A stretch of 64,000 bases of DNA from a virus. The stretch spans positions 32,001 to 96,000 of the IMG/VR virus record IMGVR_UViG_3300042090_002485. The stretch is one strand, 5' to 3'. Each line of letters opens with the position of its first letter. The stretch's first letter is position 1. Position numbers and translations under genes: made by a program. The notes beneath the pieces were generated by a model. It saw only the letters and a list, made by a program, of their open reading frames with translations, was not told the origin of the DNA and searched no databases. Positions 1 to 64,000 of this stretch are shown in pieces.

Positions 1-454
1 TGAAGTGCGTGCCGTCGGAGATCGTGATCGTATCGCCAGGCAGAACGAGCGTGTTGCCGGTCTGCCATTCGCCCGTGGCCGACGTGATGGTGTTCGGGGT
101 TGCGCCCGACGTGACGCCATCAGTACCGCTGGCGATCACCGCCTGCGCGTCGTCGAGAAAGATCTGGACGCTGGTGTCGTCGAGCACCGCTCCGACCGCG
201 TTGTTCGGCGGCTCGGCGACGGTGATGTAGTTCGGACCGGTCGGCAGCGCGGTCGCGGGGTTGCCGTTGAGCGTGCCGTACGCGGTCGTGATCTCGATCT
301 CCGCCTTGTCCGCGTAGGCAGTGGAACCTGGGACGAAGTAGTCCTGGATCCAGTACGCGGGACCTACGGCGAGGCAGTTCAGGTCGGGCGTCGTCGGCGT
401 GACGGTCTGGGTCGCGAAGTCCTGGTAAACAAGTACGACCGGTCGGATGGCCAT
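1..454 (-). CDS. Tail sheath protein, N-terminal part (runs off the left edge; not in the ORF track)
   Basis: Hand translation from ATG at 454 gives MAIRPVVLVYQDFATQTVTPTTPDLNCLAVGPAYWIQ..., open to the window edge. The P-x-V-x-V-x-Q-x-F ... VGPAY start is typical of sheath N-termini. It follows the neck and terminator genes and has a CCTATAATT motif upstream. Confidence 0.65.
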   Translation of the reverse strand, partial: MAIRPVVLVYQDFATQTVTPTTPDLNCLAVGPAYWIQDYFVPGSTAYADKAEIEITTAYGTLNGNPATALPTGPNYITVAEPPNNAVGAVLDDTSVQIFLDDAQAVIASGTDGVTSGATPNTITSATGEWQTGNTLVLPGDTITISDGTHF

Positions 455-486
455 GGGCTAGATCTCCGCGTCCAGAGGGATGCGAG

Positions 487-495
487 AATTATAGG
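487..495 (-). promoter_or_regulatory. Putative late -10-only promoter CCTATAATT (sheath)
   Basis: Same motif recurs upstream of at least 7 other minus-strand virion genes. Confidence 0.6.
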
Positions 496-525
496 TTCCG
501 CACCCTTCGATCACGACGGAGGGGA

Positions 526-1224
526 CTAGCGCTGCCAGTTGAGCGCGACGTCCTCGAAGTACTCGGTCGCCGAGTCGAAGCCGCTCTTGGCGACGCGCAG
601 CGCGATTTCGGCCAGCAGCGGGGCGGTCGGCTTGTTGGTCCACCGCAGCGGATATTGCACTGTGAACGTGACCGATGTGACCCACTGGTCCTTGTCGCGC
701 GTGGCCGGTTGTACACGCCCCACCGTTACCGGCGTCATGTCGTGGAAGCCGAACTTGGCCTGAACGAGGTCGCTCGAGGCGTGCAAGTAGACGCCAAGGA
801 TGTCACCGAGCGAAGCGCTTTCCGCGCGCTTGGCCGCCACGCATTCGATGAGGATCGGCACTGACTGCAGGTTCCAGAACCCTTCGAGGCCGGTCTTGAG
901 GTTTTGACCGACACGGTCACCGATCACGACGCGCCCCATCACCTGGTCATCGCAATCCAAGAAGATTGCCGGGCGGAAGTCGCGGTGGGTCTTGTCTTCG
1001 TTGAAGGCGCTCTCGATCGCGAGCTTCGTGCGCGTGATGTCTGGGCGCCACAGCCACTGGAACTCGCTGCCGACGACGGACTCGGCGAATCGCATGCGCG
1101 CGACCTCGACGAACACGCCGAGCACAGCGAGCTTGGACCCCGGGCGGATGCTGTTGGGCTGCCGCTCGACCGGCGACGGCAGCGGCTTGGGGTCGGGAAC
1201 GTACGTGGGGTTGTTGTCGGCCAT
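526..1224 (-). CDS. Putative tail terminator/tail completion protein (232 aa, start MADNNPTY)
   Basis: C-terminal part of the 514-aa track ORF. The ATG overlaps the stop of the upstream gene, and it lies between neck and sheath. Confidence 0.5.
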   Translation of the reverse strand: MADNNPTYVPDPKPLPSPVERQPNSIRPGSKLAVLGVFVEVARMRFAESVVGSEFQWLWRPDITRTKLAIESAFNEDKTHRDFRPAIFLDCDDQVMGRVVIGDRVGQNLKTGLEGFWNLQSVPILIECVAAKRAESASLGDILGVYLHASSDLVQAKFGFHDMTPVTVGRVQPATRDKDQWVTSVTFTVQYPLRWTNKPTAPLLAEIALRVAKSGFDSATEYFEDVALNWQR

Positions 1225-2063
1225 CAGTAGAGCGGAGGTACGGCGTTGGGGTCGACCGCGAGGGAGTATTCGACGGAGTTGCGCGCGAGGAGCGATGAGG
1301 TGACCTTCTGGTGGACAGTGACGCTCTTCAGCTCGGTCTGGTGGGTGCGCTGGACCTGATAGCGATCGTTCCTGACCAGGTCTACCACGATGTCCTTGTA
1401 CTCGATGAGGGGGTAGTCCAGCACGTTGATGTCGTTCAGCTTGCGGTCGCTGTCGCCACTCGACGTCATGTTGGTCTCGATGGCGGCGGCTTCGCGACGC
1501 CCGCGGATGAAGACTGGCGCCCAGTAGCCGCCCAGGAACGCCGTACCGAAACATGCGGGGCAGTGCTCGAGCGTGGCTTGCTTGGTCACCGGGTCGTAGC
1601 ATTTCGGGCAGCGGTCGCCCCAGCGCCGGCGCTTGAGCACGGCGAGCGGGATGCCGTTCAGGTTCTTGTAGCCCACGGCCTCGTCGTGGAGGATCTTGCG
1701 CTTGAGCAGGCGCGTGCGCGTGTCGAGACCAGGCTCGACCGGTGTTGGCTCGCTCTTGAACGTGTTTGCGAACCCTGACGGTGGAACCACAGTGAGCTGG
1801 TAGTAGATCGCGCGGGAGAGCGCGAACAGGTTGACCGGCTCGCGCCCAGCGTGCGTCGCGGGCGGCGGTTCGTTGAACCTGTTGTCGAGGAACTGGTAGG
1901 CATCGCGCAACCCCGTCGCGATCACTTCCCACGGGCCCAGCGGCGACTCGGAGCGCGCGACGTCGACGAAGAAGTCGCCGCTCTCCTCGGACTTGACGTC
2001 CCACTGCACGAATACCGCGGTTGGGTACAACGCCGTCGTGCGCGTGATGCGGGCTTCGGGCAC
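1224..2063 (-). CDS. Putative neck/head-closure protein with CxxC...CxxC zinc site
   Basis: Normal globular composition with RCPKC...HCPACFGT. Position between adaptor and tail terminator. Confidence 0.55.
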   Translation of the reverse strand: MPEARITRTTALYPTAVFVQWDVKSEESGDFFVDVARSESPLGPWEVIATGLRDAYQFLDNRFNEPPPATHAGREPVNLFALSRAIYYQLTVVPPSGFANTFKSEPTPVEPGLDTRTRLLKRKILHDEAVGYKNLNGIPLAVLKRRRWGDRCPKCYDPVTKQATLEHCPACFGTAFLGGYWAPVFIRGRREAAAIETNMTSSGDSDRKLNDINVLDYPLIEYKDIVVDLVRNDRYQVQRTHQTELKSVTVHQKVTSSLLARNSVEYSLAVDPNAVPPLY

Positions 2064-2066
2064 GGC

Positions 2067-2939
2067 TCACCCGAGCGCGGGCGGGCCGCCGCTAGGCTGA
2101 CCCTTGCTCGCGTCCTCGATGTTCGTGCTGTCGACGGCGCCGTCGATCTGGTCGAACGCGCGACGGATGCGCTGTGGACCTTCGTCGCCAAAGCCGACGG
2201 GTGGCGATTTGACGGTCAGGCGCTCCTCGTAGGGGTTCGGCGTTCCGCCGGGTCCGCGTTGTTCCCAGGATGAGTGGCCGTCGGTGCCCCACATCTGCCA
2301 GTCGCCGAGCTTGGAGATGGCGAACATCTTCTCGAGGAGTGCCGCGCGGCGCGCGCGTAGCTTCGCGATGTTCAGGATCTCCGCGACTTTGTTGAGGCCG
2401 CCCGTCATCTGCCCGGGCTCGTCCGCGCTGTTGCGGATGCCCTCGTGGCGGAACAGGTCTGCGAATAGCGATGCCGCCTGTTCGTCGGCGGGCCGCCCAT
2501 CGCGCGCTCGCGCGAGCGAGCTGTCGGCAGTCGTCGCCGCGTGGTAGTGCGGGCTCGTTGACGGGTTGTCACCCTGGCTGGGGTCGCTGCCGAGCAGGCC
2601 CGCGTTGAAGTCGGCCGCCTTCTCCGGGATCCTCTTCGGCGCGTCGCACGAGCCGTAGTGCTTCGCGCGCCGGCACGTCGTGCACAGCTCGGCCGACAGC
2701 TTGCGCTTGGGCTCCGTGCGCGTCGAGCCCTGCTGGTGCGCGTCGAAGATCTGCGACAGCGATTGCGGCGTGGTCGGCGGCGCGAGGTTCGCTTGCGCGG
2801 TCTGCGGGATCTCGGTCGGGCTGCTCTTGGCGCGCAGCACGGCACTGCCGGCGACCGTCGGGTCGGACGGCGCGGCCCAGCCGAGCTTGTGCAGGGCTGC
2901 GAGTTGCCCGTCCGCGAACGCGATCTCGAGGCTGCTCAC
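2067..2939 (-). CDS. Virion (inner head) protein with leader motif and K-x-A repeats
   Basis: Starts MSSLEIAFADGQLAALHKLG and contains KLSA, KAAD, KVAE and KLG. In operon with 4-nt overlaps. Confidence 0.6.
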   Translation of the reverse strand: MSSLEIAFADGQLAALHKLGWAAPSDPTVAGSAVLRAKSSPTEIPQTAQANLAPPTTPQSLSQIFDAHQQGSTRTEPKRKLSAELCTTCRRAKHYGSCDAPKRIPEKAADFNAGLLGSDPSQGDNPSTSPHYHAATTADSSLARARDGRPADEQAASLFADLFRHEGIRNSADEPGQMTGGLNKVAEILNIAKLRARRAALLEKMFAISKLGDWQMWGTDGHSSWEQRGPGGTPNPYEERLTVKSPPVGFGDEGPQRIRRAFDQIDGAVDSTNIEDASKGQPSGGPPALG

Positions 2940-3322
2940 GGGGACACCACAGCGCCAGGCAGCGGCATCGACGAGGTTGCGTAGTCGTCGTCGTTGCGCT
3001 GCAGCGCACGGTCGATGACGCTGCGTTGGCGACGACCCTCATCTGCGGGTTCGCCGGCCTGGCCGCCGGCGCCGTCGGTCGACGTCGACGCACCCATGCC
3101 GACGTTGGCCGCGAGCTTCGCCGCGCCCGTTCCGATCTCGCCGGGCGACGCGCCGGGGGACACGGGGGACGGCGGCGCGGGCGGCGCGGGCGCGGCCGGC
3201 AGTCCGGGCGCCTTCACCGGCGACTTGATTTTCACTGAGCCGAGCGACGGCTGCGACGGCACGCTGAACGCAGCGAGCGCGACGCGCCCGCCCCGCTCGA
3301 ACATGTCGCGCAGCGCCGCCAT
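2936..3322 (-). CDS. Small Pro/Gly-rich virion protein with leader motif (128 aa)
   Basis: Start reassigned to MAALRDMFERGGRVALAAF; contains KLAA. Confidence 0.55.
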   Translation of the reverse strand: MAALRDMFERGGRVALAAFSVPSQPSLGSVKIKSPVKAPGLPAAPAPPAPPSPVSPGASPGEIGTGAAKLAANVGMGASTSTDGAGGQAGEPADEGRRQRSVIDRALQRNDDDYATSSMPLPGAVVSP

Positions 3323-3339
3323 GGTCGGGCCTCGCGCGA

Positions 3340-3534
3340 CTACGCGGTGCGGAACAGGGACTCGAGCACGCTTGCGGGGATGTTCCCCGGCGTGGCCGCC
3401 GCGGTCTTGGGCTTCTCGACGAGGCCGAGGTCCTGGGCCTCCTTCACGAGGTCGTCGATGTTCTTGTAACCAGCCTGCTCGAGGGCCTGCTGGGCGCCCC
3501 ACTCGCGGGCCGTCTTGAGGTGATTGCTGGACAT
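3340..3534 (-). CDS. Small virion protein with leader motif (64 aa)
   Basis: MSSNHLKTAREWGAQQALEQAGY...KEA...KTAA. The ATG lies 6 nt after a TATAAT. Confidence 0.6.
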   Translation of the reverse strand: MSSNHLKTAREWGAQQALEQAGYKNIDDLVKEAQDLGLVEKPKTAAATPGNIPASVLESLFRTA

Positions 3535-3539
3535 GCGGC

Positions 3540-3547
3540 AATTATAG
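3540..3547 (-). promoter_or_regulatory. Putative late promoter CTATAATT, leaderless spacing
   Basis: TATAAT, 6 nt, then ATG at 3534. Confidence 0.6.
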
Positions 3548-3551
3548 CCGG

Positions 3552-3839
3552 TCAGCCAATGACTTCCTGGCCCCATGTGCCGTCCGCGCGCCCAGGCGCG
3601 GCCCGATCGTACGTTGTGAAGTTGTCCCACAGCCAGTCTGGCATGTCAGCGCGCCACGCGCTCGCCGCGTCAGGCGGCGCGCCGTCGTCCGGCGTGTCGC
3701 GCTTGGCGTACTGGATGCGCTCGGTGCCGTGGCTCTGTTCGGGGCCGGGCGGCATGACGCCGACGTCCGCGCCCATCGGGCCCGCGAATTTGGCGAGTGC
3801 GGCGCGCGCGCCGGCGGTGAAGGTCTCGCGCAGCGTCAC
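3552..3839 (-). CDS. Small virion protein with leader motif (95 aa)
   Basis: GTG start overlaps the adaptor stop; MTLRETFTAGARAALAKFAG. Confidence 0.6.
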   Translation of the reverse strand: MTLRETFTAGARAALAKFAGPMGADVGVMPPGPEQSHGTERIQYAKRDTPDDGAPPDAASAWRADMPDWLWDNFTTYDRAAPGRADGTWGQEVIG

Positions 3840-4315
3840 GACTTGTTGAACCGCGAGACGTTGCGGTAGCCGGAGCTGAGCGTGTTGTACGCGCTCTCCA
3901 TGTTGTTCTGCGTCTTCACGCCACGCGTCAGCTCATCCCATTCGCTCTTGAGCGTCTGCGAGAGCTGCGAGTACAGCGCGGCCTTGTCGGAGATGCCGAT
4001 CGGCGCGATGTCGCCGTCCTGGACAGTTGCCTGGTTGCGCGCCTGCATGAACGAGTTGGACGTCAGCAGGAAGCGCGTCGTCCCGATCAGGAGCAGGTAC
4101 ATGAGCCCTTGCGGGAACGACTGCGGTGTGAAGTTGGTCTGCGGAGTGACCGTGTTGAAGGCGGACACCGCCATCTCGATGGCCAGGTTCAGTTCCTTGT
4201 CGGTGAACTCGACGGTGTCCAGCAGGATGTTGTTCGGCGCGTAGTCGCGCATGAACATCCTCACCTGGTCCTTGGTGACGACGGATGGGGTTGTTGGTGT
4301 CCCGACGACGGGCAT
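3836..4315 (-). CDS. Putative head-tail adaptor protein
   Basis: About 160 aa, helical, VRMFMRD...ELNLAIEMAVSAFN...LLLIGT pattern. Located shortly downstream of the major capsid gene. Confidence 0.6.
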   Translation of the reverse strand: MPVVGTPTTPSVVTKDQVRMFMRDYAPNNILLDTVEFTDKELNLAIEMAVSAFNTVTPQTNFTPQSFPQGLMYLLLIGTTRFLLTSNSFMQARNQATVQDGDIAPIGISDKAALYSQLSQTLKSEWDELTRGVKTQNNMESAYNTLSSGYRNVSRFNKS

Positions 4316-4779
4316 CAGCGCACGAACTGCCGCTCGAGGCTGGCGACGACCTGGGCAATCTGCGCCGCGCCGCTCGCCGTCGTGATGATCTGGATGCCCT
4401 GGAATGGCAGCAAGACGGTCTTGAACCGCGCCTCGTCGAGCGCGATGAACGCGACGGACGTCGCGGCCTCGATGGTCATCTCCTCACCAGCGAGGATGGC
4501 CGGCGAGGCCGTGTTGACGGTTGCGGGGTCGAGGTTGACGAGCTTGATGGTGATGTCAGCCGAGCCGCCCAGGTCGACGTGGATCTGGCTGCAGACCAGT
4601 GGCTCGACCGTGTTCCAGTAGAACAGACCGCCGGCGGTCTGCGGCGTGTACTTGTAGATCGTGTAGTCCGCGCCGATCGGCGAGTCACCGGTGGGGAACG
4701 TGCCGTCAAAGAAGGCGCTCGACGTGATCCGCTGCTGGATCGCGGTGGCGGTCGCCATGGGGATGCGCGGCGTCGTCAT
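4315..4779 (-). CDS. Virion structural protein, unknown function
   Basis: Thr/Ala-rich beta-type 154-aa ORF in the capsid operon, with a TACAAT motif upstream. Confidence 0.5.
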   Translation of the reverse strand: MTTPRIPMATATAIQQRITSSAFFDGTFPTGDSPIGADYTIYKYTPQTAGGLFYWNTVEPLVCSQIHVDLGGSADITIKLVNLDPATVNTASPAILAGEEMTIEAATSVAFIALDEARFKTVLLPFQGIQIITTASGAAQIAQVVASLERQFVR

Positions 4780-4785
4780 GCACCC

Positions 4786-4794
4786 CTATTGTAG
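4786..4794 (-). promoter_or_regulatory. Putative late promoter CTACAATAG
   Basis: TACAAT, 8 nt, then ATG at 4779. Confidence 0.45.
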
Positions 4795-4805
4795 TCGTCG
4801 ACGAG

Positions 4806-5291
4806 CTACTGCCGGGTTCGGCGGCGCTGCGGCGCGTCTGGCGACTTGGACGTGTCAGGCACGGCTTCGGTCGAGCCAGGGGCGCCGGTGGCCTGCTCGG
4901 CGGCCGCTGCCATCACGGCGGCGACATCCTCTTCGGCGATGACGTTGGCTGGCGGCGTGTGCGGCATGCTCTCGTCGGTCGCGAGGACCGGTTGCGCGTC
5001 GGCGGGTGGCACGGTTTCGAGGTGCGCGGGTGCTAGCGGAGCGGGCGGTGCCAGTGGGGCAGGAGGCGCAGGCGGCACAGCGATCGGCACCGCGCCGACC
5101 GGGCGAACGTCGACCCAGCCCATTTTCTTGACGCGCTCGACGATCTCGTCGGCCGCGGTGAACGAATCGATCTCTTTGGTGCCGCCGATGTGCCCGCGCT
5201 GGAACAGCACGAGCGTCTGACCGGTGATGTCGCGCAGCGGCGCGAGGTCGACCCGGCTGATGGTCTTGTTGACGATGACGAAATTGGTCAT
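4806..5291 (-). CDS. Hypothetical protein downstream of the capsid gene (161 aa, Pro/Ala-rich tail)
   Basis: Start reassigned to MTNFVIVNKT, with a GGAG SD upstream. Confidence 0.55.
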   Translation of the reverse strand: MTNFVIVNKTISRVDLAPLRDITGQTLVLFQRGHIGGTKEIDSFTAADEIVERVKKMGWVDVRPVGAVPIAVPPAPPAPLAPPAPLAPAHLETVPPADAQPVLATDESMPHTPPANVIAEEDVAAVMAAAAEQATGAPGSTEAVPDTSKSPDAPQRRRTRQ

Positions 5292-5310
5292 GGGGTTCTC
5301 CAAAATCGAA

Positions 5311-5354
5311 GGGCCCTCTTCCGCAGGTCCCCGGCACGGGGTGGAAGAGGGCCC
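5311..5354 (-). terminator. Stem-loop after the major capsid gene (terminator or mRNA stabiliser)
   Basis: Perfect 12-bp inverted repeat GGGCCCTCTTCC (5311-5322) / GGAAGAGGGCCC (5343-5354), with an inner CCCC/GGGG stem. Followed on the minus strand by TTCGATTTT. Confidence 0.6.
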
Positions 5355-5391
5355 AGGTCGAACAGTAGCGCGCCGCGGGGCGCAACGGGGA

Positions 5392-6330
5392 TCAGGCGAA
5401 CGGGAAGTCGACGCGCTGCATCGCGAGCGTGTTGCCGATGCCGATACCCGGAGCCGCGTAGCTCCAGAACTCGATGATGTCGGCCTCCTGCTTGATGTAC
5501 AGGGTCGCGTCCTGCAGCAGGAAGAACACGCCGAGGTAGTTCTGCGGCGCGAAGATGTACGCTGAGCGGCGGGTCTCCCCGACCGTGTCATCGACGATGT
5601 CGCGCTTGATCGTCGAGACGACCGGGATGCCCCACAGCTTCTCCTCGGCCTCGATGCCGAGGTCGTAGTGCCGCGACGCCACGTCGTTACCGACGCTGGT
5701 CGCCGGCAGGTCGAGGGCCTCGTAGTACGTCGACTTCGACAGCAGGATCTTGCCGATGGGCTGCTTGCGGTTGACGAGGGCTTGGAAGCCCTGCTTGAAC
5801 CCGCTCGAGTTGAACGCGCCCGCGAGCGTCCGCTGCGTCGACAGCGCCAGCGCGATGATCGCGTTGTTGGTCGCCGTGAACTTGGTGTCCTCCTGGTCGG
5901 CCATGTCCTTGACCGAGTTGTCCGAGAGGATCTTGCGGATGTCGTTCTGGTACGTCATCAGCTCGAACTTGTTCTTGGTGAAGCGCTGGCTCTCGGTCTT
6001 GCCGAAGTAGACCGCGAAGCGCTGACCACGGAACCAGGTCCGCTGCGCCGAGCCGTTGAACGGCACGAAGGTCGCGACGGAGTTGGGCTCCTTCTCGACG
6101 ATCTTCTTCGGCTGGTCCGTGTTCTCGTCACGGTCGATCTCGTCGTCGGCCAGCATGACCGGCTCGATGATCTCGCGTGCGAACGACTCCTGGCGGAGCT
6201 TCTGGCGAATGAAGGCGGTGCCCTCGGCTTCAGCTTCCTTCGTCCGTCCGTCCGTCACCTTGCGGACGAAGTTCGAGTTGATGAACTGGGCCGAGACCTG
6301 TGGCGTCTGGGTCTTGTATGCGGCGGTCAT
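5392..6330 (-). CDS. Major capsid protein (HK97-like fold)
   Basis: 312 aa with strongly biased codons and an AAGGAG SD. FIRQKLRQESFAREII...DMADQEDTKF...GKILL...WGIPVVSTIK pattern. Follows protease, scaffold and decoration genes. Confidence 0.8.
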   Translation of the reverse strand: MTAAYKTQTPQVSAQFINSNFVRKVTDGRTKEAEAEGTAFIRQKLRQESFAREIIEPVMLADDEIDRDENTDQPKKIVEKEPNSVATFVPFNGSAQRTWFRGQRFAVYFGKTESQRFTKNKFELMTYQNDIRKILSDNSVKDMADQEDTKFTATNNAIIALALSTQRTLAGAFNSSGFKQGFQALVNRKQPIGKILLSKSTYYEALDLPATSVGNDVASRHYDLGIEAEEKLWGIPVVSTIKRDIVDDTVGETRRSAYIFAPQNYLGVFFLLQDATLYIKQEADIIEFWSYAAPGIGIGNTLAMQRVDFPFA

Positions 6331-6360
6331 GGTGCTGCTTCTCCTTCGAGGTCTCGGGGG

Positions 6361-6825
6361 TTAGAACGACGCCGTGTCGCCGCCCGTGTAGAACACGACG
6401 AGCGTCCCGTCGGTGGCGATGTTGTTCTGCAACACCTCCCCGATGATCTGGTTGTTGGTGGTGGCCGGCTGCCAGACGCCGGCACTGAACGTCAGCTTCT
6501 CGCCGACGGTGTAGGTCGTCGCCTCGAAGTTCGAGGGGTCGAGCTTGAACTCCGCGTTCATGCGCAGGCAGGTCACGCTGCCGACGAACGTCGCATCGAA
6601 GTCCGTGCTGTCGGTGACAACCACCCAGGTGGCCACGCTGTTGGCCGCCGAGCGGTTGGGAGTGGTTGCGAGCGCGACCGAACCGTCCGTTTGGACGGAA
6701 ACGACCGACCCAGCCGGCAGCGTGTCGGGCACGCCGGGCGTGGTCTGGTGGATCGGGAAGGTCTCGTCGATGGCACCTTCCTTGGGCCAACCGCGCAGGA
6801 CGTCGAACAGGCTTGCGAGCTTCAT
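6361..6825 (-). CDS. Putative head decoration/cement protein
   Basis: 154-aa beta-rich protein immediately upstream of the capsid gene, with a GAGGA SD. Confidence 0.55.
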   Translation of the reverse strand: MKLASLFDVLRGWPKEGAIDETFPIHQTTPGVPDTLPAGSVVSVQTDGSVALATTPNRSAANSVATWVVVTDSTDFDATFVGSVTCLRMNAEFKLDPSNFEATTYTVGEKLTFSAGVWQPATTNNQIIGEVLQNNIATDGTLVVFYTGGDTASF

Positions 6826-6849
6826 CTGAGTTTTCCTCTTTGGAGAGCG

Positions 6850-7212
6850 CTACGAACTGATGATCCAGGCGCCGAACGCGTCGTAAGCAGCATCGGCCGC
6901 TTCCTTTACGTTCTTGGGTTTGGTGGTCTCGTCCGAATCACGGTCCGTACCCGCGCCGAGCGGCGTGACCACGCCGCCCTGCTTGGCCAGCAAGTCCTCG
7001 ACGACGCCAAGCGACGCGTCGTCGGTCGCGGCGAGCTTCTGGCGGACGTCGTCCGTCATCTCCTCGCCGTGTGCCACGAGGTGAGCCGCCGCGATCTTCT
7101 GAACGCGCGCGTCGCGCGTCGCCTTGATCGCCGAGGTCTTCTCGCGCTCGGTCTGGTCGTAGTAATCCGCGAACGCGTCGACCAGTGCTGCGACCTTGAG
7201 GAGGTTAGCCAC
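6850..7212 (-). CDS. Scaffold-like K-x-A protein (120 aa, GTG start VANLLKVAA)
   Basis: Helical; KVAA, EKTSA, KIAA, KLAA and KEAA. Confidence 0.55.
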   Translation of the reverse strand: MANLLKVAALVDAFADYYDQTEREKTSAIKATRDARVQKIAAAHLVAHGEEMTDDVRQKLAATDDASLGVVEDLLAKQGGVVTPLGAGTDRDSDETTKPKNVKEAADAAYDAFGAWIISS

Positions 7213-7360
7213 GGGCCACCCCCAGCTTGCGGGCGAGCATGCCCAGACCTGCTGCCGCGACGAGTACACCAGCGGCCTTGGCGCGGCGCACATCCTCGCG
7301 ACGGACGTGTTCGGCACGCAGGTCCTGGGCAAGGGCGCGAAGCATCTCGGACTCCTTCAT
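7205..7360 (-). CDS. Small protein of 51 aa missing from the ORF track
   Basis: MKESEMLRALAQDLRAEHVRREDVRRAKAAGVLVAAAGLGMLARKLGVARG. ATGA overlap with the upstream stop; fills the operon gap exactly. Confidence 0.6.
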   Translation of the reverse strand: MKESEMLRALAQDLRAEHVRREDVRRAKAAGVLVAAAGLGMLARKLGVARG

Positions 7361-7569
7361 CGGGACCCCGGCAGGTCGGCGTAGCCGACGTCGATGGAGT
7401 CGTCACGGAGGTTGGCGGCGAGCGCGCGGAGGCCGCGCGCGACCTCGGTGCGGGGCTGGACCTCGGCTGTCTTGACGGCTTGGACCTCGTCCGCGCGCCG
7501 GCGCGCCGACGTTGCCGCGTCGGCGAGGACCTCATCAACGACGAGCGAGAGGTGACGGGTTGCGCTCAC
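7357..7569 (-). CDS. Small K-x-A protein (70 aa)
   Basis: Coupled overlaps on both sides; VKTAE. Confidence 0.55.
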   Translation of the reverse strand: MSATRHLSLVVDEVLADAATSARRRADEVQAVKTAEVQPRTEVARGLRALAANLRDDSIDVGYADLPGSR

Positions 7570-7841
7570 TGGGCGCCCCTGTGCTGGAGGGCGTGGAGCG
7601 CGTCGACGATCTGCGGGCCAGCAAGGCCAGTCGCAACGCCTGCACCGAATCCGACGTTGCCCGCGCGCTGACGGGCCTCCTCATCCCGCGAATGGGTGAG
7701 GCCGCTCGCGAGTGCACCACCCGCGAGCACGCCTGCGCCGCCGGCGAGCAGCGCGGGAACGAGCGCCGGGTAAGCGGCGACCTTCTCACGTGCTGCGCGC
7801 TCGAGGCGAGCGAGGACGTCGGTGTTCACGGCGGCCGACAT
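7566..7841 (-). CDS. Small glycine-zipper protein (91 aa)
   Basis: EKVAA followed by LLAGGAGVLAGGALA and GFGAGVATGLAG. Confidence 0.55.
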   Translation of the reverse strand: MSAAVNTDVLARLERAAREKVAAYPALVPALLAGGAGVLAGGALASGLTHSRDEEARQRAGNVGFGAGVATGLAGPQIVDALHALQHRGAQ

Positions 7842-7847
7842 GGCGAG

Positions 7848-8441
7848 TTAGCGCTGCGCCTCCGCGACGAGGTCGTTGGCGACCTTGAAGCCGGCGACGA
7901 ATGCCTCGCAGCCGAGCTTGTGGATCTGGGTGACCTGCGCGTTCCAGCCCGCGTCGAACGCGCGCTGGTGGAGGTCACGGATTGTGTCCGCTGCGGCGCG
8001 GTAGCCCTGCTGCGCGGCTTCCTTGACGAGGTCGGCGTTCGCCGCGGCGAACTTCTCGAACGTGTCGTCGGTTTGGCCGACCGACGCGGTCTTGACCTCG
8101 ACCGGCGGCAGCTGATCGGCGGCCTGCTTGTACTGCGCGGCGCGGGCCATGAAGCCGTCGCACACCGCGGCGCCGTAGGACTGCGCCTCCTTCATCAACG
8201 CCTCGTGCTCGGCCTTGCTCAGGTCGGCGGCGAGCTTGGTGAGGTCGTCGACCGGCGAGCCTGCGCCCGCGGTCTTGGTCGCCTCGGGCGCCGTCGCCTC
8301 TTTGAGGGCCTGCTTGAGACGCTCGCCGGCATCACCGGACGGAGCCGATGCAGCGGGGGCGGGCGCCGGAGACGGCGCGGGGGCGGACGCGGTCTTCACC
8401 GCGCCGTCCGTTACTGCCGAGAGTGCATGCGAGAGCTTCAT
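7848..8441 (-). CDS. Putative scaffolding/inner-core protein
   Basis: 197 aa helical with many K-x-A motifs (KTAS, KTAG, KLAA, KEA, KQAA, KTAS, KFAA, KEAA, KVAN). Lies between protease and capsid. Confidence 0.55.
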   Translation of the reverse strand: MKLSHALSAVTDGAVKTASAPAPSPAPAPAASAPSGDAGERLKQALKEATAPEATKTAGAGSPVDDLTKLAADLSKAEHEALMKEAQSYGAAVCDGFMARAAQYKQAADQLPPVEVKTASVGQTDDTFEKFAAANADLVKEAAQQGYRAAADTIRDLHQRAFDAGWNAQVTQIHKLGCEAFVAGFKVANDLVAEAQR

Positions 8442-8465
8442 GGGTGGCCGTCTCCGTTACGAGGG

Positions 8466-8475
8466 AAATGATAGG
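8466..8475 (-). promoter_or_regulatory. Putative late promoter CCTATCATTT (scaffold-capsid unit)
   Basis: Intergenic, 26 nt before the ATG at 8441. Confidence 0.6.
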
Positions 8476-8503
8476 AAAGCGGGTCCTCAAAAACAAAACG
8501 CCG

Positions 8504-10261
8504 TCAGTGGCGACTCGTGATGATGTTGCCGAGCTTCTCCGCGACGTCGCCGAGCGCGTCGGACGCGCGTACGTCGACGCCAACGCGCGCGCTGCGCGGC
8601 ACCGCGTTCTCGACGAGGTTGACGATCGACATCATCGACGCGGTCTTCGCCGACAGCTCGGTGATGTCGGGAATCGCGTAGCCCTCGTCGGTCTGCATCG
8701 TGCCGCCGGTGCCATGGTTGCCGATCGCGCGCGCGCCGAGCACGCCTGCGGTCGCGGCGAGAGGCAGGCGGAACTTGCGCAACCACGGGAACGCGCCGAG
8801 CGCCTTGTAGCCGCCGAGCGCAAGCGCTCCGCCGCCGAGTACCTGGTTGCGCATGCGCGCGCGAGTCACTGCATCCTGCGCGTCGATCGCGGCACCGCGC
8901 GTGGTCTCGTAGGGTCCGACGTGCAGCACGTCCGTGGTCGGCGCGGCGTCCTGCCGGAGGCCGACACCTTCGGGAACGAGACGCCGGTAGAGCATCTCGC
9001 CCGCGCCTGCACGCTTCTGCGCCGCGCGCGCGAAGCCGTCCATCAGCGCGGCTGCGACCTTGTGCGACTCGAGCACGCCGCTGTCCAGCAGTTCGTCCAG
9101 CAGGTCAGGGCGGTCGCCGAACAGCTCGAGTGCGAAGCGGCCGGCCGCCGCGAACTTCTCGAACTCGGCCTCCGTGTGCGGCATGCACGTGTTGCTGCAG
9201 CCCGCGAGCTTGCTCGTGGACAGGTACATGAACTCACGGTCGGTGAGCGTGACGCCGTTGGCCGCCGCTGCACTGAGCGACTCGCCGAGCGGGTAGCCGA
9301 GCAGGCCGGCCACCTGGATGCGCGGCGCGCCTGCGAGCTTGGGCGCGAGGTGGTCCTTCAGCTTGACGATGAACGAGCGTTCGTCGGGCGCGAGGTGGCT
9401 CGTCGCGATCGGCTCGCCCTGGATCACCTTGTCGATGTCGGAGAGCTTCTGCACCGCGGCGCCCTTGAGCGCGAGCGCGTCGGATTCCTCGCCGAGCAGC
9501 GCCGACAGGCGAATCTCGGGCGTCGCTTCGGCGACCTTCTTGAGCGTGTAGCCGGTGCGGTCAGCCGGGCGGAACACGCGGCTGATGTCGAAGAAGTCGG
9601 GTGATGGGTTGTGGACGTAGTCCTTGAAGCCGTTCGCGTCGACGACGTTCATCGCGAACTTGACGTGGTCGCAGTAGTCCGCACGCGTCGGCGCCTCGTT
9701 GCCGCAGCGAGCGCAGACGTCGTACTTGATGCGACAGCCCATGCTGACGGGCACGAACTCGCCGTCGGCCGCGCGCTTGACCCACTCGGGGTCCTTGGCG
9801 TCGTCGACCGAGACCAGCAGCTCGACCCGGTGCATGCGCGGGTTCCAGAACGCCTTCTTCACCACGCCCGAGGCCTTCGCCGGGTCGCGGTTGGCGTGGT
9901 GCTGGAACGCGTGTGCGGGGTTGGTCTCGAACGAGTGGTAGTGCTTGGTCAGCTCCTGGCCGGGCGCAACGAACCAGCGGCGGTCGGCGGAGGCGATCTT
10001 GCCGCGCGCGGGCACGGGGAACTCGGGAAAGCCGTCGCCGTTGCGGTTGGGGCCGTAGGTCTCCTCGCCGCCCATCGCGCACAGCAGCATCGCGGTCTTG
10101 CCGGCCTCGGGCGTGACGCTCTTGATGTAGTCGAGCGCCTCGGACGCGTGCTTGGTGATGCGGCTGGTGTCGACCGAGCGGCCGCCGTTCCATGGCAGGA
10201 TGATCTGGGCGGTCAGCTCGCCGGTCGGGAAGAACTCGGGCAGCTCGATGAGCTTCTTCAC
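8504..10261 (-). CDS. Prohead (maturation) protease with long C-terminal K-x-A/glycine-zipper extension (585 aa, GTG start)
   Basis: NRNGDGF, HAFQHH.N, RVELLV, VSMGC..KYDVCARC...CDH and FFDISRVFRPAD match the phage prohead serine protease pattern. GTGA overlap at 10258-10261. Confidence 0.7.
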   Translation of the reverse strand: MKKLIELPEFFPTGELTAQIILPWNGGRSVDTSRITKHASEALDYIKSVTPEAGKTAMLLCAMGGEETYGPNRNGDGFPEFPVPARGKIASADRRWFVAPGQELTKHYHSFETNPAHAFQHHANRDPAKASGVVKKAFWNPRMHRVELLVSVDDAKDPEWVKRAADGEFVPVSMGCRIKYDVCARCGNEAPTRADYCDHVKFAMNVVDANGFKDYVHNPSPDFFDISRVFRPADRTGYTLKKVAEATPEIRLSALLGEESDALALKGAAVQKLSDIDKVIQGEPIATSHLAPDERSFIVKLKDHLAPKLAGAPRIQVAGLLGYPLGESLSAAAANGVTLTDREFMYLSTSKLAGCSNTCMPHTEAEFEKFAAAGRFALELFGDRPDLLDELLDSGVLESHKVAAALMDGFARAAQKRAGAGEMLYRRLVPEGVGLRQDAAPTTDVLHVGPYETTRGAAIDAQDAVTRARMRNQVLGGGALALGGYKALGAFPWLRKFRLPLAATAGVLGARAIGNHGTGGTMQTDEGYAIPDITELSAKTASMMSIVNLVENAVPRSARVGVDVRASDALGDVAEKLGNIITSRH

Positions 10262-10809
10262 GGCAGCAGGCTCCGCAGCAGGCGCGCGCCGTCGCCGCGG
10301 TGGCGCACGAGCAGCACGAGCGCGGCGTGCTTGGCGTCCGGGTCGGACAGGGCGCACGCGGCCTCGAGGACATCGTCGACGAGGATCGCCGCCGCGAGCT
10401 TCTGTGGGGACGACAGTGCGCCGGCCATATCGTCGTTGGTCGCGGGGCTCGGGCGGCTGAGCTTGCTCTTGAGCAGCTCGCCGAGGCCCTGCATGCCGCC
10501 GACGCCGGCGGCCGTCATCAGCGCCTGGTTACGCGCGTCACGCAGCAGCTCGTGACCCTGGTTGCCGGCGTCGCGCGCGAGTAGATGGCCGACGCCGAGC
10601 GCAGGGATGCCCAGGCCGACACCCCAACCCAGGCCGCGCTGCAGCGCGGACATCGCTGCGGGGTCGATTGCAGCGCGCTTGAACATGCCGAACGCGGCGA
10701 AGTCAGCAAGCGCGGCGCGCTCGAGCAGCGTGGCCGACGGCGGGCGCGCCGACGCGATCTTCTCCGCGAGGAGGACCGACGTCTCGAGGGCCTGGTTGAG
10801 CGCGGTCAT
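10258..10809 (-). CDS. Inner-head K-x-A protein with Gly-rich hydrophobic helices
   Basis: KIAS, KRAA, KLAA and KHAA; GLGWGVGLGIPALGVG. Confidence 0.55.
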   Translation of the reverse strand: MTALNQALETSVLLAEKIASARPPSATLLERAALADFAAFGMFKRAAIDPAAMSALQRGLGWGVGLGIPALGVGHLLARDAGNQGHELLRDARNQALMTAAGVGGMQGLGELLKSKLSRPSPATNDDMAGALSSPQKLAAAILVDDVLEAACALSDPDAKHAALVLLVRHRGDGARLLRSLLP

Positions 10810-10813
10810 GGGG

Positions 10814-11083
10814 TCACCGCGCCGGTGCGACGGTGCGCCGTAGCAGCTCAGCGAGCGCGGAGTCCTCAGCGATCTTGGTGCCGGTCACCGCCGCGAGCGC
10901 GCCGAGGCCGTCGGCGATTGCGCGCGCTTCCTTGCGGCGGCGGTACGCGCGCTCGCCGATGGTCTTGACCGCGACGCCGATGTTCAACTCGGGGACGCCG
11001 AGCATCGCGCCGGCGATCTTGTGCAGGCCGTGGTGCGCGACGGCCGCGGTGACGGAGGGCGGGATGAGGTCATCGAGGGTCAT
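10814..11083 (-). CDS. Small K-x-A protein (89 aa, start MTLDDLIPP)
   Basis: GAAAGGA SD upstream; KIAG, KEA and KIAE. Confidence 0.55.
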   Translation of the reverse strand: MTLDDLIPPSVTAAVAHHGLHKIAGAMLGVPELNIGVAVKTIGERAYRRRKEARAIADGLGALAAVTGTKIAEDSALAELLRRTVAPAR

Positions 11084-12188
11084 CGTGAGTCCTTTCACCG
11101 ATAGGCTGCAGCTCGTACGCCTTGGGTTGCGGAAACAACCATTCGGACAAGGCGCCTCCACCGGCACCGAGTGCGCCGCCGAGGCCTCCGCCGATGAGTG
11201 CGCCGCGTGCGCGATGTTTGTCGTCGGACAAGGCTCCGCCGAGCGCCCCCATTCCGGCACCCGTCAGGCCACCGAGCGCCGTGGACTTCAGGATGTCGGT
11301 GGGTCGGTCTTTGCGCGCTTGCTCGGCTGCCATTTCGAGCAGTTGTTTGATGGCCTGGTCGTGCGACATTTCGGCCGCGCGCTTGTCACCGCCGCCGGTC
11401 ACGGCGCGCTCGGCGTCGGCGAGCAGCTTGATCGACATGTAGTCCGGGCCCGCGCCAGTCATCACGGCCTGGCGGAGGAACGAGCGCACCGCGTTCTCGT
11501 CGGTGGACAGCACGGGCGCGAATCGCGTCATGCTGTGGTACGCGCCCATCAGCGTGGCGTCGTCGGCACCGGCGAGCACCGAGTCGGTCTTCTTGAGCTT
11601 GCCGACGATGGCCTCGCGCGCGGCCTGGTCGCCAGCATGCCCGACGGCCTCCACCGCCTTGGCGGCCATGTCGCGGAGCAGGCCGAAGCCGGCCTTGCCC
11701 GCCTCGGCGCCGAACGCCTTGGCCGCTGCGCCGCCGCCGATGCCGAGCGTGTCCTGCCGCTCGCCCAGCTCGCGGCCGAACAGCTTCTTCTCGACGAGCG
11801 AGCTGAGGCCGTGGGCGACACCCTTGCCGGGCGCCGCGCCGATCTCGCCCAGGCTGCCCTTCGCGCCCTCGAGGAGCCCGCCGCCGATGGCTTGGCCGGC
11901 GCCCATCGCGCCGCGGCCCGCGGCTCCTGCCGCCGCGCCCGCCGCCGCCTTGGGGTTGTGGAACAGCTGCGCGAGCGGCAGCGCGAGCTGCATCGGCAGC
12001 GCAGCGGTCTTCGGCAACGACGCCTCATCGACGGCGTGCTCGGTCGAGTGCGCGCGCTCGAGCGCCCTCTCGACGATGCTGGGGATCATCGCGCCGACGG
12101 CGAGCGGCAACATCACGCCAGCGCGCTTCTGCGTGTGGCGCTCGAGCGCACGACGGGTGGTCAGCGCGAGGACGTCGCTCAGCTGCAC
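11070..12188 (-). CDS. Gly/Ala-rich inner-head protein with glycine zippers
   Basis: KRAG, KTAA and KRAA; C-terminal LGGLTGAGMGALGG and ALIGGGLGGALGAGGG. Confidence 0.55.
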   Translation of the reverse strand: MQLSDVLALTTRRALERHTQKRAGVMLPLAVGAMIPSIVERALERAHSTEHAVDEASLPKTAALPMQLALPLAQLFHNPKAAAGAAAGAAGRGAMGAGQAIGGGLLEGAKGSLGEIGAAPGKGVAHGLSSLVEKKLFGRELGERQDTLGIGGGAAAKAFGAEAGKAGFGLLRDMAAKAVEAVGHAGDQAAREAIVGKLKKTDSVLAGADDATLMGAYHSMTRFAPVLSTDENAVRSFLRQAVMTGAGPDYMSIKLLADAERAVTGGGDKRAAEMSHDQAIKQLLEMAAEQARKDRPTDILKSTALGGLTGAGMGALGGALSDDKHRARGALIGGGLGGALGAGGGALSEWLFPQPKAYELQPIGERTHDDPR

Positions 12189-13102
12189 TGGATCCTCACG
12201 AATTCCGCGCCGCGGCGCAGCTTGTCAGCTTCGGCCGCGATGCTGGCGAGCTTCTCGAACAGGCGCGTCGCCTCGTTCTCGGTGACGAGGTGGCGGTCGA
12301 CCAGCGCGGCGTGCTTGGCGCAGATGTCTTCGTGCGTCAGGGGCGGCAGGCGCCGCGACTCGCGCACGAGGTTGAGGACGACGGCGCCGAACGCGTCGCC
12401 GCGCAGCGCCATCGCGTCCTTCTCGAAGGCCTCGAGCGACGGGCCGCCCCAGGCGCGGCTGAGCGAGCGCTCGAGGGCTCCGAACGTGTCCTCGAACAGC
12501 CACTCGGCCTGCTTGTACTGGTCCTCGAGCACAGAGGCGAACTTGCGCCGGCGCTCGCCGCGGAACGCCGCTTCCTTGGCCTCGTCCTTCTTCGACTCCT
12601 TGGGCGGCTCCTTCTTCTCGGGCTTGTCCTTCTTGCCGTCGTCGTCCTTGGACTTCTGCTTCTCGCCCTTGGGGAACGGCCCGTCGTTGTCGTCGTCGAT
12701 CGGTGGTTCGCCCTTGGGCTCGCCGCCCTGGCCGCTGGCCATCATGGCCTCGCCTTCGCCGATCTCGTTGGGCAGCGGCCCCTCGTCGCCGTCGGGCTCA
12801 GCGTGCGGCGGTTCCTCGTGCGGAAGGTCGACGCCGCCCATGATGTGCTGCAGGACCTGGCGCGGGTCGATTGGGTCGAACTCGCCGGTCATGTCGGGCA
12901 CGCCCTGCTGCTTCTGTTGTTCCATCAGCCGCAGGAACGCCATCGTGTTCGCGGCCTGGACAAGGCGCGCGACCTGATCGGGGTTGAGCTGCCCCTGTTG
13001 CGCTTCCATCGCGGCCATGTCGGCGAGCTTCTCGCCGCTCATGAAGCGATCGACCACCCGCTGGGCCATTTGGTCGAAGTCCTTCTCTTGGTAGGCGCGC
13101 AT
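12179..13102 (-). CDS. Inner-head K-x-A protein with charged linker
   Basis: EKLA, a K/D/E-rich stretch ending in AKEAA, KFAS, KQAE, KHAA and KLAS. Confidence 0.55.
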   Translation of the reverse strand: MRAYQEKDFDQMAQRVVDRFMSGEKLADMAAMEAQQGQLNPDQVARLVQAANTMAFLRLMEQQKQQGVPDMTGEFDPIDPRQVLQHIMGGVDLPHEEPPHAEPDGDEGPLPNEIGEGEAMMASGQGGEPKGEPPIDDDNDGPFPKGEKQKSKDDDGKKDKPEKKEPPKESKKDEAKEAAFRGERRRKFASVLEDQYKQAEWLFEDTFGALERSLSRAWGGPSLEAFEKDAMALRGDAFGAVVLNLVRESRRLPPLTHEDICAKHAALVDRHLVTENEATRLFEKLASIAAEADKLRRGAEFVRIQCS

Positions 13103-13779
13103 CAGTGGACGATCTCCTCGCGGGGCACGGCGGCTCCCGCCTCATGCGTCAGCTCGCGGAACTTGAGCTTGGCGAGCAGGTCGGAGAGGTTGCCGCCGGT
13201 GCCGCCATCGGAGACGAGCGCGGCCGCGTTCATCGCGGTCTTCAGCATGCTGTGCGCGGCCGAGCCCTCGGTGCTGTTCAGCGTGTTCATGCGCAGCGTG
13301 CGCATGCTGCGGAAGTAGGCCTCGCGCATCGTCTGCTCTTGGACGTGCGACGCAGAGAGCTTGGACTCGCGACCGGAGTGGTGCGCGAGCGCCTCGACGC
13401 CGTCGAAGTGGGTGGCGACCGCGAGCATGGCGCGACCGAGCGGGCTGCCCTCGTAGTTCCGCACCCATCGCAGCAACTCGAGTCGGTCGCGGAAGTTGGA
13501 CAGGTTGCAGCACAGGTGGCGGAATGCCGGCAGCACAGCGAGCGAGACGCCGATGTCCTGGTGGATGCGCGTGTCCTCCGCCCCCGCGATGATCCAGGCC
13601 TGGACCTGCTCACGCTCGAAGAACGGGTCTTCATAGAGGTCGACGACGCGCTCCATGACGTCGGAGAACACGACGCCGTTGAGGTGGCGCCACAGCGCCT
13701 GCTCGTGCTCCTGCTTCGGCTCTTCGGCCATACGCATGACCGCGAGGTAGCGCGAGTCGGGCTTGCGCTCACGCCGCAT
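13102..13779 (-). CDS. Hypothetical protein (225 aa)
   Basis: Normal composition, coupled within the operon. Confidence 0.55.
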   Translation of the reverse strand: MRRERKPDSRYLAVMRMAEEPKQEHEQALWRHLNGVVFSDVMERVVDLYEDPFFEREQVQAWIIAGAEDTRIHQDIGVSLAVLPAFRHLCCNLSNFRDRLELLRWVRNYEGSPLGRAMLAVATHFDGVEALAHHSGRESKLSASHVQEQTMREAYFRSMRTLRMNTLNSTEGSAAHSMLKTAMNAAALVSDGGTGGNLSDLLAKLKFRELTHEAGAAVPREEIVH

Positions 13780-16700
13780 GATCGTCCGGCTCCTTTACGG
13801 CCTGGACGCCGCGGGACAGGCGCAGGACGAGGTCGCCCAGGCCCTTGAACGACGACTGCATGTTCTCCTCGATGCCCGCGAACGCGGCCTCACCGATCTG
13901 CTGCTTGAGATCAGGCTCCTGCATCCACAGCGTGAGCTGCACGCGGGCGAGGTTGTCGACGGCCTTCTCGAGGTTGGGGAGGTACTGCGCGACGACGCCG
14001 TGCAGCTCGGGTGACTGCGCGAGCGTGGCGACGGCCGCCGCGTCGAACATGTCGGCGGAGCGCATTTGCGCGACCTGGTCGAGGAACTGCGGGTTGATCT
14101 CCTGCCCCATCGCCTGCGCGTTTGGGCCGTCGGAGGGCATCATCGCCGACGGCGGCGGCTGTCCGCCGCCCATCGCCGGATCCATACCGCCCATGCCGCT
14201 CATGCTCGGGTCGCCACCGGGCATGCCACCCGACATGCCGCTCATCATCGACGGGTCCATGCCAGGCTGCCCACCGCTGGGCATGCCGCCGCCCATGCCG
14301 CCGAACATCCCGCCCATCGACGGGTCGGCGCCGCCGCCCATCATCGACGGGTCGCCGGCGCCGGGAGGGAACGGGCCGCCCGGAGGCATGCCCGGAGGCA
14401 CGGCCGCGCCCATCGACGGATCCTGCGGCGGTTGGCCCATACCCGCGGTCATGCCGGGAGGCATGCCCGGCCCACCCGTCGCGAGGTTCATCGACGACGG
14501 AGGCGCACCCATTGCTTGCGACTGCACGGACGCGGCAGGCGGTGCGCCGCCGCCGATCTCGCTCGAACGCTGCAGCAGCTGTTGGATCGTCTGTTGACGG
14601 TCCATCAACTTCTGCATCTCGTGCTGGATCGCTTGGTCCATCTCCATCGCTGCGAGGTCGAGCGGCGCCGGCGGGGGCGGAGCAGGCGGTGGGCCCATTG
14701 CTGCCATGGCCGCGTCTTGTCCGAGGTTCGGATCGCCCATGCTCGGATCGCCGCCCGGCGGACCCGCGTCAGCGCCGCCGTTCGGCGGAGCCTTCTTCTT
14801 CGGCTTGCTATCGGACTTTTTCTTGTCGTCGCTGTCATCGGCACCGAGCTTGCCCAACAAGCCACCTAACGCACCGCCCATCATTGCACCGCGCTGCGGT
14901 GCTCCGGGTAGTTGCGGAGCTTGGGGTTTCTTGGCGAGCAATCCCTTGAGAGGACCTCCGAGTGATGCAGGACCGCCCGAACCTCCCATCGCACTGCTGT
15001 CGACGAAAGACGAGGTTTTGTCACCTGCAGCGATCTTGTCGAGGCGGATTTGTGCGGTCGCGAGCTGCGCGCGCGTCGCGATCCACGCCGTTGCCGAATG
15101 GTCGGACGCGGCCTTCGTGAGCAGTGCCTCGGCGTCGTCGACGGAGATGTTGCATCCGTGAGCGAGCTTCTTGAGCGCGGGAACGAAGCTCAGCGGAGCC
15201 ATTCCGTTGATCGAGAACTGCTTGGCGCCCGCGTCCTTGATCGCGACCTTCTTCGCGCCCACGGCCGAGAGCATGCTCGAGACGCACGCCTGCAGGTCGA
15301 GCGCGGAGCGATACCAGCCGCGCTCGTCGAGCTTCTCGCCGAGCGGGATCCAGATGAAGTCCGGCGGGAGGTAGACGACGTCGGCGCCCTTGGGCATCCA
15401 GATCGCGCCGTAGGGGTGCGTCGGGTCGGTGCAGACGGTCTTCTCCGGGTAGCCGCCAATCCCGCTGATCTTCAGGCGGCGCACGCCGTCGCTGCCGGTC
15501 GACATCGACTTGACCTCGACGGGCACCGTTGCCTGGTAGACCGAGTGGAGCTTGCGGACGAAGAAGCCCTTGCCCGTCCGCGGTGCACCGTCGACCTTGT
15601 CGAACAGGCGTTCCTGGAGCCGGCCGGCAACGTCGTCAGCGACGGAGCTGCGCCCGACCAGACGATCCGTCATGAGGTACTTGCCGTCGCCGAATGCGGC
15701 GAGGTACGGCTTCGCGGTGTAGTCGCGCTTGGTCGCGTAGTCGGCCTCGTTCGGGCGCCCGACCGGGTAGACCTTGTTGTTGGGCCCGAAGTTGTCGGGG
15801 TCGCGGTACGAGTTGTCGACGACGGGGTTGTGCGCCGGGATCGCCGGGCGCCGGCCGTAGCGCGTGCCGTCGTCGAGCAGGTCGATCGGATCGGGCATCA
15901 CGAACGCGTAGCGCTCGCCGCCGTCGGAGCTGTAGAGGCAGTACACGCCCGGCTGGTTCGGTTCGGTCCAGTGCGCGAACGGCTGCTCCTGCACCGCCAT
16001 GTTACGGGTCAGACGCTCGTCCTTGGCGGCAAAGCCCTTCTTGCGCACGCCCGCGTAGGCCTCGCCGGCCTGGTCACCGAAGATGCGGCGGAAGTCGGTC
16101 GGCGTGTTGTCCTTGTCGGCGATCCACAACGCACCGCCAGACAACTGCTTGGCCGCGACCTTCTCGAGGCGCGGCTGGACCGCGCGCGACAGCGCCGCGA
16201 CGCCGTAGAACGCCGCTGCCGTCTTGAGCAGGCGGGGGTGGCGCTTGAGCGTGGCGACGAATGCGGTCTTCACCCGGTTGGGTGCGGCTTCGAGCATGCC
16301 GATGAACATCGGCGCGGGCTCGGCCGCTTCCTTTTCGCGCGCGTCGAGGTACTCGCGCGAGACGACGCGCGAGGCGTCGTAGATCGCCTTGGGCATCCAC
16401 GCCGCGTACGAGAACCGGCCCGTGATCGGCGGCACCACGACGTTGCGGATGTCGACGTCGGTGTAGAGCGTCTCGGGGGTCTTGATGCCCTTGCCCAGCG
16501 CCGAGAGCGCTGTCTTGTCGATCTCGTCCAGCCAGCCCTTGGTCAGCGGCAGGAAGATGTTGAGGGTCTTGTGGAAGAAGACCTCGAGCGGCTTGATCGT
16601 GTTGTCGACGAGCACGACCGGGATGTAGATCGGCTGGTCGTTGCGGAGCACGATGAACGCGCCCACGCCCGCTCCCTTGTCGACGTCGGCCTTGATCACC

Positions 16701-16858
16701 TTGAAGGTGACGACGTCCTGCATGACGTCGGGCATCTTCGACGACAGGAGGTTGTAGGCCATGTCGGACATGCCCTGCTCGAAGAGCTGGGCCTCCTGGT
16801 CCGGGCCGGCGTTCATCCCGGCCTGGAACTGCTGAGTGCGCGGGCTGAGCGGCGGCAT
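13769..16858 (-). CDS. Large virion protein (1029 aa) with K-x-A motifs and Pro/Gly/Met low-complexity C-terminal region
   Basis: EKEAA, KTAA, EKVAA, KIAA and KLGA; repeated DPSM(M)G units; GAGG SD. Confidence 0.6.
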   Translation of the reverse strand: MPPLSPRTQQFQAGMNAGPDQEAQLFEQGMSDMAYNLLSSKMPDVMQDVVTFKVIKADVDKGAGVGAFIVLRNDQPIYIPVVLVDNTIKPLEVFFHKTLNIFLPLTKGWLDEIDKTALSALGKGIKTPETLYTDVDIRNVVVPPITGRFSYAAWMPKAIYDASRVVSREYLDAREKEAAEPAPMFIGMLEAAPNRVKTAFVATLKRHPRLLKTAAAFYGVAALSRAVQPRLEKVAAKQLSGGALWIADKDNTPTDFRRIFGDQAGEAYAGVRKKGFAAKDERLTRNMAVQEQPFAHWTEPNQPGVYCLYSSDGGERYAFVMPDPIDLLDDGTRYGRRPAIPAHNPVVDNSYRDPDNFGPNNKVYPVGRPNEADYATKRDYTAKPYLAAFGDGKYLMTDRLVGRSSVADDVAGRLQERLFDKVDGAPRTGKGFFVRKLHSVYQATVPVEVKSMSTGSDGVRRLKISGIGGYPEKTVCTDPTHPYGAIWMPKGADVVYLPPDFIWIPLGEKLDERGWYRSALDLQACVSSMLSAVGAKKVAIKDAGAKQFSINGMAPLSFVPALKKLAHGCNISVDDAEALLTKAASDHSATAWIATRAQLATAQIRLDKIAAGDKTSSFVDSSAMGGSGGPASLGGPLKGLLAKKPQAPQLPGAPQRGAMMGGALGGLLGKLGADDSDDKKKSDSKPKKKAPPNGGADAGPPGGDPSMGDPNLGQDAAMAAMGPPPAPPPPAPLDLAAMEMDQAIQHEMQKLMDRQQTIQQLLQRSSEIGGGAPPAASVQSQAMGAPPSSMNLATGGPGMPPGMTAGMGQPPQDPSMGAAVPPGMPPGGPFPPGAGDPSMMGGGADPSMGGMFGGMGGGMPSGGQPGMDPSMMSGMSGGMPGGDPSMSGMGGMDPAMGGGQPPPSAMMPSDGPNAQAMGQEINPQFLDQVAQMRSADMFDAAAVATLAQSPELHGVVAQYLPNLEKAVDNLARVQLTLWMQEPDLKQQIGEAAFAGIEENMQSSFKGLGDLVLRLSRGVQAVKEPDDHAA

Positions 16859-16873
16859 TATGGGTGACCTCGG

Positions 16874-17050
16874 TCAGGACGTCGGGAAGGAGACGACCTT
16901 CGGAATGGGAGCGTTGGGTGTGCTGGGCCCGGTGCCCAGCTCTCGGGTCTTCTGCGCCTTGAGCGAGGCCAGTGTCGGCATCGCGATCTCGGCAAGCTTG
17001 TCTTCGACGGCGCGAAGCCCGGCGAGGCGGATGTGGCGAGGAAGGCTCAC
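16874..17050 (-). CDS. Small protein with leader-like motif (58 aa, GTG start)
   Basis: VSLPRHIRLAGLRAVEDKLAE...; GTGA overlap with the upstream stop. Confidence 0.5.
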   Translation of the reverse strand: MSLPRHIRLAGLRAVEDKLAEIAMPTLASLKAQKTRELGTGPSTPNAPIPKVVSFPTS

Positions 17051-18369
17051 GCCGCGCTGCGCTGGGCGGCGTTGATGCGCTCGATCTCGGCCTTGAGGGC
17101 CGCCTTCTTCTCCTCCTCGTGCTTCATCCACGGCGGCAGGTCCTTGTCCTTGTCCTTGTCCTTGCCGTCGTCGTCCTTCTTGTCCTTGTCGTCGTCCTTC
17201 TTCTCGCCCTCCTCCTTCTTCTCCATGAAGGGCGGAAGCTCGGCCGACTTGGTGCCCTGGTTGCCTCCGCGCCCGTCGTAGGCGCCGGGCCGCGAGTGCG
17301 TCGCCTCGGGGGTGTGGTTCTTGTAGCCGTCCGTGCGCGAGCCCGGCGGGACCGCCGCGGGCGTCGCCGCCGCGGTCTTCTCGGACGCCTCCTTCTGGAG
17401 GCCCGTCAGGTAGTGCGCCTTCTCGACGACGTTCAGGCCCATGCACGCGCGGACCGCGGCGACTTTGCGGTCGTCGTCGAACGACGCGGGCAGGTACTCG
17501 GCGACCTCGGCAGCCGTTTTCTTGAACAGCGCGATGTAGGGGTCCTCCGCCGCAGCCTTCGCCGAGTGCTGCTGGACCGAGTTCGACTTGTCGTCGGTGC
17601 GGGCGGGGGCGTTGGGCTGCGTGGTCTCGCGGCCGACGACGGCCGGGCCCTTCACCTGCTTCATCACCTCGCCGAGGCTGCCGACGCCGGCGACACCGAA
17701 CGTCGCATAGCCCGACGGGCGCTGCTCGGCGTCCATCTTGGCCTCGGCGGAGCCCATCGCCTTGTTGCCCTTGTCGCCGCCGAGGATTGTCGAGCCCTCA
17801 GCCTGCTTGAACAGGCTGCGCAGCGTCTCGGACGCGGTGCGCGACTGCTCCTGCGGCGAGTTCGACTTGTCGTCGCTGCGCGCCGGCTTGTTCGGGTTCT
17901 CTTCTTCCTTGCCCACCGCACCCGGCTTTGTGTCGACCTCGGTCTTGCCGAGGCTGTCCGTCGCGTAGCCCGGCGGGCGCTGCTCGACGTCCATCTTCGT
18001 CTCGCCGGCCGGCGACTGCTTCTCCTCGTTGCCCTTGTCGCCGCCCTCGATGGTCGAGCCCTCGGCGAGCTTCGTCATCAACTGGATGACGCTGTGGTTG
18101 GCGAGCTTGTGCACGTCCTCCCACGAGCTGAGCTTGTTGAAGGACGCCGCCTTGAACCCCGGCCGGCCCTTGAACCAGTCAGATGCCGCGATGACCTCGT
18201 TCGAGACCTTGACCACGACGTCGCGACCGATGTCCCGGCTCAGGTCGATCTCGACGCGGTCCGCGATGAGGTCCGCGACCTTGTGTGCGGTGGTCTCGTC
18301 GGGGAACGAAGCGCGGCCTGCGTTGACCAGCGCGGTCTGGATGCCACGAACGAAGGCGTGCTTGAACAT
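17047..18369 (-). CDS. Inner-head protein with leader motif and two ~90-aa tandem repeats (440 aa)
   Basis: Start reassigned to MFKHAFVRGIQTALVNAG (AGGAG SD). Repeats begin KLAEGSTIEGGDKGN and KQAEGSTILGGDKGN. Confidence 0.65.
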   Translation of the reverse strand: MFKHAFVRGIQTALVNAGRASFPDETTAHKVADLIADRVEIDLSRDIGRDVVVKVSNEVIAASDWFKGRPGFKAASFNKLSSWEDVHKLANHSVIQLMTKLAEGSTIEGGDKGNEEKQSPAGETKMDVEQRPPGYATDSLGKTEVDTKPGAVGKEEENPNKPARSDDKSNSPQEQSRTASETLRSLFKQAEGSTILGGDKGNKAMGSAEAKMDAEQRPSGYATFGVAGVGSLGEVMKQVKGPAVVGRETTQPNAPARTDDKSNSVQQHSAKAAAEDPYIALFKKTAAEVAEYLPASFDDDRKVAAVRACMGLNVVEKAHYLTGLQKEASEKTAAATPAAVPPGSRTDGYKNHTPEATHSRPGAYDGRGGNQGTKSAELPPFMEKKEEGEKKDDDKDKKDDDGKDKDKDKDLPPWMKHEEEKKAALKAEIERINAAQRSAA

Positions 18370-18396
18370 GCGGCTATCTCTCCTGGGGAACGGGTG

Positions 18397-18405
18397 AATG
18401 ATAGG
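18397..18405 (-). promoter_or_regulatory. Putative late promoter CCTATCATT
   Basis: Intergenic, upstream of the AGGAG SD and ATG at 18369. Confidence 0.6.
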
Positions 18406-18432
18406 GCGGCATTTGGCAATTCCCAACGCGGG

Positions 18433-18645
18433 TCAGCCGAGCGCCTTGGCCTTGGGCGCGCCTGCAGCGATCGCAGGTGATGCAGGTGCTGGGGCAGCCG
18501 CTGTTGCAGGTGGTGCGTGGTTCGTCGCGGCTTGGCCGCTGAGCATCGGGTTGTAGCCCGCAGCGCCCTGCATCATGTTGGCGAGCTTGAAGTGCGCGAG
18601 GGCGCCTGCGCAGCCCGCCTCATACGAGTCCTTGAGAGTTTTCAT
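18433..18645 (-). CDS. Small protein with leader motif (70 aa)
   Basis: MKTLKDSYEAGCAGALAHFKLAN, then a Pro/Ala-rich tail. Confidence 0.6.
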   Translation of the reverse strand: MKTLKDSYEAGCAGALAHFKLANMMQGAAGYNPMLSGQAATNHAPPATAAAPAPASPAIAAGAPKAKALG

Positions 18646-18660
18646 GGCGTCTTGTCCCTG

Positions 18661-19101
18661 TTAGAAGAGGCGTCCGACTGCGTGTCCGAGGCCGCGACCT
18701 AGCGCCATCCCGATCGGCGCGACAGCGAGTCCGCCTGCTTGACCGCCGTACATCATGCCCGCGAGACCGCCGATGCCGCCGAGCAGGCGCGCCGCGCGGC
18801 CCTGCTCGGGGTCGCTGTGCATCATGCCGGGAAGCGCAGCCAGCGTGCCGAGGGTGCCGATGCGGCCCAGCGTCTGGCGAACAGGTTGGCCGGGCAGCGT
18901 CGGCCACAGCACCTGGCGCGGGTGCAGCGCGCCGCCCGCGCGGAACGCGGCGGGCCCCTGCACGAACGCCTCCGGTCCCATGCCGACCAGGCCGAGGTTG
19001 CGTGCCGCGCTGATCCCGGTGTCAATGAGGTTGGCCTCCTTGAAGCCGAAGCGCGCGCGGGCTGCTGCCGCGCCCGCTTCGTGTGCACTGGCGATGGTCA
19101 T
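18661..19101 (-). CDS. Glycine-zipper protein with leader motif (146 aa)
   Basis: MTIASAHEAGAAAARARFGFKEAN; LLGGIGGLAGMMYGG and IGMALGRGLGHAVG. Confidence 0.6.
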   Translation of the reverse strand: MTIASAHEAGAAAARARFGFKEANLIDTGISAARNLGLVGMGPEAFVQGPAAFRAGGALHPRQVLWPTLPGQPVRQTLGRIGTLGTLAALPGMMHSDPEQGRAARLLGGIGGLAGMMYGGQAGGLAVAPIGMALGRGLGHAVGRLF

Positions 19102-20879
19102 CAGTAGCCTCCGTCCTGGCCGAGACCGAACTCGGCACCCGCGACGTACGCCGGCACCGGCGAGGCGCCGTGCAGGTTCGACACGTCGCCGCGGTGGATG
19201 CCCGCGAGCAGAGACTCCTTGAGGTAGCGGTGCGCCAGGCGCGCCATCCAGTCGGGGTTCAGCAGCGGCGTGCGCGACGCGGCGCGCATGACGGGCACCG
19301 CGCGGGGCCCGGTCGTCGCGATCGGCACTGACGTCACGCCGTGGCGCGTGAGCTGCTCGACCATCGGCGGCGTGATCATCGTGCCCGCGGTGTGGTGAAG
19401 CACGGTGTCGGCCAGGGTCTCGCCGACCGCGTCAGCCGTCGGTACGCGGCGCTTGTCGGCGGCGAGCGCGGCGTGGAAGCGGTTGTAGTCGATGACGTCG
19501 CCCTTGAGGAACGCGTCGTCTGGTCCGGGGTCGACGACCTGGACGTAGTTGAGCACGCTCTTCGCGAGCGTCTCGAGGTGGCGCTTGTCGACCTCGGAGC
19601 CTGAACGCTTGTAGACGTCGGCGAGCGCGTCGACGAGGTAGCGCCGGCCCTCGCCGAGGCCCTTGTGCTCGACGACCTCGTCGGGCTTGGGCACGCCGTC
19701 AGAGAGCTGGTCGCCGGCGTAGACCGACTGGCCCGGCGCGACGAGGACACGGTGCTCGGGCGCCACGTAGTGTCGGGTGTCCCCGACGGTGACGTAGTGC
19801 CCGCCCTGTGGCGCGGCCTCGATGCCCTTGACCTCGCCATCGAGCCCGGCGAGCACTGCTTTGTGGGCGAACGACGACGGCACCTCGAGCAGCGAGCGCA
19901 CGCCCTTGATGCCCTCGAGTTTTTTCTCGTCGTCAGCGCGCGCGACGCGGCCGCCGTGCTTGGCGTTGAGGCTGAACTGCGTGAGCGGCTCGCTCAGCGC
20001 CTGCGCCGCGCGCACGCCGACGTTGGTGCCGATCGGGTGCAGACCACCCGCGGGCGCGAGACCCTGGCACTTCTGGCAGACGCCATGTGGCGCCTCGCAC
20101 GTCATTGGCGAGCGCACGGTGACGGTCTTGCCCTCGCGCGTCAGCTCCGACGCCAGTGCCGGCGTGACCAGGCGCCCGTCGGTGAGGTAGCGGTCGATGA
20201 CGTGCGGGTCCGACCCGAGCATCGCGATGCCGTTCTTGGTGCCGCAGTCTGGCGTCGTGATGAGCTGGTCGCCCATGTTGTTGACGAGGATCTTGGCGAG
20301 GTCGCCTGGCTCGACGACGGAGATGTTTGAGAGCACCGCGTTCACGCGCGCCTCGCCGCCGGCGACCCACGCATCGGCGGGCTTGAGCCCCTCGGAGAAG
20401 CTCCGGTCGATGAGCCACGGTACGACCTTGCCCTTCGAGTCGCGCACCATCACCGGCGCGCCGACCGCGCGCATCAGCTGCGCGGCGTTGCCGCGGCCGC
20501 CGGAGCGGACCATGTCGCCCATCGTGCCCGGGTGCTTCTTGGCGACGCCGAGCATCGCGTCGAAGCCCGCGGCGAGCGCCTTCTCCTTCTCGGCCGCGGT
20601 GCCGGCGCGGCGGAACGCGGCTGCGTGCGGGCCGAGCGCGGCGTCGCGCTCCTCGCGCTTGGGCGCGATGTCGTCCAGCCCGACCGAAATGCCGTCGAGC
20701 GTCGCGACCTCGTCGCCGACGCGCTTGAGCTTGGTGACAGCGTCGGGGTAGCCGCGCGGATCCTCCTTGGCGAGGCCGACGAGCAGCTCGTTGAGCGAGC
20801 CCTTCGTCAGCTCGCCGCGTCCGCGCCACTTCGGCGGCAGCGCGGAATCTACGAGGTGGCGACCGAGCGTGGTGGGCAC
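19101..20879 (-). CDS. rpoC: RNA polymerase beta' subunit, C-terminal half
   Basis: TTLGR start, GISVGLDDI, bridge helix (GLKPADAW...EPGDLAKILV), DCGT...RSPMTCEAPHGVCQKC zinc site, and trigger loop GVRAAQALSEPLTQFSLNAKHGG. Confidence 0.9.
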   Translation of the reverse strand: MPTTLGRHLVDSALPPKWRGRGELTKGSLNELLVGLAKEDPRGYPDAVTKLKRVGDEVATLDGISVGLDDIAPKREERDAALGPHAAAFRRAGTAAEKEKALAAGFDAMLGVAKKHPGTMGDMVRSGGRGNAAQLMRAVGAPVMVRDSKGKVVPWLIDRSFSEGLKPADAWVAGGEARVNAVLSNISVVEPGDLAKILVNNMGDQLITTPDCGTKNGIAMLGSDPHVIDRYLTDGRLVTPALASELTREGKTVTVRSPMTCEAPHGVCQKCQGLAPAGGLHPIGTNVGVRAAQALSEPLTQFSLNAKHGGRVARADDEKKLEGIKGVRSLLEVPSSFAHKAVLAGLDGEVKGIEAAPQGGHYVTVGDTRHYVAPEHRVLVAPGQSVYAGDQLSDGVPKPDEVVEHKGLGEGRRYLVDALADVYKRSGSEVDKRHLETLAKSVLNYVQVVDPGPDDAFLKGDVIDYNRFHAALAADKRRVPTADAVGETLADTVLHHTAGTMITPPMVEQLTRHGVTSVPIATTGPRAVPVMRAASRTPLLNPDWMARLAHRYLKESLLAGIHRGDVSNLHGASPVPAYVAGAEFGLGQDGGY

Positions 20880-20880
20880 G

Positions 20881-21273
20881 TCACATCCCGGGGTAGCCGC
20901 TGCCGCCGCCCATCATCATCTGTTGCTGACGGGCCTGTTGCTCGCGCTTTGCCTGGTTGTGCCGATGGAGCATGTAGAGCGCGCCGCCGGCGAGCAGCGA
21001 CGGCGCGAGCGTGCGCATGTTGCCGAGCGCGTTCTGGCGTGCCTCCATGCCGAGCGCGGGCGTTGCTGCGCCGCCGAGACCTTGGCGGAGGTTGCCGTAA
21101 AGGTCCTTCGCAGCGCCCATCTGTCCCTGTCCGAACGCCTTGGCACGGTCCATCAGGCCGGGCCCCGCGGGCGCGGGCGGCGCTGCGGGCGTCGACATGA
21201 ACGCGGGGTCGTTGGCGAGCTTGAAGAAGCGGATGGCGGCATCGCGGCCGCGCGCGGTGGAGTCGTTCAGCAT
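20881..21273 (-). CDS. Small protein with leader motif and hydrophobic helix (130 aa)
   Basis: MLNDSTARGRDAAIRFFKLAN; SLLAGGALYML. Confidence 0.6.
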   Translation of the reverse strand: MLNDSTARGRDAAIRFFKLANDPAFMSTPAAPPAPAGPGLMDRAKAFGQGQMGAAKDLYGNLRQGLGGAATPALGMEARQNALGNMRTLAPSLLAGGALYMLHRHNQAKREQQARQQQMMMGGGSGYPGM

Positions 21274-21734
21274 CAGAACACCGTTCCGATTGATGTGGGC
21301 TGGCCCATGTCGCTGAGCCGGTTCGCGGTATCACCTGCCGACAGGTTCGACGGCGCGCCCCACGAGGTGGAGCGGTCGAGCGGGTCGCGCGCAGACAGCT
21401 GGTCGCCGGGTGACAGCGGTGAGTCGAGGCCGCTGAGCGCGGCTGCGAGGTCGTCGGCCGAGCCTAGGCTCGCGCGTTTGGCGTTGCGCTCGTGCTCGGT
21501 CTTGAACGCCTCGTCCCAGCCGTGGAACTCGCGGCGCGGGATCTTCAGGCGGATCTCGGCGGAGGCTTCCTTGAAGCCGAACTGCTCGAGCGCGGCGGCG
21601 GCGCCGAGCACGAACGAGTGCTTGACCTTCTCGGGGAGCTTCTTGTCCTTGGGCGTCGCATCCTCGAACTCCTTGGCCAGTTCGGGGTGGCGGGCGTACA
21701 TGAACCGCCGCTGCGCCTGGGACTTGAAGGGCAC
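21273..21734 (-). CDS. Small protein: PFKSQAQRR mini-domain plus leader motif (153 aa, GTG start)
   Basis: MPFKSQAQRRFMYARHPELAKEFE...KLPEKVK, then HSFVLGAAAALEQFGFKEAS. The start is 5 nt after TATAAT. Confidence 0.6.
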   Translation of the reverse strand: MPFKSQAQRRFMYARHPELAKEFEDATPKDKKLPEKVKHSFVLGAAAALEQFGFKEASAEIRLKIPRREFHGWDEAFKTEHERNAKRASLGSADDLAAALSGLDSPLSPGDQLSARDPLDRSTSWGAPSNLSAGDTANRLSDMGQPTSIGTVF

Positions 21735-21738
21735 GACC

Positions 21739-21747
21739 AATTATAGG
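21739..21747 (-). promoter_or_regulatory. Putative late promoter CCTATAATT overlapping the endonuclease stop
   Basis: TATAAT, 5 nt, then GTG at 21734. Confidence 0.55.
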
Positions 21748-22376
21748 TGCTTGTGCTTGCGCCGTTGTTTCAAGCGCTGGTGCCAGGCGACCTGTCTTCG
21801 ATGTGCCGCTTCTGGGACGCGATGACCGGTGTCTCTCGTCAAGTACTGCGTCGCGCGGTCAGCCCATCCAGGCTGTTCGATATGACTTAGCGCTTGGTTG
21901 CATCCTCCACACAATGCACCACGTATCGCTCGTGTTTGATGGTCGTGGTCGACGTCAGTAGGTTTTTCATTACACAACGCACACGTGCCGTCTTGGCTCG
22001 TGATGATCGCGTCCCAGTGGCGCTGTGATATGCCCTTCGATGTAAAGCGTCCGTGTGCTTGTTTATCAGGTATGCAGGTCTTGCAATACTTCTGGTTTGG
22101 CGACGTTGGTACAAATGGGTCTGAGCATAGTTTGCAATTGCGCGGCGCGTGAACGCGTTTGCGTTCTTGTTCCTTTTCGACGCGTTTCGCTTCTTTCTTG
22201 GAGCGCCTTACGCCTTGGCGTCCTAGAAACGCTGCAATTGCTCCCTTGGGAATCTTGAACGCGCGGCTAAGTGTTAGCGGCGACTCCCCGTTCTTGTACT
22301 CACGCAGAACGCGACGGCCGATTTTGCTCCAGGCGATTTTGGTACCGTCACGCGCCGCGGATCTCGATCGGGTCAT
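21741..22376 (-). mobile_element. Free-standing endonuclease VII-type (His-Me finger) homing endonuclease
   Basis: CALCNEKPTDVDHDHQTRAIRGALCGGCNQAL, with an extra CKLC...CKTC. GC is clearly lower than the flanks, and the ORF overlaps the RNAP stop. Confidence 0.8.
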
Positions 22377-25300
22377 TCAGCGCGATCTCGCCGCGGTGAT
22401 AAGCCGCCATCGCCTCTTCCTGCGACGCGAAGTGCCGTGTCTTCTCGCGTGATGGCGCGCGGGTCGCGCGGTTAAGGCCCATCAGGCTCTCCATCTCGGG
22501 CGCGACGTTGAGCACGCCCGGCCGTTTGTCGGCGAAGATCATGCTCGACAGCGTCATCTTCTTGGCGTCTTCGACGCCGCCCGGCGTCACAGGCGCGTGG
22601 ATCTGCATCGCGTCGCCGTCGTAGTCGGCGTTGGTACCCTTCTCGGCGAATGGGTTGAGCTTGAGCGTCTTGCCGTCGACGACCTTGGGGTAGGCCGCGA
22701 TGATGTTGAAGCGGTGCAGCGATGGTGCGCGGTTGACCAGCACCGGACGTTCCTTGCTCTCGTTGAGCAGCTCCTGACGCGCGATCGGCGACTTGTCGTC
22801 GACCATCTTCTGCGCGTCAGTTGCGGCGTAGCCCCTGCGTACCAGCCGGCCAACGACGAACCGGCCGTACATTCGCCACAGCACACCCTCGGGAACTCCG
22901 ATTTCATCCATGTTGAGCGTAGGGTCAGGCGCAATCGTAGCACGGCCTGATACGTCTTGCTGTCTGCGCATTAATCTAGATTGGAAAAATCCACTACCTG
23001 GGCGTGTCCCCGTGATCGCCGCGATGTAGCCCTTGGCACCGCGCTTCTCCGCGCCGGGGCTGACCGGCTCGCCGACGCCAAACAGCGCGCCGACGGCGTC
23101 GTAGAGGTGGCGCCGCGGGTCAGCCAGCTCGGACTCGGGCAGCGTCTTCTTCGCCTCGCGCAGTTGGTCGCTGGCGAGGAACGCGTCCTTGTAGAGCAGG
23201 TTCGCGTCGCCGACCTGGAGGCGGCCGTCCTGCAGCGGCAGGATCGGGCGGATGACCGGCGGCGTCACCGGGACCTTCGTCAGGACGTAGGCGTTCGCCG
23301 GCTTGAGGTCGCGGTCCTTGAGTGCCTCGAGGTACTTGATCTGCTTGACGACGCCGTCGAGCGCGGGCCCGCGCGCGCGCCGCGACTCCTCGCGCAGCTC
23401 GGCGAGCTTGGCGTCCACGTCGATGTCGTCGAGCGCGCGCCGGAACCACTCGCCGCCGCGGCCGACACGCTCGGAGAACTCCTTCTGGGTCAGGCCGAGC
23501 AGGCGCCGCACCGGCTCCTCGAACACCGGGTTGACGATCGGCTCGTGCAGATCGACGTGCGACCACTTCGTGCCGGACATGCCGCCGGTGGTCGTCGGGT
23601 CGAACAGGCCGCCGGTCTCGGGGCGCAGGTCCTTGGCGCGAACGAGCTTGCTGGCGTCCTTGAGCGCGCCCGACGACATGCTCTTGATGTCGGCGTCGGT
23701 GAGCGGGCCGAGTGCGAGTCGCGAGCCGCTCTTGTCGACCTTGACGCCGGCCCCGGTGAGCATCGCGAGGAACTTGTCGTAGGCGAACGTGGTCTTGGGG
23801 GCGGGCGTGGGTAGGCCGAGCTGGACCGCGCGCCAGAACTCGTCACTGCGCTGACTCTTCACCGACGCGGCCTCGCGGAGGATGTTGCGGGCGTTGTGCG
23901 CGACCAATCCGTCAAATTCCATGCGGCCTAGCCCCTTGGCGCCGTCGTCGCCGCCGCGTGCTGGCTGCTGGTTGTAGTCGTAGCGCTCGGCGCCGTGCGC
24001 GGCCCAGTTGCTGTCCGTCGTCTTGAAGAGCTTGAGGATGTAGCTCTTGCCGACCACCACGTCGGGGATCTTCTTCCCTGTGATCGGATCGGACACGGTC
24101 TCCTTGTCCGTTAGCCCGTGTTCGGCGAGCAGCTTCTTGGCGTACTCTACATTGTCCCGTCCCGGGACGTACTGCGGTACGACGACGGGCTTGCCCGTCT
24201 TCTCGGCGACCTTGCCGAGCATCGTCTCTACGGTCTGCGCCGGGTTGATGCGCGATACGATGCCGGCCGACGTGAACAACAGGTCGACCGGTCGGCCGTC
24301 CTGGTCGTGGATCATCTGCTCGTCTGGGACGATCTTGGCGATGACCCCCTTGTTGCCGTAGCGGTTGCAGTTGCCGCACCAGGCGGGTTTGCCATTGCGG
24401 CGAACATACAGCACGTGCCCCGGCACGGTGAGGCAGTACACGGGTCGCGCGTAGTCTTCGATGAAGCCCTCTTCTTGCGCGTTCTGCTTCTTGGTGTGCC
24501 CGTGATTGATCTGCGGCTCGAGTTTCGTCGTCACGATGCTGACTTGGTAGAATGGACGCGCGTGGCTCGCCTTGCCCATGATCGTGACGGGGCCTCCCTC
24601 GTGGATCCGATCCACGTTGGCCGCCCAGCCCACGTGCAGGCAGAGGCGCTGGACGTCATCGGCTAGGCGTCGCGACACAGTGAAGTACGCGACGGGGCGC
24701 CCGCACGGCTTCGACGAGCCGTCTCCCCACATCAACCACTGGAACAGGATGCGCAACTGCGCTGGTGGCAGGTCGAAGACGTTGTCGGGGATGTACTTCT
24801 CGTGCGCGAGCCCGAATTGCGAGAAGTACGCGAGCAGTTGCTTGCCGTAGATTCTGATTTTCTCTGGTCCCGGATAGAACGCGATACCGGCGGCGCGCAG
24901 TGCGTCGATCAGCTGTTGTCGGTTGGGCTCGCGCGTCTGCGTGATGTCGATGCCGTACGTTCCGGGTTGGTCGAACGTATTTCCTTCGGAAAGGAATGCA
25001 CCGAGCAGCAGCAGGAACGTGTTCATCGGCATGCGCAGCGGTGGCAGCTCGCGGGTCCCGACACCGCCCTGCCCCGCGCGAACGGACATCGCGGGGAACT
25101 CGAATACGTCGACGTGCGTGCCCTGCCAGTTGCCGTTCTTCTTGAATTGGACGCGCTTGCCTGCAATCGCGTCGGCGCGCAGCAGCTCGAACTGATCGTG
25201 GTCGCGCCGCTTGACGTACATCTGGTGGTTGGCGGTGACTGCGAAGTCGACCTGTTGAGACCGCACCGCGTACATGCGCCCGCCGGTCGGGTAGGAGTGT

Positions 25301-27762
25301 GTGGCTTCTGGATTCGCGTAGGTGATTTGGTCGCCTTGAAGCGTGCAAACTTCGTCCTGTAGCGTCACGGCCGCGATCGGCTTCCACCCGCGACGCGTCA
25401 GAACTTCCGTCGCCTCGTCGAAGCAGAGCTTGTCCCCGATCTGCAGAGCCTCGGTCGTGCGCACCGACGCGGAGGCGCGATGCGGCGTCTTTGCGACGTC
25501 GACGACGTGCCCGGGCTGCTCGTGCGTCCAGCGCTCGACGACCTCCTCGAACGGCTTGACCAGCGACTTGGACAGCTTGCCGAGCAGCGCGGCGTCGCCG
25601 GTGACGCGGTTTGGGCGCACGCCGACGACGATTGGGTCGCCTTGGTGGAGAATCGCGCCGGGCTTCGCGACACCATCCTCGTCGAGGTTGGCGTACTGCG
25701 CGGCGGTGTACTTGTTGCCGAAGTAGGTCCGGTGCTTCTCGCGGCCGATTTCCGTCTCGCCGCTGCGCTCGACGCCGTGCTGGTACATGTGCTCGCTGAC
25801 GAGTTTGTCGGCGGCGCCCTGCGACACGACGATGCCATCGTTGGTGTTGAGGCCGCGGTAGGGCATGTACGCCACGCGCAGGTTGGTGCCGAGCGCGAGC
25901 GCACCGTCCTTGGTGAAGTTCGACTCGGCGAGCGGCTGGTCCTTCTCGACCTTGTCGCCGGCCTTCACCAGCAGCGTGTTGTGCAGCGCGGTCTTGGCCG
26001 CGAGCGGGAAGTCCTTGTCGTAGTGCAGCTTGTCGGGCGCCGCGGACGTCTTCTCGTCGTCGTGGCGGTCCGAGAGGTGGATGTAGTCGTCGTCGATCTT
26101 TGCCACGACGCCGGCGCGCCGCGCGGTCGGCACGACCTGCTTGACCATCTCGTGCTCGACCGAGACGCCGGGCTTCCACGACTCGACCTGCACGAGGGGC
26201 GCCTCGCGGTGGACGAGCGGCAGCGCCTGGCCCTGGTGCTTGCTGGCCATCAGCACGCGGTTGCCCTGGATGCCGTAGATGAGCGGCAGCAGGTTCGACG
26301 TCGGGCCGTAGAGGTCGGCGACGTGCTCGATCTGGTGCGTGACCTCGGACCCCGGGACCCTCTCGACCTTCCCTCGGTTCATCGCGTCGACCAGGCGACT
26401 CGCCTCGACGTTCTCGCCCGGGAACGCGACCACCGCCTTCTCCATGTCGGCGGCCTTGAGGAACGTCGACTTGCCCGTTCGCACGTCGCGGACGGGCGCG
26501 TAGAGGTTGCCCTTCTCGTCGCGGCGCGCGCCGATCGCGGCGCGCAGGTCGACGCCGATGGAGAAGCTCTCCGGTGACCGCGCCGGGTCGAGGATGCCCA
26601 TGTGGGTCGGGTGGACGTCGCGGGCCTCGAGTGGGATGGCGCGCTCCGACGGGATGGCGCCCTCGCCGAGCATCGTCACCTTCGACGCTTGGTCCATCAG
26701 CTCCATCGGGTTGATCTGCATCGGCACTGACGACAGCGACGTGCCGGTGAGCAGGCCGCGCACCGCGCCGGTGAACGGCCCGGCGGGCAGCGCCTTCTTG
26801 ACGTCGCCGCGCGCCGCGTCGAGCTTCCACCCCAGCTTGGTGCGCATCGCGCGGGCGCCGAGCTGGATGCGCTCCTTGACGAAGTCGTCCACCGAGTGGA
26901 GCGTCTTGAACGCGAGCGAGTCGCGGTCGTCGACGTCGGCCGCCGTCCGGTGGACGTCGAGCAGCTTCTTGCTGGCCGCGAGCATCGCGCTGGCCGACGC
27001 CTTGTCGTAGGGGTAGCCCAGCGTCTTGACGCAGACCTCTGGGTCCATGACGGTGTTGTCGAAGTAGTCGCGCAGCACGCGCGCCTTCTCGTCTTGCGTC
27101 GTCGCGGTCTGCTTCGCGGGGTGGACCAGCGTCGAGTACAGCTTGTCGACGTGTTTGTCCGGCGCCTTCCACGCGTCGCGGTTCATCTGTGCGATCTCGG
27201 AGCCCCACGCCGCCGCGATGTCCTGCTGCGGCACGCCGAGCGCGCGCAGCACGGGGTGCAGCGGAATCTTCGACGTGGTGTGTGAGGGCTGCATGTAGAG
27301 CAGGCCCTTCTCCGCGTCCATCGACACGCGGAAGTTCGCGCCGCGGGCGAGGTTGAACGTCGCTTCCAGCTCTTCGTTGCCGCGTCGGCGGACGTACGCG
27401 CCGGGCTTGGTACGCAGCTGGTTGGCGACCGAGTACTCCGTGCCGTCGACGATGAAGGTGTGGCGCGGCGTGAAGTACGGCAGCTGCATCAGCGTGAAGT
27501 CGCGCGCGGAGCTGACGGGCTGGCCCGCAGAGTCCTTGACGACGATGTCGCCACGGATGCGCTCGGACAGCGTGCGGCCCTCGAGCACGGCCGTCTTCTG
27601 CTCGCGCGATGAGAACTCGCGGGGCTCGACGCGGATGTTGGACAGCTCGAGCGTGTGCTTGCCCGCCTTGAGAGGGAACACCTGCGCGAGGGCCTCGGCC
27701 GCCTTCTTGCGGATGGCCTCGCGCCGGGTGGCAGCGTCTTCGATGACCGGGCGCAGGTTCAT
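22348..27762 (-). CDS. rpoBC: RNA polymerase beta fused to beta' N-terminal half (catalytic DPBB), containing an intein
   Basis: Beta motifs: LPYFTPRHTFIVDGTEYSVANQL, HPTHMGILDP, RVLMASKHQGQA, GDKL|CNRYGNKGVI, KGLGRMEFDGL. Beta' motifs: QDVSGRATIAP, VLVNRAPSLH, NADYDGD (22612-22632). Confidence 0.92.
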   Translation of the reverse strand: MNLRPVIEDAATRREAIRKKAAEALAQVFPLKAGKHTLELSNIRVEPREFSSREQKTAVLEGRTLSERIRGDIVVKDSAGQPVSSARDFTLMQLPYFTPRHTFIVDGTEYSVANQLRTKPGAYVRRRGNEELEATFNLARGANFRVSMDAEKGLLYMQPSHTTSKIPLHPVLRALGVPQQDIAAAWGSEIAQMNRDAWKAPDKHVDKLYSTLVHPAKQTATTQDEKARVLRDYFDNTVMDPEVCVKTLGYPYDKASASAMLAASKKLLDVHRTAADVDDRDSLAFKTLHSVDDFVKERIQLGARAMRTKLGWKLDAARGDVKKALPAGPFTGAVRGLLTGTSLSSVPMQINPMELMDQASKVTMLGEGAIPSERAIPLEARDVHPTHMGILDPARSPESFSIGVDLRAAIGARRDEKGNLYAPVRDVRTGKSTFLKAADMEKAVVAFPGENVEASRLVDAMNRGKVERVPGSEVTHQIEHVADLYGPTSNLLPLIYGIQGNRVLMASKHQGQALPLVHREAPLVQVESWKPGVSVEHEMVKQVVPTARRAGVVAKIDDDYIHLSDRHDDEKTSAAPDKLHYDKDFPLAAKTALHNTLLVKAGDKVEKDQPLAESNFTKDGALALGTNLRVAYMPYRGLNTNDGIVVSQGAADKLVSEHMYQHGVERSGETEIGREKHRTYFGNKYTAAQYANLDEDGVAKPGAILHQGDPIVVGVRPNRVTGDAALLGKLSKSLVKPFEEVVERWTHEQPGHVVDVAKTPHRASASVRTTEALQIGDKLCFDEATEVLTRRGWKPIAAVTLQDEVCTLQGDQITYANPEATHSYPTGGRMYAVRSQQVDFAVTANHQMYVKRRDHDQFELLRADAIAGKRVQFKKNGNWQGTHVDVFEFPAMSVRAGQGGVGTRELPPLRMPMNTFLLLLGAFLSEGNTFDQPGTYGIDITQTREPNRQQLIDALRAAGIAFYPGPEKIRIYGKQLLAYFSQFGLAHEKYIPDNVFDLPPAQLRILFQWLMWGDGSSKPCGRPVAYFTVSRRLADDVQRLCLHVGWAANVDRIHEGGPVTIMGKASHARPFYQVSIVTTKLEPQINHGHTKKQNAQEEGFIEDYARPVYCLTVPGHVLYVRRNGKPAWCGNCNRYGNKGVIAKIVPDEQMIHDQDGRPVDLLFTSAGIVSRINPAQTVETMLGKVAEKTGKPVVVPQYVPGRDNVEYAKKLLAEHGLTDKETVSDPITGKKIPDVVVGKSYILKLFKTTDSNWAAHGAERYDYNQQPARGGDDGAKGLGRMEFDGLVAHNARNILREAASVKSQRSDEFWRAVQLGLPTPAPKTTFAYDKFLAMLTGAGVKVDKSGSRLALGPLTDADIKSMSSGALKDASKLVRAKDLRPETGGLFDPTTTGGMSGTKWSHVDLHEPIVNPVFEEPVRRLLGLTQKEFSERVGRGGEWFRRALDDIDVDAKLAELREESRRARGPALDGVVKQIKYLEALKDRDLKPANAYVLTKVPVTPPVIRPILPLQDGRLQVGDANLLYKDAFLASDQLREAKKTLPESELADPRRHLYDAVGALFGVGEPVSPGAEKRGAKGYIAAITGTRPGSGFFQSRLMRRQQDVSGRATIAPDPTLNMDEIGVPEGVLWRMYGRFVVGRLVRRGYAATDAQKMVDDKSPIARQELLNESKERPVLVNRAPSLHRFNIIAAYPKVVDGKTLKLNPFAEKGTNADYDGDAMQIHAPVTPGGVEDAKKMTLSSMIFADKRPGVLNVAPEMESLMGLNRATRAPSREKTRHFASQEEAMAAYHRGEIALNDPIEIRGA
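24370..25425 (-). mobile_element. Intein (352 aa) with LAGLIDADG homing endonuclease in RNAP beta
   Basis: N-end CFDEATEVLTRRGW, block B TANH, LLGAFLSEGN and WLMWGDGS, C-end YCLTVP...CGN, +1 Cys. Removal restores GDKLCNRYGNKG. Confidence 0.9.
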
Positions 27763-27786
27763 GGTGTTTCTTGGTAGAAGAGGTTG

Positions 27787-28158
27787 CTACGGGATCCTTC
27801 GCGGCAGCACGGGCGCTTCAGCATCGCCCGCGTCCTGATCCGGCCTGGCCTGCGGGAGCTGGCGCGGCGTCAGGTAGCAGACCGCTACGATGAAGTCGCC
27901 GTCCTTGGTGAACGTCTTCTCCTCGTAGCGGATGGTCGCTTCGCCGCGCAGCACCTTGTTGAGCACGTCCTCGTACTCCCCGCGGTCACCTGGCAGCCCG
28001 AACAGCTGCACATGCGCGTCGAACTCCAGTTCGGGGCCCATCTTGCGCGGGTTGCCCTCGAACGCGACCCGACCAGGCCCGCCAAACATGCCAGCAACGT
28101 CGCTGGCTCCGCGCTGGGCCTTCGCGATGGACGCTACGAAGTCGTCTTCTTCAGCCAT
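27787..28158 (-). CDS. Hypothetical protein between portal and RNAP (123 aa)
   Basis: Normal composition; TAGGAT lies 6 nt upstream of the ATG. Confidence 0.55.
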   Translation of the reverse strand: MAEEDDFVASIAKAQRGASDVAGMFGGPGRVAFEGNPRKMGPELEFDAHVQLFGLPGDRGEYEDVLNKVLRGEATIRYEEKTFTKDGDFIVAVCYLTPRQLPQARPDQDAGDAEAPVLPRRIP

Positions 28159-28170
28159 CGTTGCATCCTA

Positions 28171-29952
28171 TCAGGCAGTAGCCGGGGGAGCACCGCCGCC
28201 CGATGGGTCTCCACCCTGCCGCATCGCCGTGATGGCGTCGTGGTTCTGGGCGGTGGTCTGCGCTTGGAGCCGTTCCTTGACCACGGCGTACATCACGAGG
28301 TCCTCGCTCTGCAGCGCATGCATCTGCGATTGACGTGAGCCGGGGTCAAGAGCTGCCATCTGCTGGACGATCTGATCGGCCTGCGCGATCACGGCCTGCT
28401 GGTCGTACGACAGGCCCTGCTGCCCCAGCTGCGCCTGCGAGCGCGCCTGCGTGGCCAGCGAATTCTGCCGCTTCATCAGCTCCTGCTGCAGCTCCTGCGC
28501 GGTGCGGGCGTCCTCGAGGGCCTCCTGCTTGCGCCACTTCCGCTCGTCCGCGGGGTCGACCTCGAAGGCCTCGCCGAGCGTCCGCTTGGACAGCCACGGC
28601 CCGGTCGTCGGGTCGGCCATGTTGAGCTGCAGCAGCAGGGCCTTCTGCTGGACGTCGTCGATGAACCGGAAGGGCGCGAGCGAGACCTGGACGGTGCCGC
28701 GACCGAGCTGCTTGGCGGACTTGTCCGTGATCCACTGCAGGAGGTCGTTGAGATCGCCGGTCTGGTGGACGAGCTGGTTCTCGAGCACGCGCAGCTGGAT
28801 GCCGGAGCCCATCGCGGAGAAGCCGCCGTAGATGAACTCCTTGGGCAGGCCCATGGCCGCGATGATGTTGTCCTCCGCAGCCTGGACCTCGCCGAGCGTC
28901 ATCAGTGCGCGCGCCTGGCCGCCGAGGTGCGTGACCTCGGCGGGGACCGGCGACCACATGATGTGGAGAGGGTCGCGGCGCCACTTCTTGACGCTGTCCT
29001 TCATCTGCGCCGACCACTTGGCGAGGTTGATGGTGACCAGCGGGTCGCCGTTGGGCGAGGACTGCTTGGGCGAGATGATGCGGAGCGGGACGATGTAGTC
29101 CAGCGCGATCGCCTCATTCGCCTTGCGCAGCACGGCTGCGTAGAAGAACAGCTTGATCGTCGACGCCAGCGGCGGGAAGCCCCACTGGGCCTCGATGCCA
29201 GCAGGTGCGTCCATACGCATGTGGAAGATCTGGCCCTCGGCGAACTTGAAGATCTTGTCCTCGCGGATGGCCTTCAAGAACTCCATCGGCATCGTGTCGA
29301 TGAGGTGCTTGTTGCCCTTCGCGCAGCGCTCCTTCAGCTCCTTGGGGATGGTGTAGAAGTACTCGCTGTGCCCGGTGATGGGGTTGTAGTCGATATCCAT
29401 CAGCTTCGGGTCCCAGCGGATCACCGAGAGCCGATCCTTGCGCGTGATCTTGCGGTCGACGATGTTCTTTTCGCTCGCGTCGACGCGCGTGCTGCATCCG
29501 CTGCACTCGTAGTTGAACGAGAGCTTCTTGAGCTTGAACTTGTAGTTGACCTGGTGGACGTTGGTTAGCCGCGCACACCGCGGGCACTTGAGGAAGCGCA
29601 CGAATGGCGCGTACATCGAGAAGAACGCATTGCCGTAGACGAACTTGTCGATGGCGGCTCGGATCAATGTCCGCTTCGTCTTCAAGACCTTGTCGTGCAG
29701 GTCCTCGAAGAACTGCTTGAGCGATTCGTTCTGGGTCTCGTAGATCAGGTTCGTGATCGGGTACGTGCAGAACTTCTGCAGCGCCGCGTAGATCTGCGCG
29801 CTGTTGAAGTAGAGGTACTCGCACAGCCGGAAGAGGTCCTTGAGCTTCCGCGGCGCGAACGCCGTGAGGAAATCGAAGAGCGGACTGCCCTGCGAAGCGC
29901 TGTTGTGCGACGCGAGTTCCGCGACGCCGGGGTCGAGCATTCCGTCAGGCAT
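28171..29952 (-). CDS. Portal protein (putative) with CxxC/CxxC insert
   Basis: 593 aa at the head of the head operon. Portal-like helical pattern (FFYAAVLRKANEAIA..., IIAAMGLPKEFIYG), CPRC...CSGC and a Gln-rich C-terminus. Confidence 0.6.
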   Translation of the reverse strand: MPDGMLDPGVAELASHNSASQGSPLFDFLTAFAPRKLKDLFRLCEYLYFNSAQIYAALQKFCTYPITNLIYETQNESLKQFFEDLHDKVLKTKRTLIRAAIDKFVYGNAFFSMYAPFVRFLKCPRCARLTNVHQVNYKFKLKKLSFNYECSGCSTRVDASEKNIVDRKITRKDRLSVIRWDPKLMDIDYNPITGHSEYFYTIPKELKERCAKGNKHLIDTMPMEFLKAIREDKIFKFAEGQIFHMRMDAPAGIEAQWGFPPLASTIKLFFYAAVLRKANEAIALDYIVPLRIISPKQSSPNGDPLVTINLAKWSAQMKDSVKKWRRDPLHIMWSPVPAEVTHLGGQARALMTLGEVQAAEDNIIAAMGLPKEFIYGGFSAMGSGIQLRVLENQLVHQTGDLNDLLQWITDKSAKQLGRGTVQVSLAPFRFIDDVQQKALLLQLNMADPTTGPWLSKRTLGEAFEVDPADERKWRKQEALEDARTAQELQQELMKRQNSLATQARSQAQLGQQGLSYDQQAVIAQADQIVQQMAALDPGSRQSQMHALQSEDLVMYAVVKERLQAQTTAQNHDAITAMRQGGDPSGGGAPPATA

Positions 29953-30004
29953 GGTTTACCTCGTAAACACGCAGGGCCTCTCCGTGATAGAAAGGCATCG
30001 TCAC

Positions 30005-31981
30005 ATGACGCGCACCAGGATGGACGTCCGCGTCGGCCGCGCGGGCAACGGCACCCCGGTCTTCATGATCCCGGGCCAGTCGCTCACCCACGGCCGCATC
30101 TTCGGCGCGACGTGGGACGAGCAGCGCGGGCTGTGGATGTACCCCGCGTTCTTCCCGGCGTCCGAGAAGGTGCTGGCCGACTTCGACGTGATCTCGCGCG
30201 ATGCCGAAGTGGTGTTGTCCCCCGTCGCCCAGCAACACATCGCTACCCTCGCCACGACCAAGGCCGCCCTCGCCGCGCGCGAGCTGCCGGCGTACTTCGA
30301 CTACATCACCAAGCCGTACGCTCACCAGGTCGATGGGCTCTGCCACGTCTTCCACAACATCCGCGCCGCGCTCTACTTCGACCCTGGTCTGGGCAAGTCG
30401 AAGATCGCCATCGACCTGGTGCGGCTGCTGCGGCTCGGCGGGATGCGAGGCTGCGCGCTCGTGCTCGGACCACGCGTCACCGTCGAGAACTGGGGTCGCG
30501 AGATCGATCGTCATTCCGACCGCCAGCTCAGGTGGGTCGCGCTCGTCGGCTCGCCGAAGGAGAAAGAGGCTGCGCTCGACCGCGCCGCGCAGGAGCGCGT
30601 CGACATCGTCTTGGCCACGTACGACACTGCCAAAAGGATAGTAGATTCGCTGGTTGCGCGACTACCCTACGAAGCGCTGATCCTGGACGAGAGCCACAAC
30701 GTCAAGGCGTGGACGTCCAACCGGACGACGGCTGCGTGGGAAATCGCGCAGAAGGCCCAGCGCCGGGTGCTCATGACCGGTTCGCCGACCGAGGGCGACC
30801 CACGGGACGTCTACGCGCCCTACAAGATCCTGGGTGACTGCTTCATGCCCGAGCCGCACCACAAGTTCGCGCGGATGGTGACCAAGCGCCCGTCGGAGCG
30901 GTCGCACGTCGTGCACGGTTTCAAGAACCTCGACCTGGTCAACGCCCGCACCACGTTCCTGAGCATGCGACGGACCAAGGAGGAGTGCCTGGACCTGCCT
31001 GCGCGGACCTTCGTTGACGTCGACTACCGCCTCACCGACCGCCAGACCGCGCTCTACAACCAGGTGGTCGAGGATATGGGCATCGACCCGGTGGCGTTGG
31101 CGAACTTCGCCGCGCTGCTGCGCGCCGGCGCGGTGCCCCCCGCGCTGCTTCCTGGGCAGGGGTTCCAGGGCATGACGATGCCGCACCGCGCGGTTGCGCT
31201 GCTCAAGCTGCTGCAGATCACGTCCGGCTTCATCATCAACAACATCGTCGACAACAGCTACTGCGACACGGTGAACGGCGGCAATCCTTGCGCGCATCGG
31301 CAGCACTGCGTCGACCGTGAGATTAAGCCGCGCACGTCGAAGTGCCTCGTTGACAAGACGCCGTGGCCGACCGAGACGATCTACACTGACGCCAACCCCA
31401 AGCACGACGCGATCGCGGAGCTGATCGACAGCATCATCCAGGTCCCGGACGCCAAGGTCATCGTGTGGTGTGTGTTTCACCCCGAGATGGACTCAATCGC
31501 GCAGCGTGTGCAGGACGCGGGCATCGGGCACGTCCGAGTCGACGGGACGACCGCCAAACCGATGAAGGTGATCGATCGGTTCAACGACGATCCGTCCGTT
31601 CGGGTGTACATCGGGCAGGTCGCCTCCGGTGTCGGCGTGAACTTGGTGTCAGCCGCCTACGTCATCTACAGCTCGCTGCCGTACGCGCTCACGGCCTACT
31701 TGCAGAGCCTGGACCGGAACTACAGGATCGGGCAGGACAAGCCCGTCACGGTCTACCGCATGATCGGCTTGCAGACGCTGGAGGCCGCGGTCGCGTTCCT
31801 GCTAGACCACAAGGTCGATGTGGATGCGCTGATGACCAACAAGATCGAGTGCGGACTGTGCCCTCACGTCCTGCGCTGCCAAGCCGAGCGCATCGAGCCG
31901 TTCGAGACCGGCTGCATCCATCCCAAGACGATGAAGCGCCCCGTGCTGCGGGCCCACTCGATCCACCAGAACGGAGGCTGA
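30005..31981 (+). CDS. SNF2-like SF2 helicase with Cys-rich inserts
   Basis: YAHQVDG, FDPGLGKS, LILDESH, MTGSP, VRVDG, GVGVNL and SLDRNYRIGQ. Start reassigned to MTRTRMD. Confidence 0.85.
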   Translation: MTRTRMDVRVGRAGNGTPVFMIPGQSLTHGRIFGATWDEQRGLWMYPAFFPASEKVLADFDVISRDAEVVLSPVAQQHIATLATTKAALAARELPAYFDYITKPYAHQVDGLCHVFHNIRAALYFDPGLGKSKIAIDLVRLLRLGGMRGCALVLGPRVTVENWGREIDRHSDRQLRWVALVGSPKEKEAALDRAAQERVDIVLATYDTAKRIVDSLVARLPYEALILDESHNVKAWTSNRTTAAWEIAQKAQRRVLMTGSPTEGDPRDVYAPYKILGDCFMPEPHHKFARMVTKRPSERSHVVHGFKNLDLVNARTTFLSMRRTKEECLDLPARTFVDVDYRLTDRQTALYNQVVEDMGIDPVALANFAALLRAGAVPPALLPGQGFQGMTMPHRAVALLKLLQITSGFIINNIVDNSYCDTVNGGNPCAHRQHCVDREIKPRTSKCLVDKTPWPTETIYTDANPKHDAIAELIDSIIQVPDAKVIVWCVFHPEMDSIAQRVQDAGIGHVRVDGTTAKPMKVIDRFNDDPSVRVYIGQVASGVGVNLVSAAYVIYSSLPYALTAYLQSLDRNYRIGQDKPVTVYRMIGLQTLEAAVAFLLDHKVDVDALMTNKIECGLCPHVLRCQAERIEPFETGCIHPKTMKRPVLRAHSIHQNGG

Positions 31982-31983
31982 CC

Positions 31984-32439
31984 ATGAAGATCGCCATCAC
32001 CTACGACAACGCTGACATCACTCGGCTCATCCGGCAGGACCTGGCACGCCAGGGTATTCGGGCCGCCGATTGCGCGGTGAGGTACAGCAAGGGCGTCGCG
32101 CATGTCGACGTAGAGGTGCAGCCAGATGACGACGTAGCCGCCGCGCCGCCAGTCGTTGTCGCGCCGTCGATCGAGCAGGCCGCCGCCCTGCCGCCGCGCA
32201 ACCTCGACGTCAACCTCGAGCGCGAACAGGAGCGCGAACAGGAGCGCGAGAGGATGCGTGAGCGGGAGGCCCGCCGCCAGCCGAACCTCGAGGCTATCGA
32301 GGGCGGCAACAACCCGGCTGACTTCTCGGATGTGATGCGCGCCTCGCGAAGCATCGAGCGTCAGGGCGGCGGGATGTTCCCGCCGAGCCAGCGCCAGTTG
32401 ATGGATGGCGAGTCCTTTGACCCGCCGGGAGACCGCTGA
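31984..32439 (+). CDS. Hypothetical protein (151 aa)
   Basis: MKIAITYDNAD..., with a GGAGG SD. Confidence 0.55.
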   Translation: MKIAITYDNADITRLIRQDLARQGIRAADCAVRYSKGVAHVDVEVQPDDDVAAAPPVVVAPSIEQAAALPPRNLDVNLEREQEREQERERMREREARRQPNLEAIEGGNNPADFSDVMRASRSIERQGGGMFPPSQRQLMDGESFDPPGDR

Positions 32440-33368
32440 TGCCTGTTGGAATGGAAGAAGTCGAAGAGATCCTCGATCCGTCGTTCGAGATCCCGCCGGA
32501 CCTCGAGCCGGATCTGATCGATATGCTGCCGCGCGGCTACCTGTCGCCGTCGCAGGTCGCAATGTTCCTCAAATGCCCCCACTCGTGGGAGCTGGCCTAC
32601 GTTCACGGCAAGCCGAAGAAAACGGTCGCCCGGATGTTCCAGGGCATCTTCGTGCACAACGCTGTCGAGACCGTGCTTCGCGAACGCCTCGTGCAAGGCA
32701 AGCTGCCGCCGATGGATGCGGCGTTCGCGGCGTTCTCCGATTCGTTCGACAAGTCCAAGAACCTCATCGAGGACTGGGAAGATGAGAGCGAGGGCGCGGT
32801 CAAGGACACCGGCATCAAATGCACGAAGGCCTACTACACCGAGGCCGCGGTCGACGCGCACCCGATCGCCGTGGAGAAGACGTTCTCCGTTGTCATCAAG
32901 TCGTCGGACGGCAAGGTCCGACTGCCGATCTTGGGGCGCATCGACTCCATCCAGGTCCAGGCGCACTCCGAGCAGGAGTACATGGACATTCGCGAGAAGG
33001 TCGCGGCTGCGGGCGACGAGGCGTCCGTCACCAAGCCCAAGCGCGTCCATGACCTAAAGGTCACGACGGACAAGTGGTCGCAGTCCGACTTGGACAACGA
33101 CCTGCAGTTCGCGATCTACTCTGGCGTGGAGCACGTCCCGGACGTCCAGGTAGACCAGATCGTCAAGGGCCGGGCGAAGGAGCCCAGGCCGCGTTATGAG
33201 AAGCTGACGACAGTCATGTCGTCCAGGCAGGTCGACCACGCGGTGAAGGTGGTGGAGGGGGTCGCGAAGTCGATCGGCTTGGGCCACTTCCCGATGACGG
33301 ACCCGGGCAATTGGTGGTGCTCGGGCAAATGGTGCTCGATGTGGGCGCATTGTCGCGGCAAGCAGTGA
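32439..33368 (+). CDS. PD-(D/E)XK nuclease, Cas4/AddB-like
   Basis: YLSPSQ...KCP, GRIDS, HDLKVT and a C-terminal CSGKWCSMWAHC. Confidence 0.8.
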   Translation: MPVGMEEVEEILDPSFEIPPDLEPDLIDMLPRGYLSPSQVAMFLKCPHSWELAYVHGKPKKTVARMFQGIFVHNAVETVLRERLVQGKLPPMDAAFAAFSDSFDKSKNLIEDWEDESEGAVKDTGIKCTKAYYTEAAVDAHPIAVEKTFSVVIKSSDGKVRLPILGRIDSIQVQAHSEQEYMDIREKVAAAGDEASVTKPKRVHDLKVTTDKWSQSDLDNDLQFAIYSGVEHVPDVQVDQIVKGRAKEPRPRYEKLTTVMSSRQVDHAVKVVEGVAKSIGLGHFPMTDPGNWWCSGKWCSMWAHCRGKQ

Positions 33369-33401
33369 CACCAGCAGGTCGAGCGTGATACGGAAAGGTT
33401 T

Positions 33402-33785
33402 ATGTCGCAAGCACACGCGCAGAAGCCCAACCAGACCCCGCAGACCTCGAACGCCGGCCAGCCCAGCATCGGTGCCGCTGCCGCAGCTGCCGCAGCCGCC
33501 ACCGCGAAGCCGACGGAGGCCAAGCCGGACGCCAAGCCCGAAGAGAAGACGGACACCAAGCCGGACAGCGCTACGACCGGCACCGCGACGGGTGCTGCAG
33601 CCGATGCCGCCAAGCCCGAGAAGAAGGGGCCGGCGCGCAAGCTGCTCATCATCGTCGGACAGGTTCACGAGTTCGACACGCCGGCCAAGGCCGAGGCCTT
33701 CTTGAACGGGCCGGATGCCCCCAAGGAGTTCCAGGTTTACCGGGGCAACGCGATCTCGACCCGGCGCAAGGTCTCTCTGCGTTAG
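33402..33785 (+). CDS. Hypothetical protein with low-complexity N-terminus
   Basis: GAAAGG SD; small globular C-terminal domain. Confidence 0.55.
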   Translation: MSQAHAQKPNQTPQTSNAGQPSIGAAAAAAAAATAKPTEAKPDAKPEEKTDTKPDSATTGTATGAAADAAKPEKKGPARKLLIIVGQVHEFDTPAKAEAFLNGPDAPKEFQVYRGNAISTRRKVSLR

Positions 33786-33794
33786 AGTCAGGGG

Positions 33795-33953
33795 ATGGAG
33801 AAGTACGGCGTCGACGTTGATCCGGCCGCGGTCAAGCAGGCTTCCCAGGAGCCCGTCCAGGCATGCCCGTCCTGCCAAACGCCTCTCCGAACCGGCACCA
33901 ACGTGCCAACATGTCCAAAGTGCGGAACGCGCCCGTACGAGCAAAGCGAATGA
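33795..33953 (+). CDS. Zinc-ribbon microprotein of 52 aa (missing from the ORF track)
   Basis: MEKYGVDVDPAAVKQASQEPVQACPSCQTPLRTGTNVPTCPKCGTRPYEQSE; ATGA overlap with the next gene. Confidence 0.65.
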   Translation: MEKYGVDVDPAAVKQASQEPVQACPSCQTPLRTGTNVPTCPKCGTRPYEQSE

Positions 33954-34192
33954 GCCGCCGCCGCGGTGCACGCAGCGGCGTTGCGCTGCGCGTTGCTACG
34001 GACATCGCGTCGCGCTATCGCGACATCAAGGCCGCGTGGCTCGCGGTTCACAACGACCCGACCCGTTCGGTCGACTCCCTCGCCGCCGAGTTCTTCTTCA
34101 TGGTCGGCGACATCATGGAGGGCCGTCCCCTCCGCACGCTCAAGTTCACCAACATCAACCGCGACCGCGCCCTCGCGCACGCGGAGGAGTGA
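33950..34192 (+). CDS. Hypothetical protein (80 aa)
   Basis: Start MSRRRG coupled to the previous stop. Confidence 0.5.
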   Translation: MSRRRGARSGVALRVATDIASRYRDIKAAWLAVHNDPTRSVDSLAAEFFFMVGDIMEGRPLRTLKFTNINRDRALAHAEE

Positions 34193-34197
34193 TCTAC

Positions 34198-34350
34198 ATG
34201 CGTACTGTCACGTCGGCGCGCCTTCGTGCCGTCGGTTTCCTATTGGTTGAGGCCGCCGGCCTCGCCATCCTGCTGTGGGACCGCGTCGGCAAGGACGCGC
34301 CCGTTCGCGCGGCCGTACTCGGCTTCGTTCGTCGCTTGAGGGCGATCTGA
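34198..34350 (+). CDS. Small hydrophobic protein (50 aa)
   Basis: MRTVTSARLRAVGFLLVEAAGLAILLWDR...; GGAG SD. Confidence 0.4.
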   Translation: MRTVTSARLRAVGFLLVEAAGLAILLWDRVGKDAPVRAAVLGFVRRLRAI

Positions 34351-34865
34351 TGACGGTCAAGACGCTCGACGAGCTAGCTGAGATCGACACGGACGAGACG
34401 TTCGACTTGCCGCTGCCGCTCACGGTCACGTTCACGCTGACCGAACACACGTCGCCGGGCGCGTTCAAGAACCTCGCGACGCTCAAGCGCCTCGGCATCG
34501 ACCTGGGCGAGGCCTTGATGTCGGTGCTTGCGGTCGCGCCGGTCGACCCGATCAACCTGGCACGGACGCTCCTTCAGCACGACCCGAGCACTTGGAAGTT
34601 CGCGCCGCACGACTGCGCGTTCGTGCGCGTGCTGGCGCGGGCGCCGGACAAGAGCGTCGCGGCTGCGCTGCGCGTCGACCTCATCGGCGGCGACCTTGTC
34701 ACGCTCGTGCAGAACCGGGCGAGGCAGCTGACCATGTACGAGACGCTCGCTATCGAGCCAGGCCCGGACGTTGAGAAGAAGATCCAGGCGCTGTGCGACC
34801 GTGCCGTTGCGGCCGCCGCACGTGAGAGCAAGCCGCCCGTAACATCAAAAGGTTCCGAAACATGA
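34350..34865 (+). CDS. Hypothetical protein (171 aa)
   Basis: Start MTVKTLDE overlaps the previous stop. Confidence 0.5.
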   Translation: MTVKTLDELAEIDTDETFDLPLPLTVTFTLTEHTSPGAFKNLATLKRLGIDLGEALMSVLAVAPVDPINLARTLLQHDPSTWKFAPHDCAFVRVLARAPDKSVAAALRVDLIGGDLVTLVQNRARQLTMYETLAIEPGPDVEKKIQALCDRAVAAAARESKPPVTSKGSET

Positions 34866-35248
34866 ATCGCAACAAGCACACCTTTCAGTTCAGCGGCTCC
34901 GCCATCGCGGAGGCTGCTGGGCGCGAGGCCGAGTACCACGGCGTTCGCTTGGCGTGGTGGACCGCCGAACAAGACAAGGCGACCCGCGCAGCGAAAGAGA
35001 AGGGCATCGAGATCCGTGAGTACGATGTCACGGGCGGCAAGCGTGCCGAGATGGTGATCGACGCGACGCTGCAGGGGCGTCTCACCGAGTGCGCGAACAA
35101 GATCTACGCACACCGTAAGGCAGCCGAACAGTTCCGCATCGAGGCAGGTGCGTACGCCGCTAACCCGACACGTGTTTACGAACTAGACCCAGAGGATGTC
35201 GTCTACTTTCGCTTGGCGGGCCTCTCGGCCAGTCAGCGCGAGGACTAG
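34862..35248 (+). CDS. Hypothetical protein (128 aa)
   Basis: ATGA overlap; normal composition. Confidence 0.55.
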   Translation: MNRNKHTFQFSGSAIAEAAGREAEYHGVRLAWWTAEQDKATRAAKEKGIEIREYDVTGGKRAEMVIDATLQGRLTECANKIYAHRKAAEQFRIEAGAYAANPTRVYELDPEDVVYFRLAGLSASQRED

Positions 35249-36333
35249 CTGCCCATCGCCGCGAACACGGACATCGGTTCGATGACCATGCCGACATGCG
35301 AGTGCAGTTCGCCGCGGAGCCGGCGCATCGCCTCAGCTTGAATGCGACGGACACGCTCGGGCGGCAGCGCCATCGTGCGCGCCACGTCGTCGGGGGCAAC
35401 TAGTTCCCCCTCAGGCCCAAAGCTGCGCTCGATCACGGTGCGCTCGAGCAGCGGCAAGCTCGTCACCGCCCCCATCACCAATTCGCGGTGGAGCAGGCGC
35501 ATGCCCGAGACCTTGAGCTGGCGGACACGCTCGGAGCACATCTCCATCATCGACGCGATCTGCACCAGGTTGCGGGCCTCGTCCTTGACGCCGAAGCACA
35601 AGTTCAGGACGGTCTGCTCACGGATGGGCAGGCGCGCGATGGCCTCGCGGACCAGTCCGCGGAGGCGTTCGGCGTCGTAGCTTGCGGTCGGTTCGGCCTC
35701 GGGCAACTCGGGCGTGTTACGCGCTGCGTCGATCGGCGTTACGACGCCCTGCGGCAAGCCAGGTTCGCTGGCCGCCTCGAGCAGGCGGATCTGCTTCTCG
35801 ATGCGCTCGAGCGCTGGGCCCTTGGCGGCCTGAGCACGCTCGCGTAGCTTGGCGAGCTTGGCGTCGGCGTTCTCGGCGTGCTCGGCCACCTTCTCGGGGC
35901 CGTGCTCCTGTAACGCGGCGCGATGCTCGCGGGCTTGTCGGCGCTGCAGTTTGTGCTTGTGTGCTGGAACGTGGACCAGCGACGCCATTGTGTAGTCCTG
36001 GTTCGACATCTCCTCGTAGATCCACCAGCCGGCGTAGGTCAGGAAGCGGATGTATGGTTTGCGGTTGGTGTCGAACTTGTCGGCCGCTTTGAGGAGGCCC
36101 AGATTGCCCGCGGCGATGTAATCCTTCACCGCCTCGGGGTCCTTGGTCCGCTTGTGCGCCATCTTCACGACGAAGCGAAGGTGCGTCTTCACGATGGCGT
36201 CTCGCGCAGCGACGTCCTTCCGCAGCTGCCACCGGCGCAGGAGCTTGCGCTCTTCTCCAGGGTCATCCACGAGCGGCGCTCGGGCGATTTCGGCGTAATA
36301 CGCGGCCGATACGCGCTGTGCGTCATTGCCCAT
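35245..36333 (-). CDS. Sigma70-family RNA polymerase sigma factor with tandem duplicated region 4
   Basis: Region 2: ARDAIVKTHLRFVVKMA...GNLGLLKAADKFD...FLTYAGWWI. Two region-4 units: LPIREQTVL...SERVRQL and LPLLERTVI...PERVRRI. Confidence 0.85.
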   Translation of the reverse strand: MGNDAQRVSAAYYAEIARAPLVDDPGEERKLLRRWQLRKDVAARDAIVKTHLRFVVKMAHKRTKDPEAVKDYIAAGNLGLLKAADKFDTNRKPYIRFLTYAGWWIYEEMSNQDYTMASLVHVPAHKHKLQRRQAREHRAALQEHGPEKVAEHAENADAKLAKLRERAQAAKGPALERIEKQIRLLEAASEPGLPQGVVTPIDAARNTPELPEAEPTASYDAERLRGLVREAIARLPIREQTVLNLCFGVKDEARNLVQIASMMEMCSERVRQLKVSGMRLLHRELVMGAVTSLPLLERTVIERSFGPEGELVAPDDVARTMALPPERVRRIQAEAMRRLRGELHSHVGMVIEPMSVFAAMGS

Positions 36334-36513
36334 GCCTGGTCACAAGCTACCCCGGCACGGACGAGCAATCAAATAGTTCGATGGGGTTCTAGTGGTGGTC
36401 GTTCGATCCCCAGCCGCCCCTAGGGTCACGAAACTTTCAGGCGATGCTTGCCAAGCAAACATCGTCGTCGATAGGGTGGCCTTCCACCCATCATCATACA
36501 AAGGCATTTTGAC

Positions 36514-37563
36514 ATGAACGATACCGACACCACCGAGTCCCCCGAGACGCCCGAGACCACCGTTCTGGCAGCCCCCGCCGAGGTCAAGCCGGTCAAGGTC
36601 AAGCCGATCAAGCCTCACATGGGCTTGGCCGCAGCGCAGGCCGACCCGGTCGACCTCGAGAACGCCATCGTCACGCGCCGCGACAAGCTGTTCAGCCTCG
36701 CGGACGATCAGACGCTCCCCGAGCCGGTCCGCAAGGCGGTCGCGGACCTCGCGCGCGCGGCGTCGCCGACCAAGCCCGGCCTCGAGGAAGTGTTCACCTC
36801 TTGGAGGGCGCCGCGCCTGGTGATCCGCCAGCCGACCACGCGGTCGGAGGCGTGCCCGGACTCGGCGAAGAACGGCGACTTCTACTCGACCGCCGGCGAG
36901 ATCGTCACCAACCCGCTCGAGGTCATTCCGCTCTACTTCCACGAGGAGAACATCAACTTCGCCGACAACCAGAAGAACCCGATCTGCTCGTCGCCCGACG
37001 CCAAGCTGGGTTCGCCGTTCGGCGAGTGCCTGAAGTGCCCGCACCTGCCGTTCGGCAAGCAGAACAACGGCAAGGGTGACCAGGTGCAGACCCAGTGCAT
37101 CAACAACGGCGTATGCGTCGCGCTGACGGCTGACCTATCGCAGGTCTACGTCATCCAGTTCGGCAAGACGTCGCGCAGCGCTGGGCACCGACTGCTCCAG
37201 CTCGCCGGTGCCAAGACGCTGGTGTGGGCGCAGAGCTACAAGCTCAGCACCGAGAAGAAAACCAACGACTCGGGCATGTGGTGGTTCTACAAGGTCGCGG
37301 CGACTGGCACGAACACGCCGGCGCACGTCGGCAAGCTCGCCGAAGCGCTGTACTCGCTGTACGTCGCCGAGCGCCGGCTGATGCTGCACCACCACTACAG
37401 CCGCCCGGCGCAGGCGCCGCAGGCTGCGATCGAGGCGGAGGGCGAGTTCGCCGCCGGCGCGATCGAGGCCGGCCTCGCGGGTGAGGTGGGCATGGAGCCC
37501 AACTTCGACGAGGCGGCGCCCGCGAAGGCGCCGAGCGCGCGCGGCGCCAGCAAGCCGATGTAG
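36514..37563 (+). CDS. Putative single-stranded DNA-binding protein
   Basis: First gene of the replication cluster. Cys-containing core (CSSPD...CLKC...CINN), aromatic WWFY and an acidic C-terminal tail. Confidence 0.45.
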   Translation: MNDTDTTESPETPETTVLAAPAEVKPVKVKPIKPHMGLAAAQADPVDLENAIVTRRDKLFSLADDQTLPEPVRKAVADLARAASPTKPGLEEVFTSWRAPRLVIRQPTTRSEACPDSAKNGDFYSTAGEIVTNPLEVIPLYFHEENINFADNQKNPICSSPDAKLGSPFGECLKCPHLPFGKQNNGKGDQVQTQCINNGVCVALTADLSQVYVIQFGKTSRSAGHRLLQLAGAKTLVWAQSYKLSTEKKTNDSGMWWFYKVAATGTNTPAHVGKLAEALYSLYVAERRLMLHHHYSRPAQAPQAAIEAEGEFAAGAIEAGLAGEVGMEPNFDEAAPAKAPSARGASKPM

Positions 37564-37752
37564 CTGCCGCGCGCTTGTGCGCGAACACGCGAGACCAAGG
37601 AAACGTAGAGCCTGGGGATAAAGCGAGGGGCAGGTCGCTCCTGCACCGTTTGAGCAAAACAGGTCGATTGGTCGACGCCCCGAACAAACGTGACAGCTCG
37701 GAGAGACGGCACTTTCTTTTTTGGCCGCGGGTGCGGCGGCCTGAGGTAGTCG

Positions 37753-38574
37753 ATGCCCTCCTTCACGGTCACGCCGCTCGCCCGCAAGTTCGGCCCTTGG
37801 TCGTTCTCCAAGATGGAGACGGCCGAGTCGTGCCCGGCTCAGTTTGGGCACAAACACGTGACCAAGACGGCCGCGGCGCCGGCGCCGTCGGACACCAAGG
37901 TCGGCATCGTCGCGCACGCTATCCTGGAGCGCCGCATCAAGGGCGAGCAGGACAAGGACGCACGTCGCGCCGCCATCGAGAAGGACCCGCTCACCACACA
38001 GGAGCAGGACTCGCTCAGGACGCTCGGCGAGGCGATGGACGAGTTCCTCAAGCGCTTCGACGTGTTCTGCAAGCGTGAAGGCGTCACCCGCGTGTTGTGC
38101 GAAGAGGACTGGGGCTTCACCGAGACCTACGGCAAGACCGGCTTCTTCGACAAGGATGTCTTCTTCCGCGGCAAGCTCGACCTCGGCGCCATCACGCGCG
38201 ACAACGACCTCTACCTGATCGATCACAAGTCGGGACGGGCCAAGCCCCTCGACCGCGACCAGAAGAAGCGGCAGCAGCTCCAGGCCTACGCGGTGCTCGC
38301 CCTCGCGAACCTGCCCGACGTCGCGGGCGTGCGTGGCGGCATCAACTTCTTGCAGGGCGACGAGAACCTCCGCCTCCAGTTCAACACCTACACCCCGGCT
38401 GACCGCGTGCGTGCGGTGTTCGCGCCGTGGTTGTACATGCGGATCAACGCGGCCGCCGAGAACCTTGAGGGACCCCTCGAGGCCCGTCCGGCGACGCGAT
38501 GGCCTTGCGCTTGGTGCCAGTACCAGGCGGTGTGTGAGCCCTACAAGAGGATGATCGCCAATGCCGAAGTTTAA
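37753..38574 (+). CDS. Second PD-(D/E)XK nuclease, RecB/Cas4-like
   Basis: WSFSK...SCPAQF, FRGKLDL, LIDHKSG, QLQAYA and CAWCQYQAVC. Confidence 0.8.
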   Translation: MPSFTVTPLARKFGPWSFSKMETAESCPAQFGHKHVTKTAAAPAPSDTKVGIVAHAILERRIKGEQDKDARRAAIEKDPLTTQEQDSLRTLGEAMDEFLKRFDVFCKREGVTRVLCEEDWGFTETYGKTGFFDKDVFFRGKLDLGAITRDNDLYLIDHKSGRAKPLDRDQKKRQQLQAYAVLALANLPDVAGVRGGINFLQGDENLRLQFNTYTPADRVRAVFAPWLYMRINAAAENLEGPLEARPATRWPCAWCQYQAVCEPYKRMIANAEV

Positions 38575-41500
38575 GAAGCCCCTCGACGCCAAGGACGCCC
38601 TCAATCGACTCGATCGCATCTGGAACGACGTCGACCTGACGGCGTGGGCGGCATGGCTCGCCGAGGTCAAGCCCGACGCGCGGTTCTTCACGTCTGGTCC
38701 GCACGTCAAGGGTCGCTGCCCGTTCCACGGCGACACCGACCCGTCGTTCGTGGTCACGCCGGGCAAGGCCATCGCACGCTGCTTCGGTTGCCACCGCGCG
38801 TTCTGGAATCCGATCCACCTCGTCGCCGAGCTGAACGGCACGAGCTGGGCGGAGGCGTTGCTGTTCATGAAGAAGCGGTGGGGCCTGTCCGCCGCGATCC
38901 CCAAGGCGCTGTACGAGACGTTCAAGGAGCGCGAGGAGTACGCCAAGCTCAAGGAGAAGCTCATGCGGTATTTCGCCGAGCTGCTCCACGAGTGCCTGTC
39001 GTCGTATGCGCGCAAGTCGCTCGATGCCGACGGCAAGAACTGGTCGCGGCCGACCGTCGAGTACTTGCTCGACCGCCGGCTCGGCGAGAACGGGCTCAGC
39101 GAGCTGGTCGCGCCCGGCCAGGAAAGCAACGGCGAGTTCGATCAGTACGGCGTGCTGATGACAATGATCAACACGCACGCGCTCATCGGCATTCTGCCGT
39201 CGCTGGGCGACGTCCGCGCCAAGTTCGGCGACGGCTCGGAGGAAGCCAAGTTCTTCGAGAGCTACTTCGCCGACTACATCAACGGCGCGCAGTACATCGG
39301 CTACCTCGTGTTCCCGTACGACGACTCGCCGACGACGCTGTGCCGGTTCAAGATGCGCGAGCCCATGAAACCCTGCAAGAAGCAGGTGTGGGTCAAGGAC
39401 AAGTACGAAGACGAGAACAACGCGTTCCACGGGTTCTACGGGCTGCGCTACTACCGCACCTACCTGACGCTCCAGGAGCACGGTGACAACGGACCCGAGA
39501 AGGGGTTCCCCGCGTACCTCACCGAGGGCGAGTTCGACGCGCTCTCGGCGATCGCGCAGCAGATCCGCCGGTCCAACGACGATTACATGGCGCTCGGCAT
39601 GAGCGGCGGCGGCGCACAAGGCTTGGACTGGTTCGCCAAACTCAACGTCCTACGCATCAGGTTCCTCCAGGACCGCGACCACGGCGGCAACAAGTTCATC
39701 AAGCAGGTGCTCGAGAAGACCCACAAGAAGGTCTTCGGCGTTCGCGTGTTCAACTGGCCGGACGAGTACGTGGATTGGAAGGACCCCAAGCGGCCCGACG
39801 CGCGGATCAAGGACGTCGACGACGCCATCCGCGAGGTCGGCTACAAGCGCTGGGTCCGCTACGTCACGAACGACGATATGTACGACGCGGTCGAGAAGTG
39901 GACCTACGACCGGGCCTCCGACGCGATCGAACAGCTCCACGTCCGCGACGTCGCGTCGATCAACCGGACGGCCAAGGAGTTCGGTGCGCTGCTGCGCGAC
40001 GAACAGGTCTGCCGCGCGTTCTGCACGATGGTGGCCGACGGCTTTGGTCTCGACGGCGCGATCCTTCACCGCGACATCTTCGTCAAGGAGGACAACGAGG
40101 TCGAGTTCACCAAACGGATTCATGCCGCGGTGCTCGAGCACTGGCATCCCATCGGCATCCAGAATGCGGAGGGCCGCAAGCGCCTGCTGCTGATGTGGCA
40201 CAAGACGTCGAAGACGACGTCGTCGGTTGTGCTTGGCGACGAGCGCGCGGCCGAGACATTCGTCGCGCCGCACTTCGGGCCGATCTACGACTTCATCGCT
40301 GCCACGGTCAGCGACGCGATGTTCCTGGTCGGCGACGATACCGACCTCGAGCCGGCCTTCAACGTTACCTCCCGCGCGAAGCGGTACTGCGAGTACTTGA
40401 AAAACGCGCTGCTCATCGCAGCGAAGGGGCTCCCGTCAATGGACCACGCTCCCACGCGCGCCCAGGGCGTGCACATGGCCCGTCACGCGGGCGACCAGAT
40501 GCTGTCGTACATGATCAACGGCCGCGACGTCTACGTGCTCAAGCACGACGGGCCCGCGTTCACGGCGACCGCGCTGGACGGACCGAGCCATGAGGGCTTC
40601 GTGTTCCAGAACACCGGCAAGACGTGGATCGAGTCGGTCACCAAGGCTGAGGATCTGCTCGCTGACGTTGACCTGGTGGCCCTGTTCCATCGCGTCCGCG
40701 ACATGATCGACTCAGGGTGGACGTTCCGCTACCAGCAGCTCGACTGCATGTTCCTGGCGGCCTACGTCATGAGCCTCGCCGTGATGACCGTGTTCACACG
40801 GCAGACCGCCGTCATCCTCAACGCCGAACACCAGGCCGGCAAGAGCCGGTTCACGTCCGGCTTCGTCGGCGGCACCGGCTTCGGCCGCATCAATGTCGTC
40901 GCGCACGCGCTCGCGATGCAGGGCTATACCGCCGCGTCGATCCGCCAGCAGCACAGCGACACCAGCCTGTGCCTGTGCCTGGAGGAGTTCGAGGACTACG
41001 GCGGCAACGACGCCAAGTCGATCGCGGTGCGCAAGGTACTCGAGCTGACACGCGACCTGATCTCGGAGAACGCGGTGAACTGGTCGATCGGCACGGCCAC
41101 CGGCGAGAGTCGGACCTACCGCCTGCGGTTTCCGCTGATGACGTGCGCCATCCGGCCGCTGCGCGACGCGGCGTCGCTGTCGCGGTTCATCCGTTTCGAG
41201 CTGGTCAAGGACGACGCTCGCATCGACCCGGTCGACGCGCTGGTCGGCAAGTTCGGCGAGGACCTGATCAAGAAGACCCGCCACGACATGTTCGTGGGCG
41301 TGCTCCGCCACATGTTGACGCTGCGCAAGACCCAGAGCGAGGTCGGGACGGAGTACTCGTCCAACACGATCCTGCCCGCCCACGCGTCGTCGCGGTTCCG
41401 CGAGGCGCTCGTGCCTATCCTCAGCATCCTGCGCTTCATCGGTGAGCTGGCGGTCGCGTCGGGGCGGCCGGAGCTGGCGCCGGACTACAAGAAGTTCGCG

Positions 41501-42064
41501 TACGACTTCGCCGAGACGCGCCGCGAGCAGCTCGCGCAGCTCAAGAGCACCGCCCAAGACGAACAGGTGTTCGAGGCCGTGATCAGCTCGACATTCCAGG
41601 TCGCCAACGTCGGTGACAAGAACACGCTGACCGGCACCAAGTCGCTACGCCAGATGTTCCTCGACCTGAACCAGCTCGAGGACATCAACAAGACGATGCA
41701 GGGCGTCTACATCGACACGAAGATGGAGTGGCTGGTGGTCAGCTGGTACGAGGCTCAGAACGGCGTCCTGTCGCAGTCGATGTTTCGCAACACGCCGCCG
41801 ACGTGGCTCCGCGACGTCGCCCAGCGCTCGCCGTTCCACGTCCCTGCCGAGGAAGTCAAGAACGCCCGTGTGCTCGAGCGGCTGATGAATGTGATGGGCC
41901 CGGCGCAGAACCCCGACATGATCTCGGTGTTCTCGGTCAAGCACATGCTCGACATCGTGCGGGCGCACCGCGACGCGGCGATGAAGAAGTCGGAGACGCC
42001 GGTGGACGAGGCCAAGGAGATCGACCCGAACAAGGTCCAGGGCGATGAGGACATCATCGTATGA
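38561..42064 (+). CDS. DnaG-type primase fused to a putative helicase (1167 aa)
   Basis: CHC2 finger (GRCPFHGDTDPSF...CFGC), TOPRIM (LTEGEFDALS, QDRDHGG), and a P-loop-like AEHQAGKS with LCLEEFE. Confidence 0.8.
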   Translation: MPKFKKPLDAKDALNRLDRIWNDVDLTAWAAWLAEVKPDARFFTSGPHVKGRCPFHGDTDPSFVVTPGKAIARCFGCHRAFWNPIHLVAELNGTSWAEALLFMKKRWGLSAAIPKALYETFKEREEYAKLKEKLMRYFAELLHECLSSYARKSLDADGKNWSRPTVEYLLDRRLGENGLSELVAPGQESNGEFDQYGVLMTMINTHALIGILPSLGDVRAKFGDGSEEAKFFESYFADYINGAQYIGYLVFPYDDSPTTLCRFKMREPMKPCKKQVWVKDKYEDENNAFHGFYGLRYYRTYLTLQEHGDNGPEKGFPAYLTEGEFDALSAIAQQIRRSNDDYMALGMSGGGAQGLDWFAKLNVLRIRFLQDRDHGGNKFIKQVLEKTHKKVFGVRVFNWPDEYVDWKDPKRPDARIKDVDDAIREVGYKRWVRYVTNDDMYDAVEKWTYDRASDAIEQLHVRDVASINRTAKEFGALLRDEQVCRAFCTMVADGFGLDGAILHRDIFVKEDNEVEFTKRIHAAVLEHWHPIGIQNAEGRKRLLLMWHKTSKTTSSVVLGDERAAETFVAPHFGPIYDFIAATVSDAMFLVGDDTDLEPAFNVTSRAKRYCEYLKNALLIAAKGLPSMDHAPTRAQGVHMARHAGDQMLSYMINGRDVYVLKHDGPAFTATALDGPSHEGFVFQNTGKTWIESVTKAEDLLADVDLVALFHRVRDMIDSGWTFRYQQLDCMFLAAYVMSLAVMTVFTRQTAVILNAEHQAGKSRFTSGFVGGTGFGRINVVAHALAMQGYTAASIRQQHSDTSLCLCLEEFEDYGGNDAKSIAVRKVLELTRDLISENAVNWSIGTATGESRTYRLRFPLMTCAIRPLRDAASLSRFIRFELVKDDARIDPVDALVGKFGEDLIKKTRHDMFVGVLRHMLTLRKTQSEVGTEYSSNTILPAHASSRFREALVPILSILRFIGELAVASGRPELAPDYKKFAYDFAETRREQLAQLKSTAQDEQVFEAVISSTFQVANVGDKNTLTGTKSLRQMFLDLNQLEDINKTMQGVYIDTKMEWLVVSWYEAQNGVLSQSMFRNTPPTWLRDVAQRSPFHVPAEEVKNARVLERLMNVMGPAQNPDMISVFSVKHMLDIVRAHRDAAMKKSETPVDEAKEIDPNKVQGDEDIIV

Positions 42065-42915
42065 AGGGCGACGGCGGCAGCTTCGTCCACTACGATAATG
42101 ACGGTTCGGAGCCTGTCTACAACGCTTTTGGTCGGAAGCAGGGTACCTATGGCAAGTGGCAGGACCCTGATGTTCCTGGTGTAGGTTGGTCATGGGACGA
42201 CTGGCAGGACCTTGGGGAGCAAAACGCGCTGTGCACGATGTGCGAACACGTTGAGCACAGATATGAGTTTACGATGCGGCACCCGGGCTACCCAGACGTG
42301 TTGTACGTCGGAAAGTATTGCGCGGGTTGGATGTTGGGCGATGTCGACCTAGGCCCTGCAATCGAACAGTGGGCTCTCAGCGAACTCGGAAAGTGGCAAA
42401 CGAAGTGTCGCAAGGTTGAAGAGGCGCGCGCCGCCTACAAGAAGAAGATGAACGATGTGTACTTGACCGCGCAGGAGCGTGTTGCCCGAGAACGTAAGGA
42501 ATTGCCCTGGGAGCAGCGCACCAACGGTAACTGGGCGTCGTACGCGCGTTATTACGACCTACTGATCTACAAGGAGCGCAACGGAACGCGGTGGGGGTAC
42601 AGGATTCAACGCATGGGCGTGAAAGAGTGGAGCAAGGTCTTGTATCCGACCGTGAAAGCGGCTGCGACCGCGTGCAAGCAGGCCTTCATCCCAGACCCAG
42701 AACCACTCGAATCGGATGTCGAGGTCGCCAAGCGGTTCCCCATGCCCGAGAAGCCGATGTTCAACCAGAAAACGTGGGGTGACTTCGCGAAGAACAACCC
42801 AGACCGGGTTGCTGAAATGAAAGCGCAATCCCTCCGCCGGCGGCGGAAGAAGAACATCCCGGACAATCCCGTTCGTCACTTCTTGCGAGATCTCATCAAA
42901 GACGACGATCACTAA
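42061..42915 (+). CDS. Hypothetical lower-GC protein with Cys/His motif, inserted between primase and polymerase
   Basis: CTMC.H...H...VGKYC; visibly more AT-rich codons; ATGA overlap. Confidence 0.6.
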   Translation: MKGDGGSFVHYDNDGSEPVYNAFGRKQGTYGKWQDPDVPGVGWSWDDWQDLGEQNALCTMCEHVEHRYEFTMRHPGYPDVLYVGKYCAGWMLGDVDLGPAIEQWALSELGKWQTKCRKVEEARAAYKKKMNDVYLTAQERVARERKELPWEQRTNGNWASYARYYDLLIYKERNGTRWGYRIQRMGVKEWSKVLYPTVKAAATACKQAFIPDPEPLESDVEVAKRFPMPEKPMFNQKTWGDFAKNNPDRVAEMKAQSLRRRRKKNIPDNPVRHFLRDLIKDDDH

Positions 42916-42945
42916 CCGATGTTTGTGGCATAAACACAAGACCCG

Positions 42946-45900
42946 ATGGCCGAGAAGAAGCCCAAGACCAAACTGCCGGTCATCCCGCTCGACCATCCGT
43001 CGCTCGACCCCGAGATGCAGGGGTCGCAGAAGACTGGGATGGCCTGCAACGGCTGCGACCTGTTCTACAAGCGGCGCGTCACCGGCCAGGGCGCGTTCGG
43101 TAAGGTCGACATCCTGCTGCTCGGCGAGTCGCCGTCGTCGTGGTCGGTGCACAACGAACAGGTGTTCTACGGGCGCGGCGGTCGCATCATCCGTCAGGTC
43201 TGGCGTGAGCTGAAGGACCTCGATGCCAAGCGCGGGGGCCACCTCAAGATGGCCCACCTGAAGAAGTGGGAGACCTACGCCGTCCAGTGCCAGGTCGAAG
43301 AAGGGCGCGACCAGAATGCGACGGCGACCGCAGCGACCGTGCACCGCTGCTCGCACTACCTGCGCGCCAAGCTCCACAACTGCAAGCCGAAGATCATCCT
43401 GGCGTTCGGCGCCACCGCGCTGCGCTCGCTCGGCTACAAGAGCGACAAGTTCATGGAGGCGCGTGGGCGCCTGCTCGACGTCGAGATCGACGGGGTGGTC
43501 TACAAGGTCCTGCCGACGTTCTCGACCAAGCACCTCGTCGCCAAGACCGGGCTCTACAACCTGTTCTACGCCGACTTCGTGCGCGCGGTGCGCATCGCTG
43601 GCGGCGTCGACGAGGTTGGTGCGAACACCACGCTCGAGGAGATCACCAAGGAGTACCGCATCCCCAAGACCGTGGAAGAGGTCGGGGAGCTGTGCGATCA
43701 CATCATCAACTACGTCGTCGAGGGCGCCAAGACCGCGGCGCAGTGCGCGATCGCGGTCGACACCGAGACCAACACGGTCAACCCGCACCGCCGCGACGCG
43801 AAGCTGCTGTGCATCTCGTTCGCGTGGGACACCGGGCGGTCCTGCGCGATCCCGCTGTTCCACAAGGAGGCGACGTGGACACCGCAGGAGCTGGAGGCCG
43901 TCGTCGCGCACGTCCAGCGCGTGCTCGCCTGCGCCAAGCCCAAGGTCTTCCACAACGCCAAGTTCGACCTCAAGTTCATCGAGCTGCGCTACGGCTGGCG
44001 CGTCAACAACGTGCAGTGGGACTCGCTGCTCGGCGAGCACCTGCTGCGCGAGGACATGTCGGGGTCATACTCGCTCAAGACGCTCGGGCGCAGCTACTTC
44101 CCGATGTTCGGCAGCTATGCGGACAAGGTCCACGAGCTGGCGGAGAAGATGACACCCGAGGAGGTCGGGCTGTACTCGGTGCTCGACGGGGTCAAGAAGG
44201 GCAAGCCGAAGAAGGATGTGGTCGGCATCGAAGAAGGCCAGCTCTACCTCTACTCGAAGAAGGAGATGGAGCAGTACCTGTTCGGCACCAAGCGTGAGCG
44301 CAAGAAGAAGGTGTTCGACGCGGGTTACGAGCGCGTGCCAATCGACACCCTGTTGATCTACGCGGCCGTCGACACCGACTTGACCCGCCGCCTGCTCCGC
44401 CACCAATTCGCGCGCGCGCAGGCGGAGAACTTCATTGGCTCGGCTCGCGGCCTGATGGCGTCGCACTGCATCCCGGCGTCGCGCGCGCTCGGCAAGATGG
44501 AGTTCGACGGCTTCCGCGTTGACCGTCCGTACCTCGACAAGCTCGAGGTCGACCTGGGCAAGATCGTCGAGGATAAGCGCAAGCTGCTCGAGGCCTACTG
44601 GGCGCCGACCTCGATGAGTCGCAAGGGTGTCGAGTTCAACCCCAACTCGACCCAGCACATCGAGCAGGTCATCTTTCAGACCGGCGTCGGTCCCGACGAA
44701 GTCACTCAGGCGGCCTACCGCAAGGCCGTCGATCGTTTCGCCGTCAAGAACAAGTCGGGCTTCTATAAGACCGACAAGAAAACGCTCAAGGGCATCGCTG
44801 AGCAGACGAAGTGTCCGTTCTCTAAGGCGCTGCTCGAGTACCGCGCGGCGCACAAGGCGCTCTCTGGGTTCGTCAAGGACATCAAGGACCTCTCGGAGTA
44901 CGACGGCTACCTCCACACCAGCTTCCACCTGCACGGTACGTCGACGGGGCGCCTGTCGTCGTCGAACGTGAACATGCAGAACCAGCCCAAGAAGCTGGCC
45001 GGGGTGAACATCAAGAAGATCTTCATCCCGGATGACCCGGACGAAGAGGTGGTGTTCAACGTCGACTGGAAGGGCGCCGAAATCCGCGTGTTCACGGCCT
45101 ATGCGCCAGACCAGCAGCTGATCGACGCGCTCAACGCGGGGCAGGACGTCCACAGCTGGTTCACGCAGGAGATCTACGGCATCCCGTACGAAGAGGTCGA
45201 GGCCAAGAAGGAGGACACCGACTACATCGTCCCCGGCCACGGCATCACCATGAACATGTTGCGGACGACCGTGAAGCGCGTCGTGTTCGGCATCCTCTAC
45301 GGCGCGATGGCAAAGAAGATCGCTGAGACGGCTAGCATCTCCGAGGAGATGGCCCAGGGCGTCATCGACAAGCTGTTCGAGCGGTTCCCGTCGCTGAAGA
45401 ACTACATGGACGAGGTGGTGGCGCAGATCCACCAGCACGGCTTCGTCGAGACGCTGTTCAACCGCCGCCGCCGCTTCCCGCTGCAGTCCGTCAACGGCTT
45501 CTTCCGCGGTCAGGCCGAGCGCCGCGGCAAGAACATGAAGATCCAGTCGACGTCGTCGGACATCGTCGTCGGCCAGCTGATCGAGATCTTCGAGCACATC
45601 CGCGAGCTGGGCGGGCGGCTCGCCATCACCGTGCACGACTCGATCGTCGGCACGATCAAGAAGAAGCTCCTCCACCAGGCCAAGGCGTTCTTCGACCTGT
45701 ACTGCGTCAAGCGCGTGCGCGAGAAGTGCCCGTGGCTGCCCGTCGACTTCGCGTACGACCTGGCGGTGGGCCCGAGCTACGGCGAGGTCATCTCGCTGGA
45801 GGACTACTTGAAAAAGAACCCGGGCATCACCCAGACGCCCGAGCAGGAGTTCCTCGAGCTGCTCGATCAGGACGCGATGGCGTCGTTCGTCCTCGACGAG

Positions 45901-45975
45901 GACGGCGCGCGACCGGACTCGATGTTCGACACCGAGGACCCCGGACCCGAGGACGAAACCAAGGAGGCGTCGTGA
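42946..45975 (+). CDS. polA: Family A DNA polymerase with N-terminal family-4 UDG-like domain and 3'-5' exonuclease
   Basis: UDG-like CNGC, LLGESP, KPKIILAFGATA. Exo AVDTET, HNAKFD, YAAVDT. Pol TGRLSS, DWKGAEIR, KRVVFGILYG, VHDS. Confidence 0.92.
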   Translation: MAEKKPKTKLPVIPLDHPSLDPEMQGSQKTGMACNGCDLFYKRRVTGQGAFGKVDILLLGESPSSWSVHNEQVFYGRGGRIIRQVWRELKDLDAKRGGHLKMAHLKKWETYAVQCQVEEGRDQNATATAATVHRCSHYLRAKLHNCKPKIILAFGATALRSLGYKSDKFMEARGRLLDVEIDGVVYKVLPTFSTKHLVAKTGLYNLFYADFVRAVRIAGGVDEVGANTTLEEITKEYRIPKTVEEVGELCDHIINYVVEGAKTAAQCAIAVDTETNTVNPHRRDAKLLCISFAWDTGRSCAIPLFHKEATWTPQELEAVVAHVQRVLACAKPKVFHNAKFDLKFIELRYGWRVNNVQWDSLLGEHLLREDMSGSYSLKTLGRSYFPMFGSYADKVHELAEKMTPEEVGLYSVLDGVKKGKPKKDVVGIEEGQLYLYSKKEMEQYLFGTKRERKKKVFDAGYERVPIDTLLIYAAVDTDLTRRLLRHQFARAQAENFIGSARGLMASHCIPASRALGKMEFDGFRVDRPYLDKLEVDLGKIVEDKRKLLEAYWAPTSMSRKGVEFNPNSTQHIEQVIFQTGVGPDEVTQAAYRKAVDRFAVKNKSGFYKTDKKTLKGIAEQTKCPFSKALLEYRAAHKALSGFVKDIKDLSEYDGYLHTSFHLHGTSTGRLSSSNVNMQNQPKKLAGVNIKKIFIPDDPDEEVVFNVDWKGAEIRVFTAYAPDQQLIDALNAGQDVHSWFTQEIYGIPYEEVEAKKEDTDYIVPGHGITMNMLRTTVKRVVFGILYGAMAKKIAETASISEEMAQGVIDKLFERFPSLKNYMDEVVAQIHQHGFVETLFNRRRRFPLQSVNGFFRGQAERRGKNMKIQSTSSDIVVGQLIEIFEHIRELGGRLAITVHDSIVGTIKKKLLHQAKAFFDLYCVKRVREKCPWLPVDFAYDLAVGPSYGEVISLEDYLKKNPGITQTPEQEFLELLDQDAMASFVLDEDGARPDSMFDTEDPGPEDETKEAS

Positions 45976-46241
45976 TCATCGTCTGCGAGTTGGCGTCCTG
46001 TCCGAGCTGCGGCCGGGCGCCCAAGCCCTCGTTTCAGAGGACCAAGGAATACGTCCGCTGCTACTTCGGCTGCACCTGCGGCTGGGCCGGCCCCCTCGTC
46101 GCCCAGGCGATCCCGCCAGCCGCGAAGCCCGGGTCTCCGTCGGTGTGCAAGCGCACCGACACTAGGGCCTGGGCTCAGTACAACGCGGCCGAGGCGTGGA
46201 ACACGGCGGTGACTCAAGTGCGGGCGGCGAAGCCCGTGTAG
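45972..46241 (+). CDS. Lar-like small zinc protein (89 aa, GTG start)
   Basis: CPSCG...CTCG...AAEAWN resembles the Lar restriction-alleviation pattern. Confidence 0.45.
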   Translation: MIIVCELASCPSCGRAPKPSFQRTKEYVRCYFGCTCGWAGPLVAQAIPPAAKPGSPSVCKRTDTRAWAQYNAAEAWNTAVTQVRAAKPV

Positions 46242-46434
46242 GAGGTTTGGGACCGGCTACGAGGGGTCCACGGTGCGCACTACCTCTCCTTGCCCTTCTG
46301 AAGCGTCTGTTCGGCGAGCTGGCGATAGAGTGTGCGACGACAGGTTGGTGTAGGCCTGTCGGGCTCGAGTCCATAGCTAGCTCTAGGCCGCGAAGCAGAT
46401 GTGCCGGTTCCTCTTTTGTTTGTGCGGTAAACAC

Positions 46435-46465
46435 TTGCGAAGTAACCCTATTGTCTTGGTATAAG
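46435..46465 (+). promoter_or_regulatory. Sigma70-like promoter for the exonuclease gene
   Basis: TTGCGA (46435-40), 19 nt, then TG-n-TATAAG (46457-65), with a GAGGA SD downstream. Confidence 0.4.
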
Positions 46466-46484
46466 CTGGTGCAGAGGACCATCG

Positions 46485-47051
46485 ATGCCCTTCCTGCCGT
46501 TGAACGACCACAAGCTGTTCTTCTTCGACTGCGAGACCGGGGGCCTGGACCCGTCCAAGACCGACATGGTCGAGGTTGCCTGCGTGGTCACCGACCCGAC
46601 AGGGCGCAACATCCTGTCGGAGTACCACGCTCGCGTGTTCCCGCGGCGGCCGGTCGAGGCGAAGGCGGCGTCGATCAACGGCTATAACGAGGAGAAGTGG
46701 GCCGAGGACGCCGTGACAATCGACGTCGCGATGGTCAAGCTGCTCGAGCGGGCGAAGGACTGCTTGTTCTGCTCGCACAACACCCCGTTCGACTGGGGCT
46801 ACTTCTCGACAGCGATGCTGGAGCGCGGCGGGCGTTGGCGGGGCGACTACCACCGCATCGACACGGTGGCGCTCGCGACGCCGCTGCTCAAGGCCGGCAA
46901 GGTCATCGACTTGAAGCTCGGCACGCTGTGCGACCACTTCAGCATCGACAAGGGCGAGCCGCACCGGGCGATGAGCGACGCGCGGGCGTGCCATCAGCTC
47001 TACCTGAAGCTGATGGACATCTACGCCCCGCTATTCGTGCGCGCGCCGTAG
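46485..47051 (+). CDS. DEDDh 3'-5' exonuclease (DnaQ-like)
   Basis: FDCETGG, HNTPFD and HRAMSDA. Confidence 0.85.
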   Translation: MPFLPLNDHKLFFFDCETGGLDPSKTDMVEVACVVTDPTGRNILSEYHARVFPRRPVEAKAASINGYNEEKWAEDAVTIDVAMVKLLERAKDCLFCSHNTPFDWGYFSTAMLERGGRWRGDYHRIDTVALATPLLKAGKVIDLKLGTLCDHFSIDKGEPHRAMSDARACHQLYLKLMDIYAPLFVRAP

Positions 47052-49769
47052 CTACGTGAAGCGCAAGTTGCCGCTTAGGACACCGTTGGCGAGCCAGCCG
47101 AAGACCTGGGCGTGAAGCGAGTCGTCGGGCATGGTCGGGGAGTGGCGCCAGACCCTGCGCCCGGCGTGCGTGACCTCCTCGTAGACGTTGAGGATGTCGT
47201 TGATGGCTGGCTGCGCGTCCGACAGGCGCGGGAAGATGACCTGCTTGTGCAAGAGCTGACGGGCGTAATTGTCGATCATCGTCGTGCGGTCGACGTGGTA
47301 GGCCAGCGTCGAGGGGTTCCAGGTCTCCATCGGCTTGGACAGGTTCAGGTAGCGGAACGCGAGCACACGATGGTCACCGAGCCGCTGACGTAGGAACGAG
47401 TTGGCCAACATGCCCTCGCCCGCGTCGGCGCCGACCATCTCGACGCCCCACTTGTTGCACAGCTCGACGATCTCGTCGATCCAGCCCACGGCGTGGCCGT
47501 TCGGGAAGATCTTCGACGTCAGGGTGCGGAGCCGTCCGTCGGCCTGCTGACCCCAGATGTGGAGCACGGTGCGGGATTTGTAAAGCCCTTCGCTGCCTTT
47601 GACTTCGCCGCCGCCACCCGACCAGTCAACGCCCGCCGTCGTGCGGACGATGCCCTTCTTCGCGCCGGGCTGCGGCAATCGTTCGATGACGAGCTTCTCG
47701 TCACACAACGATTCGAGGACCTCCTTGGTCAGGAGGCGCACGCCGGTCGACGTGCTCACGCCGATGCACTCGTTCAAGAACTTGGACTCGCCGTAGAGTG
47801 GCGAGTTCATCTTGTAGAGCAGCTTGTCCCAACGCTCGACAGCACGGTCGAAGCCTTCGCTGCCGGGAACCCACGCGGCGGGCACGTCCGTCGGCATGAT
47901 GGCCTGGCTAACGTGGAAGCCCTTGATGCTCGCCCCGGGCACCATGTCGACCCACTTGCCCGCCCGCGGGTTCAGTAGGTGGCCGCACGAGACGCAGATC
48001 AGACCCTTCTTGCCGAGCGCCTTGACGCCGTCGACGAACGTCCACTTGCTGCAACCGTCGCACCGCATACACCACTCGGTCTGGGTCGACAGCGACCACA
48101 GGACCTCGATGGTGTTCTCCATCGTCTTGGGCGTGCCCGCGTACGCCGAGTACTGGTAGTTCGAGCGGGCCATGCACTCCTCGATGACGGGGATGACGGC
48201 CTCGTAGAGCATGTCCTGGATCTCGTCGAAGCACTGACCCGCGATTATCGGTCGTTGATCGACCCCGCCGCGCACGATGGGCCGATGATGCGGCACCGTG
48301 AAGCAGTAGACCGGTTCGTTGACGACTTCTTCAACAGACACGCGTCGCTTGGTCGCATATTCAGATCGCCAGAACACGGCGTGCGACTCGGCGTACGCCT
48401 GCACCTCGTAGAGGGGAAGTGGCGGTCCGCCAGGGCGCTGCGGCATCTGCCGCGTGTGTACGACCGCAGGGCGCCCGAGCAGCGCCCAGGCGCGATGCAC
48501 GTCGTCGGCCAGGCGACGCGACCGCGTTCGCAGCGTGCCGTGGTCCCACCGGTCGATCACGATACTCGCGTCACCTTGGTAAAGAGCCCGCAGCAGGGAT
48601 GGCAGCAGTGCCGGGTGCTCGAAGAACACGGCTGGGATGTACTTGCTGAAGCTGTTCCCCAAGGGCGCGACGTACTGACAAACCTGCGAGGACGCGATTA
48701 CGTAGGTGTGTTTGACGACGCGCCCTTTCTTGGTCTGACGCGACGACGGCTGCCGCGAGTACGTGAACCCGCAGCGACGCAGGCAGTCCTCGATGTCGAG
48801 ACTGTATCGGGATGCGTTCTGCGTGATGATGGCACTACCGTTCCGGCGCACTCCCTTCGTCCGGCGCCAAGAAACGTGGCCCTCCGCAAGGTACCAGCCC
48901 ATGAACTCAGAGAAGGCGCGCGCGTCGACATCGACCGGCGAGCGGCTCGTCGCGTAACCAATGGAACTGCCGGGCACGTGGATGACGACAGGCGGGGCAT
49001 CGTCGATGCGACACGCGCTTGTCATCTTGAAGCCCATGCGTTCAGTGCGTGCGATGTCCAGCGCGGAAGCGAATTGCCAGACATCTGGTGTCTTGTAGCG
49101 CGGGCCCGTCTTTACGCGAAAGTTGACCCACATCTTGTGGTCCCCGGTCACGCGAAGGTCCATCCCGGCGTGGTGAAACTTGACCATCTGACCGGTGTAC
49201 GGCAACGCGAAGAGCTTCGACGGACGGTGCCACCGGATACAGCCCTCGTCATCTACATCAGCGACTTCGTCTGCGAGGGTCAGGTCTTTGACGCAGCGCC
49301 AGCCGGCACGCGTAAGCACTTGAGCGCTCGCGTCGAAGCAGCACCGGTCTGCCGAGTAACCACGAGCGCGGTCCGGGTCGTCCATGGCGTACGTGAACGC
49401 CATCTCCGACCCGTTCTTGAGCATGCGCAACAGGACGTTGTCGATCGACTCCGGGCCGACGAACGCCTTCCGCACGTCGGGGCTGTACGCCAGGATCTTG
49501 GCGACGCGGGTGTGCGAGAACTTCCGCGTTTGCTCCTGGGTCGGCGAAATGTAGTACGACCTGAACGGCGCGGACGCGATGGCCTCGGCGATCATGAACG
49601 CCGCAAGCGTCGTCGACTTGGTGACCTGGCGCCCGGTCTTCAGCAGCAGGCGCGAGTAGTTGCCGTCGAACACGGCCTGGAACATCGGGTAGTCCGCCAG
49701 TGACAGCGGCTTGCCGTCGACGTAGAACAACCCCTGCGCGATGGTGGAGCGATAAACCTCTTCCGACAT
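47052..49769 (-). CDS. Terminase large subunit containing an intein
   Basis: KTGRQVTKST (Walker A), ADRC|CFDEIQD (Walker B after splicing), GTPKT, AGVDWSGG and PDDSLHA. Confidence 0.85.
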   Translation of the reverse strand: MSEEVYRSTIAQGLFYVDGKPLSLADYPMFQAVFDGNYSRLLLKTGRQVTKSTTLAAFMIAEAIASAPFRSYYISPTQEQTRKFSHTRVAKILAYSPDVRKAFVGPESIDNVLLRMLKNGSEMAFTYAMDDPDRARGYSADRCCFDASAQVLTRAGWRCVKDLTLADEVADVDDEGCIRWHRPSKLFALPYTGQMVKFHHAGMDLRVTGDHKMWVNFRVKTGPRYKTPDVWQFASALDIARTERMGFKMTSACRIDDAPPVVIHVPGSSIGYATSRSPVDVDARAFSEFMGWYLAEGHVSWRRTKGVRRNGSAIITQNASRYSLDIEDCLRRCGFTYSRQPSSRQTKKGRVVKHTYVIASSQVCQYVAPLGNSFSKYIPAVFFEHPALLPSLLRALYQGDASIVIDRWDHGTLRTRSRRLADDVHRAWALLGRPAVVHTRQMPQRPGGPPLPLYEVQAYAESHAVFWRSEYATKRRVSVEEVVNEPVYCFTVPHHRPIVRGGVDQRPIIAGQCFDEIQDMLYEAVIPVIEECMARSNYQYSAYAGTPKTMENTIEVLWSLSTQTEWCMRCDGCSKWTFVDGVKALGKKGLICVSCGHLLNPRAGKWVDMVPGASIKGFHVSQAIMPTDVPAAWVPGSEGFDRAVERWDKLLYKMNSPLYGESKFLNECIGVSTSTGVRLLTKEVLESLCDEKLVIERLPQPGAKKGIVRTTAGVDWSGGGGEVKGSEGLYKSRTVLHIWGQQADGRLRTLTSKIFPNGHAVGWIDEIVELCNKWGVEMVGADAGEGMLANSFLRQRLGDHRVLAFRYLNLSKPMETWNPSTLAYHVDRTTMIDNYARQLLHKQVIFPRLSDAQPAINDILNVYEEVTHAGRRVWRHSPTMPDDSLHAQVFGWLANGVLSGNLRFT
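48234..49340 (-). mobile_element. Intein (369 aa) with LAGLIDADG endonuclease and C-terminal Gln in terminase
   Basis: N-end CFDASAQVLTRAGW, TGDH, FMGWYLAEG and ALYQGDAS, C-end VYCFTVP...AGQ, +1 Cys. Confidence 0.88.
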
Positions 49770-49806
49770 ACAGCTAGCAACTCAAATCTTCCGAAGGAAT
49801 TCGACC

Positions 49807-51081
49807 ATGAGCAAGACCGAAACGCCGAAGGCCGCCGACGATACGTTCGCCTCCAAGCTCGGCATCAAGATGTGCACGCCGAGCCAGTACGAGGAGCAGA
49901 TCCTCCTGCGCGCGGGCACGCCCGACGTCGCGTGCGCGATCGGCCCGTCCGGCATCGGCAAGACCGCCATCCCCAAGCAGGTGGCGGCAGGGCGGAACAA
50001 GGGCAAGGGTGTGCCGTACTGCGCGCTGTTCATGCCGACCGCGACGCAGGAGGGCTTCTTCATCCCGACCACCGCGCAGGACACCAAGGTCTTCTTCGAC
50101 CAGCGCATCCCGCGCACGTTCCAGAAGCTCCTCGAGCACGGCGAGGCGATGGACAAGAAGTACGGCGAGGGCAAGGTTCCCAAGGACCTGTGCCCGATCC
50201 TCGCCATCGAGGAGCTGAACCGCGCCTCGGACAAGTCGGTCACGCGTGCCGCGTTCGTGCTCATCGGTGATCGGATGATCGGCGACGTGCACCTGCCGTC
50301 CTGCGTGCAGATCGTCGCGACCATGAACCCGTCCGGTGCGGGCTTCGTCGTCAACGAGTTCGAGAAGGACCACGCGATGCGGCGCCGGCTCTGCTGCTTC
50401 GGCGTCCAGCACAGCTACGGCGACTTCATGAAGTACGCCCAGAGCGCGAAGTTCCATCCCAAGGTGATCGCGTTCCTCGGTGCGACGCCGTCGTTCGCGT
50501 ACGATGAGACTGCGCAGCTGGCAGGCAAGGCGTTCGCGTGCCCGGCGACCTGGGAGGTGGCGTCCAGGACGTGCTACCAGCTCGACGCCGCCAAGATCCC
50601 GTTGACCGCCCCGACCGCGGAGATCGCGCTCGCTGGTTCGATCGGTGAGGCCGCCGCGCTGGCGTTCGGCGAGTTCGCCAAGGACCACACGCTGCTGGTC
50701 ACGCCGCAGGACGTGCTCGACACCTACGCCGTCGGCAGCGAGGCGCAGCGACGGTTCAAGGCCTACCTCACCGAAGACGGTGGTCGGTTCGACAAGATCT
50801 CCGAGCTGGTCACGGGTGTCGTCGTCCGCATCTTCGCGGACACCAAGCGCCCGGCCGAGTCCATCGCCAAGCAGACGGCGCTGTTCATCAGCGACCTGCC
50901 CGCCGAGATCACGATGTCGATGATGAGCAAGCTGGCCGAGGAATCGGGGCGCGTGGGCAGCGACGCGAAGAGCTACTTGACCCGCATCAACCAGCTGTGG
51001 GCTGCGGACCCGATCTACACCGAGGCGCTGACCCGGCTCGACGCGGCCCGCCGCGCCGCGTCCAAGAAGGACGCTGGCTAG
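49807..51081 (+). CDS. MoxR-like AAA+ ATPase
   Basis: IGPSGIGKT, ILAIEELNRA, VATMNP and AMRRR. Confidence 0.75.
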   Translation: MSKTETPKAADDTFASKLGIKMCTPSQYEEQILLRAGTPDVACAIGPSGIGKTAIPKQVAAGRNKGKGVPYCALFMPTATQEGFFIPTTAQDTKVFFDQRIPRTFQKLLEHGEAMDKKYGEGKVPKDLCPILAIEELNRASDKSVTRAAFVLIGDRMIGDVHLPSCVQIVATMNPSGAGFVVNEFEKDHAMRRRLCCFGVQHSYGDFMKYAQSAKFHPKVIAFLGATPSFAYDETAQLAGKAFACPATWEVASRTCYQLDAAKIPLTAPTAEIALAGSIGEAAALAFGEFAKDHTLLVTPQDVLDTYAVGSEAQRRFKAYLTEDGGRFDKISELVTGVVVRIFADTKRPAESIAKQTALFISDLPAEITMSMMSKLAEESGRVGSDAKSYLTRINQLWAADPIYTEALTRLDAARRAASKKDAG

Positions 51082-51095
51082 GCGCGGTGCCGGCG

Positions 51096-51755
51096 TCACG
51101 CGACTCCGGCGAGGTCCTGCTGCGCCTTGCTGCGCCGTCCTTGGACGCGCAGCTCGACGGCCGCCAGGCGCGCGATCTGAACGTCCTCAGGCGTCTCGCC
51201 CAGCGAGAGTTGCGTGAGGTGCTCGGCGCTGACGCGACTCCACCGTGCGCGCACGGCCTCGAGCAAAGTGCGGTCGGGCGCGTTCTCACGGTCAAGCGCG
51301 ACCTGGGCAAAGTCGAGCGTCGCGGGCGCCAGAACGAAGCCCGCTCGGTGCAGGACGACACCCGCGTAGCCGCGCGGCTCGGAGCCGAACTCCCACGTCG
51401 CGTTGTGGGCGTCGCGGATGACCCAGGCGGCTTCGACGACAGCCCACGCCATCTGTGCGGGTGTCGCTTCCTCGAGGATGTCAGGGTTGCCGGGCACGTT
51501 ATCGAACGCCAGCGCTGTTTTCTCGAACACGACGCCATCCCAGTAGAACGCCGGCACGGTGAGCAACGCGTGCGCGGCCATGAGCTTGGCGCGGTTGCCT
51601 GCCGGGACGTCAACGCCGCGGTGCTGCAGTTCCAGCCACACCGATTCGGGCTCCCAGGTGACGACGTCGCCCAGGAGAACGCGCGCAGCACGCGCCAGAC
51701 CGACGGCGGTTGCGCCCTCATCGCGGAAGAGCGCAGCTGCGCGTTCGGTCGACAC
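51096..51755 (-). CDS. Hypothetical protein (219 aa)
   Basis: Normal composition; in operon with 51759-52748. Confidence 0.55.
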   Translation of the reverse strand: MSTERAAALFRDEGATAVGLARAARVLLGDVVTWEPESVWLELQHRGVDVPAGNRAKLMAAHALLTVPAFYWDGVVFEKTALAFDNVPGNPDILEEATPAQMAWAVVEAAWVIRDAHNATWEFGSEPRGYAGVVLHRAGFVLAPATLDFAQVALDRENAPDRTLLEAVRARWSRVSAEHLTQLSLGETPEDVQIARLAAVELRVQGRRSKAQQDLAGVA

Positions 51756-51758
51756 GGC

Positions 51759-52748
51759 TCAGCGCATCTGCGCGGAGAGCACGCGCTGCATGTCGGCGGG
51801 AAGCGTGTCGAGCACGGCGGCGAGTCGGACTGGGTCCATCTGACCGGCGCCGTCGGAAGCCTCGCGGACGATGTCGTCGCCGAGCACGTCGGCGTAGAAG
51901 CTCGACGGGTAGGCCGCGAGCTGGTGCATCGGCATGAACCGGCCCGCGAGCGTCGCGCCCGGGCCTGCCACCTTGGTCGTGTTGAACACGGTCATGAGCG
52001 GGTCGGGGAGACGCTTGCCCCAGTGCTGGGAAAGCCCAGAGGCTTGGTCCAGCTCGTCGAGCGCGTCAGCGAGCTTGACCTGGGTCTCGCGGTCACGGAC
52101 TTCAGCAGGGAGCCGGCGCGCGGCCGCGGCGAGCTTGGTGTAGCCGTCTTTGTGCTCGACCGGCGCCGCCTCGGCGCGCGCGCCGAGCCAGTCGACGAGC
52201 TGCTGGCGATCGGTGGCGGTCAGGCCCGCGAGCTTGAGCGTCTCGGCACGCAGCTGCACGCCGTGGAACGCCGCCTTCTTGACGAGGTTGCCGGCGGCGA
52301 ACGCGCGGTGCGCAGCGGTGAGCTTGCCGCCCTCGTTGCGGAGCTTCTCCTCGGCGGTCTTGACGCTCTCGGCGTCGGTGACGCGGAGCCGGCGGATGTC
52401 GGGGAGGAGGTACTCGTCATTCGTCGGAAGAGTGGTCGCCGCGACCTTTGGCCGCGTGAACAGCGACTCGTCGACGCCATAGACGTCACAGGCCTGCTTG
52501 AGCGTATCGTCGACGTGGGCCGGCACGCCGGGCACGCCCTCACGGTAGGCCCGCGACATCATCGTGTGCTCACGGCAGTGAATCGGGAAGGCGCGCTTCT
52601 CGGGCCACGCGAAGGCCGTATCGGGCAGGCTGTCGACCTCGCCCGTGTCCACGTCGAAATCTGCAAGCGCAGCGGCGAGCTTGGGCCGGTCGGCCACGCG
52701 CCGCACCAGGTGTGCCATGACGGGGTCCGAGAATTGATCCACGACCAT
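51759..52748 (-). CDS. K-x-A-rich protein (329 aa, start MVVDQFSD), probably virion-associated
   Basis: KLAA, KVAA, KTAE, KKAA, KLAG, KLAD and KVAG. The ATG lies 6 nt after TATCAT. Confidence 0.55.
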   Translation of the reverse strand: MVVDQFSDPVMAHLVRRVADRPKLAAALADFDVDTGEVDSLPDTAFAWPEKRAFPIHCREHTMMSRAYREGVPGVPAHVDDTLKQACDVYGVDESLFTRPKVAATTLPTNDEYLLPDIRRLRVTDAESVKTAEEKLRNEGGKLTAAHRAFAAGNLVKKAAFHGVQLRAETLKLAGLTATDRQQLVDWLGARAEAAPVEHKDGYTKLAAAARRLPAEVRDRETQVKLADALDELDQASGLSQHWGKRLPDPLMTVFNTTKVAGPGATLAGRFMPMHQLAAYPSSFYADVLGDDIVREASDGAGQMDPVRLAAVLDTLPADMQRVLSAQMR

Positions 52749-52752
52749 GTTG

Positions 52753-52762
52753 AAATGATAGG
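52753..52762 (-). promoter_or_regulatory. Putative late promoter CCTATCATTT, leaderless spacing
   Basis: TATCAT, 6 nt, then ATG at 52748. Confidence 0.6.
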
Positions 52763-52771
52763 GGATCCGCG

Positions 52772-54280
52772 ATGCTAACCAAACTGTCTGAGTTCTTCGT
52801 CTACATGCTGGTCCGCAAGGGGTTCTACGGCCGGCTCGCATCCAGCATGACCCGCGTTGCGACCAACCGCATCCCGACCCTGGCCGTCGGCATGCGCGAT
52901 GGACGCATCACGCTGTTCTACAATCCGACGTTCCTCGACGGCCTGTCGTACAAGGCCGCAGCGTTCATCCTCGAGCACGAGATGATGCACGTCATCCTCG
53001 ACCACATCCCGAGGTTCCTCGAGCTGCTTGCGGTGTGTCCAACGGACCAGGACCGTGTCAAGGCGGCCGCGGTCTACAACATCGCAATGGACGCGCCGAT
53101 CAACGACCTGTTGCGCGGCCACGAGGGCTTCCAGGAGGCTGACGACTACACCAAGCAGTACGTCCTCACCGAAGTCAGGAAGCGAACTGGCGACGAGACG
53201 AGCCAGCCGCACGAGAAGGACGGCATGGTGCTGCCCGAGCGCTTTGAGCTGCCGGTGAGTGGTTCGTTCGAGGACTACCTCTGGGTGCTGATGCAGCGCG
53301 TACACATCGTCGAAATCGCAATCCAGCTGGTCGGTGGCTCGAACCATCAGATGTGGATCCAGGGCGGCGCAGGCGAGGGTGACCAGCCGGGCAACAAACA
53401 GGGCGAGAGCGACGGCGAGCAGGACGGCGACGGCCAGCAACCTGGCGGCAAGGGCAAGGGCAAGGACGGCAAGAAGGGGCCCGTGGACTACATCTTCGGC
53501 GACGCTGCCGAAGGCGTGTCCGCCGGTGACCTGTTGTCCCAGGCGCACAACGCGCGCCAGCACCTCAAGAACACGCTGCGCTCCGTCGTGCGCTCGAACG
53601 GAGGGCTGGGCCGTGGGCTCCTGCCTGGCAACCTCGAGGAGTGGCTCGAGGCCTACCTCGCTGACCCGGTGATGCCGTGGTGGGAGATCTTCTCAACGCG
53701 GGCGAAGATGTCGCGGGCATCGAAGCAGCGGCGTTCGGTCGCGTTGCCCAACCGCATGCTGCTCGGCCTGGCCGAGGAGGACGACCGCGTCATCCCGACG
53801 CCCGGCAAGACCCGCGACAAGTCGTGGCGTGTGTTCGCCATGGTCGACACGTCGGGGTCAATGGACACCGAGTCGCTACGCATCTTCCAGAGCGAGCTGC
53901 ACGCCATGCTCTCCGTCGACGAGAACATGGAGGTCCGCTACATGCAGGGCGATGCCGCGGTGCACTTCGACCTGGTGCTCAAGACGGGAGACCCCATCCC
54001 GGGCAACATGATCGGGCGCGGCGGCACCGACTTCACGGCGTACTTCGAGTACATGAAGCAGTACTGCGATGACCCGGAAACGACGCCAGACATCGTCGTC
54101 GTCTACACCGACGGCTTCGCGCCGCCGATCGCGCCCGAGAGCCGGCTGTCCATCGAGATCCCGGTGATCTGGTTGGTCACGCCGCAGCACGCTACGCAGA
54201 TGGCAGACGGCTACGGCGAGATCATCGTGTGCGACCCGGAGCACAACGAGCGGTATCGGGACGAGGATGAAGCGGCGTGA
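52772..54280 (+). CDS. DUF2201-type HExxH metallopeptidase plus VWA-like domain protein
   Basis: ILEHEMMH, YNIAMDAPIN, a Gly/Asp linker, MVDTSGSM, GRGGTDF and VYTDG. Confidence 0.8.
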   Translation: MLTKLSEFFVYMLVRKGFYGRLASSMTRVATNRIPTLAVGMRDGRITLFYNPTFLDGLSYKAAAFILEHEMMHVILDHIPRFLELLAVCPTDQDRVKAAAVYNIAMDAPINDLLRGHEGFQEADDYTKQYVLTEVRKRTGDETSQPHEKDGMVLPERFELPVSGSFEDYLWVLMQRVHIVEIAIQLVGGSNHQMWIQGGAGEGDQPGNKQGESDGEQDGDGQQPGGKGKGKDGKKGPVDYIFGDAAEGVSAGDLLSQAHNARQHLKNTLRSVVRSNGGLGRGLLPGNLEEWLEAYLADPVMPWWEIFSTRAKMSRASKQRRSVALPNRMLLGLAEEDDRVIPTPGKTRDKSWRVFAMVDTSGSMDTESLRIFQSELHAMLSVDENMEVRYMQGDAAVHFDLVLKTGDPIPGNMIGRGGTDFTAYFEYMKQYCDDPETTPDIVVVYTDGFAPPIAPESRLSIEIPVIWLVTPQHATQMADGYGEIIVCDPEHNERYRDEDEAA

Positions 54281-54483
54281 GCCGTACTGCGTACGAGGGC
54301 CGCTGGGAAGATCAGTACGGAGTGGTTCACGCGGGTTGTTTCCTTCGAGAGGTAACACCAAATAAACGTCCAGTCGTCGGAACAGCATGCACGTCTTTAT
54401 CGGCCGGACGTGTACTTCAATTACATGAGCGTCCGAAACGGGCGCTAGTCACATGTGTGCTATGCGTCGCGAGCGGTTCGTAG
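54277..54483 (+). CDS. Zinc-finger microprotein, copy 1
   Basis: DQYGVVH...TAC...VTCVLC. Confidence 0.6.
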   Translation: MSRTAYEGRWEDQYGVVHAGCFLREVTPNKRPVVGTACTSLSAGRVLQLHERPKRALVTCVLCVASGS

Positions 54484-54659
54484 ACCAGGACGGCGTCGTT
54501 CACGGTTCCCTACGGTACCCTGCAAACGTCGGGTGCCTGACCATTGCGTGTGAGACGCAGCTCTATCGATATGGGCATTTTGAACGTCTAAAGGTCGACC
54601 AATGCGAAAACGAGCGCGTCGTAACATGCGTCCGATGCCTCGCCCTACTATCGTCCTGA
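54453..54659 (+). CDS. Zinc-finger microprotein, copy 2
   Basis: DQDGVVH...IAC...VTCVRC. Confidence 0.6.
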   Translation: MCAMRRERFVDQDGVVHGSLRYPANVGCLTIACETQLYRYGHFERLKVDQCENERVVTCVRCLALLSS

Positions 54660-54847
54660 CTAGACACCTAGATGTTCATGGCGTCGTGCACTACAAGCAT
54701 GGCGGCTTGTTAACCATCACACTGTGCGGTCATGATCTTGACGGTATTTTTCGATTCAACGAAATCCTAACTTCCGCACCGGTCACATGCGTCCGGTGCA
54801 TCCATGAATTTCACGAATTCAACGAACCTCAGAAAGAGCAACCATGA
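54602..54847 (+). CDS. Zinc-finger microprotein, copy 3 (true start may be downstream)
   Basis: DVHGVVH...TLC...VTCVRC. Confidence 0.6.
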   Translation: MRKRARRNMRPMPRPTIVLTRHLDVHGVVHYKHGGLLTITLCGHDLDGIFRFNEILTSAPVTCVRCIHEFHEFNEPQKEQP

Positions 54848-55992
54848 TCCACCACGACCACCGCGACTACGACCAGGCCGTCGATGCGACGGCAAAGCGC
54901 TTCCGGGCCCAGCTCGAGGAGACCATCCACAAGAGCCAGGGCTCTGCGATGTCCGTCATCGAGAAGGTGCAGAACGAGACGCCGCGCGACGCGCTCGCTG
55001 ACTCGAAGGCACTCGAGTTCGCAGTCGACGGGACCGAAGGCTCCAACGCCATCATGATCGGCCTGCAGAACCGCCGCGCGGAGCACTACTTCTGCGACAA
55101 GCTCCACAAGAACGGGCTCGACCAGGTCGCCGAGCGCGCGGGCATCCCCGGGACCTACGTCAACCGGTTGCTCGACCGGCCCTACGGTCGTGAACTGATC
55201 GTCGAGAACCTATCGCGCATCTACCGCGAAGAGGACAACAAGAAGCTGCTCGTCCGGTCGGTGAACGGCGAGGTTCGCGGCGTTCTGTCCAACGCGTTCA
55301 AGCGCATGGACTCAGGTCCCATCATCGAGGCGTTCGCGCAGGCGTGCGCAGACATCGGCGCGCAGCCCGTGGAGGGCATCGGCGGCGATCTGCGCTGGGC
55401 GATCAAGGCGATCTTGCCGATGGTGTTCCAGCCGTCGAAGAAGCCGGGGTCCGAGGAGCTGATCGCGTTCGGCGTTCAGCTGTCGAACAGCGACTTCGGC
55501 AAGGGCACGCTGAGCCTCAACGCCTTCATGACGCGCGTGGTCTGCACGAACTACGCGACGTTGCAGCAGGTGTTGCGCGAGGCGCACCTGGGCAAGCGGC
55601 TCACCGACGACATGGTGTTCTCGCAGCAGACCTACGAGCTGGACACCAAGACGCAGGTGTCGGCCATCAACGACCTGGTGCGCGGCACGCTTGCACCCGG
55701 CAAGGTCAACGAGCTGGTCGGCTGCATCGGCCAGGCGCTCGAGGAACGCATCGACACCAAGTCGGTGTGGGCGGAGCTGCCCAAGCGCGGCCTGCTCAAG
55801 GGCGAGATCGACCAGGTCAAGGAGCTGTTCGTCGACGGCGACGTCGAGATCTTGCCGCAGGGCACGACCAAGGCGCGGCTCGCCAACGCCATCAGCTGGT
55901 TCGCCAAGAGCGCGACGCCGGAACGGCGGCTCGAGCTGGAAGAGGTCGCCGGCGAGATAATGGTGCCGCAGGAGAAGAAGAAAGCGGCGTGA
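54844..55992 (+). CDS. DUF932-family protein
   Basis: VRGVLSNAFKRMDS and GVQLSNSDFGKGTLSLNAFMTRVVCTN. Confidence 0.7.
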   Translation: MIHHDHRDYDQAVDATAKRFRAQLEETIHKSQGSAMSVIEKVQNETPRDALADSKALEFAVDGTEGSNAIMIGLQNRRAEHYFCDKLHKNGLDQVAERAGIPGTYVNRLLDRPYGRELIVENLSRIYREEDNKKLLVRSVNGEVRGVLSNAFKRMDSGPIIEAFAQACADIGAQPVEGIGGDLRWAIKAILPMVFQPSKKPGSEELIAFGVQLSNSDFGKGTLSLNAFMTRVVCTNYATLQQVLREAHLGKRLTDDMVFSQQTYELDTKTQVSAINDLVRGTLAPGKVNELVGCIGQALEERIDTKSVWAELPKRGLLKGEIDQVKELFVDGDVEILPQGTTKARLANAISWFAKSATPERRLELEEVAGEIMVPQEKKKAA

Positions 55993-56126
55993 CGCTCGTC
56001 CTCGCGTGCTTCTTGTGGGCGTGGGCCTGGGGCGGCGTCGCCAACTGGGATGGCGGCGACGGCGACGATGACGACGACATGCCGGTCGACGACATGCCTG
56101 ACGTCCCGCCGCAGCTGCGGCCGTAG
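55989..56126 (+). CDS. Small membrane peptide with acidic tail (45 aa, GTG start)
   Basis: MTLVLACFLWAWAWGG...GDDDDD; GTGA overlap. Confidence 0.4.
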   Translation: MTLVLACFLWAWAWGGVANWDGGDGDDDDDMPVDDMPDVPPQLRP

Positions 56127-56135
56127 TTATCCGCC

Positions 56136-56210
56136 GGGGCCCCCCCCTTTTTTTTTTTTTGGCCCCAACGAATCGCGCCACAATTTGGCGCGATCGCGCC
56201 AATCGCGCCA
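56136..56210. terminator. Probable bidirectional terminator region with C8-T13 run and ATCGCGCCA repeats
   Basis: Between convergent genes. GGGGCC...GGCCCC flank C8T13; hairpin ATCGCGCCA-caatt-TGGCGCGAT. Confidence 0.5.
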
Positions 56211-57191
56211 CTAACCCGGGACGTACGGAACCGACGTCGGGTCGAAGTCTGGGCACACCGCAAGCACCGCGGCAAGCGCGGCGGCGGTCAGCGCGGTCGC
56301 TGCGGTCAAGGCCTGCGCCTGCGTGATCTGGTTGTTCTGCGCCGCCGCGAGCGCGGTCGCCGAGTTCGTGACGTCGGTCAGGCGCGCGGTCTGGTAGGCC
56401 GATGCCGCGGTCGTCGCCGCAGTCGCGTCGGTCTGGTAGCCCGGCATCGATGCCTGCTGGGTCTGCGCCAGCGTGACCGCGGCGAGCATCGCGGCCGCGC
56501 CAGCGCCGCCCGTGTTCGCGGTGTAGAACGTGTTCGCGGCCGTGAGCAGCGCGCTGAACTGCGTCACGACCGTCGTCATCTCGGTCTGGACCAACGTCGC
56601 CTTGGTGACGACGCTCGCGATGCCAGTCAGCAGGCTCGACTTGTACGTGTAATCTGCCTGCGCAGCAGTCAGCGCAGCGTTGGCGGCGGTCGAGGTTTGC
56701 TGCTGGGTGTAACCTGCCTGCTTGGCGGCGGCGTACGCGTTGATCAGCGCCTGCGCCTGCGTCGGGTCGACGCGCGGCAGCGTGTACATCGCGGGCGTCG
56801 GCGTCGGCGCGCTGAACTCGCTCTCGAACAGGATCCAGTCGCTGATCAGCGTGTTGACGCGGTCGACGAACGTGGTCGCCGCCGTGTTGGCTGTCTGCAG
56901 GTCGGAGTAGCTGACCGTAGCAGCCTGCGACAGGTACTCGATGCCGTTGGGGCCTGGCGCCGCGATGCCTGCGTCGCGGCCGATCGGCAGGAGCGAGAGA
57001 TCGGCGATGCCCGCGACGCGTGCCAGCAGGTCCTGAGTCGGGTCGTTCGGGTCGGAGACCGCGATGACGAAGATGTTGAGATGCGGCAGCTCGGTCGGAA
57101 TTGCCGCCGAGGCCATGAAGTTCTGGATGACGAACGACTCAGCGGCACCAACCACCAACTCGGGGCTTCGCACTTGTTCAAAGATGGCCAC
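56211..57191 (-). CDS. Putative virion protein with Ala/Thr/Gln coiled coil
   Basis: N-terminal ~120-aa domain, then a long A/T/Q helix. Confidence 0.5.
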   Translation of the reverse strand: MAIFEQVRSPELVVGAAESFVIQNFMASAAIPTELPHLNIFVIAVSDPNDPTQDLLARVAGIADLSLLPIGRDAGIAAPGPNGIEYLSQAATVSYSDLQTANTAATTFVDRVNTLISDWILFESEFSAPTPTPAMYTLPRVDPTQAQALINAYAAAKQAGYTQQQTSTAANAALTAAQADYTYKSSLLTGIASVVTKATLVQTEMTTVVTQFSALLTAANTFYTANTGGAGAAAMLAAVTLAQTQQASMPGYQTDATAATTAASAYQTARLTDVTNSATALAAAQNNQITQAQALTAATALTAAALAAVLAVCPDFDPTSVPYVPG

Positions 57192-57192
57192 G

Positions 57193-57561
57193 TCAGCAGC
57201 TCGTCACGGTGGTGGTGGTCGTGCCAACCAGCGGGCCCTGTAGCGCGTTGATCTCGTTGGCCAGCGACTGGGCGCGGCATAACGAATACGACAGGTCGTA
57301 GTTCATCCTCTTGACGGTGTCCCATACCCGCGTAACCGCAGGCAAGCGATAGAAGGAGGCGCCGATCTGCGCAGCGACGTTTGGATCTGTGGGCCACTGC
57401 GTCATGTCGGCCGCGGTAGCGTAGTGGCTGAAGCACTGCGTCGAAGTTTTGAAAACGTAGATGTTGGGGTCGGCTCCGACCGCCGTGACCACCACGTTCG
57501 CGACCTGGTACTTGTCCACCTGAACGATCGACGTGGTTTGCTGGAGCGTGAAGCTGACCAC
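57193..57561 (-). CDS. Putative virion protein (122 aa), apparent paralog of the N-domain of 56211-57191
   Basis: AGGAG SD and an upstream CCCTATAATT. Confidence 0.5.
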   Translation of the reverse strand: MVSFTLQQTTSIVQVDKYQVANVVVTAVGADPNIYVFKTSTQCFSHYATAADMTQWPTDPNVAAQIGASFYRLPAVTRVWDTVKRMNYDLSYSLCRAQSLANEINALQGPLVGTTTTTVTSC

Positions 57562-57608
57562 GGGATCTCCTAGATCGTCGCGCGAGAACTTGCGAAAGCC
57601 CGCCCTAA

Positions 57609-57617
57609 AATTATAGG
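57609..57617 (-). promoter_or_regulatory. Putative late promoter CCTATAATT
   Basis: Intergenic, upstream of the GTG at 57561. Confidence 0.55.
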
Positions 57618-57638
57618 GTGGCGGCTCCGCGTTCTGCC

Positions 57639-58184
57639 ATGAGGTTCTTAGGGATCGATCAGTCGCTGCGCGCGACCGGGTTGTGTCGGCTGAACGGCGA
57701 TGGTGCCGTGACGGCCTCCGCGACCGTCACTACTGGCGACCTACGGGATGGCGAGCGCCTTTCCTTCATCCGTCGCGCCGTCATGGGACTGCTCGATGGC
57801 GTCACCTTCGCCACGATCGAAGGTTACTCCTACGACTCGGTGGGTCGCGTGTTCGAGCTGGGCGAGGTTGGCGGCGTCATCAAGCTCACGCTGGTCGAAC
57901 GCGAGGTTCCGTACATCGTCGTACCGCCTGTCCTGGTCAAGAAGTACGCGACTGGTAACCCCATGGCGACCAAGGAGCAGGTCATCGCGGCGGCGCGTGC
58001 AGGCAGCTTTGAGCCAGGGGATGACAACCAGGCCGACGCCTTTTTCCTGGCGCACATCGCGCGGGCGTGTTCGATAGACGTTGCTCGCTACCGCCGCGAG
58101 TTGGAGGTGCTGCGCACGCTCAGGGAGCCGCGCCGCAAGAAAACAGTCCGTCGTGTGCGCCGTTTGATCAAAGCGGCCGTCTGA
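57639..58184 (+). CDS. ruvC: RuvC-like Holliday junction resolvase
   Basis: FLGIDQSL, TIEGYS, ELGEVGG, KKYATG..ATKEQV and DNQADAF. Confidence 0.85.
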   Translation: MRFLGIDQSLRATGLCRLNGDGAVTASATVTTGDLRDGERLSFIRRAVMGLLDGVTFATIEGYSYDSVGRVFELGEVGGVIKLTLVEREVPYIVVPPVLVKKYATGNPMATKEQVIAAARAGSFEPGDDNQADAFFLAHIARACSIDVARYRRELEVLRTLREPRRKKTVRRVRRLIKAAV

Positions 58185-58206
58185 CAACCGAAGAGGAGCC
58201 AAGTCG

Positions 58207-60447
58207 ATGCAACCGTCGTTCGATCTTCCCATTGTTCAACCCACCACGGTTCGCAAGCGCGACGGCCACACGACACAGCCGTTCGACGTCGGGAAGATCG
58301 AAGCTGCGGTAAGGAAGGCCTGGCTGGAAGTCGAGGGCGCCGCCGACGCCGAGGAAGTCCAACGCGTCGTCACCTTCGTCGCAGCGACGCTCCCCGCGGA
58401 GGTCGCCGACGTCGAGCAGATCCAGGACGCCGTCGAGGTCGCGCTCATGCGCGCTAAGAAGTTCGCGGTCGCGAAGGCCTACATCCTCTACCGGAACATG
58501 CGTTCCGAGGCGCGCGCCGAGCGCCGCCACCCAGACTCGCTCGCGGTATCGGAATACATCCACGCCGGCAAGTACGCGCGCTACATCCAGGAGCTGCAGC
58601 GTCGCGAGGTCTACGACGAGACTGTCGACCGCGTCGAAGGCATGCACCTTCGCCGCTTCGCGCATCTGCCACAGCTCCTGCCGCACATCCGGCGCGCGTA
58701 TGACATCGTGCGCGCCAAGCGCGTCCTGCCGTCGATGCGATCGATGCAGTTCGGCGGTCGCGCCGTCGAAGTCAACCATAACCGACAGTACAACTGCGCC
58801 GCCACACTGATTGACCGGCCACGCGCCTTCGCCGAAGCGATGTTCCTCCTGCTGTCGGGTTGCGGCGTTGGCTACTCCGTCCAGTTCGAACACGTCGAGA
58901 AGCTCCCGCCGATCGCGGACATCGACTACAAGAAGGTCGTCCACCACGTCATCGACGACACGATCGAGGGCTGGGCCATCGCGCTCGACGCTCTGGTCAA
59001 CGGCTTCATCGGCGGCTACCACGTCGAGTTCGCCTACCACCAGATCCGCCGAGCGGGCACGCCGCTCAAGACGTCGGGTGGCCGCGCTCCGGGACATCTG
59101 AAGCTCAAGCTCGCGCTCGAGCGCGTGCGCGGGGTGCTCGAAGGCGCACAGGGCCGCCGGCTGTGGCCAGTCGAGTGTCACCGCATCATGTGCCACACAG
59201 CCGACGCGGTGCTGTCGGGCGGCATCCGCCGCAGCGCGATGATCTGTCTGTTCTCGCTCGAGGACAGCGAGATGATGAATATCAAGTCGTACCGCGGCTG
59301 GGACAAGAAGGAGCCGTGGCTCGTCAACGCCAACAACTCGGTCGTGCTCAAGCGCGACGAGATCAAGGAGAAGCAGTTCAAGCGCATCTTCGGGATGACG
59401 CGGAACTACGGCGAGCCGGGCGTGTTGTTCGTCAACGACTACGACCACGTCACCAACCCGTGCGCCGAGATCGGCCTCGACCCGGTGCTGGTCAACGCCG
59501 ACGGCTCGAGGTCGACGGGCTGGGCGATGTGCAACCTGTGCGAGATCAACGCGGCGAAGCTGACGTCGTTCGACGACTTCGTCGAGGCCGCGTGGGCAGC
59601 GACCCTGATTGGCACGATGCAAGCGACCTACACGGACATGCCGTTCCTGGGCAAGGTCACCGAGGCGATCGTCCGGCGCGACGCGCTGCTCGGCATCGGC
59701 ATGACCGGCATGCAGGACGCCCCGCATATCGCGTGCAACCCCGCCTTCCAGCGCGCGATCGCCGAACGCATCGTCGCGTGGAACCGCGAGTGGGCGGAGT
59801 TGCTCGGCATCAACCCCGCGGCGCGGACAACGTGTGTGAAGCCGTCGGGCACGACGTCGCTCGAGCTGGGCAACGTCGGCTCGGGCATTCACCCGCACCA
59901 CGCCCGGCGCTACATCCGTCGCGTCACCGCCGACGAGTACGAGATCCCATTCCAGGCGTTCAAGCAAATCAACCCGCACATGTGTCAGCAGATGCCGAAT
60001 GGCAAGTGGACCATCGAATTCCCGGTCGAGGCCCCCGACGGCGCGATGCTCAAGGAGGACCTGTCGGCTGAGCAGTTCATGGACGTGGTTCGGTCCACCC
60101 AGGACAGCTGGGTGCTCCCTGGCCGCGCCCGCCCCGACCAGTCGCCGGGCCTGTCGCACAACGTGTCGAACACCATCACGGTTCGCTCGGACGAGTGGGG
60201 CACGGTCGCGGACTACCTGTGGAAGCACCGCGATAGCTTCACGGGCGTTTCGCTGCTGCCGGACACCGGCGATACGATCTACCCGTTCGCGCCGTTCGAG
60301 GCCGTAAAGACGGAGGCACAGGAGCGGCGCTGGAACGAGCTGATCGCGCACTACCGCCCGGTCGACTACTTCTCGATGGTCGAGGCCGAAGACGGTACCA
60401 GTGTGACGGCAGAGCCGGCATGCGCCAGCGGTGCTTGCGCCATCTGA
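58207..60447 (+). CDS. nrdJ: Class II (adenosylcobalamin) ribonucleotide reductase with N-terminal ATP cone
   Basis: VRKRDG...FDVGKI (cone), LPSMRSM, YNCA, TNPCAEI, MCNLCEIN, TCVKPSGT and a C-terminal CASGAC. No small subunit seen. Confidence 0.85.
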   Translation: MQPSFDLPIVQPTTVRKRDGHTTQPFDVGKIEAAVRKAWLEVEGAADAEEVQRVVTFVAATLPAEVADVEQIQDAVEVALMRAKKFAVAKAYILYRNMRSEARAERRHPDSLAVSEYIHAGKYARYIQELQRREVYDETVDRVEGMHLRRFAHLPQLLPHIRRAYDIVRAKRVLPSMRSMQFGGRAVEVNHNRQYNCAATLIDRPRAFAEAMFLLLSGCGVGYSVQFEHVEKLPPIADIDYKKVVHHVIDDTIEGWAIALDALVNGFIGGYHVEFAYHQIRRAGTPLKTSGGRAPGHLKLKLALERVRGVLEGAQGRRLWPVECHRIMCHTADAVLSGGIRRSAMICLFSLEDSEMMNIKSYRGWDKKEPWLVNANNSVVLKRDEIKEKQFKRIFGMTRNYGEPGVLFVNDYDHVTNPCAEIGLDPVLVNADGSRSTGWAMCNLCEINAAKLTSFDDFVEAAWAATLIGTMQATYTDMPFLGKVTEAIVRRDALLGIGMTGMQDAPHIACNPAFQRAIAERIVAWNREWAELLGINPAARTTCVKPSGTTSLELGNVGSGIHPHHARRYIRRVTADEYEIPFQAFKQINPHMCQQMPNGKWTIEFPVEAPDGAMLKEDLSAEQFMDVVRSTQDSWVLPGRARPDQSPGLSHNVSNTITVRSDEWGTVADYLWKHRDSFTGVSLLPDTGDTIYPFAPFEAVKTEAQERRWNELIAHYRPVDYFSMVEAEDGTSVTAEPACASGACAI

Positions 60448-60471
60448 CGTCGGCACGGTAAACATAGACGC

Positions 60472-60678
60472 ATGCATAACTGCGACAATTGCCAGGTGCC
60501 CTTCGATCCCGACAAGGAGGGCCTGGTTACCCGCGAGCGGGGACGTTTGGCGTCCGGCATCTGCGCCGCCTGCATCAAGGACGTGACGCTCCTCAAGATT
60601 GTCCTACGACGCAAGGATGTCGGCGGGTTTGCGTACGAGCAGTACGCTCCGCTCGAAGTCCGCAAGAAGGCCGGGTGA
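60472..60678 (+). CDS. Small CxxC/CxxC protein (68 aa)
   Basis: CDNC...CAAC. Confidence 0.5.
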   Translation: MHNCDNCQVPFDPDKEGLVTRERGRLASGICAACIKDVTLLKIVLRRKDVGGFAYEQYAPLEVRKKAG

Positions 60679-60965
60679 CGTCTCGCGTCGACCACAAGCT
60701 CGGCCTGACCCCGATGCTGAAGCGGCTGGCGTTCTACTACCTGCAGCGCGGCGTCGGTGAGTACACCGGCGAGCCATTGCCCGCGATCTACACGAAGATC
60801 GTGGTGCGCTCGCTGTACGACTGGAAGACGCCGAGCGACCCGGAGCTGCCGAGCCAAGGCGGCGTCGTCGTCGAGTTCTTCCGCGGTGAGCGGCGCGTGC
60901 GCTGGGTCGAGTTCGGCTGTCGGGTGATCGGCGGCGGCGGCGACCCGATCGTCCGCGAGGTCTAG
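60675..60965 (+). CDS. Hypothetical protein (96 aa, GTG start)
   Basis: GTGA overlap with the previous stop; normal composition. Confidence 0.5.
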   Translation: MTSRVDHKLGLTPMLKRLAFYYLQRGVGEYTGEPLPAIYTKIVVRSLYDWKTPSDPELPSQGGVVVEFFRGERRVRWVEFGCRVIGGGGDPIVREV

Positions 60966-63475
60966 AGTACGTCGTTCGAGAGCAGGTGGTTCCACACCCG
61001 CCGCACGCGGCCAACGTTCATGCTGTACGGGCCGCCCGTCGAGTTGGAGTACGTCTCGAAGAAGGGTTTGACGTCGGGGGTGCTCCACGTGACGCTGGCA
61101 AACGATGCCACGAGTGCGCCGTTGATGTAGCAACGCAGCTCCGCCTGGCCCGATGATAGGGCGGCCACGTTCGCGCCTTCGAACTCGAGCCGAACACGGT
61201 AGGTCGTGTTGGCGGTAACAGCAACGCCCGTGTCAGCGCTGCTGGTCACGCTATCAGCGACACCGAGGTCGAGGTTGGATTCGACCTGGAAGCGCCAGTT
61301 CGTGAGCGTATGGTCCCAGTAGATGCCAAACGCCTGCGCGTCCAACGTGTCATCGGTGACCATCGCGCGAAACACCGCGCCGTGGGCAGAGTCGTCAACG
61401 GCCACCGCTCGCAACATGAACTCGATGACATAGGTCGAGTTGTCGTCGAGCGTTTCGTTGTAGTTGATGGGCCGCACGAATGCGTAGCGGTTGATGCCGG
61501 TGCCAGATGACAGCGCGAGCGAGCGCTGCCGCAAGTTGGAATCGGTCGCTGTGCTGACTGTGATGAAGCCGTTGTTGCCGCCACCTGCGGCACTGACTTG
61601 GAGCGCCCAGCTGAGCGGCATCGAGATGTAGTCGATCTCGATCTGGTAGATGTCGGTCGAACCGCCAACGGAGCCGCTCACCGTCATCTGCAGGTTGAGC
61701 GAGTAGGTCGTGGCGTCGTAATACGCTGGCAGTGCGCCCGCGGACGGGGAAGTACCGAGCGAAAGCACGAAGGGGCTATTGCCGGTGCGGTGGTTGGCGA
61801 CGATCGTCGTCTGCGTGCCGCCGGTGTCGACGTTTTGCAGTGTGGCTGTGAATGTGCTCGTGGCGTCACCGGCCCCCCCGTAAACAGTCACGCCCGTGAT
61901 AAACGAACCATCAGGGATGCCGGCGAGCGCAAGGTCGTACGTTCCACCAGCACTCGGGCTGAAGATGAGCGCGGCGGGCGCTGTGTTCCACGCACCCGTG
62001 GTCCCCGAACCAACAGCGAAGGCCGCAGCCGACGGCGAGATCTTGACAGTGCGCGTCCGCAGCTCAGACCAGTCGTCATTGATCTCGGTGACCTGACCCA
62101 TCCGATAGCCGTTGTGGTCAACGAGCGACCGCGGACGCGTACCGAAGTCACGGTATGTCGCCAGTGGAACGACGTCGCTGTCCGCGAGCGGGCGTGGGTT
62201 ACGCGCAAGCTGCTCGAGCTTGGTGAGCTGCGCCGCGAGCGTGCCTGCGGTCAACCACGACGAGACCGTCGAGCCCTGAACCTTGCCGGTGCCGGTCGAG
62301 CCTGCGAGGTCAGAGACGATCTTGGACAGCTGCAGCTGAACGGTCGTCGCTGGGTTGGTGGTAGCGTCTGCCCAGGCAGGCCCACCTGCGTAGCTCACGC
62401 TCGCCGCGCTGACGGTGCCAAGGTTGACGGCGACGGCGCCGGCGGGCACGGTCACGCCGGTTGCGAACACCAGGTAGCCGTTGACCACCTTGCAGATCGG
62501 GATGGCGTTGACGAGCTTCTCGGGATGGACGCGGCTGTTGAAGAACGTGCCGACGGCAACGGCGGTGTTCGAGTTCTCCGGGATTGCCTGGCGGCGGCCA
62601 CCTGTCGACCCGGTGTCTGACACCATCACGTACTGCAGGCACAGCGCATCGCCCTCGGCCAGGGCCGAGCTGGGGTTGCCAGAGAAGAACGCCGCGAGGT
62701 TCGCCGGCGTGATGGTGTGGCCCTCGCCGTCGTAGTTGCCGGACATGAACTGCTTGGTCTGCGGCGCCAGAAGCAGGTCCGAGCCCGAGGCGCCGACCGC
62801 CAGCGCCGCCGATACGATAGGTGTGGTGTCGCCGACGGGGCCCGCGGGCGTGAGCGCGTTGAGCGCGTTGATCACGGTGGTCAACGTCGTCGAGCCCGTC
62901 GCCACGATGTGGATCGTGCGCTGGTACGTGGTCTCAGCGTCGAGCGTGCAGGAGAACGACGCGCCTGATGCCACATCGATGCTGATCTGGTCACCGTTGG
63001 CGTAGTTGCGGCGCAGCGACGTGACGACGATGCCCGCTGCAGGACCGGTCTTCTGCAGGCCGATCGTACCGAACACCGAGGCGACCGGTGGGATCGGCGG
63101 GGTCTGCGCCGACCCGGGGGTCAGCATCGGCATGAGGTAGAGGTTGTCGCTGATGACGGGGATGCCGCTGGCGGCCACCGTCGTACTGCCGGGCCAGGTG
63201 ATCAGGCCGGGACCCGCGAGGATCAGGTTGCGGTCAGCGTCGCGGAGGTACAGCGAGTCCTTGAAGGTGTTGCGGATCGCTTCGGAGCGCTGCCGGAGGC
63301 TCTGATCGCCGCTGGTGATGTGCGCCGAGTCGAGCGGCTGGCTGTCTTGCAGCGCGTTGATCGACGCGGCGTTGTTCTCGCCGGTGTCGCTGGCGGTGTT
63401 GACCGAGTAGTCGATGAACTGCTGTACGTCGCCAGGCATGGGGCCTCCGTTACGAGATGCGGTTGCGGTGGTCAA
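60962..63475 (-). CDS. Tail fibre/receptor-binding-type virion protein (start may be ATG at 63439)
   Basis: Thr/Ser/Gly-rich beta structure; C-terminal ConA/LamG-like segment (TGVAVTANTTYRVRLEF...YINGALV); lower GC in the distal half. Confidence 0.55.
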   Translation of the reverse strand: MTTATASRNGGPMPGDVQQFIDYSVNTASDTGENNAASINALQDSQPLDSAHITSGDQSLRQRSEAIRNTFKDSLYLRDADRNLILAGPGLITWPGSTTVAASGIPVISDNLYLMPMLTPGSAQTPPIPPVASVFGTIGLQKTGPAAGIVVTSLRRNYANGDQISIDVASGASFSCTLDAETTYQRTIHIVATGSTTLTTVINALNALTPAGPVGDTTPIVSAALAVGASGSDLLLAPQTKQFMSGNYDGEGHTITPANLAAFFSGNPSSALAEGDALCLQYVMVSDTGSTGGRRQAIPENSNTAVAVGTFFNSRVHPEKLVNAIPICKVVNGYLVFATGVTVPAGAVAVNLGTVSAASVSYAGGPAWADATTNPATTVQLQLSKIVSDLAGSTGTGKVQGSTVSSWLTAGTLAAQLTKLEQLARNPRPLADSDVVPLATYRDFGTRPRSLVDHNGYRMGQVTEINDDWSELRTRTVKISPSAAAFAVGSGTTGAWNTAPAALIFSPSAGGTYDLALAGIPDGSFITGVTVYGGAGDATSTFTATLQNVDTGGTQTTIVANHRTGNSPFVLSLGTSPSAGALPAYYDATTYSLNLQMTVSGSVGGSTDIYQIEIDYISMPLSWALQVSAAGGGNNGFITVSTATDSNLRQRSLALSSGTGINRYAFVRPINYNETLDDNSTYVIEFMLRAVAVDDSAHGAVFRAMVTDDTLDAQAFGIYWDHTLTNWRFQVESNLDLGVADSVTSSADTGVAVTANTTYRVRLEFEGANVAALSSGQAELRCYINGALVASFASVTWSTPDVKPFFETYSNSTGGPYSMNVGRVRRVWNHLLSNDVL

Positions 63476-63562
63476 CGAGGCGCGTCAACCACGCCAAGTA
63501 GTCAGACATCGACATGGTCAATCGACCATATTCAGGTTTCATTTGTGCAATCCGTCCCATTG

Positions 63563-64000
63563 TTAGGGCGTCGCCGTGAAACTGATGGTCCAACTATAAT
63601 CTATGACAATTGCTGAGCTTTTCGCAATGCCGGGGTAGACCTGGTGCGCGAACAAGCGAGTGGTGCCTGGCGTGGTGCCTGGCGTGTCGCTGGTCGAGAA
63701 CGCGGTGCCGCCTGTGAACAGCCCCGCCTCGGTCAGCGTGTGGCCGTTGGCATCGCCAGATTCGAGCGTCGCGATGAAGCTGATCTCGCCCTGGGCGATG
63801 GTGACCTTGCCGACGTCGCCGAGCGCGACGCCGAACACGAACGCGCCGAGGTTGATGTCCGAGCGCGACGGCTGGTTGGTCGACGTACCCATGCGCATCG
63901 AGTAGATCGCGTCGCCGAGTGCGGTCGGGTCGGTCGCACGCTGCGCGATCAGCTCGACCAGGACGTCAGCGGCGAGGAAGGTGATCTTGTTGCGGATCGC
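63563..64000 (-). CDS. Baseplate/tail-fibre-proximal protein, C-terminal part (runs off the right edge)
   Basis: Open frame from 64000; FIATLE...LTEAGLF...LFAHQVYPGIAK...YSWTISF pattern. Confidence 0.6.
   Translation of the reverse strand, partial: AIRNKITFLAADVLVELIAQRATDPTALGDAIYSMRMGTSTNQPSRSDINLGAFVFGVALGDVGKVTIAQGEISFIATLESGDANGHTLTEAGLFTGGTAFSTSDTPGTTPGTTRLFAHQVYPGIAKSSAIVIDYSWTISFTATP

Follow-up and report, generated by a model that had tools for sequence, protein, structure and literature searches.

A phage sigma factor with a second, diverged and selectively constrained region 4

The DNA analysed here, a stretch of 64,000 nucleotides that we call the window, comes from an uncultured phage of roughly 190 kb that encodes its own two-chain RNA polymerase. 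The phage record measures 145 kb and is estimated to be 77% complete, and the sigma protein described below is also found on a 188-kb contig. The open reading frame at 35245-36333 on the minus strand encodes a sigma-70-family factor of 362 amino acids (362 codons plus the stop codon, with the translated part at 35248-36333). It is the only minus-strand gene in a plus-strand replication module, next to genes for two PD-(D/E)XK-type exonucleases and a primase, and its coding statistics are good, with a GC3 of 0.85 in a genome of 65% G+C. The gene and its parts, for the two region-4 units of which we use the names sigma-4a and sigma-4b, are as follows.

35245-36333, minus strand: whole sigma factor gene (open reading frame list, translation, GC3 of 0.85)
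36007-36192, minus strand: region 2, residues 48-109, including region 2.4, YAGWWIYEEM, at residues 100-109 (Pfam Sigma70_r2)
35899-35982, minus strand: region 3.0 helix, residues 118-145, with K128 (phmmer alignment to E. coli RpoS)
35764-35898, minus strand: helical insert confined to one clade, about 40 residues long (146-190), where sigma region 3.1 would be (present only in proteins P0001-P0004; AlphaFold)
35668-35763, minus strand: region 3.2-like linker, residues 191-222 (low pLDDT, extended; length conserved family-wide)
35488-35667, minus strand: first region 4 (sigma-4a), residues 223-282, the family-type copy (Pfam, family profile)
35296-35487, minus strand: second region 4 (sigma-4b), residues 283-346, the diverged extra copy (Pfam, AlphaFold, pN/pS)
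35248-35295, minus strand: C-terminal tail, residues 347-362, without the (E/D)DAYL end (collinear with the family tail)
36334-36513, unstranded: intergenic region that separates the sigma gene from the divergently oriented gene for a 349-residue protein at 36514 (conserved blocks at 36443-36461 and 36368-36378 in a five-phage alignment)

The protein is a sigma factor of the sigma-70 family with an RpoS-like, group 2/3 initiation-factor identity; core polymerase binding and promoter-specific initiation are expected of this family and are putative functions of the present member. Namely, the Pfam model Sigma70_r2 matches residues 48-109 with 37.2 bits (cut-off 24), the match in PHROG is to family 351, 'RNA polymerase sigma factor', and the best Foldseek matches of the predicted model are sigma-S and sigma-A chains (E = 5e-9, probability 1.00). 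E. coli RpoS (PDB 5IPL) is the best match in the NCBIfam, PDB sequence and fold comparisons alike. That said, the best NCBIfam model, RpoS (TIGR02394), scores 126.2 bits against an equivalog cut-off of 378.7, and the phage sigma, falling so far short of it, is therefore not an RpoS orthologue. It shares with RpoS a lysine at the position of K173 and a CTATAAT/CTATCAT motif with C at -13, and differs from it by its additional region 4 and by a region 3.1 that is reduced or odd.

The locus drew attention because the original prediction had described here a phage sigma factor with two region-4 units, and the strings it quoted, their coordinates and their spacing of 58 residues are all correct: the string quoted from sigma-4a, LPIREQ..., begins at residue 235 (base 35631) and that from sigma-4b, LPLLER..., at residue 293 (base 35457). 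Run on the whole protein, the profile scan that it had proposed gives two Sigma70_r4 matches, one at residues 231-281 and one at residues 292-340, and each half exceeds the cut-off of 24.1 bits by itself, with 37.2 bits for residues 215-290 and 31.0 bits for residues 285-362. A six-frame search of the whole genome with Sigma70_r4 returns the same two matches in the sigma gene. A stand-alone sigma-4-like match elsewhere in the genome is a LuxR/GerE-type helix-turn-helix (HTH), and is unrelated to sigma-4b.

What is more, a confident AlphaFold model predicts that the second unit folds as a sigma-4 HTH, in line with what had been supposed of it. The pLDDT of sigma-4b lies between 90 and 97, its helices are predicted at residues 295-303, 314-321 and 325-347, and the pTM of the fragment 216-362 is 0.74. 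A continuous long helix (267-292) leads in this model from the recognition helix of sigma-4a into sigma-4b, and sigma-4b is predicted, from the monomer model, to pack against sigma-4a. In other words, the model suggests a fixed arrangement of the two units rather than beads on a string. The sigma-4 fragment matches solved single sigma-4 domains at an rmsd of 1.1-2.0 Å (1.2-2.1 Å for the matches with Z scores of 9-10), and some of the structural alignments run on into part of sigma-4b's final helix, which there takes the position that the terminal helix has in an ordinary region 4. The structure search returned single sigma-4 domains only and found no solved structure resembling the whole tandem.

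As for the other unusual parts of the protein, the insert at residues 146-190 is predicted to form helices at 146-154, 156-169 and 173-189. It is collinear with region 3.1 of RpoS and SigA, but this likeness carries no significance when the insert is taken alone: as a true region 3.1 it has no Pfam match, and its best hit in a PDB sequence search is region 3 of SigA, with E = 0.57. The same PDB search with the insert also returned chance matches to apolipoproteins. The C-terminal tail has a pLDDT below 55.

How widespread is this architecture? A search of 5.8 billion proteins yielded several hundred relatives of the sigma factor, of which 117 were aligned. The second region 4 is absent from 113 of these, most of them about 262 residues long, and is found only in P0001-P0004 (P0001 being the present protein; 361-362 residues, mutual identity 76-77%). 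P0002 and P0003 likewise give two Sigma70_r4 matches in Pfam, while sigma-4b of P0004 scores 22.4 bits, just below the Pfam cut-off. The insert of about 40 residues at the 3.1 position is restricted, among the 117, to these same four proteins. The ending (E/D)DAYL, or a near-identical one, closes 64 of 105 family members and is missing in all four. On a tree built from the shared columns, P0001-P0004 are monophyletic with a support of 0.996 and nested 7 nodes deep, and since the clade lies so deep inside a family with a single region 4, both the second region 4 and the insert are derived. Moreover, the four protein clusters with two region-4 units stem from independent assemblies, so that the architecture is not an assembly artefact. 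Conservation statistics within a clade of four are necessarily thin. A few of the single-region-4 relatives are extended in other ways at the N- or C-terminus; in P0023 and P0054 a Cys-rich tail stands in place of the usual ending, which indicates that the C-terminal end of the sigma in this family tolerates additions.

The second region 4 is real, derived and under selection. In particular, a comparison of this sigma gene with that of P0004 (locus L002), the one gene pair on which the selection estimate is based, gives sigma-4b a pN/pS of 0.42, the deficit of non-synonymous changes being significant (Fisher p = 1e-4), as against 0.39 for sigma-4a and 0.78, a value not distinct from neutral, for the insert. 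Sigma-4b is at the same time the fastest-evolving folded part of the protein: its mean pairwise identity among P0001-P0004 is 0.69, compared with 0.82 for sigma-4a and 0.90 for the N-terminal part. Sigma-4b is constrained, yet more loosely than the rest of the sigma factor.

The two copies also differ in their surfaces. The net charge of sigma-4b lies between -3 and +1 (+1 in P0001, -3 to 0 in its relatives) and that of sigma-4a between +4 and +6 (+4 in P0001), the family mean for region 4 being +4.4. Six basic or polar residues that are at least 95% conserved in region 4 of the family, R238, K250, R254, N255, Q258 and K274, are lost in sigma-4b, some of them with a reversal of charge. Positions 326, 327 and 329, which correspond to E585, R586 and R588 of sigma-70, read E/E/E/A, R/R/H/C and R/Q/R/R, respectively, in the four proteins. 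P0001 thus retains E326, R327 and R329 at the DNA-contact positions of sigma-4b, and judging from these residues its sigma-4b may make some contact with DNA. Sigma-4a is itself not entirely unchanged: three of the four clade proteins have altered R269 and Q272, which 93% and 99%, respectively, of the remaining 113 members keep.

If there are two domains that could read DNA, one may ask what there is for them to read. The motif CTAT(A/C)AT, to which the original prediction had assigned the role of a phage promoter, is real, with 9 occurrences in the window against 1.4 expected. In its longer form, CTAT(A/C)ATT, it occurs at 13 sites in the genome, mostly ahead of minus-strand structural operons, and CCTAT(A/C)ATT is the only recurrent promoter-like motif found by k-mer enrichment in the genome and its upstream regions. 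Promoter-like sequences of this genome include CCTATAATT. By position-wise information content, conservation at the 13 CTATMATT sites is confined to positions -1 to +8 of the motif. A -35 or further upstream element was looked for at these sites between -90 and -9, and there is no conserved block and no shared k-mer above shuffled controls. The same motif is present 11-14 times in each of the relatives with a single region 4, in which a reversed control pattern occurs 0 times. Other enriched words, considered as promoter elements, are coding repeats, and a TTGCCA-N17-TAGGGT site ahead of the gene at 36514, considered as a recurring element, is a single case. The k-mer searches of the genome found no other promoter classes, early or middle, and early or middle promoters with an upstream element could exist.

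It follows from the above that one option of the original prediction, DNA binding by one of the two sigma-4 domains, finds no support at the CTAT(A/C)AT sites, because these have no upstream element, because relatives with a single region 4 share the motif, and because sigma-4b is non-basic and variable. In the sole recognised promoter class there is no sequence for either region 4 to read, and the motif can be explained without sigma-4b. For the CTATMATT class, then, sigma-4b does not look like a sequence-specific -35 reader: its contact positions vary, it is non-basic, and the upstream element is missing.

A similar correction applies to region 2.4. It does read YAGWWIYEEM at residues 100-109, as had been pointed out, but its proposed role as a special feature that reads the C upstream of the -10 element loses its appeal, since the string is family-wide and also present in the relatives with a single region 4 (among 117 family members, T99 and A101 never vary, and conservation of Y100, G102 and W104 is 90% or higher). 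K128 fits better. In the phmmer alignment this residue falls on chain residue 173 of E. coli RpoS (5IPL/6UU8), and it is shared by all of a set of 18 sequences, with a conservation of 90% or more in the 117. RpoS K173 has been reported to read C(-13) in the promoters of RpoS (PMC6719511), and the C immediately 5' of TATAAT in the phage motif occupies position -13. Reading of C(-13) by K128 would thus be a simpler account than an altered region 2.4, as far as the alignment goes.

The polymerase that such a sigma factor would serve is encoded by the phage, with the genes for its two chains at 22348-27762 and 19101-20879. Its long fused polymerase frame was confirmed in this phage, and four relatives lack its residues 780-1132. 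An alpha-subunit homologue was detected neither in this record nor in a 100%-complete relative. We compared the large chain of two phages with two sigma-4 units (this genome and G001) with that of three relatives with a single one. Across these five phages there is no clade-specific indel, and the 47 clade-specific substitutions are scattered, with no sign of co-adapted changes in the large chain. The alignment with bacterial beta ends at residue 720 of the phage chain, equivalent to about residue 891 of E. coli beta. The segment that follows, TGDAALLGKLSK..., encoded at 25567-25599, presumably lies at the flap-tip position. It is the same in all five phages, whether with two sigma-4 units or one, and hence the site at which sigma-4a would be expected to dock is there and has not changed. 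A further observation comes from virions of the distantly related Salmonella phage Arash, in which Gp10, annotated as sigma factor RpoS, was found together with beta and beta-prime (PMC10585845), although Gp10 may differ from the Arash homologue matched here. By analogy, the Arash virion data suggest, without proving it, that such sigmas work with the polymerase of the phage.

Where did the second region 4 come from? We think that 58 codons were probably duplicated in tandem and in frame. An alignment of the two units, with an offset of exactly 58, needs no gaps along 61-64 residues and shows 33-39% identity, and sigma-4b follows in frame, directly behind sigma-4a and without a linker. Sigma-4a matches the family's own region-4 profile with 104-120 bits. 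A profile of the family's sigma-4 plus tail matches sigma-4b plus the start of the tail collinearly, over 68-69 columns and with 34-44 bits. In the loci of the relatives, sigma-4b matches just their own sigma-4 and tail, and no separate sigma-4b-like gene was found there beside the sigma gene. Finally, an R-L-x-x-x-L-V/H pattern is common to all three unit boundaries and, judging from the sequence, could have guided unequal crossing-over.

The alternative is a capture, in which recombination at the end of region 4 would have brought in sigma-4b from a different sigma gene, such as an RpoS-like one of the host; we regard this scenario as possible but doubtful. The best solved relatives of sigma-4a are region 4 of SigA/RpoD, whereas those of sigma-4b are region 4 of RpoS; gamma-proteobacterial RpoS region 4 matches sigma-4b with 28.5 bits and sigma-4a with 14-17 bits. 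The sigma-4b recognition helix, ERVRRIQAEAMRRLR, is nearer to that of sigma-70 than the helix of sigma-4a is, which would also suit a capture. What is more, a search of 1.84 billion representatives with sigma-4b gave, besides its own clade (E = 3e-23), a few unrelated sigma-4 proteins at 36-42 bits (41.8 at most), and these slightly outscore the family's sigma-4a, which at 26-33 bits does about as well as RpoS region 4. That said, no donor stands out among the 1.84 billion proteins, the next best match having E = 1e-5. A domain tree of sigma-4 units does place sigma-4b outside the family, unjoined to sigma-4a, but its outgroups were picked for their similarity to sigma-4b and bias it accordingly. 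A capture also sits poorly with a junction that is in exact register and linker-free and with a sequence past sigma-4b that is collinear with the family tail, and the shared boundary pattern suits unequal crossing-over.

Turning to function, we give an even chance to the reading that sigma-4b is an in-frame duplicate kept as an accessory or regulatory protein module, and not as a second sequence-specific promoter reader; this is a putative function. According to this reading, the second sigma-4 would have arisen by the 58-codon tandem duplication, in frame, in a small derived clade. The proteins of this clade also acquired the roughly 40-residue insert where sigma-3.1 would be, and the C-terminal (E/D)DAYL was lost from them. 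Sigma-4a would sit on the flap tip of the polymerase at the -35 position, as in any sigma factor; it is expected there because it has retained the sequence typical of the family, a basic charge and its immediate junction with the 3.2 linker. The docking geometry would then place sigma-4b just upstream of the -35 position, where it would work as a protein-contact or regulatory module. In bacteria, this place just upstream of -35 belongs to the alpha C-terminal domain and to class II activators, which touch sigma-4 there. A surface that is non-basic and variable, together with the lack of a visible DNA element, favours such an accessory role over that of a promoter reader.

Could sigma-4b nevertheless be a second DNA-reading domain, one that binds a -35-like or UP-like element upstream of that of sigma-4a and might in this way replace the alpha C-terminal domain missing from the phage polymerase? 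Its confidently predicted HTH fold would suit this, as would E326, R327 and R329 in P0001, and attachment at the C-terminal end of the sigma-4a recognition helix would put sigma-4b upstream of -35, in a phage in which, as in its complete relatives, no alpha-subunit homologue is found. However, the 13 CTATMATT sites carry no conserved block or shared k-mer from -90 to -9, relatives without sigma-4b have the same promoters, the net charge of -3 to +1 comes with charge reversals at basic positions that the family conserves, and the DNA-reading positions differ across four close relatives, all of which makes a DNA reader unlikely. A reading related to both of these, which we consider just as speculative, takes sigma-4b for a built-in upstream module of an alpha-less polymerase, gripping upstream DNA non-specifically or recruiting a partner, be it a phage regulator or the host flap. 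If it were true, one sigma factor would carry its own activator function, and promoter strength or the choice of polymerase would be built into sigma itself in a manner not described so far.

A more prosaic explanation would see in sigma-4b a functionless leftover of a recent duplication that is drifting towards loss. It is the fastest-evolving folded part of the protein (mean identity 0.69), it falls under the Pfam cut-off in P0004 with its 22.4 bits, and the insert gained along with it evolves near-neutrally. Such a leftover would hardly be expected, however, to show a pN/pS of 0.42 (p = 1e-4), a frame that is intact in four lineages differing at about 46% of synonymous sites, a hydrophobic core with 30 of 58 positions invariant, and a confidently predicted fold, and we therefore hold it to be improbable. 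Least probable of all, in our judgement, is that sigma-4b serves as a second flap-docking module, which engages the phage or host core or else tethers or sequesters the host core, as in the part of the original prediction that had the two domains serve phage and host enzymes. The phage does bring a polymerase of its own, in which a helix at the flap-tip position is conserved, and the likeness to gamma-proteobacterial RpoS region 4 is indeed greater for sigma-4b (28.5 bits) than for sigma-4a (14-17 bits). Yet the relatives with a single sigma-4 manage on the same polymerase and the same promoters, and the model of the fragment has sigma-4b packed on sigma-4a and not free.

To our knowledge, sigma factors, which are among the best understood proteins of transcription, are treated as having a fixed plan with one region 2 and one region 4, and our full-text searches of the literature turned up no account of a sigma factor whose region 4 is duplicated or in tandem. 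A selected second region 4 beside a sigma-dependent multisubunit phage polymerase is in this sense a natural test of what an extra sigma-4 is able to do, the options being regulation, partner recruitment and upstream DNA contact. The clade is small and uncultured, and the practical value will be modest until a member is expressed and assayed.

Known systems provide two further points of comparison. The ECF41 and ECF42 sigma factors carry an extra folded domain after region 4 that is thought to modulate sigma and not to read the promoter. The phage sigma resembles them in having an extra folded domain behind region 4, and differs in that their domain is SnoaL-like or a TPR domain, whereas its own is another sigma-4. 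Far closer are the sigmas of about 262 residues from related large phages that also encode an RNA polymerase of their own (clusters P0005-P0120), with which it shares 60-69% identity over regions 1.2, 2 and 3.0, the linker and sigma-4a, as well as the region 2.4 string, K128 and the promoter-like genome motif CTATMATT. Unlike the clade with two sigma-4 units, these sigmas possess a single region 4, lack the 3.1 insert and as a rule end in (E/D)DAYL. More distant relatives are the sigmas of the Salmonella phage Arash and of the Vibrio phages D69, D148 and D181.

The motif CCTAT(A/C)ATT, a promoter-like element consisting of a -10 region only, carrying C at position -13 and similar to the RpoS consensus, occurs at nine sites in the window, eight of them on the minus strand and one on the plus strand. 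The motif is also present in the four related genomes (G001-G004), and its strand bias is strong and tracks the structural operons.

Sites of CCTAT(A/C)ATT in the window
488-494, minus strand
3541-3547, minus strand
8468-8474, minus strand
18398-18404, minus strand
21740-21746, minus strand
52755-52761, minus strand
57610-57616, minus strand
61153-61159, minus strand
63594-63600, plus strand

As for the sigma gene itself, comparison of five phages reveals two conserved blocks (36443-36461 and 36368-36378) between it and the divergently transcribed gene at 36514, which could represent a candidate operator and a candidate promoter of the sigma gene's own.

Conserved blocks in the divergent region of the sigma gene
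GATGCTTGCCAAGCAAACA, containing the near-palindrome TTGNCAA
AACTATTTGAT, minus strand, approximately 40 nt upstream of the sigma start

At the protein level, most family members with a single region 4 (P0005-P0120), namely 64 of 105, end in (E/D)DAYL or a near variant thereof, while the clade with two such regions (P0001-P0004) has lost this C-terminal motif, and in two members, P0023 and P0054, a Cys-rich, zinc-ribbon-like tail stands in its place. The C-terminal tails of T4 gp33 and gp55 bind the clamp, and one may see in the (E/D)DAYL ending a loose likeness to them. A stand-alone HTH protein of 77 amino acids, encoded outside the window (G000:C1:120755-120988), was considered as a relative of the second region 4 and rejected: it is of the unrelated LuxR/GerE type and scores 24.7 bits against Sigma70_r4, barely above the cut-off.

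In the large chain of the phage's own RNA polymerase (beta::beta-prime-N, gene at 22348-27762), a stretch of 353 residues (780-1132; window 24367-25425) splits the GDK...NRYGNKG motif and is absent from four relatives, consistent with an intein. Separately, its beta part contains, after ...IHL..., a hypervariable loop with EKTSA-like strings (residues ~566-575; window ~26040-26065; L012), bearing an 18-residue insertion in the relative G003.

Two repeats lie elsewhere on the phage's contig, outside the window. Namely, the word CACGCACGT(CAC) occurs 19 times in G000:C1:116000-141500, mostly antisense to small plus-strand genes, and looks like a Cys-containing coding motif common to a family of small early proteins, rather than a regulatory site. 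Finally, a long array with a 63-nt period (G000:C1:142900-144900), in which GCAG(C/G)GTCTC recurs every 63 or 126 nt, probably reflects a protein with 21-residue repeats encoded on the other strand.
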